A stretch of 64,000 nt of DNA from positions 146,562 through 210,561 of the forward strand of contig CAWIDI010000004.1 in assembly GCA_963834915.1 (NCBI GenBank), in the 5' to 3' direction. A program made the position numbers and the translations under genes. The notes beneath the pieces are model-generated. The model was not told the DNA's origin and did not search any database. It saw nothing but the letters and a program-made list of their open reading frames with translations. This document shows positions 1-64,000 of this stretch, one piece after another. Source of the stretch: an uncultured Chloroflexia bacterium. GTDB lineage: Bacteria > Chloroflexota > Limnocylindria > Limnocylindrales > CSP1-4. The stretch's first letter is position 1, and each line of letters begins with the position of its first letter.

Positions 1-1221
1 CGTCGACCGGGGCGTGACGGTCAGCCCGAACCCCAGCCCGAAGGCGGCCAGCGTGAGCGCCACCGACTCGATCGATGTCTCCGGGGTCCAGCGCGACATG
101 GCGGCCAGCCCGGCGATCGCGAACACGAGGCCGATGAGCGTCACCGCCCGGAGCGAGAGGACCCGGACCGCGAAACCCGAGCCCAGCGCCCCGACCGCGG
201 TCGCGCCCGCGAGCGCCCCGAGGGCCAGGCGCTGCTGGTCCGGCCCGCCGTAGAGCACGCGGTCGACGAAGACGGCCGCCCCGATGATCGCGGTCGCGAA
301 GGCGTAGCCGGTCAGCAGCGAGACGAGCGACGCCGCGGAGAAGACGCGGTCCTTGAAGAGCCGCGGATCGAGGAACGGGTCGGCCTGGCGCAGGCCGTGC
401 CGGACGGCGATCAGCGTGGCCACGACCGCCGCGGCCAGCAGGCCCGCCGTGACCGCGGCCGGCTCGACGGCGCTGCCCGCGATCGAATCGGTCCCGACGA
501 GCGTCAGCCCGACGAGGCCCAGGAACAGCGCCAAACCGAACCACGCGGCCCCGGGCAGGTCCAGGCGCCCGGGCCGGCGCGGCGTGTCCCAGCCCGCCGA
601 TGCGGCCCACCCCAGCAGCAGCGCGATCAGTCCGATCGGGATGTTGACGAAGAAGACCCATCGCCATGCCGGCGCGAGGAACGGGTCGAGCGCGTCGCCA
701 CCGAAGGCGCCCTCGGCGTGGATCGAGCCCAGGATCGTGGCGCCGACGAACGGCCCCGCCGCCATCCCGAGGAACGTGAGGGCGCCGATGACGCCGAGCG
801 CGCGCGGCCGGTCCGGGCCGTCGAACAGGTGGGCCGCGGCGGCGGTCGCGACCGGCACCAGGACGCCGCCGCCGGCCGCCTGGAGGAGGCGTGCGGCGAT
901 CAGTTGGTCCATCGATTGCGACAGCCCGGCGAGCGCGGAACCCACGATGAAGATCGCCAGCCCGGCCATGAACGGCCGCCGCGCGCCCCACAGGTCGGTC
1001 ATCCGGCCCGCGAGCGGCATCATGAGGATGTACACCAGCAGATAGCCGTTGATGATCCACGACGCCTTGCGCAGCTCGACCCACGCCGTCCCCTTCGAGG
1101 GGTCGGCGAGGTCCTCGAGGATCGACGGCAGCGCGACGGCCGTGATCATCAGCTCGAGCCCGGACAGGAAGACGCCCACCCCGAAGACGGTGAGCAGGAC
1201 GAGCGCGGACCGGCGGGTCAT
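1..1221 (-). CDS. MFS transporter, DHA2/EmrB-QacA-like (C-terminus runs off the window start)
   Basis: My own minus-strand translation from ATG 1221-1219 gives MTRRSALVLLTVFGVGVFLSGLELMITAVALPSILEDL...INGYLLVYILMMPLAGRMTDLWGARRPF... There is no stop codon down to base 1 and many hydrophobic spans. It is absent from the ORF track, presumably because it has no in-window stop. Confidence 0.8.
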   Translation of the reverse strand, partial: MTRRSALVLLTVFGVGVFLSGLELMITAVALPSILEDLADPSKGTAWVELRKASWIINGYLLVYILMMPLAGRMTDLWGARRPFMAGLAIFIVGSALAGLSQSMDQLIAARLLQAAGGGVLVPVATAAAAHLFDGPDRPRALGVIGALTFLGMAAGPFVGATILGSIHAEGAFGGDALDPFLAPAWRWVFFVNIPIGLIALLLGWAASAGWDTPRRPGRLDLPGAAWFGLALFLGLVGLTLVGTDSIAGSAVEPAAVTAGLLAAAVVATLIAVRHGLRQADPFLDPRLFKDRVFSAASLVSLLTGYAFATAIIGAAVFVDRVLYGGPDQQRLALGALAGATAVGALGSGFAVRVLSLRAVTLIGLVFAIAGLAAMSRWTPETSIESVALTLAAFGLGFGLTVTPRST

Positions 1222-1249
1222 GGCCGGGAGTGTAGTGGCGTCCTCCGTC

Positions 1250-1279
1250 TTGACATCCGCCGGGCCACCGGCTTAGCAT
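1250..1279 (+). promoter_or_regulatory. sigma-70/SigA-type promoter for the ArsR gene (TTGACA-N18-TAGCAT)
   Basis: TTGACA at 1250-1255 and TAGCAT at 1274-1279 (TANNNT type). It lies in the 83-nt divergent intergenic region between the MFS and ArsR genes. Confidence 0.45.
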
Positions 1280-1309
1280 CAACTTTCGTTGATATCAACC
1301 GCCGTTGAT
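1278..1309. promoter_or_regulatory. Tandem inverted-repeat operator: ATCAAC-N4-GTTGAT, twice
   Basis: Sequence is ATCAACtttcGTTGATATCAACcgccGTTGAT. The two units share a central GTTGATATCAAC palindrome. The site overlaps the -10 element and the ArsR start codon (TTG 1305 / ATG 1308). Confidence 0.55.
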
Positions 1310-1670
1310 GCGACGCCCCCAGGAGTCCCCCGAGACCGTGCCGACCCCAGCGCACATCCGCACGACCATCGCGTCGATCGTCATCCAGCCCGATGACCTG
1401 CGCGACCTGCGCGCCTTCCACAAGGCCCTCGCCGACGTGAACCGCCTGCGCATCGTCCGGCGGCTGGCCGAGGGCGACGCGTCGATCCGCGAGCTCATCG
1501 CGCACGTGGGCCTGAGCCAGCCGCTCGTCAGCCATCACCTCAAGCGCCTCCGCACCGCCGGGCTCATCCAGAGCCATCGTGTCGGCCGTGAGACCATCTG
1601 CAGCCTTCGGCCCGAGGCCTTCGGCGAGGTCGCCGAGCGCGAGCGCGCCATCCTCGGCCTAGCCAGCTAG
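1305..1670 (+). CDS. ArsR/SmtB-family metalloregulatory transcriptional repressor
   Basis: The 121-aa ORF carries a wHTH signature ([51 protein letters not shown]). It is divergent from the efflux pump. Confidence 0.85.
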
Positions 1671-1691
1671 TCCGGTCCGCGACCCACGACG

Positions 1692-2330
1692 ATGACCATC
1701 TCCAACGACTCCCGCGACCGCGTCAAGAAGACCTTCGAGCCGATCGCGCTCGCGATGGGCCGCGCCGGCCTGACGCCGAACGCCCTGACCCTGATCGGGT
1801 TCGGGATCACGACCGTCGGCGCCGTCCTGGTCGGCCTCCAGCTCTGGATCGTCGGCGGTCTCGTCGTCTTCGTGGGCGGGGTCTTCGACATGTTCGATGG
1901 CACGCTCGCCCGGGCGACCGGCAAGGCGAGCCGGCTGGGCGCCTTCATGGACTCCACCTTCGACAAGGCCGGCGAGATCATCGTCTTCCTCGGCGTCATC
2001 GCCGGGCTCGAGGCCGCGGGCGCCACGGACGTGCCGATCCTCGTGGCCGCCTCCGCGATGGGCGCCTCGGTCATGGTCAGCTACGCCCGCGCCAAGTCCG
2101 ACGCCCTCGGCTACTCGGCCGGGATGGGGCTGGCCTCGGTGGGGATCATGCCGCGCGAGGTCCGCCTCGTCATCATCTCGCTCGGGATCGTCCTCTCGGG
2201 GACGAGCATCGGCACCACGGCCATCCAGTTCGCCCTCGGGGTCGTCCTCGTCGGCGCCGTCATCACCATCGTCCAGCGGATCCTGTACGTCCGCGGCCAG
2301 GATCAGCAGCAAACCACCGGGACCAAGTAG
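1692..2330 (+). CDS. pgsA1: CDP-alcohol phosphatidyltransferase, likely phosphatidylinositol-phosphate synthase
   Basis: Carries the motif [30 protein letters not shown], i.e. D(x2)DG(x2)AR...G(x3)D(x3)D. It is a multi-TM protein. The PI specificity is inferred from the adjacent ino1, acyltransferase and pimA-like genes. Confidence 0.75.
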
Positions 2331-2347
2331 GAGCAACGGAGAACGAC

Positions 2348-3589
2348 GTGAGCAAGAACGGCAGCAACGGCAAGAACGGCTCGACGCCGACCAACACCTG
2401 GGCAGGCGCCGGTCGCCGCGGCGACGGCAAGATCCGCGTAGCGATCGTCGGCGTCGGCAACTGCGCGAGCAGCCTCGTCCAGGGGCGCTACTACTACGAG
2501 GACGCCAAGGAGGACGACTTCGTCCCCGGGCTGATGCACGTCAACCTGGGCGGCTACCACGTCCGCGACATCGACTTCGTGGCGGCCTTCGACATCGACA
2601 AGAACAAGGTCGGCAAGGACCTGTCCGAGGCGATCTACACGAAGCCGAACAACACCTTCGTCTTCCAGCAGGTCGCCGCGACCGGCGTGACCGTCGAGCG
2701 CGGCATGGTCCACGACGGCCTCGGCAAGTACCTCAGCCAGATCATCGAGAAGGCGCCCGGGGAGACCGCCGACATCGTCGGCATCCTCAAGGAGCGCGAG
2801 GTCGACGTGATGGTCTCCTACCTGCCGGTCGGCAGCGAGGAAGCCACCAAGTGGTACGCGGAGCAGGCCCTCGCCGCCGGCGTCGGCTTCGTGAACGCGA
2901 TCCCGGTCTTCATCGGCCGCGAGCCGTACTGGCAGCGCCGCTTCGCCGACGCCGGCCTGCCGCTCATCGGCGACGACATCAAGAGCCAGGTCGGCGCGAC
3001 CATCAGCCACCGCGTGCTCACCCGCCTGTTCATGGACCGCGGCGTCCGCCTGGACCGCACCTACCAGCTGAACTTCGGCGGCAACACGGACTTCCTGAAC
3101 ATGCTCGAGCGCGAGCGCCTCGAGTCCAAGAAGATCTCGAAGACCAACGCGGTCACCTCGATGCTCGACTACGAGCTCGACGACGAGGACATCCACGTCG
3201 GCCCGAGCGACCACGTGCCGTGGCTCAAGGACCGCAAGTGGTGCTACATCCGGATGGAGGGCACCACCTTCGGCGACGTGCCGCTCAACGCCGAGCTCAA
3301 GCTCGAGGTCTGGGACAGCCCCAACAGCGCCGGCGTCATCACCGACGCGATCCGCTGCCTGAAGCTGGGCCTCGACCGCGGGCTCAAGGGCACGCTCGTG
3401 GCCCCGTCGAGCTACTTCATGAAGAGCCCGCCGCAGCAGATCCACGACGACATCGCGTTCAACCGGGTCGAGGCGTTCATCCGCGGCGAGGACGACGAGA
3501 CCCTCGTCGGCACCGAGAAGCTGGTCAAGCGGACCTACCGCAAGCTCGCGGGGACGAAGGCCAAGGTCGCGACCGCCGCCGCGAAGTGA
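2348..3589 (+). CDS. ino1: myo-inositol-1-phosphate synthase
   Basis: The 413-aa ORF has an NAD-binding N-terminus ([21 protein letters not shown]) and is conserved along its length ([21 protein letters not shown]...). Confidence 0.9.
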
Positions 3590-4650
3590 CCGAAGGGGAG
3601 CGCGGACCCGCCGTCCCGAGTCCGCGCTCGCGCCGGCTCGAGGCACCGCATCGACGCGGGGGCAGCAGCCCCCGCGTCGTCGAGCGTCTAGCCCTCATCG
3701 GCTATCGCTCGACGGCGTGGATCCTGTCGGTGGTGTCGCCGCGCCTCGCGGCCGCACTCATCGGCCGCTTCTCGCAGCTCTCCTACCTGCTCTGGCCCAC
3801 CAAGCGACACTGGTCCAACCAGAACTACGGCCACGTCCTGGGGCTGCCGCCGGGCGACCCGCGGGTGCGCCGCCTTGCGCTGCGCGCCTACTACGAGTAC
3901 GGCCGCTACCTCGTCGAGCTCATGCGCCTGCCGTCGCGGCCGCCGGGCGAGGTCGCCGACCTGGTGCCGGACCTGGACGCCGAGACCATCCGCGACCAGT
4001 GGCACGGCGCGGACGGCGGCGGCCTGATCTTCGCGGTCGGCCACGTCGGGAACAACGAGGCGGTGGCCGCCGCGATCGCCCGGCACAGCCTGCCGATCAG
4101 CGTCGTCGCCGACGACTCCTCGTTCCCGGAGCTGTTCGACCTGCTCCGCCGGCAACGCGAGGCATGGGGAGTGAAGGTCGTCGCGTGGCGCAACCTGCGC
4201 GAGATCTTCGCGGTGCTGCGCCGTCGCGAGATGCTGGCTCTGCTCATCGACTGGGGCTACCGCGAGGACGGGATCCCGGTGACGCTGTTCGGTGCCTGGA
4301 CGACGCTCCCCGCCGGGCCGGCGACCCTCGCCGCGCGGACGAAGTCCCGGATCCTGCCGATCTCGATCCGCCGCCGCGCGGACGCGTGCTTCGACGTCTC
4401 GTGGCCGGCGCCCATCGACCTCGCCTCGGACGATCCGGCCGAGCTCCAGCGCGCGACGCAGGCCCTGGCCGACTGGCTCGCCGGGAACATCGCGGCCGCA
4501 CCGGAGCAGTGGTACAGCTTCAAGCCGATCTGGCCGGCGACCGCCTGGGAAGCGGCCGAGCTCGAGCGCCGCGCCGGCGAGATGCAGGCTGGCCGGCCCG
4601 ATCCTGGCCCCGGGCTGGCCCACGCGCCGCGCGAGGTCGCGAACCCGTGA
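3586..4650 (+). CDS. Lysophospholipid/lipid A-type acyltransferase (HtrB/PatA-like), copy 1
   Basis: This is the C-terminal part of track ORF 1897..4650 (...[19 protein letters not shown]...[40 protein letters not shown]...[10 protein letters not shown]). The proposed GTG start at 3586 overlaps the ino1 stop (GTGA). The start is uncertain. Confidence 0.7.
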
Positions 4651-5582
4651 GCTCGCTCGCGCGCCGGCTCCGCGGCCGGGCCCTCATCGCAGCATCGTGG
4701 CTGGCGTGCCACCTGCCCGAGGGTCCGCAGGTGCGGCTCGCCATCCTGGCCGGCGACGTCTGGTACCGGCTCGCTCCCGATCGCGCGGCCCAGGCGCGGC
4801 GCAACCTCCGGCGCGTCGCCACGTCGCTCGCGGAGCGCGGCCGCGGCAGTCCGGCCGTTCGCGCGGCGGCCACAGATCCGCGAGCGCTGGAGCGCCTCGT
4901 CAAGTCGGCCTTCCGGCACAGCGCGCGGTACTACCTCGAGGTGGCGCGGACGCCGGCGCTGCGGCCGGGCGACCTGGAGGGCCGGCTCCTCGTCGAGACG
5001 CCCGAGGTCATCGAGGCGGCCTTCGGCTCGAAGCAGGCCGTGATCTTCGTCGGGCTCCATTTCGGGGCGATCGAGCTGCCGGCACTCTTCCTGGCGGCAC
5101 GAGTCGGCGGGGCGGTCGCACCGATGGAGACCATCGACGACGCCGCGCTCCAGGCCTGGTTCGTGCGGACGCGCGGCGCGGCGGGGATCCGCATCGTCGG
5201 GCTGCGCGAGGCCCGCCGCGAGCTGCTCGCCGCGCTGCGTGCCGGCACCCCGGTCGGCCTCGTCGGGGACCGCGACCTGACCGGCGGCGGGATGCCCGTC
5301 GAGCTCTTCGGGGCGTCGGCGCAGCTGCCGCTCGGCCCGGCGATGCTCGCGGTCGAGAGCGGGGCGCCGCCGTACGTCGTCGGCGTCCGGCGGGCGGGGG
5401 TCGGGCGCTATCGTGGACGCCTCGCAGCGGTGCACGTGCCAGGGACGGGGACGCGCCGGGAACGGGTCGAAGGGACGATGAAGGGGCTGGCAGCCGAGTT
5501 CGAACGGGTCATCGAGGACGCGCCCGACCAGTGGTGGGCGGTCTTCTTCCCGATCTGGCCGGACCTCGAGGCCGTGGCATGA
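4647..5582 (+). CDS. Lysophospholipid/lipid A-type acyltransferase (HtrB/PatA-like), copy 2
   Basis: This is the C-terminal part of track ORF 3717..5582 ([10 protein letters not shown]...VIFVGLHFGAIELPALF...GLVGDRDLTGGGMPVELFGASAQLPLGPAMLAVESGAPPYVV...DQWWAVFFPIWPD). GTG 4647 overlaps the upstream stop (GTGA). Confidence 0.75.
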   Translation: MSSLARRLRGRALIAASWLACHLPEGPQVRLAILAGDVWYRLAPDRAAQARRNLRRVATSLAERGRGSPAVRAAATDPRALERLVKSAFRHSARYYLEVARTPALRPGDLEGRLLVETPEVIEAAFGSKQAVIFVGLHFGAIELPALFLAARVGGAVAPMETIDDAALQAWFVRTRGAAGIRIVGLREARRELLAALRAGTPVGLVGDRDLTGGGMPVELFGASAQLPLGPAMLAVESGAPPYVVGVRRAGVGRYRGRLAAVHVPGTGTRRERVEGTMKGLAAEFERVIEDAPDQWWAVFFPIWPDLEAVA

Positions 5583-6397
5583 CCGAGCCGTCCGCCGAGC
5601 CCGTCCGGCCGGGTCGCGCCGACCTCCACATCCACACGGTCGCCTCCGACGGGACCGCGTCCGTGACCCAGATCCTCGACCACGTCGCGGCCAGCGGCAT
5701 GCTCGATGTCATCGCGATCGCCGACCACGAGCGGATCGACGCGGCGCTCGCGGCGCGGGCCATGGCGCGAGACCGCGGCCTGGCGCTGGAGGTCATCGTG
5801 GGCGAGGAGGTGACGACCCTCGGCGGCCACCTCCTGGCGCTCTACCTGGAGGAGCCGGTCCGCTCCTATCGCTCGCTGCGCACGACCATCGCGGCCGTCC
5901 ACGACGCCGGCGGCCTCGCCATCCCGGCCCACCCGCTCGTCCCGTACCCGCTCTGCGCGCAGGGACGGACGCTCCGCCGGCTCCTCGACGACCCCGACCC
6001 GCGCGTCCACCCGGACGCCCTCGAGACCTTCAACCCCACCGCCCTCGGGCGACCCCTCCACGACCGCGTCGTCCGGTTCGCCGACGAGCACGGCCTCGCC
6101 CACATCGGCAACAGCGACGCCCACGCCCTGGACGCGATCGGGGTGGGCTGGACGTCGTTCGAGGGACGGACCGCCGCCGACCTGCGGGCGTCGATCGCGT
6201 CGGGCACGACCGAGCATCACGGCACGTTCCACGACACGACGGGTCAGCTCGGGACCTTCGGCGAGCAGCTGCGCAAGCGCCGCCGCGACGCCCGCGACGA
6301 GCTCGTCGGCCGCCTCCGCCGCGACGGGACCGGCCGCGACCACGGCTACCCCGGCGGCCGCGCCCGCCCGCCGCGCTTCGACGAGGGCGCCCGGTGA
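5579..6397 (+). CDS. PHP-domain metal-dependent phosphoesterase
   Basis: N-terminus is MTEPSAEPVRPGRADLHIHTVASDG, with later ...AIADHE..., ...IPAHP... and ...NSDAH..., a typical PHP His/Asp pattern. The ATG overlaps the upstream stop (ATGA), and its own stop overlaps the pimA-like GTG (GTGA). Confidence 0.8.
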   Translation: MTEPSAEPVRPGRADLHIHTVASDGTASVTQILDHVAASGMLDVIAIADHERIDAALAARAMARDRGLALEVIVGEEVTTLGGHLLALYLEEPVRSYRSLRTTIAAVHDAGGLAIPAHPLVPYPLCAQGRTLRRLLDDPDPRVHPDALETFNPTALGRPLHDRVVRFADEHGLAHIGNSDAHALDAIGVGWTSFEGRTAADLRASIASGTTEHHGTFHDTTGQLGTFGEQLRKRRRDARDELVGRLRRDGTGRDHGYPGGRARPPRFDEGAR

Positions 6398-7635
6398 AGA
6401 TCGGCCTCGTCTGCCCGTACATCTACCCGGAGGCCGGGGGCGTCGCCCAGCATGTCCGCTTCCTGTACGAGAACCTCCGCCAGGCGGGCCACGATGTCCG
6501 GATCATCACCGCCAGCCACGGCCCGCAGCGGTCGTCAGAGGGCGACATCCTGCGCATCGGCGTGGGCTTCTCGATGCCCACCAACGGGTCGGTCGGGACG
6601 CTCACGTTCTCGCCGCGCTATCTCAGCCAGGTCCGCGCGTTGCTGGCTCGCGAGCGATTCGACGTGCTCCACTTCCACGAGCCCTTCGTCCCGTTCCTGT
6701 CGCTGTTCCTCCTCCGCGAATCGACCAGCGTCAACATCGCGACGTTCCACGCCTACGCGGGCTTCTCGCCGTCGTACGAATTGGGGAGCCGGCTGATGCG
6801 CCGCCACGCGGCGCGGCTCCACGGGCGCATCGCGGTCAGCGCGGCCGCCCGCCACTTCATCGACCGGTTCTTCCCCGGCGACTACAAGGTCATCCCCAAC
6901 GGCGTCGACATCGCCCGCTTCGCCAACGCCGTCCCGATCTCGCGCTGGCAGGACGACGCGCCGAACCTGCTGTTCGTCGGTCGCCACGAGCCGCGGAAGG
7001 GCCTGCTGGACCTGCTGAAGGCGCAGCGCATGCTGCGCAAGACCGGCCACGGGACGCGATTGCTGATCGTGGGCTCGGGTCCCCAAGAGCGCGAGGCGCG
7101 CCGCTACGTGGCCACACGTGGCCTCCAGGGGGTCGAGTTCCTGGGTCGCGTCAGTGACGCCGAGAAGGCCCAGCTCTACCGGACCGCGCGGGTGTTCGTC
7201 TCGCCCGCCACCGGCGGCGAGTCGTTCGGGATCGTGCTGCTCGAGGCGATGGCCGCCGGGACGCCCATCGTCTGCTCGGACATCCATGGCTACAAGGGCG
7301 TGGTCCGGCGCGACCGCGAGGGCCTGCTGGTCCCGCCGCATCAGCCGAAGGAGCTCGCGACCGCGATCGCGCGGGTGCTCGAGGAGCCGGGGCTGGCCGA
7401 GCGCATGGGCGCCGCCGGGCGGGAACGCGCCGAGGACTTCAGCTGGCCGCGCGTGACCCTCAAGGTCGAGGAGTACTACGGATTCGTCATCCGCCGGCTC
7501 GCGGCGGCGGGCCAGCTCCCGGCCGGGTTCAACGCCCCGATCCCTCAGGCGCCGCCGGTCCGCGCCAGGCTGTCCGTGTCGTCAGGGGCCGGCTCGCCGG
7601 ACGCCAGCGACAGCCTCCAGACCGAGGTCGAGTAG
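6394..7635 (+). CDS. pimA: GT4 glycosyltransferase, PimA-like phosphatidylinositol mannosyltransferase
   Basis: N-terminus is MKIGLVCPYIYPEAGGVAQHV, with the GT-B C-terminal motif ...ATGGESFGIVLLEAMAAGTPIV. The operon context is the same as the mycobacterial pgsA1-patA-pimA cluster. The last 91 nt overlap the convergent giant gene. Confidence 0.8.
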   Translation: MKIGLVCPYIYPEAGGVAQHVRFLYENLRQAGHDVRIITASHGPQRSSEGDILRIGVGFSMPTNGSVGTLTFSPRYLSQVRALLARERFDVLHFHEPFVPFLSLFLLRESTSVNIATFHAYAGFSPSYELGSRLMRRHAARLHGRIAVSAAARHFIDRFFPGDYKVIPNGVDIARFANAVPISRWQDDAPNLLFVGRHEPRKGLLDLLKAQRMLRKTGHGTRLLIVGSGPQEREARRYVATRGLQGVEFLGRVSDAEKAQLYRTARVFVSPATGGESFGIVLLEAMAAGTPIVCSDIHGYKGVVRRDREGLLVPPHQPKELATAIARVLEEPGLAERMGAAGRERAEDFSWPRVTLKVEEYYGFVIRRLAAAGQLPAGFNAPIPQAPPVRARLSVSSGAGSPDASDSLQTEVE

Positions 7636-25995: not shown

Positions 25996-27087
25996 ATGAG
26001 TGCGTACAAGGAGTTCACGGGCAAGACGGTCGAAGAGGCCCTGCGCCTGGCGCGCGAGGAGTTCGGGGCCGAATTCCAGGACCTCGACTTCGAGGTGCTG
26101 AGCCCCGGCAGCCGCGGCGTCCTCGGCATGGGCGCCGAGCCGGCCCGGATCGTGGCCGCGCCGCGCGCCGCTCTCGGAGGTGCCGCGCCCAAGCGCGAGG
26201 CGGCCGCGTCGACGCCGCTGCCGATCCAGCCGCCGCGGGACGACCGGCCGCGGACCGACGACCGCCCGCCTCGTCGCGACGACCGCTCGGTCCGCCACGA
26301 CGATCGCGGTCCACGCGACACGTATCCCCCGCGAGACGCCCGGCCGCCTCGCCCGGACAGTGGCGCCCCGCAGACCCCGCAGACGGGCGCCCCGCAGGGA
26401 GGCGCCCCGCAGACGGCCGCCCCGCAGAAGACCGCCCCGCAGGCCGACGCTCGGCCGCCGCGTCCCCCGCGCCGCGACGCCCGTCCGCCACGCACCGACG
26501 ACCGCGCTCCGCGCTCCGACGCCGGCGGCGGCCTGTCCGCATCCGAGGTCGCCGAGGTGACCGCGGCCCGCGGGTCCCTGGCCTCGGAGCGAGCCGAGCT
26601 GGAAGCGGCGGAGGCCTCGCCCGAGGCGCTCGCGGCCGGCCAGCGGATCCTCGAGCAGCTGATGACGCACCTCGGGTTCGCCGTCAAGGTCGAGGTCGAG
26701 TCCGGCGAGACGAGCCGCCTGAACGTGGTCGGCGAAGGCGACGAGCGCGATGCGCTCGGCGCGCTCATCGGCCGCAAGGGCGAGCGCCTCTCGGCGCTGC
26801 AGCACCTCGTCAACCTGATGCTCTCGAAGGAGATGGGGGCCTGGACCCGGGTCCTCGTCGACGTCGAGGACTATCGCGGCCGTCGCGAGCGGCAGTTGCG
26901 GGACCTCGCCGAGCGGGCCGCTGCCCGGGTGGTCGAGACCGGCAAGATGCTCCAGCTGGAGCCGATGCCGGCCCTCGAGCGACGCTGGATCCACCTGACG
27001 CTGCGCGATCACGCGGGCGTCGCCACGCAGTCGATCGGCGAGGAGCCGAACCGGCGCGTCGTCCTCGTCCCGCGGGTCGGCGCCTGA
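25996..27087 (+). CDS. jag: Jag/KhpB-like RNA-binding protein (Jag_N, KH, R3H) with a long Pro/Arg/Asp-rich linker
   Basis: N-terminus MSAYKEFTGKTVEEALRLAREEFG. The C-terminus has a KH domain (GALIGRKGERLSALQHLVN) and an R3H domain (ERRWIHLTLRDHAGVATQSIGEEPNRRVVL). Confidence 0.85.
   Translation: MSAYKEFTGKTVEEALRLAREEFGAEFQDLDFEVLSPGSRGVLGMGAEPARIVAAPRAALGGAAPKREAAASTPLPIQPPRDDRPRTDDRPPRRDDRSVRHDDRGPRDTYPPRDARPPRPDSGAPQTPQTGAPQGGAPQTAAPQKTAPQADARPPRPPRRDARPPRTDDRAPRSDAGGGLSASEVAEVTAARGSLASERAELEAAEASPEALAAGQRILEQLMTHLGFAVKVEVESGETSRLNVVGEGDERDALGALIGRKGERLSALQHLVNLMLSKEMGAWTRVLVDVEDYRGRRERQLRDLAERAAARVVETGKMLQLEPMPALERRWIHLTLRDHAGVATQSIGEEPNRRVVLVPRVGA
26362..26445. repeat. Imperfect tandem approximately 15-nt repeats (gNcgccccgcagNNN) encoding GAPQ-type low-complexity linker
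   Basis: Units are ggcgccccgcagacc, ggcgccccgcaggga, ggcgccccgcagacg, gccgccccgcagaag and accgccccgcaggcc. They lie inside jag. Confidence 0.7.
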
Positions 27088-27092
27088 ATCCG

Positions 27093-27112
27093 GGCGCCGC
27101 GACCGCGGCGCC
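27093..27112. terminator. GC-rich hairpin between convergent jag and EamA genes (possible bidirectional terminator)
   Basis: GGCGCCGC-gacc-GCGGCGCC, an 8-bp perfect stem. There is no clear U-tract. Confidence 0.35.
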
Positions 27113-27136
27113 GATCAGGCTCGCCTCGTCACCGCC

Positions 27137-28093
27137 CTATCGGGCGGCGGCCGGCCGCTGCGCGAGGAGCGCCCCGCCGAGGACCGCCACGCCACCGGCC
27201 ATCTGGACGGGACTCAGGCCCTGTCCCAGCAGGACCGCCGCGAGCAGGACCCCGGTCACCGGCTCGACCAGCATCAGGACGGCGGCGCGCGTCCCGCCGA
27301 CGCGACGGACGCCTCGCAGCATCCATACCTTGGCGACGGCCGCGCCGAGGATCCCGGCGATCAGGATAGAGACCCACGCGAGCGGCGAGGCCAGCCACGC
27401 GCCCGCATGCCCTGACAGGAGCTCCGCCGGGATGGCGACCGCGCTGATCAGCAGCGCGGCGCCGGCCAGGATGATGGCCGTCGCCTGCGGGGACGCGACG
27501 CGCGTGAATCCCGACCGCGACGCCACGAGGTAGGTCGCCTGGCACGTCGCCGCCATCGCGGCGAGCGCGAACCCGACGATCGTGAATGCGCCGAGTCCTG
27601 ACGTCGCACCGCCGAGGACGACCGTCCCGAGTCCCACGATCGAGATAGCCAGCGCCGCGATCCGGGTCCTCGTCAGCCGCTCGCGCCCGAGGGCGACCGA
27701 CGCGGTCGCGACCAGGAGCGGGTAGCAGAAGTAGGCCGCGAGCACGAGGGCGACGGCCATCGACCCGTACGCGGCGAAGACGAAGAGGGACAGGAGCGCC
27801 TGGACCGTGGCGGTCAGCGCGAGCAGGGCGCGCTCGCGGGCGGTCAGGCTGCGCAGCGAGGTCCATTCGCCGTGCCCGGAGATCAGCACCACGCCGAGCA
27901 CGATCGCGCCGATGGTCGCCCGAAGCGCCGCGAAGGTCGGGCTGCTCATCCCCGCGCTGTACGCGAGATTGCTCACGGGTCCGAGTGTGCCCAACGCGAT
28001 GCCCGCACCCGTCGCGTAGACGACGCCGCGGGCGTACTCGGTCCGCGGGATCGATAGGGAGCCACCTTGCATCCAGGGCAAGGTGAAGACCAT
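27137..28093 (-). CDS. EamA/DMT-family transporter
   Basis: This is the C-terminal 311-318 aa of track ORF 27137..29041 and is about 10 TM (…GAGIALGTLGPVSNLAYSAG...VEPVTGVLLAAVLLGQGLSPVQMAGGVAVLGGALLA). The start is ATG 28093 or 28072. The rest of the track ORF is antisense to other features. Confidence 0.8.
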   Translation of the reverse strand: MVFTLPWMQGGSLSIPRTEYARGVVYATGAGIALGTLGPVSNLAYSAGMSSPTFAALRATIGAIVLGVVLISGHGEWTSLRSLTARERALLALTATVQALLSLFVFAAYGSMAVALVLAAYFCYPLLVATASVALGRERLTRTRIAALAISIVGLGTVVLGGATSGLGAFTIVGFALAAMAATCQATYLVASRSGFTRVASPQATAIILAGAALLISAVAIPAELLSGHAGAWLASPLAWVSILIAGILGAAVAKVWMLRGVRRVGGTRAAVLMLVEPVTGVLLAAVLLGQGLSPVQMAGGVAVLGGALLAQRPAAAR

Positions 28094-28246
28094 GGACCGA
28101 GCGTGCTCCCCGCGATGACCGCGGTCAACGTGCCGAGCGGCCCGATCTGGCATGCCACCGGTGCATGTGCGCATCGGGCCACCCTGGCCTTGACGGCCGG
28201 CGACCCGGTGGCATGCTGCGCGTGAACGGTTCGGGAGTCCGCTTCG

Positions 28247-28909
28247 ATGCGTCGGGATGCTCTGCTCGGGATCGCCGTCGCGGTCGGGATCGTCGCCATC
28301 GTGGGGGCGGTCGCCATCGGTCGCTGGACACCGACCGTCCCCGTCGATGCGGCCACGACCGTCGTGGCGACCACGAACCTGACCGGCCCGGTCCCGCCGG
28401 ATGCCACGGGTGCGGACGGCAGCGACTCGACCGCGGGGCCGGCTGCGTCGGAATGCCTCCCGTCGATCGACCGCGCCGCCGGTCCCCTGTCCCTCTGTTA
28501 CGAAGCGTTCCGGATCGCGGACGCCGATGCCCCGAACGACTACTACCGGCTCCGTCTCTACGGGACATACGGTGGGGAGCAGGGCAGCGGCGTGCGCTGG
28601 GCGGTCATCCGCGCTCGCTTGGTCGGCGTGCCGGTCGACAACGTCTTCGAGGCGGAGCCATCGGGTGACTACCACGGTGTCTGCGTCCCGGAGGGGCCCC
28701 CTCTCGAGGACCAGGAGCCGATGACGGTCGGCTGCGGCGATACGACGGCCGGCGCCGGCCCAGAGCCGTGGAGTCAACAGGTGGCGTGGACCTGTACCGG
28801 GTGCCTGACCCCCGACCATCGGGACCGCGCGATCTGGCTCACCGAGATGGTCAAGGTCAAGGGAGGGACCCTGCCGACCTGGGAGATCTTCGCCGACCTC
28901 GGAAGCTGA
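28247..28909 (+). CDS. Hypothetical membrane-anchored/secreted protein (N-terminal TM, Cys-containing ectodomain)
   Basis: 220-aa ORF with strong third-position GC bias. It has an N-terminal anchor (LLGIAVAVGIVAIVGAVAIG). I recognise no family. It ends 5 nt before the tmRNA 3' end. Confidence 0.6.
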   Translation: MRRDALLGIAVAVGIVAIVGAVAIGRWTPTVPVDAATTVVATTNLTGPVPPDATGADGSDSTAGPAASECLPSIDRAAGPLSLCYEAFRIADADAPNDYYRLRLYGTYGGEQGSGVRWAVIRARLVGVPVDNVFEAEPSGDYHGVCVPEGPPLEDQEPMTVGCGDTTAGAGPEPWSQQVAWTCTGCLTPDHRDRAIWLTEMVKVKGGTLPTWEIFADLGS

Positions 28910-28913
28910 GTGT

Positions 28914-29288
28914 TGGTGGAGATGGGGGAGAGTCGAACTCCCCGTCCAGGACCCTTCGCCGGAGACCACTACGAGCGTGTCCGATGGTTTGTCGTCGACC
29001 GCCCGGACGGGCATCGGCACTCTGCCGGACGGTCCAGTCACGTGCCCCTAGATCGGGCTTGACTCCGGACTACGTGACGCTTGTCCGGATCGCAGCCTCG
29101 CTAAGTGACGCTTCCACTACCCGCGAGGCGGAGGCAGCTTCCACGCTCACTCTACTGCCTAAGCAGCGAGAGCGAGAGTCGACTGGCGGTTGCCAGGTAC
29201 TTCTTTTTGCCACCTGATTAACGAGGCCCAGTGGCGTCCTCGGCTCGCGTTCCCCGGTGTCCAAGCCCTGTCGAAACCACACATCCCC
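28914..29288 (-). ncRNA. ssrA: tmRNA (SsrA), tag peptide GNRQSTLALAA
   Basis: On the minus strand the 5' end reads GGGGATGTGTGGTTTCGACAGGG. The 3' end reads GGACGGGGAGTTCGACTCTCCCCCATCTCCACCA (T-arm, acceptor, CCA). The tag reading frame is GGC AAC CGC CAG TCG ACT CTC GCT CTC GCT GCT TAG at 29194-29159. Confidence 0.9.
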
Positions 29289-29380
29289 ACAGGTCCGACG
29301 CACCGGTTCGGATGCGGGATGCTAGCACCGAACCCGTGAAGGTGCCACCTTCGGGCAGGTACCGCCCGTACGATGGCGAC

Positions 29381-30685
29381 ATGGCTGACGACCGCGGCCG
29401 CGGGCCCCTCGAGATCTCGAACCAGACCGCGCGCCGGTACATCCTGGGCCGCCAGGGCCTGTGGCCCGGACGCCGCTGGCGCGGCCTCGAGGGCGCCGCG
29501 GAGGCGATGCGCACGATGGAGCACCTCCAGCTCGATCCGCTCGTGCTGGTCGCCCGGGCCCAGGACCTGATGCTCCACGCCCGGGTCCTCGACTACCACC
29601 AGGACGACTGGGCCGCCCTCACCTACGGCCAGCGCCGGTTCTTCGACTGGGGCGGCTGGCTGGCGGTCCGCCCGATGGAGGAGCTCCCCCACTGGCGGGT
29701 GCTCATGCGCCGCGAGCGGACCCATGGCGGGTGGCCGGAGGTCGCCGCGGAGCACGGCCCGGCGATCGAGGAGATGCGCGTCGCGCTGCGCGAGCGCGGC
29801 GAGATCAGCAATCGCGACTACACGGCCGAGGCGCGCACCCGGGTCGACGACTACCGCGGCCGCAAGGACAGCTCGCTCGCGCTGCACTACCTGTGGCGGA
29901 TCGGCGACGCGATGGTGACCCGACGCGAGCGGTTCGAGCGCGTCTACGCACCGACCGAGGCGGTCGCCCCGGCCCACCTGATCCGCGAGAGCAGCGACGC
30001 GGACGCCGAGGACTTCCTGCTGACCAAGATGGTCGCCTGGGAGGGCCTGGCCAGGCTCAACGGGGTGAGCCAGGCGCTCAAGCGGACCGTGACGCCGGCG
30101 GAGCTCCGCGCGTGGCGCGAGCGCCGGCTGGCGGACGGGACCCTGATCGAGGTCCGGCCCGAGGGTTGGAGCGGGACCCAGCTTGCGCTCGGCGCGGATG
30201 CCCAGCTGCTGGGCGAGCTGGAGGCCGGGGTGGTGCCGGCCGCCTGGGCACCGCTGGAGACCACGACCGACGAGGAGGTGACCTGGCTCGCCCCGCTCGA
30301 GCCGGTGAGCGCGCGCGGCCGCGCGAAGACGGTCTTCGGCTTCGACTACACGTGGGAGATCTACACGCCGGTCCACAAGCGGCGCTGGGGGCCGCACACG
30401 ATGCCGATCCTGTGGGGCGACCGGCTGGTGGCGCGGGTGGACCCGCGCCTCGACCGGGCGACCGGCACGCTCGTGATCAACGGGCTCTGGCTGGAGGACC
30501 CCGCGCTCGCACGCGACGACGCGTTCGCGGCCGCCATGGCGCGCGGGACCGCCCGGTTCGTGGCGTTCCACGAGGCGGCTCGTCTGGATGTGTCGGCCGT
30601 GCCAGCCCGTCTCCGGCCGCTGCTCCGGGGGCGGGGTCGCGCCCGTCCCCGCGCTGCTCGTCCGGCGGGCGGCGCCTCAGCCTGA
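29381..30685 (+). CDS. Winged-helix DUF1006/HTH_42 protein (YcaQ/AlkZ-like DNA glycosylase family)
   Basis: ARRYILGRQGLWPGRRW...AMRTMEHLQLDPLVLVARAQDLMLHARVLDY...FFDWGGWLAVRPMEELPHW. I used ATG 29381 because the track start at 29231 overlaps ssrA. Confidence 0.7.
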   Translation: MADDRGRGPLEISNQTARRYILGRQGLWPGRRWRGLEGAAEAMRTMEHLQLDPLVLVARAQDLMLHARVLDYHQDDWAALTYGQRRFFDWGGWLAVRPMEELPHWRVLMRRERTHGGWPEVAAEHGPAIEEMRVALRERGEISNRDYTAEARTRVDDYRGRKDSSLALHYLWRIGDAMVTRRERFERVYAPTEAVAPAHLIRESSDADAEDFLLTKMVAWEGLARLNGVSQALKRTVTPAELRAWRERRLADGTLIEVRPEGWSGTQLALGADAQLLGELEAGVVPAAWAPLETTTDEEVTWLAPLEPVSARGRAKTVFGFDYTWEIYTPVHKRRWGPHTMPILWGDRLVARVDPRLDRATGTLVINGLWLEDPALARDDAFAAAMARGTARFVAFHEAARLDVSAVPARLRPLLRGRGRARPRAARPAGGASA

Positions 30686-31174
30686 GGGCGGTCTCGGGTG
30701 GTCGCGCGTGTCGACCAGCTCGGATTCGTCGACAAGATCCGTGTAGAGCCGTCCGGACAGGTGGTCGATCTCGTGCTGGAAGGCGCGGGCGAGCAGGCCC
30801 CGGCCGCGGTAGCGGACGTGCCGGCCCTCGATGTCGTCGGCCGCGATCACGATCTCCGAGGCGCGCGGCACGTTGGCGACCCGGTCCGGGATCGAGAGGC
30901 ATCCCTCCCAGTCGAGGATGGGCGAACCCTGACGGACGATGGTCGGGTTGCCCAGCACGAACAGCTGGTTCGCGACCTCGACCACGGCGAGCCGCAGCGG
31001 CTCCCCGATCTGCGGGGCGGCCAGTCCGACCCCGTTCGCGAGCCGCATCGTCACGACCATCTCGTCCACCAGCCGCCGGAGGTGGCGGTCCGGCAGCTTG
31101 ACCGAGAGCGACGGCGAACGGAGGCGCTCGTCGGGGACGGTGAGGATCGTTCGGCTCGTGCCAAGCGGGGCCAT
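30677..31174 (-). CDS. def: Peptide deformylase
   Basis: This is the C-terminal 165 aa of track ORF 30677..32449. It carries the three PDF motifs GVGLAAPQIG, EGCLSIP and HEIDHLSG. The start is ATG 31174. Confidence 0.9.
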   Translation of the reverse strand: MAPLGTSRTILTVPDERLRSPSLSVKLPDRHLRRLVDEMVVTMRLANGVGLAAPQIGEPLRLAVVEVANQLFVLGNPTIVRQGSPILDWEGCLSIPDRVANVPRASEIVIAADDIEGRHVRYRGRGLLARAFQHEIDHLSGRLYTDLVDESELVDTRDHPRPPSG

Positions 31175-31242
31175 GGGTCGAAGTGTGCCGCCGATCCCTC
31201 CAAGCCGCTGACCGGTGATCCAGGAGGCCGCATCCGACGTAG

Positions 31243-31258
31243 ATGCAAGTAGTTGCAA
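31243..31258. promoter_or_regulatory. Candidate Fur/Nur-type operator ATGCAA-gtag-TTGCAA upstream of the NiCoT transporter
   Basis: Inverted TGCAA/TTGCA arms with a 4-nt spacer, 49 nt upstream of ATG 31307. The downstream co-oriented gene is a Fur-family regulator. It resembles, with different spacing, the TTGCAA-based Nur box as I recall it. Confidence 0.35.
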
Positions 31259-31306
31259 CATCGGGCGCGAATCGGTAGCGTTGTCCTGTCCCCGGAGGTC
31301 CGTCCC

Positions 31307-32266
31307 ATGGAGTCCGCCATCTCGTCCCTGCTCGATCCCGCGTCCATCGGCGTGCTCATGACCGGCCTCCTGCTGGGCATGCGGCACGGCATCGACTGGG
31401 ACCACATCGCGGCGATCACGGACATCACCAGCACCGCGGCCGCGGCCGGGAGTGCCGAAGCCGCCCACGACGACCAGCACCGCACGATCTCGGGCGACCA
31501 CCACGGGCACGGCGGCGCCGCCGAGATGCGCGCGCATGGCGCGGGACCCGGGACCGCGACGCTGGCCCCCATCGCGACCATGCCGGCCGTCCGCCGCGCC
31601 AGGTTCGGCCCGGACCAGGTGGAGGCCGTCCGCCTCGGCACGCTGTACGCGCTCGGGCACGGCGCGGTCGTCATCGTGCTGGGGATCGCCGCGCTCTGGC
31701 TGGGAGCCGTGCTGCCCGACTGGCTGGACCCGATCATGGGGCGGATCGTCGGCGTCACCCTCGTCGCGCTCGGCCTGTGGGTCCTCTACTCGGTCTACCG
31801 CTACGCCCGCGGCAGCGCCGCGTTCCGCCTCCGGAGCCGCTGGATGCTCGTGTTCGACGGCATGCGCTACGCCTGGCGTCGGGTGCAGGCGCGCCTCCAC
31901 GGCCACGAGCACGTCGAACCGCTCGAGATGAGCTCCTACGGCACCCGGACCGCATTCGGCGTCGGGATGATCCACGGGATCGGCGCGGAGACGGGCACGC
32001 AGGTGTTGCTCATCGCCGCCGTCGGCGGCGCGGCCAGTGCGGGCCTCGGCGTGCCGATGCTGCTCGCCTTCGTCATCGGTCTCCTGATCTCGAACTTCTT
32101 CATCGTCGTCGTCAGCTCGGTCGGGTTCGTCGCCAGCCAGACGCGCGAGCGGATCTACGTTGGTATCGGCGCGGTCGCCGGCTGCTTCAGCCTGATCATC
32201 GGCTCGGTCTTCCTCTTCGGGCTCGACGGGGCGCTCCCGGACATCCTGTCCTCGCTCGGGATCTGA
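31307..32266 (+). CDS. NiCoT (HoxN/NixA)-family nickel/cobalt transporter with His-rich loop
   Basis: TM2 signature GMRHGIDWDHIAAITD (RHAxDADHI-like), loop HDDQHRTISGDHHGHGG, multi-TM. ATG 31307 is preceded by GGAGG. The track start at 31253 (TTG) overlaps the operator. Confidence 0.75.
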   Translation: MESAISSLLDPASIGVLMTGLLLGMRHGIDWDHIAAITDITSTAAAAGSAEAAHDDQHRTISGDHHGHGGAAEMRAHGAGPGTATLAPIATMPAVRRARFGPDQVEAVRLGTLYALGHGAVVIVLGIAALWLGAVLPDWLDPIMGRIVGVTLVALGLWVLYSVYRYARGSAAFRLRSRWMLVFDGMRYAWRRVQARLHGHEHVEPLEMSSYGTRTAFGVGMIHGIGAETGTQVLLIAAVGGAASAGLGVPMLLAFVIGLLISNFFIVVVSSVGFVASQTRERIYVGIGAVAGCFSLIIGSVFLFGLDGALPDILSSLGI

Positions 32267-32276
32267 CGCGGCCCGG

Positions 32277-32732
32277 GTGAACTCCACCGAAGCCGCCGCC
32301 ACCTGGGACCAGGTCCGCGACCGCCTCCATGCCGAAGGACTGCGCTGGACCCCGCAGCGGCGGACGCTCGTGGAGGTCCTTCGCCGGAGCGACGGCCATG
32401 TCAGCGGGGCCGAGCTCGTGGAGCGCTGCCGCGCACTGGACCCGACCACGACCCCGTCGACGGTCTACCGCACGCTCGATGTCCTCGAGCGGCTGGGGTA
32501 CCTGAGCCACCACCACGGGATGGATGGCCGGGAGGCGTTCCACGTCCTGCCGACCAAGGATCACGGCCATCTGCACTGCCGGGCCTGCAGCGGCTCCTGG
32601 GAGATCACGACCGCGGAGGCCGACTCGATCGCCGGCCTGCTCGAGGGCGGACGGGCCTTCACGGTGGACCGGTCGCACATCACGATCAGCGGCCTGTGCG
32701 CGGGTTGCGCGGCCGGCGACGACCACCCCTGA
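32277..32732 (+). CDS. Fur-family metal-responsive transcriptional regulator
   Basis: 151 aa: LRWTPQRRTLVEVLRRSDGHVSGAELV...TVYRTLDVLERLGYLSHHH...HGHLHCRACSGSWEI...GLCAGC (CxxC pairs). Confidence 0.85.
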   Translation: MNSTEAAATWDQVRDRLHAEGLRWTPQRRTLVEVLRRSDGHVSGAELVERCRALDPTTTPSTVYRTLDVLERLGYLSHHHGMDGREAFHVLPTKDHGHLHCRACSGSWEITTAEADSIAGLLEGGRAFTVDRSHITISGLCAGCAAGDDHP

Positions 32733-32910
32733 CCAACGGCCCATTCGGCTGACCGGCCCGGGCTGGTAGAGTTCGAGACGGCCGAACCTCCTCGATGAGG
32801 ACGGGGGACCCACACCCTGGGGCGAATCGCGGACCGACCGCGGCGGCGAGACCCACGCCGAGCCCGTCAGCTCACCTCGCAGGCCAAGCGGGCCTGCTTC
32901 GAGGTACCCG

Positions 32911-34257
32911 GTGCTCCGGCCATCGCTCCGTCCTTCGCCGACCCAGCGCGAGGTCGGGCGGAATCTCGCCTTCGACCTGGTCGCGGCCGTCGGCGTCGGC
33001 GTGAGCGTCGCGCTCGTCACGACCCTGCTGCCCACGATCGCCCGCCGTGGCGGCCTCGAGCCGCTCGGGCTCGCCGCCCTCGCCGCCGCGCCGTTCATCG
33101 CCAACCTGCTCAGCGCGTTCGCTGGTCGCGTCGGCCCGCGATCGCCGGCCCAGCTCGCGCTGCTCCGCGGAGCCGGCGCCGCGTCGCTCCTGCTGCTGTA
33201 CGTGTGGCCGACCGCCGCCGTGATGATCGCCGTCTCGATCGTGTTCTGGATCAGCCTCTCATTCGGCGGTCCCTTCCAGCTGCGCCTGTGGGGTGCCATG
33301 TATCCGTCGCGGCTGCTCGGCCGCGTCGTCGGCCTTCTGGGGACGGGCCGTGCCGCTGCCAGTGCCCTGGCGGCGCTGGGCGGCGGCCTCCTGGCGGACA
33401 GCCTCGGCGGTCCGACGGCCGTCGCGCTCGCCGGAACGGTCGGGGTGGTCTGCGCCGTCGGCTACGCCGGGTTCCGCGCGAAGACGGCCGAGCGCCCGCC
33501 GGCCTTCTCGGCCCGGGAGTCGGTCCGCGCGCTCCGCGATCGGCCCATCCTCGCCCGCGTGGCCGTGGCCCAGGGCTTCTACGGCGGCGGGCTGATCGCG
33601 GCGCTGCCCCTCTATGCGTTGGTCTACGTCGACCGCCTCGACCTCTCGCTGTCGGACGTCGGCATCATCGGCATCCTGACCGCCGTGGCGACCACGCTGT
33701 CATTCTTCGCCTGGGGGGTCGTCAGCGACCGGAAGGGGCCGCTCTTCGCGATGCGGCTGGGGACGAGCCTCGGGCTCCTGGCCCTGATCGCGGTCGCCTT
33801 CGCACCGAACGTCGTCGTGCTGTGGATCGCGGCCCTCGGGGGTGGTGCCGCCGGCGCCTCGATCGACGTCGGCATCGCGTCGGTGGTCAGCGACAACACG
33901 CCGATGAGTGCGCGAGCGGCCGCGATGGCCGGCTGGAACGCGATCACCGGGGCGCGCGGCATCGTCGCGGCGTTCCTGATGAGCGCGCTGCTCCAGGTCG
34001 GGCTGGTCGACGTGACGGCCGGCCTGCTGCTGTGCGCCGTCTCGACGGGGATCGGCGTCGTCCTGTACACGCGGGCCAGTCTGATCGCGGCCGCGCCCGC
34101 GACGCCCGCGACTGCGGCCGTGGCCGCGACTTCGGCCGCTCCCGCGGCGCCGCTCGTGCCGGTGGCGCCGGTCGGTGCGGCCTCCGCCCGGGCCTACGCC
34201 CAGATGTCGCCGACCGTGAACCCGTCCGGGAAGGGGTCCGTGGGGTCGACCACGTAG
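32911..34257 (+). CDS. MFS transporter
   Basis: 448 aa, about 12 hydrophobic spans. The low-complexity Ala/Pro tail overlaps the convergent gene by 64 nt. Confidence 0.7.
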   Translation: MLRPSLRPSPTQREVGRNLAFDLVAAVGVGVSVALVTTLLPTIARRGGLEPLGLAALAAAPFIANLLSAFAGRVGPRSPAQLALLRGAGAASLLLLYVWPTAAVMIAVSIVFWISLSFGGPFQLRLWGAMYPSRLLGRVVGLLGTGRAAASALAALGGGLLADSLGGPTAVALAGTVGVVCAVGYAGFRAKTAERPPAFSARESVRALRDRPILARVAVAQGFYGGGLIAALPLYALVYVDRLDLSLSDVGIIGILTAVATTLSFFAWGVVSDRKGPLFAMRLGTSLGLLALIAVAFAPNVVVLWIAALGGGAAGASIDVGIASVVSDNTPMSARAAAMAGWNAITGARGIVAAFLMSALLQVGLVDVTAGLLLCAVSTGIGVVLYTRASLIAAAPATPATAAVAATSAAPAAPLVPVAPVGAASARAYAQMSPTVNPSGKGSVGSTT

Positions 34258-35270
34258 CTCGCGAACCCGGTGATCCAGGCCTGGCCCGTGATGGCCGGGA
34301 CGATCGCCCGATACGGCCCGATCTCCGTCTCCTCGAGCACCGTGCCGGTGAAGACCGTGCCGAGGATCCCTTCGTGGCGGAAGGTATCGCCGACGCGCAG
34401 CTCGCCCTTCGCCGCCAGGGTCGCCATCTTGGCCGACGTGCCGGTCCCGCACGGTGAACGGTCGATGGCGCCGGTCCAGGTGGCGGGCTGGTCCCAGTCG
34501 AGCTCCCCGGTCGAGACGGTCACGACGTTCCGCCGCGAGTTGCCGGGGTCGTGCGGCGGACCGGACAGCTGCCCGATGGTGATCCCCGCAAAGCCCGGCT
34601 GGTCGGGATGGACGACGGGGAGCTGCTCGTTCGCGGCGGCCTTGATCATCTCGGTGATCCGGACGATGTCGGCGCCCTCGTCGGGCGTCAGCCGCAGCCC
34701 GAACGGCGCCGCGTCGGCGATGACGTAGAACATCCCGCCGTAGGCGACGTCGACCGAGACCGTGCCGAGGTGCGGGACCTCGACGGCGGCGCCGACATGG
34801 GTCGCGAAGGCGGGCACGTTGCGGAACGTCACGCCGGTGACCTTGCCGTCGCGGCAGGCGGCCGTGACGCGGATGAGCCCGGCCGGCGACTCGAGGGTCA
34901 GCTCGGTCACGGGCTCGCGCATCGGCAACCGGCCGGTCTCGAGCAGCACCGTCACGACGCACATCGTGTTCGTGCCGGACATCCCCGGGTACTCGACCTG
35001 CTCCATGATCACGTAGCCGGCGTCTGCGTCCGGGTGGTTCGACGGCAGCACCAGGTTGCAGTTGGCCGCTGGGTAGCCGCGCGGCTCGCGCAGCATCCGC
35101 AGCCGGATGTCGTCGCGGTTCGCCCGGAGCCACGACATCTTGTCGAACATCGTCTCGCCGGGGACGGCGTCGACGCCACCGACGATGACCCGCCCGGGCT
35201 CGCCGGCGGCATGGGCGTCCACGGCTTCGATGACCGGACCGATCCGCAGCCGCTCCGGAACGTCCGTCAC
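34194..35270 (-). CDS. Proline racemase/4-hydroxyproline epimerase superfamily protein (Ser/Cys catalytic pair)
   Basis: AVDAHAAGEPGRVIVGG..., first catalytic position in YPGMSGTNTM (Ser where Cys is usual), second in DRSPCGTGTSAKMA. I chose GTG 35270 because the track ORF start at 35594 overlaps smpB. Confidence 0.8.
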   Translation of the reverse strand: MTDVPERLRIGPVIEAVDAHAAGEPGRVIVGGVDAVPGETMFDKMSWLRANRDDIRLRMLREPRGYPAANCNLVLPSNHPDADAGYVIMEQVEYPGMSGTNTMCVVTVLLETGRLPMREPVTELTLESPAGLIRVTAACRDGKVTGVTFRNVPAFATHVGAAVEVPHLGTVSVDVAYGGMFYVIADAAPFGLRLTPDEGADIVRITEMIKAAANEQLPVVHPDQPGFAGITIGQLSGPPHDPGNSRRNVVTVSTGELDWDQPATWTGAIDRSPCGTGTSAKMATLAAKGELRVGDTFRHEGILGTVFTGTVLEETEIGPYRAIVPAITGQAWITGFASYVVDPTDPFPDGFTVGDIWA

Positions 35271-35293
35271 CTCAGCAGCCGCACGAGCCGCCG

Positions 35294-35761
35294 CTACCGG
35301 CCGCGGTGTGCGTCGGCGAGCTCGCGCGCCACGTCGCGTCGGGCGTCGCGGTCCGCGATGTCGCGGCGCCGGTCGTGGAGCTGCTTGCCACGCGCGAGGC
35401 CGAGCTCGATCTTGGCCTTGCCCTTGGTGTTGATGTAGAGCCGCAGCGGCACGATCGTCTGGCCCTTCGCCTTGGCCCGGCCCAGCAGCTCGTCGATCTC
35501 CGAGCGGTGGAGCAGGAGCTTGCGCGTGCGCTTCGGCTCGTGGTTGTAGCGGTTCGCCTGCTCGAACGGCGCGATGTGGGCGCCGATCAGCCACGCCTCG
35601 TTGCGCTCGACCCGCGCGTAGGCATCGGAGAGGTTGGCCTTGCCGGCGCGCAGCGACTTGATCTCCGTGCCGGTCAGCACGATCCCCGCCTCGAACGTCT
35701 CGTCGATGGTGAAGTCGTGGCGGGCTCTGCGATTGAGGGCGACGGTCTTCTCGTCGCTCAT
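35294..35761 (-). CDS. smpB: SsrA-binding protein SmpB
   Basis: 155 aa: LNRRARHDFTIDETFEAGIVLTGTEIKSLRAGKANLSDAYA...KRTRKLLLHRSEIDEL. Confidence 0.95.
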   Translation of the reverse strand: MSDEKTVALNRRARHDFTIDETFEAGIVLTGTEIKSLRAGKANLSDAYARVERNEAWLIGAHIAPFEQANRYNHEPKRTRKLLLHRSEIDELLGRAKAKGQTIVPLRLYINTKGKAKIELGLARGKQLHDRRRDIADRDARRDVARELADAHRGR

Positions 35762-35822
35762 GGGATGGCTCCTTCGGACTCGATGGGCGGAGTATGGCCG
35801 GGGGACCGGCCTAGGCGCACGA

Positions 35823-35846
35823 ACGCCGGCCCATGCGGGCCGGCGT
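35823..35846 (-). terminator. Strong GC hairpin downstream of the S41 protease gene
   Basis: ACGCCGGCCC-atgc-GGGCCGGCGT, a 10-bp stem with a 4-nt loop. The U-tract is weak. Confidence 0.35.
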
Positions 35847-35921
35847 CCGAAAGCTTTCCACCCACAGGGGTGTCCGACTAAACGGCCATCTCCTGCGAGG
35901 TGGTGCAGCTACTACTGTCGA

Positions 35922-37253
35922 TCACTGCACATCACCTCCTTTCGTTCCCCGAAACCGTACCCGATACCCGCGAGGGGCGCAAGGCCCGCCGGTGCGGGTC
36001 CGCGCCGGGATCAGGCGGCGGCCAGGTGGCCCGGGCCGGCCGCCGCCGGCGCCCAGGACCTGGAGCGCCTTGTCGAGGATCGGGTCCGAGCCGGCGGGCG
36101 TCCCGGCGGGCACGTCGACGACGACATCGGGCGTCAGCCCCGTGCCGTTGATCCAGCGCTTCGACGGGGTCAGCCAGCGGGCGATGGTGAGCTTGACCGC
36201 ACCGCCCTCGCCGGTGAGCTCGGTCCAGCGCTGGACGGTCCCCTTCCCGTAGGAGGTCTGCCCGACCAGCGTCGCCCGCTTCGAATCCTGGAGGGCGCCG
36301 GCGACGATCTCGCTCGCCGATGCGCTGCCGCCGTCGATCAGGCACACGATCTGCAGCTTCGGGTCGGTCGCGACGCCGCCCGCGATCGCTTGCGTCGCGA
36401 GCTCGCCGCCTTGGGCGTCCTGCTCCCAGAAGATGACCCCGGAGTCGATGAACTCGCTCGCCACCGACCGGGCAGCCGTCACGAACCCGCCCGGGTCGCC
36501 GCGGAGGTCGAGGATCAGCGCGGTGCGGCCGGCCCGGACGTGGGCATCGAGCGCCTCGCGCAGGGTCGCGGCGGCGGCATCCGAGAAGTCGTCGAGCCGC
36601 ACATACCCGACGGATCCGCCGGCGAGCGCCTTGCTCGTCACCACCTGCTGCTGGACGACGTCCCGCGTGATGGCCAGGTCGAACGGCGCGGCTGTCCCGC
36701 GCTGGATCCCCAGGGTCACGACCGAGCCCTTCGGCCCGCGGATCCGCTGCAGCGCCGCGTCCACGGTCAGGCCGTCGAGCGACGCCGCATCGGTGGTGAG
36801 GATCACGTCACCGGCCAGGATGCCGGCCTTCTCCGCGGGCGACCCGGCGAGCGCCGCGACCACGACCAGGTGGCAGGCCGGGCCGAGCGGCGTGCAGCCC
36901 TGGGTGCCGTCGGCCGCCTCCGTCGCGATCTGCGCCCCGACGCCCTCGAACTGCCCGCTGATCCCCTGCAGGGTCGCGCGATACTCCTGCGCGGTCAGGT
37001 AGGACGAGTAGGGATCGCCGAGCGACCCGACCATCCCCTTGATCGCGCCCTGGATCAGCGCCTCCCGATCGACGTCGCCGCCGGCGTAGGAGTCGGTGAT
37101 CGTGTGGTAGGTATCCCAGAACGGGCGGAAGGCGTCGGCCTCGGAGATCGGCGTCGAGGGTTCGGAGGCGGCCCGCTGGCCGAGCGTGTAGCCGGACAGG
37201 AAGAGTCCGCTGCCGGCGAGGACGGCGACGATGGCGATGGCCATCGAGAGCAC
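35922..37253 (-). CDS. S41-family C-terminal processing peptidase (PDZ domain)
   Basis: Signal anchor MAIAIVAVLAGSGLFLSGY, PDZ domain (GSPAEKAGILAGDVILT), catalytic region (LILDLRGDPGGF...IDGGSASASEIVAGALQD...GQTSYGKG). The N-terminus may extend to ATG 37398 if there is a further 1-nt insertion (see findings). Confidence 0.85.
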   Translation of the reverse strand: MLSMAIAIVAVLAGSGLFLSGYTLGQRAASEPSTPISEADAFRPFWDTYHTITDSYAGGDVDREALIQGAIKGMVGSLGDPYSSYLTAQEYRATLQGISGQFEGVGAQIATEAADGTQGCTPLGPACHLVVVAALAGSPAEKAGILAGDVILTTDAASLDGLTVDAALQRIRGPKGSVVTLGIQRGTAAPFDLAITRDVVQQQVVTSKALAGGSVGYVRLDDFSDAAAATLREALDAHVRAGRTALILDLRGDPGGFVTAARSVASEFIDSGVIFWEQDAQGGELATQAIAGGVATDPKLQIVCLIDGGSASASEIVAGALQDSKRATLVGQTSYGKGTVQRWTELTGEGGAVKLTIARWLTPSKRWINGTGLTPDVVVDVPAGTPAGSDPILDKALQVLGAGGGRPGPPGRRLIPARTRTGGPCAPRGYRVRFRGTKGGDVQ

Positions 37254-37491
37254 GATGGAGCGCCGTGGCGCGGCCGGTGCGCTGGACGCGGCACGAACGA
37301 CGGGCGTCGGCGGCGGCGGACCCGGTCGCGACCGGATCGTCGACGGACGGGGACTCGGCGGAGTCGGACACCGGAGGTTCTGGAGCGTCGGATCGCATCG
37401 TGGTCAGCCGTTCAGCGGGTGGTGCCGGAGGGGTCGCCGGACGAAGGTCGCCAAGGATACCGCTGGACTCCGCGACGGGGCCGCGCCGGGG

Positions 37492-38382
37492 TCAGCGGAT
37501 GAGGTAGGTCCGCACGGAGACCCACGACCCGAGGATCCCGAGCCCGATCCCGGTGCCCAGGATCAGCAGCACGAGGTCGCGCGTCAGCGAGCCGAGCTGG
37601 AGCGGCAGGACCCGGAAGAAGTCCGCCATGAAGGCGCTCAGCGGCTCGGCGCCGAGGGCCAGGAGCGCGAGCGTGATGACCGCTCCGAGGAGGCCGACGA
37701 ACGCGCCCTCGAAGACGAATGGCCAGCGGATGAACGCGTCCGATGCGCCGACGAGCCGCATGATCTCGATCTCCTCCGAGCGGGCGACCACCGCCAGCCG
37801 GATCGTGTTCACGATGATGAACAGCGCGATGATCCCGACCACGACGAGCACGATCGTGCCCGCCGTCCGGAGGATGTCGGTGACCGTGACCAGGTTGGCG
37901 ATGAAGTCCTTCTGGTTCAGGACGTTGCGGATGATCGGCTCCTTGGCCGGGTCGAGGCGCTCGCTCACGACCGCGACGTCCGCGGCGGTCACCATCTTGA
38001 CCTCGAGGCTCCCGTAGAGCGGATTGGCGTCGAGGTAGCGGGTCAGGTCATCGCGGCCCTGTGCCTGGAGCGAGGCCCGGAACTTCTCGAGGGCGGCGTC
38101 GCGGCTCACGTAGTCGACCGAGGTGACCTCGGGCATCGCCGCGACCTCCTGCTGGAGCGCGTGGATCTGGGACTCGGTCGCGTTCGGCTGGAGGTAGGCG
38201 ACGACCTGGACCTTCTGCTCGGTGAACTGGAGCGCGGAGAGCAGCCCGGTCTGGATGATCCAGAAGCCCGCGAGCAGGAGCAGCATCAGGACCATCGTGG
38301 CCGTGGCCGCGAAGCTCATGAGCGCGTTCCGCCAGAACCCCTGCCACGCGCGGCGCAGGCTGAACACGACGAACGAGATCAT
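37492..38382 (-). CDS. ftsX: Cell division permease-like protein FtsX
   Basis: 296 aa: MISFVVFSLRRAWQGFWRNALMSFAATATMVL...EEIEIMRLVGASDAFIRWPFVFEG. Confidence 0.9.
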   Translation of the reverse strand: MISFVVFSLRRAWQGFWRNALMSFAATATMVLMLLLLAGFWIIQTGLLSALQFTEQKVQVVAYLQPNATESQIHALQQEVAAMPEVTSVDYVSRDAALEKFRASLQAQGRDDLTRYLDANPLYGSLEVKMVTAADVAVVSERLDPAKEPIIRNVLNQKDFIANLVTVTDILRTAGTIVLVVVGIIALFIIVNTIRLAVVARSEEIEIMRLVGASDAFIRWPFVFEGAFVGLLGAVITLALLALGAEPLSAFMADFFRVLPLQLGSLTRDLVLLILGTGIGLGILGSWVSVRTYLIR

Positions 38383-38385
38383 CGG

Positions 38386-39162
38386 TCAGTCCTCGCGGTG
38401 GTAGGCACCGCCCACCTCGTCGCGGATGATCCGGCCCTCTTCGAGCGCCACGACCCGGCGACGGAGCGCGGTGACCACCTCGGCGTTGTGGGTGGCCATC
38501 AGGACCGTGACACCCAGCTCGTTGATGCGCAGCAGCAGCTGGAGGATCTCCCAGCTGATGAGGGGGTCGAGGTTGCCGGTGGGCTCGTCAGCGATGATCA
38601 GGCGCGGGTCGTGGACCAGCGCCCGGGCGATCGCAGTGCGCTGCTGCTCCCCGCCGGAGAGCTGCGAGGGGATCTGGCGGGACTGCGCGGTCAGCCCGAC
38701 CAGGGCGAGGACCCGGTCGACCGCCGGCGTGACTTTGCGGCGCGGCGTGCCGGTCACCTCGAGCGCGAAGGCGACGTTCTCCCAGACCGTCTTGGTCGGA
38801 AGGAGCTTGAAGTCCTGGAAGATGATCCCGATCTTGCGCCGCATCTTCGGGACCTGGCGCCGTGGCAGCCGGGCGAGGTCCTGACCGTCGAGCACCACCG
38901 CGCCCTTCGTCGCGACCTCGTCGCGGATGAGCAGCTTGATCAGCGTCGACTTGCCGGCGCCGGACGGCCCCACGAGGAAGACGAAGTCGCCCTCGGGGAT
39001 CACGAGGTCGACGTCGCGCAGCGCCTCCTTGCCGTTGTCGTACCGCATCGTGACGTCGTGCAGCACGAGGACGGCGCCCTCATGCGCGGCCTGTTCGTTC
39101 AGCCGGCGGAGGACGCGCTCGCGCAGCGAGCGCGCGCTGGGCGGGGCTGGGGCAAGGGTCAA
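38386..39162 (-). CDS. ftsE: Cell division ATP-binding protein FtsE
   Basis: Walker A GPSGAGKST, signature LSGGEQQR, Walker B LIIADEPT. It is 3 nt upstream of ftsX. An alternative start is GTG 39066. Confidence 0.9.
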   Translation of the reverse strand: MTLAPAPPSARSLRERVLRRLNEQAAHEGAVLVLHDVTMRYDNGKEALRDVDLVIPEGDFVFLVGPSGAGKSTLIKLLIRDEVATKGAVVLDGQDLARLPRRQVPKMRRKIGIIFQDFKLLPTKTVWENVAFALEVTGTPRRKVTPAVDRVLALVGLTAQSRQIPSQLSGGEQQRTAIARALVHDPRLIIADEPTGNLDPLISWEILQLLLRINELGVTVLMATHNAEVVTALRRRVVALEEGRIIRDEVGGAYHRED

Positions 39163-39353
39163 GATCGGCTCCGCGGGCGTTGCGGCCGGCGGTGGATGCC
39201 GCCGGCACGGGCTGGCACGACTCCGTCCGCGGGCACGGCAGGGGGAGCCACGTGTGGTCTGAGGCTATCACCCGCCCACGCACGCGGCAAACGTGACCGC
39301 GGTCACCCGCGGCACCCGGACGATGGTCCGGTCCGGTGGGGTCCGGTGCGCTC

Positions 39354-40327
39354 CTAGAGCAGTCCCGGGGAGATCGGCAGGTACCGGCTGAGATCGGCGA
39401 ACGGACGGTCCCAGCACAGCAGGATGGGGAACTGGTCGAGTCGGAACCCGGCCCGCAGCGCGGGCACGACCGCGCGATCGGCACTCCCCGGCAGCCACAT
39501 CGCGAAGGCGCCACGCGGCACGACCGCTGTCGTGAGGTGGCCGAGCACCGGACCGAGCAGCTCGGCGTCGCGGACCGCGACCGGCCCCACGCGCCCGGCC
39601 TCGGTCGCGTAGCCGTAGCCGAGCGCGGCGCCGTCCGGGCCGCGATAGAGCCAGCCGCGACGCGACTCCTGGCGAAGGTATCGATGGTCGAGCGGGTGGG
39701 CGACCCCCAGGACCTCGCGATCGATGGCGTCGACCGCCTCGGCGAGCGCCTGGTGCCCGGCCCCGCCCGGTGACCCGGCGGCGATCGTCTCGAAGGGCAC
39801 CGGCGTGACCCCGGACGGCAGCGCCCCGAAGGCGTCGGGCCGCTCCGGCAGCCCGGACAGGTCGAGGAGCGGGACGCGGGGCACGATCCCGTACGTCGCG
39901 TAGAGGGCGTTGGAGACCGGCTGGGCGCTGTCGGTCGCGGTGGCCATCGTCATGTCGGCACCTGCCGGCATCACTTGCGAGAGGAGCGCGCGGCCGATCC
40001 CGGCCCCCTGCAGGTCGGGGGCCACGAACAGCATCGAGAGGAACCACAGGTGCTCGCGGACGACCGCGGCCACGAACGCCACCACCTCGTCCGCGGCAGG
40101 CGTCTCGCCCGGCCGCACGGCGACCACGAAGCGCTCCGGGTCCGTCGAGGCGAGGTGCCGGTACAGACGGAGCAGCGGCCCGGTCTCGGACAGGATCTCG
40201 ATCTGGCCGAGGCGGCGGATGTAGTCGTTGATCGAGACCCGCCAGATCTCGGCGCACGCCTCGAGCTCCTCGGTCCGCACCGGCCGGTAGGCAAGACCGC
40301 CGACCACGCCCCTCCCCGGGCTCGACA

Positions 40328-40328
<1 letters not shown>
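39354..40328 (-). CDS. GNAT-family N-acetyltransferase (two-domain, about 324 aa)
   Basis: Acetyl-CoA motif VAPDLQGAGIGRALL. Its ATG overlaps the prfB stop by 1 nt (TGATG). Confidence 0.7.
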
Positions 40329-41432
<1,104 letters not shown>

Positions 41433-41657
41433 CTAGTTGCGGGCCTGGAGATCCTGGAGCAGGAGCGGCCGCAGCTCGATGAGCCGCAGGGCCGTCTTGC
41501 TCCGTGCGACGACGGGGTTCACGCACGGGCAGTAGCCGTTGTGGGGGCAGACGCCGCAATTGCCATCGCAATCGAGGGCGGCCGCGTAGCTGCACGACCG
41601 GCAGTCGCGCTCACAGGCGATGAGATCGACGAACGATGCTTCCTCGACCTGCTTCAC
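41433..41657 (-). CDS. Cys-rich 74-aa hypothetical protein (two CX3CX2C motifs plus CPC)
   Basis: (V)KQVEEASFVDLIACERDCRSCSYAAALDCDGNCGVCPHNGYCPCVNPVVARSKTALRLIELRPLLLQDLQARN. It has high GC3 and a purine-rich GAGAGAGGGA element upstream of GTG 41657. Its TAG stop is directly followed by the prfB GTG. Confidence 0.6.
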   Translation of the reverse strand: MKQVEEASFVDLIACERDCRSCSYAAALDCDGNCGVCPHNGYCPCVNPVVARSKTALRLIELRPLLLQDLQARN

Positions 41658-41755
41658 GGGGTTCCCTCTCTCTAGCGCGGGGCAGGGGCGGCTCGTCTGG
41701 GGCTGGCCTGCCGAGGGGAACACGCGCGGTCCTGGGGCGCGGCAGGCTTTGGATG

Positions 41756-41784
41756 AGTATACGGGGCCAAACCCCTATCGCCAA
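41756..41784 (-). promoter_or_regulatory. sigma-70-type promoter (TTGGCG-N17-TATACT) upstream of the Cys-rich ORF and prfB
   Basis: Read on the minus strand. The -35 is at 41784-41779 and the -10 at 41761-41756. This leaves an approximately 90-nt leader containing a GCCTGCCG...CGGCAGGC stem. Confidence 0.4.
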
Positions 41785-41874
41785 GAGGGAAATCCGTCCG
41801 GTCCACGCACGGGACGCGCCTCGTTCCGGGGTTCTGACGCGAGGATGGTCGGAACTCCGGCGCCGGTCAGCCTG

Positions 41875-44862
<2,988 letters not shown>

Positions 44863-44911
44863 GGGACGGCCAAGTATAGGGGTCGAGGGCGTCGGCCCCC
44901 TTCGAGCGGGG

Positions 44912-45163
44912 TCAGCCCCAGAAGCCGGTGCGGTACCCCACGACGAGGATCACGAAGGTCAGCAGCCCGAGGCCAGCCCAGAACACGACCGACATCAGCC
45001 GCGATGTCGGCTCCATCTCGGGGTTCTTGAGGGCGGGGAGCTGCTCGTGCGGAAGGTCTTGTCCCCAGCGCGACGAGCGGAGCTGGTCGCGCCAGCGGCC
45101 TTCGTCCACGGGGCGCGGCTCGAGGCCGCCCTCGCCATCGGGTCGGTGCAGCTGCAGGCTCAT
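44912..45163 (-). CDS. Small hypothetical membrane protein (83 aa, C-terminal TM)
   Basis: High GC3. TM segment LMSVVFWAGLGLLTFVILVVGY. Its ATG overlaps the prs stop (ATGA). Confidence 0.55.
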   Translation of the reverse strand: MSLQLHRPDGEGGLEPRPVDEGRWRDQLRSSRWGQDLPHEQLPALKNPEMEPTSRLMSVVFWAGLGLLTFVILVVGYRTGFWG

Positions 45164-46278
45164 CGGTCTCCCTGGGTCGCGCCCAGCAGGGCGCCTGTGG
45201 AGGGCTCTCCGCCGCCGTCGCCGGAGCCGACCTCGTCGTCGCGCGTGTCGATGTGGCCCTCGTTGCCGTCCTCCCAGAGGAGCATCTCCTGGGTGAGGGC
45301 GACCTCGCTCGAGAAGAGCGCACCGACCGATTCGCCGCGATGGATCCGCTTGATGGCCTCGCCGATGAGCGGCGCGACCGAGAGGGTCGTGATCTTGGGG
45401 ATGCGCTTCCGCTCGGGGAGCGGGATCGAGTCGGTCAGCACGACCTCGATCACCGACGAGGCGGCGATGCGGTCGATGGCCGGGTCGCTCAGCACCCCGT
45501 GGGTGGCGCAGGCGTAGATCTCGGTCACGCCCTCGCGCTCCAGCGCGCGGACGATCTCGACGAGCGTGCCCGCGGTGTCGATCTCGTCGTCGACGATGAT
45601 CGCGCGCTTGCCGCGGACATCGCCGATGACGTTCATCAGCTCGGCGCGGTCGAGGTTGCCGACTCGCCGCTTCTCGATGATCGCGAGCGGGGCGTCGAGC
45701 AGCTCCGCGAATGCGCGGGCGCGCTTGGCGAAGCCCAGGTCCGTGACGACGACCGCATCCTCGATCTTCTTGTAGCGGTAGTAGTTCGAGAGCATGTGCA
45801 CGGCGGTCAGCTCGTCGACCGGGATGTTGAAGAAGCCCTGGATCTGGCCCTGGTGGAGGTCCATCGTCAGGACGCGGTCCGCGCCGGCGACGGTGATCAT
45901 GTCGGCGATGAGGCGCGCGGTGATCGGGACGCGGGGCTGATCCTTCTTGTCCGAGCGGCCGTAGGCGTAGAACGGGATCACGGCCGTGATCCGCCCGGCG
46001 CTGGCGCGCTTGAACGCGTCGATCATGATCAGGAGCTCCATGATCGACTGATTGACGGGGTGGCTCGTGGGCTGCACGAGGAAGACGTCCTTCTCGCGGA
46101 CGTTCTCGAGGATCCTGACGAAGATGTTCTCGTTCGCGAACTGGAACACCTCGGCGCGGCCGGGCTGCGTGCCGAGATAGCTGCAGATCTTCCGCGCGAG
46201 GTCCGGGTTGGCGTTCCCGAAGTAGATCTCGAACTGGTCCGCGTACAAGGGCGCCTCCCGTTCGCCGAAGACCCTCAC
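45160..46278 (-). CDS. prs: Ribose-phosphate pyrophosphokinase
   Basis: ...IYFGNANPDLARKICSYLG...VFLVQPTSHPVNQSIMELLIMIDAFKRASAGRITAVIPFYAYGRSDKKD...AIIVDDEIDTAGT. I chose GTG 46278, 7 nt after the gyrA stop. GTG 46296 is an alternative. Confidence 0.9.
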   Translation of the reverse strand: MRVFGEREAPLYADQFEIYFGNANPDLARKICSYLGTQPGRAEVFQFANENIFVRILENVREKDVFLVQPTSHPVNQSIMELLIMIDAFKRASAGRITAVIPFYAYGRSDKKDQPRVPITARLIADMITVAGADRVLTMDLHQGQIQGFFNIPVDELTAVHMLSNYYRYKKIEDAVVVTDLGFAKRARAFAELLDAPLAIIEKRRVGNLDRAELMNVIGDVRGKRAIIVDDEIDTAGTLVEIVRALEREGVTEIYACATHGVLSDPAIDRIAASSVIEVVLTDSIPLPERKRIPKITTLSVAPLIGEAIKRIHRGESVGALFSSEVALTQEMLLWEDGNEGHIDTRDDEVGSGDGGGEPSTGALLGATQGDR

Positions 46279-46285
46279 GCCGGCG

Positions 46286-64000: not shown

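What the first reader, a model, noticed from the sequence alone, without database searches (positions are those of the whole stretch)
5579..6397. PHP phosphoesterase translationally coupled inside a PI/PIM operon: candidate for the unassigned PI-phosphate phosphatase step
Six same-strand genes run from 1692 to 7635: CDP-alcohol phosphatidyltransferase, ino1, two acyltransferases, a PHP hydrolase and a pimA-like GT4. They are joined by 4-nt start/stop overlaps: GTGA at 3586, GTGA at 4647, ATGA at 5579 and GTGA at 6394.

An inositol-1-phosphate synthase directly next to the phosphatidyltransferase fits the bacterial route. In that route CDP-DAG plus inositol-1-P gives PI-phosphate, which must be dephosphorylated before mannosylation by PimA.

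To my knowledge that phosphatase has no firmly assigned gene in Actinobacteria. The only hydrolase in this operon is the PHP protein (DLHIHTVASDG..., His/Asp ligands throughout). PHP enzymes are typically phosphomonoesterases or phosphodiesterases. The mycobacterial cluster, as I recall it, has no such gene at this position.
Basis: partly seen in the sequence, partly recalled or inferred. Interest (0 to 1): 0.62.

Follow-up and report, generated by a model that had tools for sequence, protein, structure and literature searches.

The report
Candidate PHP-type phosphatidylinositol-phosphate phosphatase
A small metal-dependent phosphatase-like gene sits inside an operon for inositol membrane lipids in a soil Chloroflexota bacterium and stays with those genes across several bacterial classes, so it is a strong but unassayed candidate for the step that turns phosphatidylinositol phosphate into phosphatidylinositol, whose enzyme is known only in Bacteroides.

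Summary
Six + strand genes (1692-7635) encode a PIP-synthase-type CDP-alcohol phosphatidyltransferase, inositol-phosphate synthase, two PatA-like acyltransferases, a 272-aa PHP protein (5579-6397) and a PimA-like GT4.

The host is Chloroflexota (Ca. Limnocylindria), not an actinobacterium.

- **The enzyme.** It keeps all nine ligands of a trinuclear PHP centre. It folds confidently (pLDDT 96) as a minimal PHP barrel with a long basic C-terminal helix, has no membrane segment, and is under purifying selection.
- **Family placement.** It is not a member of the histidinol-phosphatase, polymerase-PHP, RNase AM or pAp-phosphatase families.
- **Gene context.** In 81 related loci the gene lies with a PIP synthase in 58 and with a PimA-like GT4 in 64, through at least five gene orders. 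In Ktedonobacteria only ArsR-PHP-PIPS remains.
- **The synthase.** All 59 linked synthases keep the two arginines that bind the inositol phosphate group, so a phosphatase is needed.
- **Literature.** The literature still calls this enzyme unidentified outside Bacteroides (PgpA type). EphE is only proposed in mycobacteria.

Best reading, about 55%: a non-orthologous PIP phosphatase feeding PimA. No activity has been measured. This scan has noted the same idea in many other genomes.

The parts
1305..1670 (+). ArsR/SmtB-family HTH regulator immediately upstream of the operon
   Evidence: PF01022 57 bits and NF033788 80 bits, above its cutoff of 55. An ArsR homologue precedes the cluster in most related loci and stays in the minimal ArsR-PHP-PIPS unit of Ktedonobacteria.
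1692..2330 (+). CDP-alcohol phosphatidyltransferase of the PIP-synthase (PgsA1/AIP-synthase) type
   Evidence: PF01066. Best NCBIfam hits are AIP synthase (126 bits) and PIP synthase (123 bits), both below their cutoffs, against 27 bits for PgsA. Best PDB hits are RsPIPS 5d92 and MtPgsA1 6h53. Mt S132/K135/R155/R195 align to S130/R133/R158/R196. The two arginines are invariant in 59 PHP-linked homologues.
2348..3589 (+). myo-inositol-phosphate synthase (MIPS/Ino1)
   Evidence: PF01658 126 bits. TIGR03450 539 bits, below its cutoff of 638. 77-97% identical in related loci.
3586..4650 (+). PatA/HtrB-like acyltransferase 1
   Evidence: PF03279 99 bits. NF005919 (PIM acyltransferase) 123 bits, below its cutoff of 209. 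The only PDB hits are PatA.
4647..5582 (+). PatA/HtrB-like acyltransferase 2
   Evidence: PF03279 90 bits. NF005919 122 bits. The only PDB hits are PatA.
5579..6397 (+). PHP/PHP_C metallophosphoesterase (272 aa, P0001), the candidate PIP phosphatase
   Evidence: PF13263 47.5 bits (cutoff 21.3). PF02811 25.2 bits (cutoff 26.4). H17, H19, D24, H50, E77, H84, H118, D180 and H182 are conserved in 72-77 of 77 homologues. AF2 pLDDT 96. Foldseek places it among PHP folds. dN/dS 0.13-0.22. Synteny.
6394..7635 (+). PimA-like GT4 mannosyltransferase, overlapping the PHP stop by 4 nt
   Evidence: PimA 4n9w/2gej 218 bits, E 1.7e-63, over residues 1-363; the next PDB hit scores 94 bits. It lies directly downstream of PHP in 64 of 81 loci, 42 of them with a 4-nt overlap.
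7545..12980 (-). 1811-aa PMT/GT-C-family glycosyltransferase, convergent and overlapping the 3' end of the GT4 gene. Possibly associated, not shown to be part of the operon.
   Evidence: PF02366/PF16192 on the orthologue in L001. Conserved at this position in about 28 Limnocylindria loci.

Best explanation
The 272-aa PHP protein is most likely a cytoplasmic, membrane-peripheral phosphomonoesterase. It would remove the inositol-ring phosphate from phosphatidylinositol phosphate (PIP) to give phosphatidylinositol (PI).

Proposed sequence of steps:
1. [quoted passage not shown]
2. The PgsA1-type synthase joins inositol phosphate to CDP-diacylglycerol to give PIP.
3. The PHP enzyme hydrolyses the phosphomonoester. 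Its strongly basic C-terminal tail would hold it at the anionic membrane surface. Its trinuclear metal centre would be H17/H19/E77/D180, E77/H84/H118 and D24/H50/H182; this assignment is by analogy with solved PHP phosphatases.
4. PI passes to the PimA-like mannosyltransferase, which is translated from the overlapping next gene.
5. The two PatA-like enzymes acylate the product.

Shown here: gene content, active-site conservation, fold, synteny and the PIP-synthase signature. Inferred: the substrate, the order of steps and the membrane binding.
For: (1) The neighbouring synthase is of the PIP-synthase type. Both arginines that bind the phosphate of inositol phosphate in MtPIPS/RsPIPS are present, and they are invariant in all 59 PHP-linked homologues. 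[quoted passage not shown] A dephosphorylation step is therefore required.

(2) The PHP protein is the only hydrolase in the operon, and all nine PHP metal ligands are conserved.

(3) Of 81 loci holding a relative, 58 carry the PIPS, 64 the PimA-like GT4, 58 a PatA-like gene and 46 the MIPS; 71 carry at least one of these. Several gene orders occur: ArsR-PIPS-MIPS-AcT-AcT-PHP-GT4, MIPS-AcT-AcT-PHP-GT4-PIPS, MIPS-PHP-GT4-PIPS and AcT-PHP-GT4-PIPS.

(4) In Ktedonobacteria only ArsR-PHP-PIPS remains, with independent gene calls for the cultured Ktedonospora formicarum. PI is a major polar lipid of the related cultured genus Dictyobacter (PMC12453558).

(5) On the PHP tree, PI linkage is strongly clustered (5 changes against 11.5 in shuffles, 0 of 500 as low). 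Most unlinked copies are long-branch paralogues.

(6) The protein has no hydrophobic segment (max KD19 1.34). It has an acidic body (median charge -7) and a basic tail (median +6), conserved despite little tail sequence conservation.

(7) Selection is purifying, dN/dS 0.13-0.22, as tight as on GT4.

(8) The literature calls the PIP phosphatase unidentified in mycobacteria and archaea. The only assigned enzyme, BT_1525, belongs to the unrelated PgpA family. The mycobacterial candidate EphE is likewise predicted to associate with PimA.
Against: - No member of this subfamily has a measured activity. The argument is guilt by association plus active-site conservation.
- The closest solved structures are uncharacterised (3e38, 2anu) or act on nucleic acids or nucleotides (RNase AM, Cv1693), at 18-26% identity and TM about 0.5-0.74.
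- One PHP-fold neighbour, PsfC, is an oxidative di-iron enzyme and not a hydrolase.
- A basic tail would also suit RNA binding.
- About 10 of 81 loci show the gene unlinked (for example L058). One clade has Q in place of the first histidine.
- I could not test whether the genome lacks PgpA-like or EphE-like alternatives, because the genome search tools were shut.
- The RNA evidence is weak: only short metatranscriptome contigs from relatives.
Confidence: 0.55

Rival explanations
1. The PHP enzyme is a lipid-linked inositol-phosphate phosphatase that acts after PimA. PimA mannosylates PIP, and the phosphate is then removed from mannosyl-PIP. This would follow the synthase/phosphatase logic of sucrose-phosphate, trehalose-phosphate and mycothiol (MshA/MshA2) pathways. 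It might also free the hydroxyl for one of the two acyltransferases.
For: The tightest and most persistent neighbour of PHP is the GT4: 64 of 81 loci, 42 with a 4-nt overlap. A PHP-GT4 pair persists without an adjacent PIPS in Aggregatilineales. Single-ORF PHP-GT4 fusions occur (L046, L025, P0126, P0268). There are two PatA-like genes where mycobacteria have one.
Against: In Ktedonobacteria the PHP stays with PIPS and no GT4 is nearby. From published work recalled, mycobacterial PimA uses PI in vitro. The fusions may be indel artefacts of long-read or high-GC assemblies.
Confidence: 0.12
2. It is a soluble sugar- or inositol-phosphate phosphatase with an IMPase-like role. It would make free inositol or another dephosphorylated precursor for the pathway.
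For: PHP enzymes include small-molecule phosphomonoesterases such as histidinol-phosphate phosphatase. MIPS lies directly upstream of PHP in three loci (MIPS-PHP-GT4-PIPS).
Against: The synthase carries the inositol-phosphate-binding arginines, so hydrolysing inositol phosphate would starve it. When the cluster splits, PHP stays with PIPS, GT4 and AcT rather than with MIPS (46 of 81 loci against 58-64; Ktedonobacteria). The conserved basic tail has no obvious role for a soluble substrate.
Confidence: 0.1
3. It is a nucleotide or nucleic-acid phosphoesterase, like RNase AM or the pAp phosphatase. It would sit in the operon for regulatory or housekeeping reasons unrelated to the lipid chemistry.
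For: The best sequence hits in PDB and NCBIfam are RNase AM/TrpH and Cv1693-type enzymes. A basic tail could bind RNA.
Against: Similarity covers only the N-terminal 70 residues or so. Scores are far below family cutoffs (53 against 375; 40 against 400). Only 185 columns (TMq 0.52) of the RNase AM PHP domain superpose. Conserved synteny through several rearrangements is not expected for an unrelated housekeeping gene.
Confidence: 0.1
4. It is a lipid phosphodiesterase (PI/PIM-specific phospholipase C/D-like turnover enzyme) or a non-hydrolytic metalloenzyme on the PHP scaffold.
For: PHP enzymes include phosphodiesterases. PsfC shows the fold can do oxidative chemistry.
Against: All nine ligands of the hydrolytic trinuclear site are kept. 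A degradative enzyme translationally coupled inside a biosynthetic operon would be futile.
Confidence: 0.06

Closest known systems
BT_1525, the PIP phosphatase (PIPPh) of Bacteroides thetaiotaomicron (PgpA family; Heaver et al. 2022, PMC9246714)
   Same: Proposed to do the same reaction (PIP-DAG to PI-DAG). It is encoded in the same cluster as MIPS and a PIP synthase. The pathway logic is the same.
   Different: The fold and family are unrelated: PgpA against PHP. BT_1525 has genetic evidence (PIP accumulates in the deletion), while the PHP protein has none. The downstream product in Bacteroides is inositol sphingolipid, not PIM-type glycolipid.
Mycobacterial pgsA1-patA-pimA operon, with EphE as proposed PIP phosphatase (bioRxiv 10.64898/2026.07.15.738315)
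   Same: PgsA1-type PIP synthase, PatA-type acyltransferase and PimA are clustered. The candidate phosphatase is linked to PimA: predicted interaction in mycobacteria, translational coupling here.
   Different: From established knowledge of Rv2609c-Rv2613c, the mycobacterial operon has no PHP gene. EphE is an alpha/beta-hydrolase encoded elsewhere. Here there are two acyltransferases, and ino1 is inside the operon.
TrpH/YciV group: RNase AM (PDB 7ug9, 9etk) and Cv1693 3',5'-nucleoside bisphosphate phosphatase (2yb1)
   Same: PHP barrel, HxH...D...H N-terminal motifs and a trinuclear metal ligand set.
   Different: Only residues 13-82 align by sequence. NCBIfam scores are 53 against a cutoff of 375, and 40 against 400. 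Overall TM is about 0.5. This protein is shorter in the catalytic part and has a basic C-terminal helix instead.
Uncharacterised minimal PHP proteins TM0559 (2anu) and BVU_3505 (3e38)
   Same: Best structural matches (E about 1e-11, TMt up to 0.74), with the same compact PHP barrel.
   Different: 18-20% identity. Their functions are unknown, so they give no functional transfer.

Membership tests
PHP superfamily (trinuclear metal-dependent phosphoesterases, PF02811/PF13263) | Distorted (beta/alpha)7 barrel fold | tested here: met
   AF2 model has pLDDT 96 and pTM 0.92. The top 40 Foldseek PDB matches are all PHP-fold proteins at probability 1.00.
PHP superfamily (trinuclear metal-dependent phosphoesterases, PF02811/PF13263) | Nine metal ligands: HxH, D, H, E, H, H, DxH | tested here: met
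   H17, H19, D24, H50, E77, H84, H118, D180 and H182 are present and conserved in 72-77 of 77 homologues.
PHP superfamily (trinuclear metal-dependent phosphoesterases, PF02811/PF13263) | Pfam model scores above gathering thresholds | tested here: inconclusive
   PF13263 PHP_C 47.5 bits, above 21.3. PF02811 25.2 bits, just below 26.4.
RNase AM / TrpH (NF047791) and 3',5'-nucleoside bisphosphate phosphatase (NF041577) | Full-length match above the equivalog cutoff | tested here: not met
   53.3 bits against a cutoff of 375, and 39.9 against 400. Only residues 14-81 align.
Histidinol-phosphate phosphatase, PHP type | Sequence or structure closest to HisK-type PHP | tested here: not met
   NF004981 15 bits against a cutoff of 117. 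Foldseek 2yxo E 1.8e-4, TM 0.39, far behind the other PHP groups.
DNA-polymerase-associated PHP (PolIII alpha / PolX) | PHP domain fused to a polymerase, or closest to such domains | tested here: not met
   Stand-alone 272-aa protein. PolX model 20 bits against a cutoff of 426. PolIII PHP domains rank below the stand-alone PHPs.
PgpA-type PIP phosphatase (BT_1525) | Homology to the PgpA family | tested here: not met
   No PgpA family among the Pfam or NCBIfam hits at E <= 0.01. Any shared function would be non-orthologous.
PIP phosphatase (functional class) | Hydrolysis of PIP to PI, or PIP accumulation on loss | not testable with these tools
   Needs an enzyme assay or genetics.
PIP synthase (neighbour gene 1692-2330) | CDP-AP signature D(x)2DG(x)2AR...D(x)3D plus the two phosphate-binding arginines (Mt R155, R195) | tested here: met
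   D66, D69, G70, R74, D87, D91, R158 and R196 are invariant in 59 sequences. NCBIfam equivalog scores are below cutoff (123 against 170), so membership rests on the motifs.
PimA (neighbour gene 6394-7635) | Full-length similarity to characterised PimA, clearly above other GT4s | tested here: met
   218 bits, E 1.7e-63, over residues 1-363 against M. smegmatis PimA. The next GT4 scores 94 bits. Acceptor specificity was not tested.

The most novel reading that the evidence does not exclude
This PHP/PHP_C subfamily is a dedicated phosphatidylinositol-phosphate phosphatase. It would be the first PHP-fold enzyme acting on a membrane-lipid headgroup. It would also be a third, independently recruited solution to this step, after the PgpA type in Bacteroides and the proposed EphE in mycobacteria. 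It would work at the cytoplasmic membrane face, held by its basic tail, and hand PI directly to PimA as a two-enzyme unit. That would explain the near-universal 4-nt coupling and the occasional fusion of the two genes.
Probability: 0.45. Interest if true: 0.75.

Novelty: new variant of a known kind. Interest (0 to 1): 0.6.

Why it matters
Bacterial and archaeal phosphatidylinositol is made through a phosphorylated intermediate. The enzyme that removes that phosphate has been called "as-yet unidentified" or "long-sought" since 2009-2010. Only Bacteroides has an assigned gene.

A concrete, conserved and soluble candidate in Chloroflexota makes the step directly testable. Cultured Ktedonobacteria carry the gene, and a related cultured genus (Dictyobacter) is reported to make PI. 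Suitable tests are recombinant protein on PI-3-P, and reconstitution of PI synthesis in E. coli.

If confirmed, it would add lipid-headgroup dephosphorylation to the chemistry of the PHP superfamily. It would also show that this step has been solved several times by unrelated folds. That would help annotate thousands of "TrpH-like" or "PHP domain-containing" proteins in soil metagenomes.

Tried and rejected
- **Single-sequence AlphaFold model.** It was useless (pLDDT 43) and was replaced by an alignment-based model.
- **Profile search with A1.** The aim was to reach other phyla, but it returned only Limnocylindria-like proteins. Spread beyond Chloroflexota was therefore not tested. The two loci labelled Actinomycetes/Actinomycetota and the one labelled Verrucomicrobiia are MAG contigs. 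One of them (L041) is nearly identical to a Chloroflexi MAG copy (L052), so they are not evidence for other phyla.
- **Long proteins holding a PHP match.** These are fusions with the neighbouring GT4 or acyltransferase. I did not count them as Rosetta-stone evidence, because a 1-nt indel at a 4-nt overlap would create them.
- **Metatranscriptome contigs.** They cover the operon only as short pieces from 85-95% relatives, so they are not evidence of co-transcription.
- **Genome-wide absence of PgpA/EphE/IMPase homologues.** This could not be checked because the genome search and the fetch from genomes were shut.
- **Exact-sequence look-ups.** They failed for L060, L081 and P0504.
- **Readings rejected.** Histidinol phosphatase, polymerase PHP and RNase AM membership were rejected on scores. 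The IMPase reading was ranked low because the synthase needs inositol phosphate.
Full report
**1. Observation**

The + strand between 1692 and 7635 holds six genes, preceded by an ArsR-family regulator gene at 1305-1670. The six are:
- 1692-2330, 212 aa;
- 2348-3589, 413 aa;
- 3586-4650, 354 aa;
- 4647-5582, 311 aa;
- 5579-6397, 272 aa;
- 6394-7635, 413 aa.

ATGA at 5579-5582 and GTGA at 6394-6397 can be read directly. The GTG starts at 3586 and 4647 overlap the stops at 3589 and 4650. An independent gene caller placed the same overlapping starts in a relative (L001).

Pfam, NCBIfam and PDB sequence searches give these assignments:
- **1692-2330.** A CDP-alcohol phosphatidyltransferase whose best models are archaetidylinositol-phosphate synthase and PIP synthase.
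- **2348-3589.** A myo-inositol-phosphate synthase.
- **3586-4650 and 4647-5582.** Two HtrB-family acyltransferases whose only PDB relatives are mycobacterial PatA.
- **5579-6397.** A PHP_C/PHP protein.
- **6394-7635.** A GT4 matching M. smegmatis PimA over its whole length at 218 bits, against 94 bits for the next structure.

Named hits and record titles place the window in Candidatus Limnocylindria, phylum Chloroflexota, not Actinobacteria. The window is origin-proximal: dnaA, dnaN, yidC, jag, gyrB and gyrA were all found.

**2. The PHP protein itself**

An alignment of 34 diverse relatives, and a second of 77 locus-derived orthologues, show H17, H19, D24, H50, E77, H84, H118, D180 and H182 conserved in 72-77 of 77 sequences. 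This is the full ligand set of trinuclear PHP hydrolases. E149, N152, S179, T192 and R203 are conserved as well.

With the alignment, AlphaFold gives a confident model (pLDDT 96, pTM 0.92). It has a compact barrel (residues 12-215) followed by a long helix (220-247).

Foldseek against the PDB ranks matches in this order:
- uncharacterised minimal PHPs first (3e38; TM0559 2anu, TMt 0.74);
- then RNase AM, PsfC, BAD_1165 and Cv1693;
- polymerase PHP domains lower;
- histidinol-phosphate phosphatase and YcdX much lower.

Identity is only 18-26%. By sequence, only residues 13-82 or so align to RNase AM and Cv1693. NCBIfam equivalog scores are far below cutoffs (53 against 375; 40 against 400).

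So this is a PHP-superfamily protein that belongs to none of the characterised subfamilies. One caveat: PsfC, a structural neighbour, is an oxidative di-iron enzyme, so the fold alone does not prove hydrolysis.

The protein has no hydrophobic segment (max 19-residue Kyte-Doolittle mean 1.34). dN/dS against four orthologues is 0.13-0.22, comparable to the PimA-like gene.

Across orthologues the catalytic body is acidic (median net charge -7). The tail of about 50 residues is basic (median +6), although its sequence is poorly conserved. This fits electrostatic docking on an anionic membrane, but it would also fit RNA binding.

**3. Context across genomes**

A full HMMER pass over 1.84 billion representatives found 4686 relatives (E <= 1e-3), 144 of them at E <= 1e-30.

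One scan of 185,579 species genomes returned 80 loci. Nearly all are Chloroflexota: Limnocylindria, Dehalococcoidia, Anaerolineae, Thermoflexales, Thermomicrobia and Ktedonobacteria, including Ktedonobacter racemifer DSM 44963.

I ran tblastn with the window's proteins against these loci plus L001, 81 loci in all. A PIPS homologue was found in 58, the PimA-like GT4 in 64, PatA-like genes in 58 and MIPS in 46. At least one of these was found in 71.

The gene order differs between lineages:
- ArsR-PIPS-MIPS-AcT-AcT-PHP-GT4 in Limnocylindria;
- MIPS-AcT-AcT-PHP-GT4-PIPS, MIPS-PHP-GT4-PIPS and AcT-PHP-GT4-PIPS in Dehalococcoidia, Anaerolineae and Thermoflexales;
- only ArsR-PHP-PIPS in Ktedonobacteria (five loci).

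The Ktedonobacteria arrangement was confirmed with independent gene calls and Pfam hits in the cultured Ktedonospora formicarum.

The PHP stop overlaps the GT4 start by 4 nt in 42 loci. One locus scored as unlinked (L072, Aggregatilineales) in fact has an overlapping PHP-GT4 pair. L058 is truly unlinked.

On a maximum-likelihood tree of the PHP proteins, the PI-linked state needs 5 changes, against 11.5 for shuffled labels (0 of 500 shuffles as low). Most unlinked copies are long-branch sequences.

**4. Is a phosphatase needed?**

Clarke et al. (PMC4634129) showed that two arginines (Mt R155 and R195) bind the phosphate of inositol phosphate. [quoted passage not shown]

In the HMMER alignment to MtPgsA1 they correspond to R158 and R196 of the window protein. 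S132 aligns to S130 and K135 to R133.

In 59 PHP-linked synthases the catalytic aspartates, R155, R158 and R196 are invariant. The product is therefore expected to be PIP.

PI itself is a major polar lipid of cultured Ktedonobacteria (Dictyobacter; PMC12453558). A PIP phosphatase must therefore exist in these organisms.

**5. What is known**

Heaver et al. 2022 identified BT_1525, a PgpA-family protein, as the PIP phosphatase of Bacteroides. They stated that the enzyme had not been identified before.

A 2022 review lists the archaeal and bacterial enzyme as unidentified.

A July 2026 preprint still calls it "as-yet unidentified" and "long-sought" in mycobacteria. It proposes the alpha/beta-hydrolase EphE, predicted to associate with PimA, without biochemical proof.

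Four searches aimed at a PHP-family lipid or PIP phosphatase found no such paper.

Inside this scan the same idea has been noted many times: 185 AI notes in at least 160 genomes. These are not independent evidence. I wrote down my reading before opening them.

**6. Interpretation**

The best-supported reading is a non-orthologous PIP phosphatase acting at the cytoplasmic face and feeding PimA (about 0.55). The arguments against the rivals are:
- **IMPase-like role.** It would remove the synthase's own substrate. PHP also follows PIPS and GT4 rather than MIPS when the cluster splits.
- **Nuclease or nucleotide role.** It does not explain synteny kept through several rearrangements.
- **Action after mannosylation.** This remains open, because the GT4 is the tightest neighbour.

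None of this replaces an assay.

**7. Verdict**

I class it as a new variant of a known kind: a known reaction and a known fold, in a combination that has not been published.

Noticed in passing
window 1305-1670 (+); L049-L051, L060, L062, L085: An ArsR/SmtB-family regulator gene precedes the inositol-lipid operon. It stays directly upstream of PHP even in the minimal ArsR-PHP-PIPS unit of Ktedonobacteria. This suggests a conserved dedicated regulator of PI synthesis with an unknown signal.
   Followed up: partly
window 7545-12980 (-): An 1811-aa PMT/GT-C-family glycosyltransferase is convergent with the operon. Its 3' end overlaps the PimA-like gene by 91 nt. The arrangement is conserved in about 28 Limnocylindria loci. 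It could extend the PIM-like lipid or O-mannosylate proteins.
   Followed up: partly
window 12917-14527 (+) and 14524-15948 (+): A TMEM260-like O-mannosyltransferase (PF11028) and an overlapping GT2 glycosyltransferase lie next to the PMT-like gene. Together with PimA this makes a possible mannosylation neighbourhood.
   Followed up: no
window 3586-4650 and 4647-5582 (+): There are two divergent PatA-like acyltransferases in tandem (about 28-33% identical to each other's orthologues), where mycobacteria have one in the operon. The pair is conserved in most related loci.
   Followed up: partly
L058, L063, L068, L076 (PHP genes): A well-supported clade of four PHP homologues has Q in place of the first histidine of the HxH motif (ADLQVHT). 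Two are PI-linked and two are not. The effect on metal binding is unknown.
   Followed up: no
L084 7028-7811 (Dictyobacter formicarum): Downstream of ArsR-PHP, the PIPS region matches only in two pieces at 38% and 32% identity, and it is called as four tiny ORFs. It may be a decayed copy or a poorly assembled stretch. Ktedonospora formicarum (L085) has an intact gene there.
   Followed up: partly
L046 9974-11935; L025 10031-11482; proteins P0126, P0248, P0268, P0228: PHP and the PimA-like GT4 are read as a single ORF. These may be real fusions or indel artefacts at the 4-nt overlap.
   Followed up: partly
window 2305-3630: In four soil and ice metatranscriptomes, contigs that lie on the MIPS gene reach summed depths in the thousands, against tens for the other operon genes. 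This probably reflects many organisms sharing this very conserved gene.
   Followed up: no
window 20637-27087 and 46286-52325: The window is origin-proximal: dnaN, dnaA, yidC, jag/KhpB, then gyrA and gyrB. The inositol-lipid operon lies about 15 kb from dnaA.
   Followed up: no
window 61054-62223 (+): The ORF holding ribosomal protein L21 (domain at residues 152-252) is 389 aa long. Either the start is over-called or the protein has long extensions.
   Followed up: no

Follow-up and report, generated by a model that had tools for sequence, protein, structure and literature searches.

A conserved fusion of two GT-C glycosyltransferase modules with a loop-inserted beta-propeller in Limnocylindria (Chloroflexota)

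Does a single gene of a Chloroflexota bacterium encode two different GT-C glycosyltransferase modules together with a large soluble domain, and what would such a protein do? The question is raised by the stretch of DNA analysed here (64,000 nucleotides from an uncultured member of the Limnocylindria, hereafter the window), in which positions 7545..12980 of the minus strand form one uninterrupted ORF of 1811 codons, counted from the first GTG. All parts of this big ORF described below lie on the same strand. Its third-position GC is 0.91-0.99 in each 200-codon block, and a single coding frame therefore runs throughout; together with full-length homologues, this bears out the uninterrupted ORF that a first-pass annotation had reported with its strand unstated. 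The true start is probably the GTG at 12932 (codon 17), giving a product of 1795 aa, because the N-termini of homologues align from this codon and a GGAG is located nine bases upstream of it. Residue numbers below count from the first GTG.

Two GT-C modules and a loop-1 propeller

By its profile matches, the C-terminal module is a member of the protein O-mannosyltransferase (PMT) family, as had been proposed. It exceeds the thresholds of Pfam PMT (PF02366; 43.3 bits against a cutoff of 22.7, residues 1098-1215, profile positions 81-197 of 245) and PMT_4TMC (PF16192; 58.3 bits against 32.4, residues 1423-1582), and the first 80 positions of the PMT profile are separated from the remainder by an insert in loop 1. 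Modelled by AlphaFold separately from the N-terminal module, it reached a pLDDT of 87.8 and a pTM of 0.88 and matched Pmt4 (E 2e-7). The score against the NCBIfam equivalog of actinobacterial Pmt (NF058602) is 53.3 bits, far under the cutoff of 800, and the module is therefore no orthologue of the characterised actinobacterial Pmt.

The module opens with TM1 and the canonical helices of outer loop 1 (residues 606-686; 10923..11165), which contain FDEVYH and HPHLAK and constitute the best-conserved part of the protein (76% identity). The PMT 'DE' catalytic-type motif, D639-E640 (codons 11061..11066, within MHFDEVYHARTATEF at 636-650), is placed by the model where the first loop-1 helix begins and is invariant in alignments of 31 and 70 sequences. 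Beyond the insert lies the PMT core, from TM2 (AWRLPGVIAGALTAVFLYLL, 1101-1120) to about TM7 (residues 1096-1250; 9231..9695), followed by a segment of about four additional TM helices with a Pro-rich loop (residues 1251-1400; 8781..9230) at the position of the MIR domain in eukaryotic PMTs. The C-terminal part of outer loop 4 and the PMT_4TMC region (residues 1401-1600; 8181..8780) hold an invariant PWWAWP (residues 1447-1452; 8625-8642), with which PWWAWPLDLKPVWFYQ (1447-1462) begins, and a predicted beta-hairpin (residues 859-876 of the model). In PMTs, the W-rich motif in the C-terminal part of outer loop 4, a PWxWP helix and a beta-hairpin (PWTWP in MtPMT), binds the acceptor peptide (PMC12331936); the L-x3-P spacing downstream of PWWAWP differs from that of the MtPMT motif (PMC12331936). 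The protein ends in an extension specific to the family (residues 1601-1811; 7548..8180), which has about five TM helices, includes the conserved motifs YPNIAALPLP and YQGILPTYLYAFQFPVS and gave no Pfam match. Altogether, ~18-20 TM-like helices are predicted for the module, compared with the 11-TM topology of PMTs, and the surplus is found at residues 1251-1400 and 1601-1795. The earlier sketch of TM1, an acidic loop motif and a late second TM helix therefore holds, and what it had left unmentioned are the helices before outer loop 4 and after the 4TMC region.

The distance between the end of TM1 (~627) and the start of the next TM helix (~1097) is ~470 residues, of which ~55 belong to the canonical loop-1 helices and ~410 to the insert, which sits between the second of these helices and TM2. 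A repeat domain of ~430 aa had been placed in loop 1 by the first-pass annotation; the insert is real, but at ~410 residues it follows both canonical helices, and the loop itself is not replaced. In the AlphaFold model, the insert forms a seven-bladed WD40-like beta-propeller (residues 687-1095; 9696..10922) of about 28-30 strands, with a helical sub-insert at residues 858-906 (10263..10409); the segments LVLGYGDGRLATLEL (759-773), LHASDDGATLAVGEGDHLDILDL (800-822) and LYVTSGDAASPNYHVLAI (963-980) are located within it. Foldseek comparison yielded target-normalised TM-scores of 0.64-0.78 to G-beta, TLE1, ATG16L1 and a Thermomonospora WD40, in keeping with the propeller suspected from the repeats. 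Searches for WD40 repeats with Pfam returned only non-significant propeller matches (E 0.12-0.23), and the family profile matched Utp17, Utp4 and Erb1 weakly (E ~4e-4). The propeller is acidic, predicted to be extracytoplasmic and 48% identical across the family; loop 1 as a whole counts 59 Asp/Glu against 22 Lys/Arg.

The Pro/Ala-rich linker noticed earlier occupies residues 482-605 (11166..11537) and is also rich in Arg and Gly. It is poorly conserved (26% identity across the family) and modelled with low confidence, and its net positive charge (19 Lys/Arg against 14 Asp/Glu) suggests a cytoplasmic location. For the whole protein, about 30 TM helices are predicted.

The first ~470 aa had been read as a GT-C module of the ALG6/ALG8-like kind and of a family other than PMT. 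The AlphaFold model of this N-terminal module (residues 35-481; 11538..12878; ~11-13 TM helices; pLDDT 81.9, pTM 0.83) agrees with that reading, matching GPI mannosyltransferase I, ALG6, PIG-U, ALG3 and PimE in fold comparison. GPI mannosyltransferase I is the top match (9wno_A, E 1.5e-6), and the ALG6 structure (6snh_X) gave E 1.5e-6 with a query-normalised TM-score of 0.63 and a target-normalised one of 0.68; the target-normalised scores of both lie at 0.68-0.69. The module reaches no Pfam or NCBIfam family threshold. Below threshold are GT87 (PF09594; 23.1 bits against a cutoff of 25, E 7e-5, residues 132-376) and Alg6_Alg8 (PF03155; 18.8 bits against 25, residues 338-414 only), and a few homologues carry a precomputed PF09594 match. 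Stand-alone members of the N-module family are ~450-510 aa long, and among 15 such relatives Pfam matched Alg6_Alg8 in nine (E<=0.1, best 1.8e-7), GT87 in five and PIG-U in three. Sequence searches of PDB chains with the single sequence, the full-family profile or the stand-alone-family profile gave no match to the module, which is placed only by fold comparison of its predicted structure.

The invariant residues of the N-terminal module include D71, K126, D133, K211, Q213, R228, N290, N293, W295, D315, T379, H382, E383, R384, Y385 and N417. The module has its own motif set (DxxxFxxW, TVNAxNPWA and LPTRVHERY), the last of which includes H382-E383-R384 (codons 11829..11837) in the stretch aligning to the Alg6_Alg8 profile; TRVHERYVYPFF spans residues 379-390 and DYTPGYMYVLW residues 98-108. 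D71 (codon 12768..12770) is the sole invariant acid early in loop 1 of the module. D92-R-D94 is not conserved across the family, and a conserved DxD of the Gpi14 type is absent from outer loop 1 in the N-module family alignment. In PimE, the first juxtamembrane helix bears the catalytic Asp D58 at its tip, and K195 and H322 hold the phosphate. Judged from topology, D71, K211 and H382 seem to occupy comparable positions, and D71, located where the first juxtamembrane helix of outer loop 1 has its tip, may be the positional analogue of PimE D58, ALG6 D69 and Gpi14 D39 and is a candidate catalytic base.

A tandem duplication of one GT-C was considered and rejected, the two modules having no significant similarity (best E 0.04 over 22 residues). 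Neither module was found in a second copy elsewhere in the 64-kb window.

Gene neighbourhood and proposed function

On the plus strand, genes for phosphatidylinositol-phosphate synthase (PIP synthase; 1692-2330) and myo-inositol-1-phosphate synthase (Ino1; 2348-3589) precede an acyltransferase like the PIM acyltransferase PatA (3717..5582), in which the PatA-like part covers residues ~315-614 after an N-terminal part of ~300 aa. A PHP gene (about 5585-6397) adjoins it in another frame; a frameshift within 3717-6397 was considered and discarded in favour of these two adjacent genes. A full-length PimA homologue (GT4; 6394..7635, plus strand; E 1.7e-63) is convergent with the big ORF, overlaps it by 91 bp at the 3' ends and adjoins it in 72 of 80 related loci. 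Divergent from the big ORF is a TMEM260-like / PMT_2 GT-C glycosyltransferase (12917..14527, plus strand), next to a GT2 gene of the polyprenyl-phosphate-sugar synthase type (14524..15313, plus strand), which is a candidate donor supplier with best matches spread over ArnC, PpgS, PgfS and Dol-P-hexose types. A frameshift interrupts the GT2 gene near 15125-15144, and the indel errors that had been suspected elsewhere in the window thus include at least one probable case, ~2 kb from the big ORF and not inside it. A conserved single-pass membrane protein with an extracytoplasmic Ser/Thr/Pro-rich C-terminal tail, encoded at 16636..18930 on the minus strand, is a candidate acceptor.

Of 80 loci, all from one class, the Limnocylindria, 53-72 share this gene order, part of which may be due to shared ancestry, and related loci hold further GT87-like and PIG-V-like GT-Cs. 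The convergence of pimA with the big gene, without co-transcription, counts against the functional proposal made below; the spread of GT2 best matches and the frameshift of that gene count against a firm donor identity.

We propose, with a probability of about one in two, that the fusion protein is a bifunctional enzyme on the outer face of the membrane, whose PMT module starts O-glycosylation and whose PimE/ALG6-like module extends the glycan and/or PI-mannosides. It would be one polytopic membrane protein with two active GT-C modules among its ~30 TM helices, joined by the basic, disordered cytoplasmic linker, and both active sites would face the outside of the cytoplasmic membrane. Both modules are expected to use a polyprenyl-phosphate-hexose as donor, most likely polyprenyl-phosphate-mannose. 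The PMT-type module would put the first hexose on Ser/Thr of exported or membrane proteins, with catalysis and peptide binding at a site formed by the DE motif of outer loop 1 and the W-rich motif of outer loop 4. The propeller inserted in outer loop 1 may serve as a platform for acceptor docking or partner binding, comparable in function to the MIR domain of eukaryotic PMTs or to the TPR domains of TMTC/TMEM260. The ALG6/PIG-M/PimE-like N-terminal module would add the next hexose with D71 as base, its acceptor being the O-linked sugar and/or phosphatidylinositol mannosides from the adjacent pimA-patA-ino1-PIP synthase genes. In mycobacteria, PimE serves both roles, on O-linked sugars and on PI-mannosides. 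The catalytic-type residues D71, K211 and H382-E383-R384 of the N-terminal module and D639-E640 and PWWAWP of the PMT module are all invariant, and by analogy they appear to parallel PimE D58/K195/H322, Gpi14 D39, ALG6 D69 and the PWTWP of MtPMT. PimE has been found to elongate O-mannose in M. tuberculosis (PMC12331936).

It seems unlikely to us that both modules build a PI-anchored glycolipid or lipoglycan, PIM- or lipomannan-like, instead of glycoproteins, with a PMT-like module that has switched to a glycan or lipid acceptor and a propeller that binds the growing glycan. The PMT and PMT_4TMC profiles, matched above threshold, are specific to protein O-mannosyltransferases, and the family invariably keeps the W-rich motif with which MtPMT binds its acceptor peptide. 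The locus itself lends the glycolipid some weight, with its conserved set of a clear PimA homologue, a PatA-like acyltransferase, Ino1 and PIP synthase, and so do the additional GT87-like and PIG-V-like GT-Cs of related loci; yet it also encodes, in the neighbouring protein with the Ser/Thr/Pro-rich tail, what would suit as a protein acceptor. The top fold match of the N-terminal module, GPI mannosyltransferase I, has a PI-glycolipid as its acceptor, and PimE is matched as well.

We consider it improbable, at odds of around nine to one against, that the N-terminal module is a non-catalytic scaffold of the GT-C fold, comparable to PIG-U in the GPI transamidase, which binds a polyprenyl or PI lipid or stabilises a PMT module acting as the sole enzyme. 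PIG-U is a non-catalytic member of the same fold group in which the loop-1 acidic motif is lost, whereas D71, K211 and the HER residues are invariant in both fused and stand-alone members of the N-module family. Structures of PIG-U rank high in the fold comparison (E 1.7e-4 to 3.8e-4), but the catalytic Gpi14 and ALG6 match the module better. The scaffold also draws on the PIG-U Pfam matches of three of the 15 family members and on a module that scores under all catalytic-family thresholds.

Building on the bifunctional enzyme that we prefer, a broader picture can be drawn tentatively, and we hold it to be rather doubtful as a whole. In it, Limnocylindria would run an actinobacterial-style polyprenyl-phosphate-mannose pathway leading to PI, acyl-PI-mannosides, higher glycolipids and protein O-mannosylation, with the fusion enzyme at its core and the PMT and PimE/PIG-M-like modules working in tandem on one propeller-held acceptor. 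If true, the enzyme would be a natural "initiation plus elongation" glycosylation machine, and the pathway the first of PIM type outside Actinomycetota.

Conservation of the fusion in Limnocylindria

Among the matches listed, more than 240 are full-length homologues of the big ORF, and at least 120 homologues have 1749-1862 aa and 58-84% identity to it. Most of these 120 show a query coverage of 97-100%, and the few with lower BLASTP coverage have a local alignment interrupted at the linker. Among GTDB species representatives, a relative is encoded in at least 527 genomes; like the full-length homologues, all of these are from Limnocylindria (Chloroflexota). The same domain order, which the first-pass annotation had suggested looking for in other genomes, was found colinear in the best 80 of these 527 relatives; they are full-length wherever the contig permits and include megabase long-read contigs and one 4.15-Mb chromosome. 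The fusion occurs in two size classes, of ~1800 aa and ~1550 aa, and is kept down to ~35-40% identity, in hundreds of genomes. In a search for lineages that keep the two modules apart, locus L083 was found to have, beside a fused gene, a true stand-alone paralogue, and P0208 is a stand-alone gene in an unrelated context.

That the fusion is an artefact, with two or three adjacent genes joined by assembly or by an indel error in the window, as the probable indel in the nearby GT2 gene and some split database entries could suggest, is refuted by the homologues, by the colinearity of 80 of the 80 best loci, long-read contigs among them, by the uniform third-position GC and by the apparently split copies themselves (P0155, P0171; L081, L082), which were rejected as real split genes and are error-ridden fused copies whose reading frame shifts at several points within the gene.

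In the literature searched, no description of the fused architecture was found, nor of PIMs or O-mannosylation in Chloroflexota. The impression that the architecture was undescribed holds within that scope, and databases list the protein itself many times, under generic names. It is a new domain architecture built from known kinds of enzyme. PI-mannoside chemistry is regarded as an actinobacterial hallmark, and to our knowledge there is very little work on bacterial protein O-mannosyltransferases from outside Actinobacteria. The neighbouring PimA, PatA, Ino1 and PIP-synthase genes suggest PI-mannoside chemistry in an uncultured class that is abundant in soil and freshwater, and they bear on the cell-envelope biology of Chloroflexota. 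In the fusion enzyme, one chain probably carries out successive sugar additions at the cell surface, for which other bacteria use separate enzymes, and the covalent link of a PMT to a PimE/ALG6-like enzyme would provide natural genetic evidence for the coupling of initiation and elongation. A single-chain, two-site GT-C is also an attractive target for cryo-EM and glyco-engineering. How bacterial PMTs manage without the eukaryotic MIR domain is a stated open question (PMC12331936), and in the family described here a bacterial PMT does have a large soluble domain, in a loop different from that of MIR.

Comparison with known systems

Bacterial Pmt proteins (GT39; M. tuberculosis Rv1002c/MtPMT and Streptomyces Pmt) have in common with the big ORF the PMT and PMT_4TMC domains, the DE motif after TM1 and the W-rich outer-loop-4 motif with its beta-hairpin, and their polyprenyl-phosphate-mannose donor logic is the one we infer here. 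MtPMT is a stand-alone protein of ~520 aa with 11 TM helices and without a large soluble domain (PMC12331936), whereas the big ORF combines a ~20-TM PMT module, a WD40-like propeller of ~410 aa in outer loop 1 and a second, fused GT-C. Eukaryotic PMT1, PMT2 and PMT4 resemble it in pairing a PMT core with a beta-rich non-cytoplasmic domain thought to handle the acceptor. Their MIR domain, a beta-trefoil, follows TM7 and belongs to outer loop 4 (PMC12331936), whereas the seven-bladed propeller sits in outer loop 1, before TM2, and the place of MIR is taken by extra TM helices.

The N-terminal module shares the GT-C fold with PimE (GT87), ALG6/ALG8 (GT57) and Gpi14/PIG-M (GT50), along with weak matches to the GT87 and Alg6_Alg8 profiles. 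By positional analogy, the likeness would extend to the acid at the tip of the first loop-1 helix and to a conserved Lys and His for the phosphate, and the donor would be of the same kind, a polyprenyl- or dolichyl-phosphate-hexose. It differs from these enzymes in falling under every family threshold, in its own motifs, in occurring both stand-alone and fused and in lacking a Gpi14-like conserved DxD.

The streptococcal Pgf system (PgfS, a GT-A; PgfM1 and PgfM2, GT-Cs) and GtrB/PgtC2 likewise combine a GT2 lipid-sugar synthase with GT-Cs, two GT-Cs per pathway. In streptococci, a GT-A and two separate GT-C enzymes glycosylate Ser/Thr-rich extracytoplasmic regions of membrane and wall proteins (PMC12041528). 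Unlike the big ORF system, the streptococcal GT-Cs are separate YfhO-type proteins without a propeller, and the sugars are others. TMTC1-4 and TMEM260, for their part, are GT-C O-mannosyltransferases with a repeat domain that selects acceptors, and a TMEM260-like gene neighbours the big ORF. Their repeat domain is a C-terminal TPR attached to one catalytic module, whereas the Limnocylindria protein carries a loop-inserted propeller and two GT-C modules in one chain.

Integrity and distribution of the fused reading frame

The single uninterrupted reading frame described in the first-pass annotation lies on the minus strand, from 12980 to 7545, and has 1811 codons counted from a GTG start. G+C content is 66-75% in the window, and third-position G+C remains between 0.91 and 0.99 in every 200-codon block of the gene, indicating one coding frame throughout. 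N-termini of homologues begin to align at codon 17. This GTG at 12932 follows a GGAG nine bases upstream and is probably the true start, giving a product of 1795 aa. Residues are numbered here on the 1811-aa frame.

The same domain order recurs in other genomes. Among the matches listed from a search of 5.8 billion proteins, we found at least 120 homologues of 1749-1862 aa with 58-84% identity, most of them colinear across 97-100% of the query. In GTDB species-representative genomes, a scan located a relative in 527 stretches. Of these 527, the best 80, from Limnocylindria/Chloroflexota MAGs, are full-length wherever the contig permits and include long-read contigs of more than 1 Mb and one 4.15-Mb chromosome. 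A chance ORF or an assembly artefact is excluded by these full-length, colinear homologues, long-read contigs among them. A second size class (~1500-1650 aa) with a smaller insert, also from Limnocylindria, is likewise always fused.

In two public metagenome contigs (L081, 5820-10926; L082, 7217-12471) the gene is called as several separate proteins. Homologous segments there change reading frame repeatedly, marking both assemblies as indel-ridden. Two cluster representatives, P0155 and P0171, derive from these copies and were rejected as stand-alone N-terminal modules.

Two different GT-C modules and an inserted propeller

The predicted PMT-like character of the C-terminal module is borne out by Pfam matches to PMT (residues 1098-1215) and PMT_4TMC (1423-1582), both above gathering thresholds, and by a D639-E640 motif invariant in the alignments. 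Since TM1 and outer loop 1 sit ~470 residues upstream, the PMT match begins only at profile position 81. The upstream stretch, residues 606-686, is the best-conserved part of the protein (76% identity) and holds FDEVYH...HPHLAK. Yeast Pmt1 has FDEVHF...HPPLAK, and by this comparison the stretch presumably comprises the canonical TM1 with the DE motif and the second helix of loop 1. All motifs quoted in the first-pass annotation were found where expected. The W-rich outer-loop-4 motif, which in Mycobacterium tuberculosis PMT (PWTWP plus hairpin) binds the acceptor peptide (PMC12331936), has its counterpart in an invariant PWWAWP with a predicted hairpin after it. Against the NCBIfam equivalog for actinobacterial Pmt, the protein scores far under the cutoff.

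Residues 600-1799 were modelled with AlphaFold from an alignment of 70 sequences (pLDDT 87.8, pTM 0.88). In this model, residues 687-1095 fold into ~28-30 beta-strands, interrupted by a helical sub-insert of 49 residues. Foldseek searches of the PDB returned seven-bladed WD40 propellers (G-beta, TLE1, ATG16L1 and a Thermomonospora WD40 protein; E ~1e-8 to 1e-7, target-normalised TM-scores 0.64-0.78) as well as Pmt4 (E 2.1e-7), upholding the earlier suggestion of a beta-propeller in loop 1. Independently, the family profile weakly matches the WD40 proteins Utp17, Utp4 and Erb1 over the insert, and also Pmt4. Outer loop 1 contains 59 Asp/Glu vs 22 Lys/Arg, a charge bias consistent with an extracytoplasmic location.

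The N-terminal module (residues ~35-481) had been likened to ALG6/ALG8- or Gpi18-type transferases. Its Pfam scan does match GT87 (23.1 bits) and Alg6_Alg8 (18.8 bits), but both fall below the cutoff of 25, and no match was found among PDB sequences. Searched exhaustively with HMMER, 1.84 billion cluster representatives yielded 4067 relatives, comprising fused proteins and stand-alone proteins of ~450-510 aa, some with the JGI label "Gpi18-like mannosyltransferase". When 15 stand-alone members were scanned singly, Alg6_Alg8 matched nine, GT87 five and PIG-U three. The AlphaFold model of the module (pLDDT 81.9, pTM 0.83) best matches GPI mannosyltransferase I and ALG6 (E 1.5e-6), followed by PIG-U, ALG3 and PimE, and then by OST/STT3, ArnT and AftA. 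These structural matches place the modelled module in the ALG6/PIG-M/PimE neighbourhood of GT-C folds, but its sequence scores reach the threshold of none of these families. The two modules have no detectable sequence similarity, which rules out tandem duplication of one GT-C and agrees with the proposal that they come from different families.

A non-catalytic, PIG-U-like N-terminal module is a rival reading to which the PIG-U fold and Pfam matches lend some support. A distinctive group of residues is invariant in the family (D71, K126, D133, K211, Q213, R228, N290, N293, W295 and D315, plus T379-x-x-H382-E383-R384-Y385), and D71 lies in the model at the tip of the first loop-1 helix. The catalytic base occupies that tip in PimE (D58), ALG6 (D69) and Gpi14 (D39) (PMC12041525, PMC12653191), and the corresponding acid is lost in non-catalytic PIG-U. 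We infer that D71 is the positional equivalent of this base, which points towards a catalytic module.

Residues 482-605, the Pro/Ala-rich linker noted in the first pass, are also rich in Arg and Gly, carry a net basic charge, are poorly conserved (26% identity) and are modelled with low confidence. In Gpi14 and ALG6, both termini are on the cytoplasmic side. If both ends of the N-terminal module are likewise inside and PMT TM1 crosses outwards, the linker would lie in the cytoplasm and both catalytic loops on the external side, as charge bias and family topology suggest.

Gene neighbourhood

Five plus-strand genes lie downstream of the fusion gene and converge on it: PIP (phosphatidylinositol-phosphate) synthase (1692-2330), Ino1 (myo-inositol-1-phosphate synthase; 2348-3589), a PatA-like acyltransferase with a further ~300-aa N-terminal part (3717-5582), a PHP-domain gene (~5585-6397) and a GT4 homologue of PimA (6394-7635). 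The GT4 matches mycobacterial PimA over its full length (E 1.7e-63; next non-PimA chain 1e-25). The acyltransferase has the PIM acyltransferase PatA as its sole PDB relatives, and its best NCBIfam match is likewise a PIM acyltransferase. Judged by homology, 1692-7635 is a complete-looking gene set for early phosphatidylinositol-mannoside (PIM) synthesis in Chloroflexota. PIMs are regarded as an actinobacterial trait, and interest grows if this context is real outside Actinomycetota. The 3' ends of the fusion gene and the PimA homologue overlap tail-to-tail by 91 bp (7545-7635). In L082, a single 595-aa protein is called across the PHP and GT4 parts.

Upstream of the fusion gene and divergent from it lies a TMEM260-like/PMT_2 GT-C glycosyltransferase gene (12917-14527, plus strand). 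Its mechanical ORF shares 64 bases with the beginning of the fusion frame (12917-12980), or 16 bases (12917-12932) if the start is 12932. Most relatives have an extra ~490-aa ORF between these genes (e.g. 6550-8019 in related locus L001) that is absent here. A GT2 gene of polyprenyl-phosphate-sugar synthase type follows (14524-15313, plus strand), frameshifted near 15125-15144: residues 12-205 of its 261-aa L001 orthologue match in one frame and 199-261 in the next, reflecting either an assembly indel error or a pseudogene. Owing to the frameshift, the mechanical ORF 14524-15948 continues antisense across a bifunctional-nuclease-domain (BFN) gene (15328-15888, minus) and a rhomboid protease gene (15896-16378, minus). 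Most relatives keep both of these genes in synteny with the glycosyltransferase locus.

Beyond these, a conserved membrane protein of 764 aa is encoded at 16636-18930 (minus). It matches no Pfam family and spans the membrane once, through a TM helix near residues 320-345. The C-terminus is extracytoplasmic and finishes in ASPSASPSASPSASPKATPKATPK..., the C-terminal end given for 16636-18930 being ASPSASPSASPSASPKATPKATPKATAKPTKKP. A tail of this Ser/Thr/Pro-rich kind recurs among homologues: of 58, 28 have more than 45% Ser, Thr and Pro in the terminal stretch examined (45 residues at most). The protein is a candidate O-glycosylation acceptor. Replication-origin-type genes lie ~10 kb from the fusion gene, with DciA at 19051-19380, dnaN at 20637-21755, dnaA at 22199-23815 and yidC at 24813-25994.

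The neighbours occur in this order at 53-72 of 80 related loci, with identity of the fused protein as low as ~41-50%; part of this synteny may be inherited by shared descent, all sampled loci being from one class. Related loci add GT87-like and PIG-V-like GT-Cs. In L083 (2209-11722), a genuine stand-alone paralogue of the N-terminal module (8001-9494) precedes the fused gene with a 4-bp overlap. Two weak GT87-like genes, a PIG-V-like gene (Mannosyl_trans2), a TMEM260-like gene and a GT2 accompany them, together a dense cluster of GT-C enzymes.

Proposed function and comparison with known systems

Fusions usually join steps of one pathway, and here the fusion of both modules is kept across deep divergence. 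The best-supported reading, from sequence and models, is a bifunctional enzyme that would use a polyprenyl-phosphate-hexose donor at the external face of the membrane. The PMT module would initiate O-glycosylation of Ser/Thr, the propeller would serve as a docking platform, and the N-terminal module would attach the following sugar to that O-glycan, to PI-mannosides that the PimA/PatA genes provide, or to both. In M. tuberculosis, PimE builds PIM5 and also elongates O-mannose (PMC12331936); in streptococci, extracytoplasmic regions rich in Ser/Thr are glycosylated by a GT-A together with two GT-C enzymes that are separate proteins (PMC12041528). The chief rival holds that both modules are purely glycolipid- or lipoglycan-directed; the adjacent PIM-type genes fit it, while the counterpart of the peptide-binding W-rich motif and the Ser/Thr/Pro-rich candidate acceptor favour the bifunctional enzyme.

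Taken singly, the parts are of known types: the core is PMT/GT39-type, the N-terminal module is a GT-C from the ALG6/PimE/PIG-M neighbourhood, and the insert is a WD40-like propeller. No description of the fused architecture was found in the literature searched, and public records name the protein "phospholipid carrier-dependent glycosyltransferase" or carry mannosyltransferase or hypothetical labels only, in keeping with the initial impression of an undescribed arrangement. What is new is the presence of two different GT-C modules, both predicted to be catalytic, in one chain, together with a modelled propeller that interrupts the first outer loop of a PMT and extra predicted TM segments. Bacterial PMTs are described as lacking soluble domains, unlike the propeller-bearing module here, and the MIR domain of eukaryotic PMTs is a beta-trefoil in outer loop 4, whereas the propeller would occupy outer loop 1. 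Compared with known PMTs, the model has ~4 additional TM helices at the position of the eukaryotic MIR domain and a family-specific C-terminal extension of ~5 TM helices.
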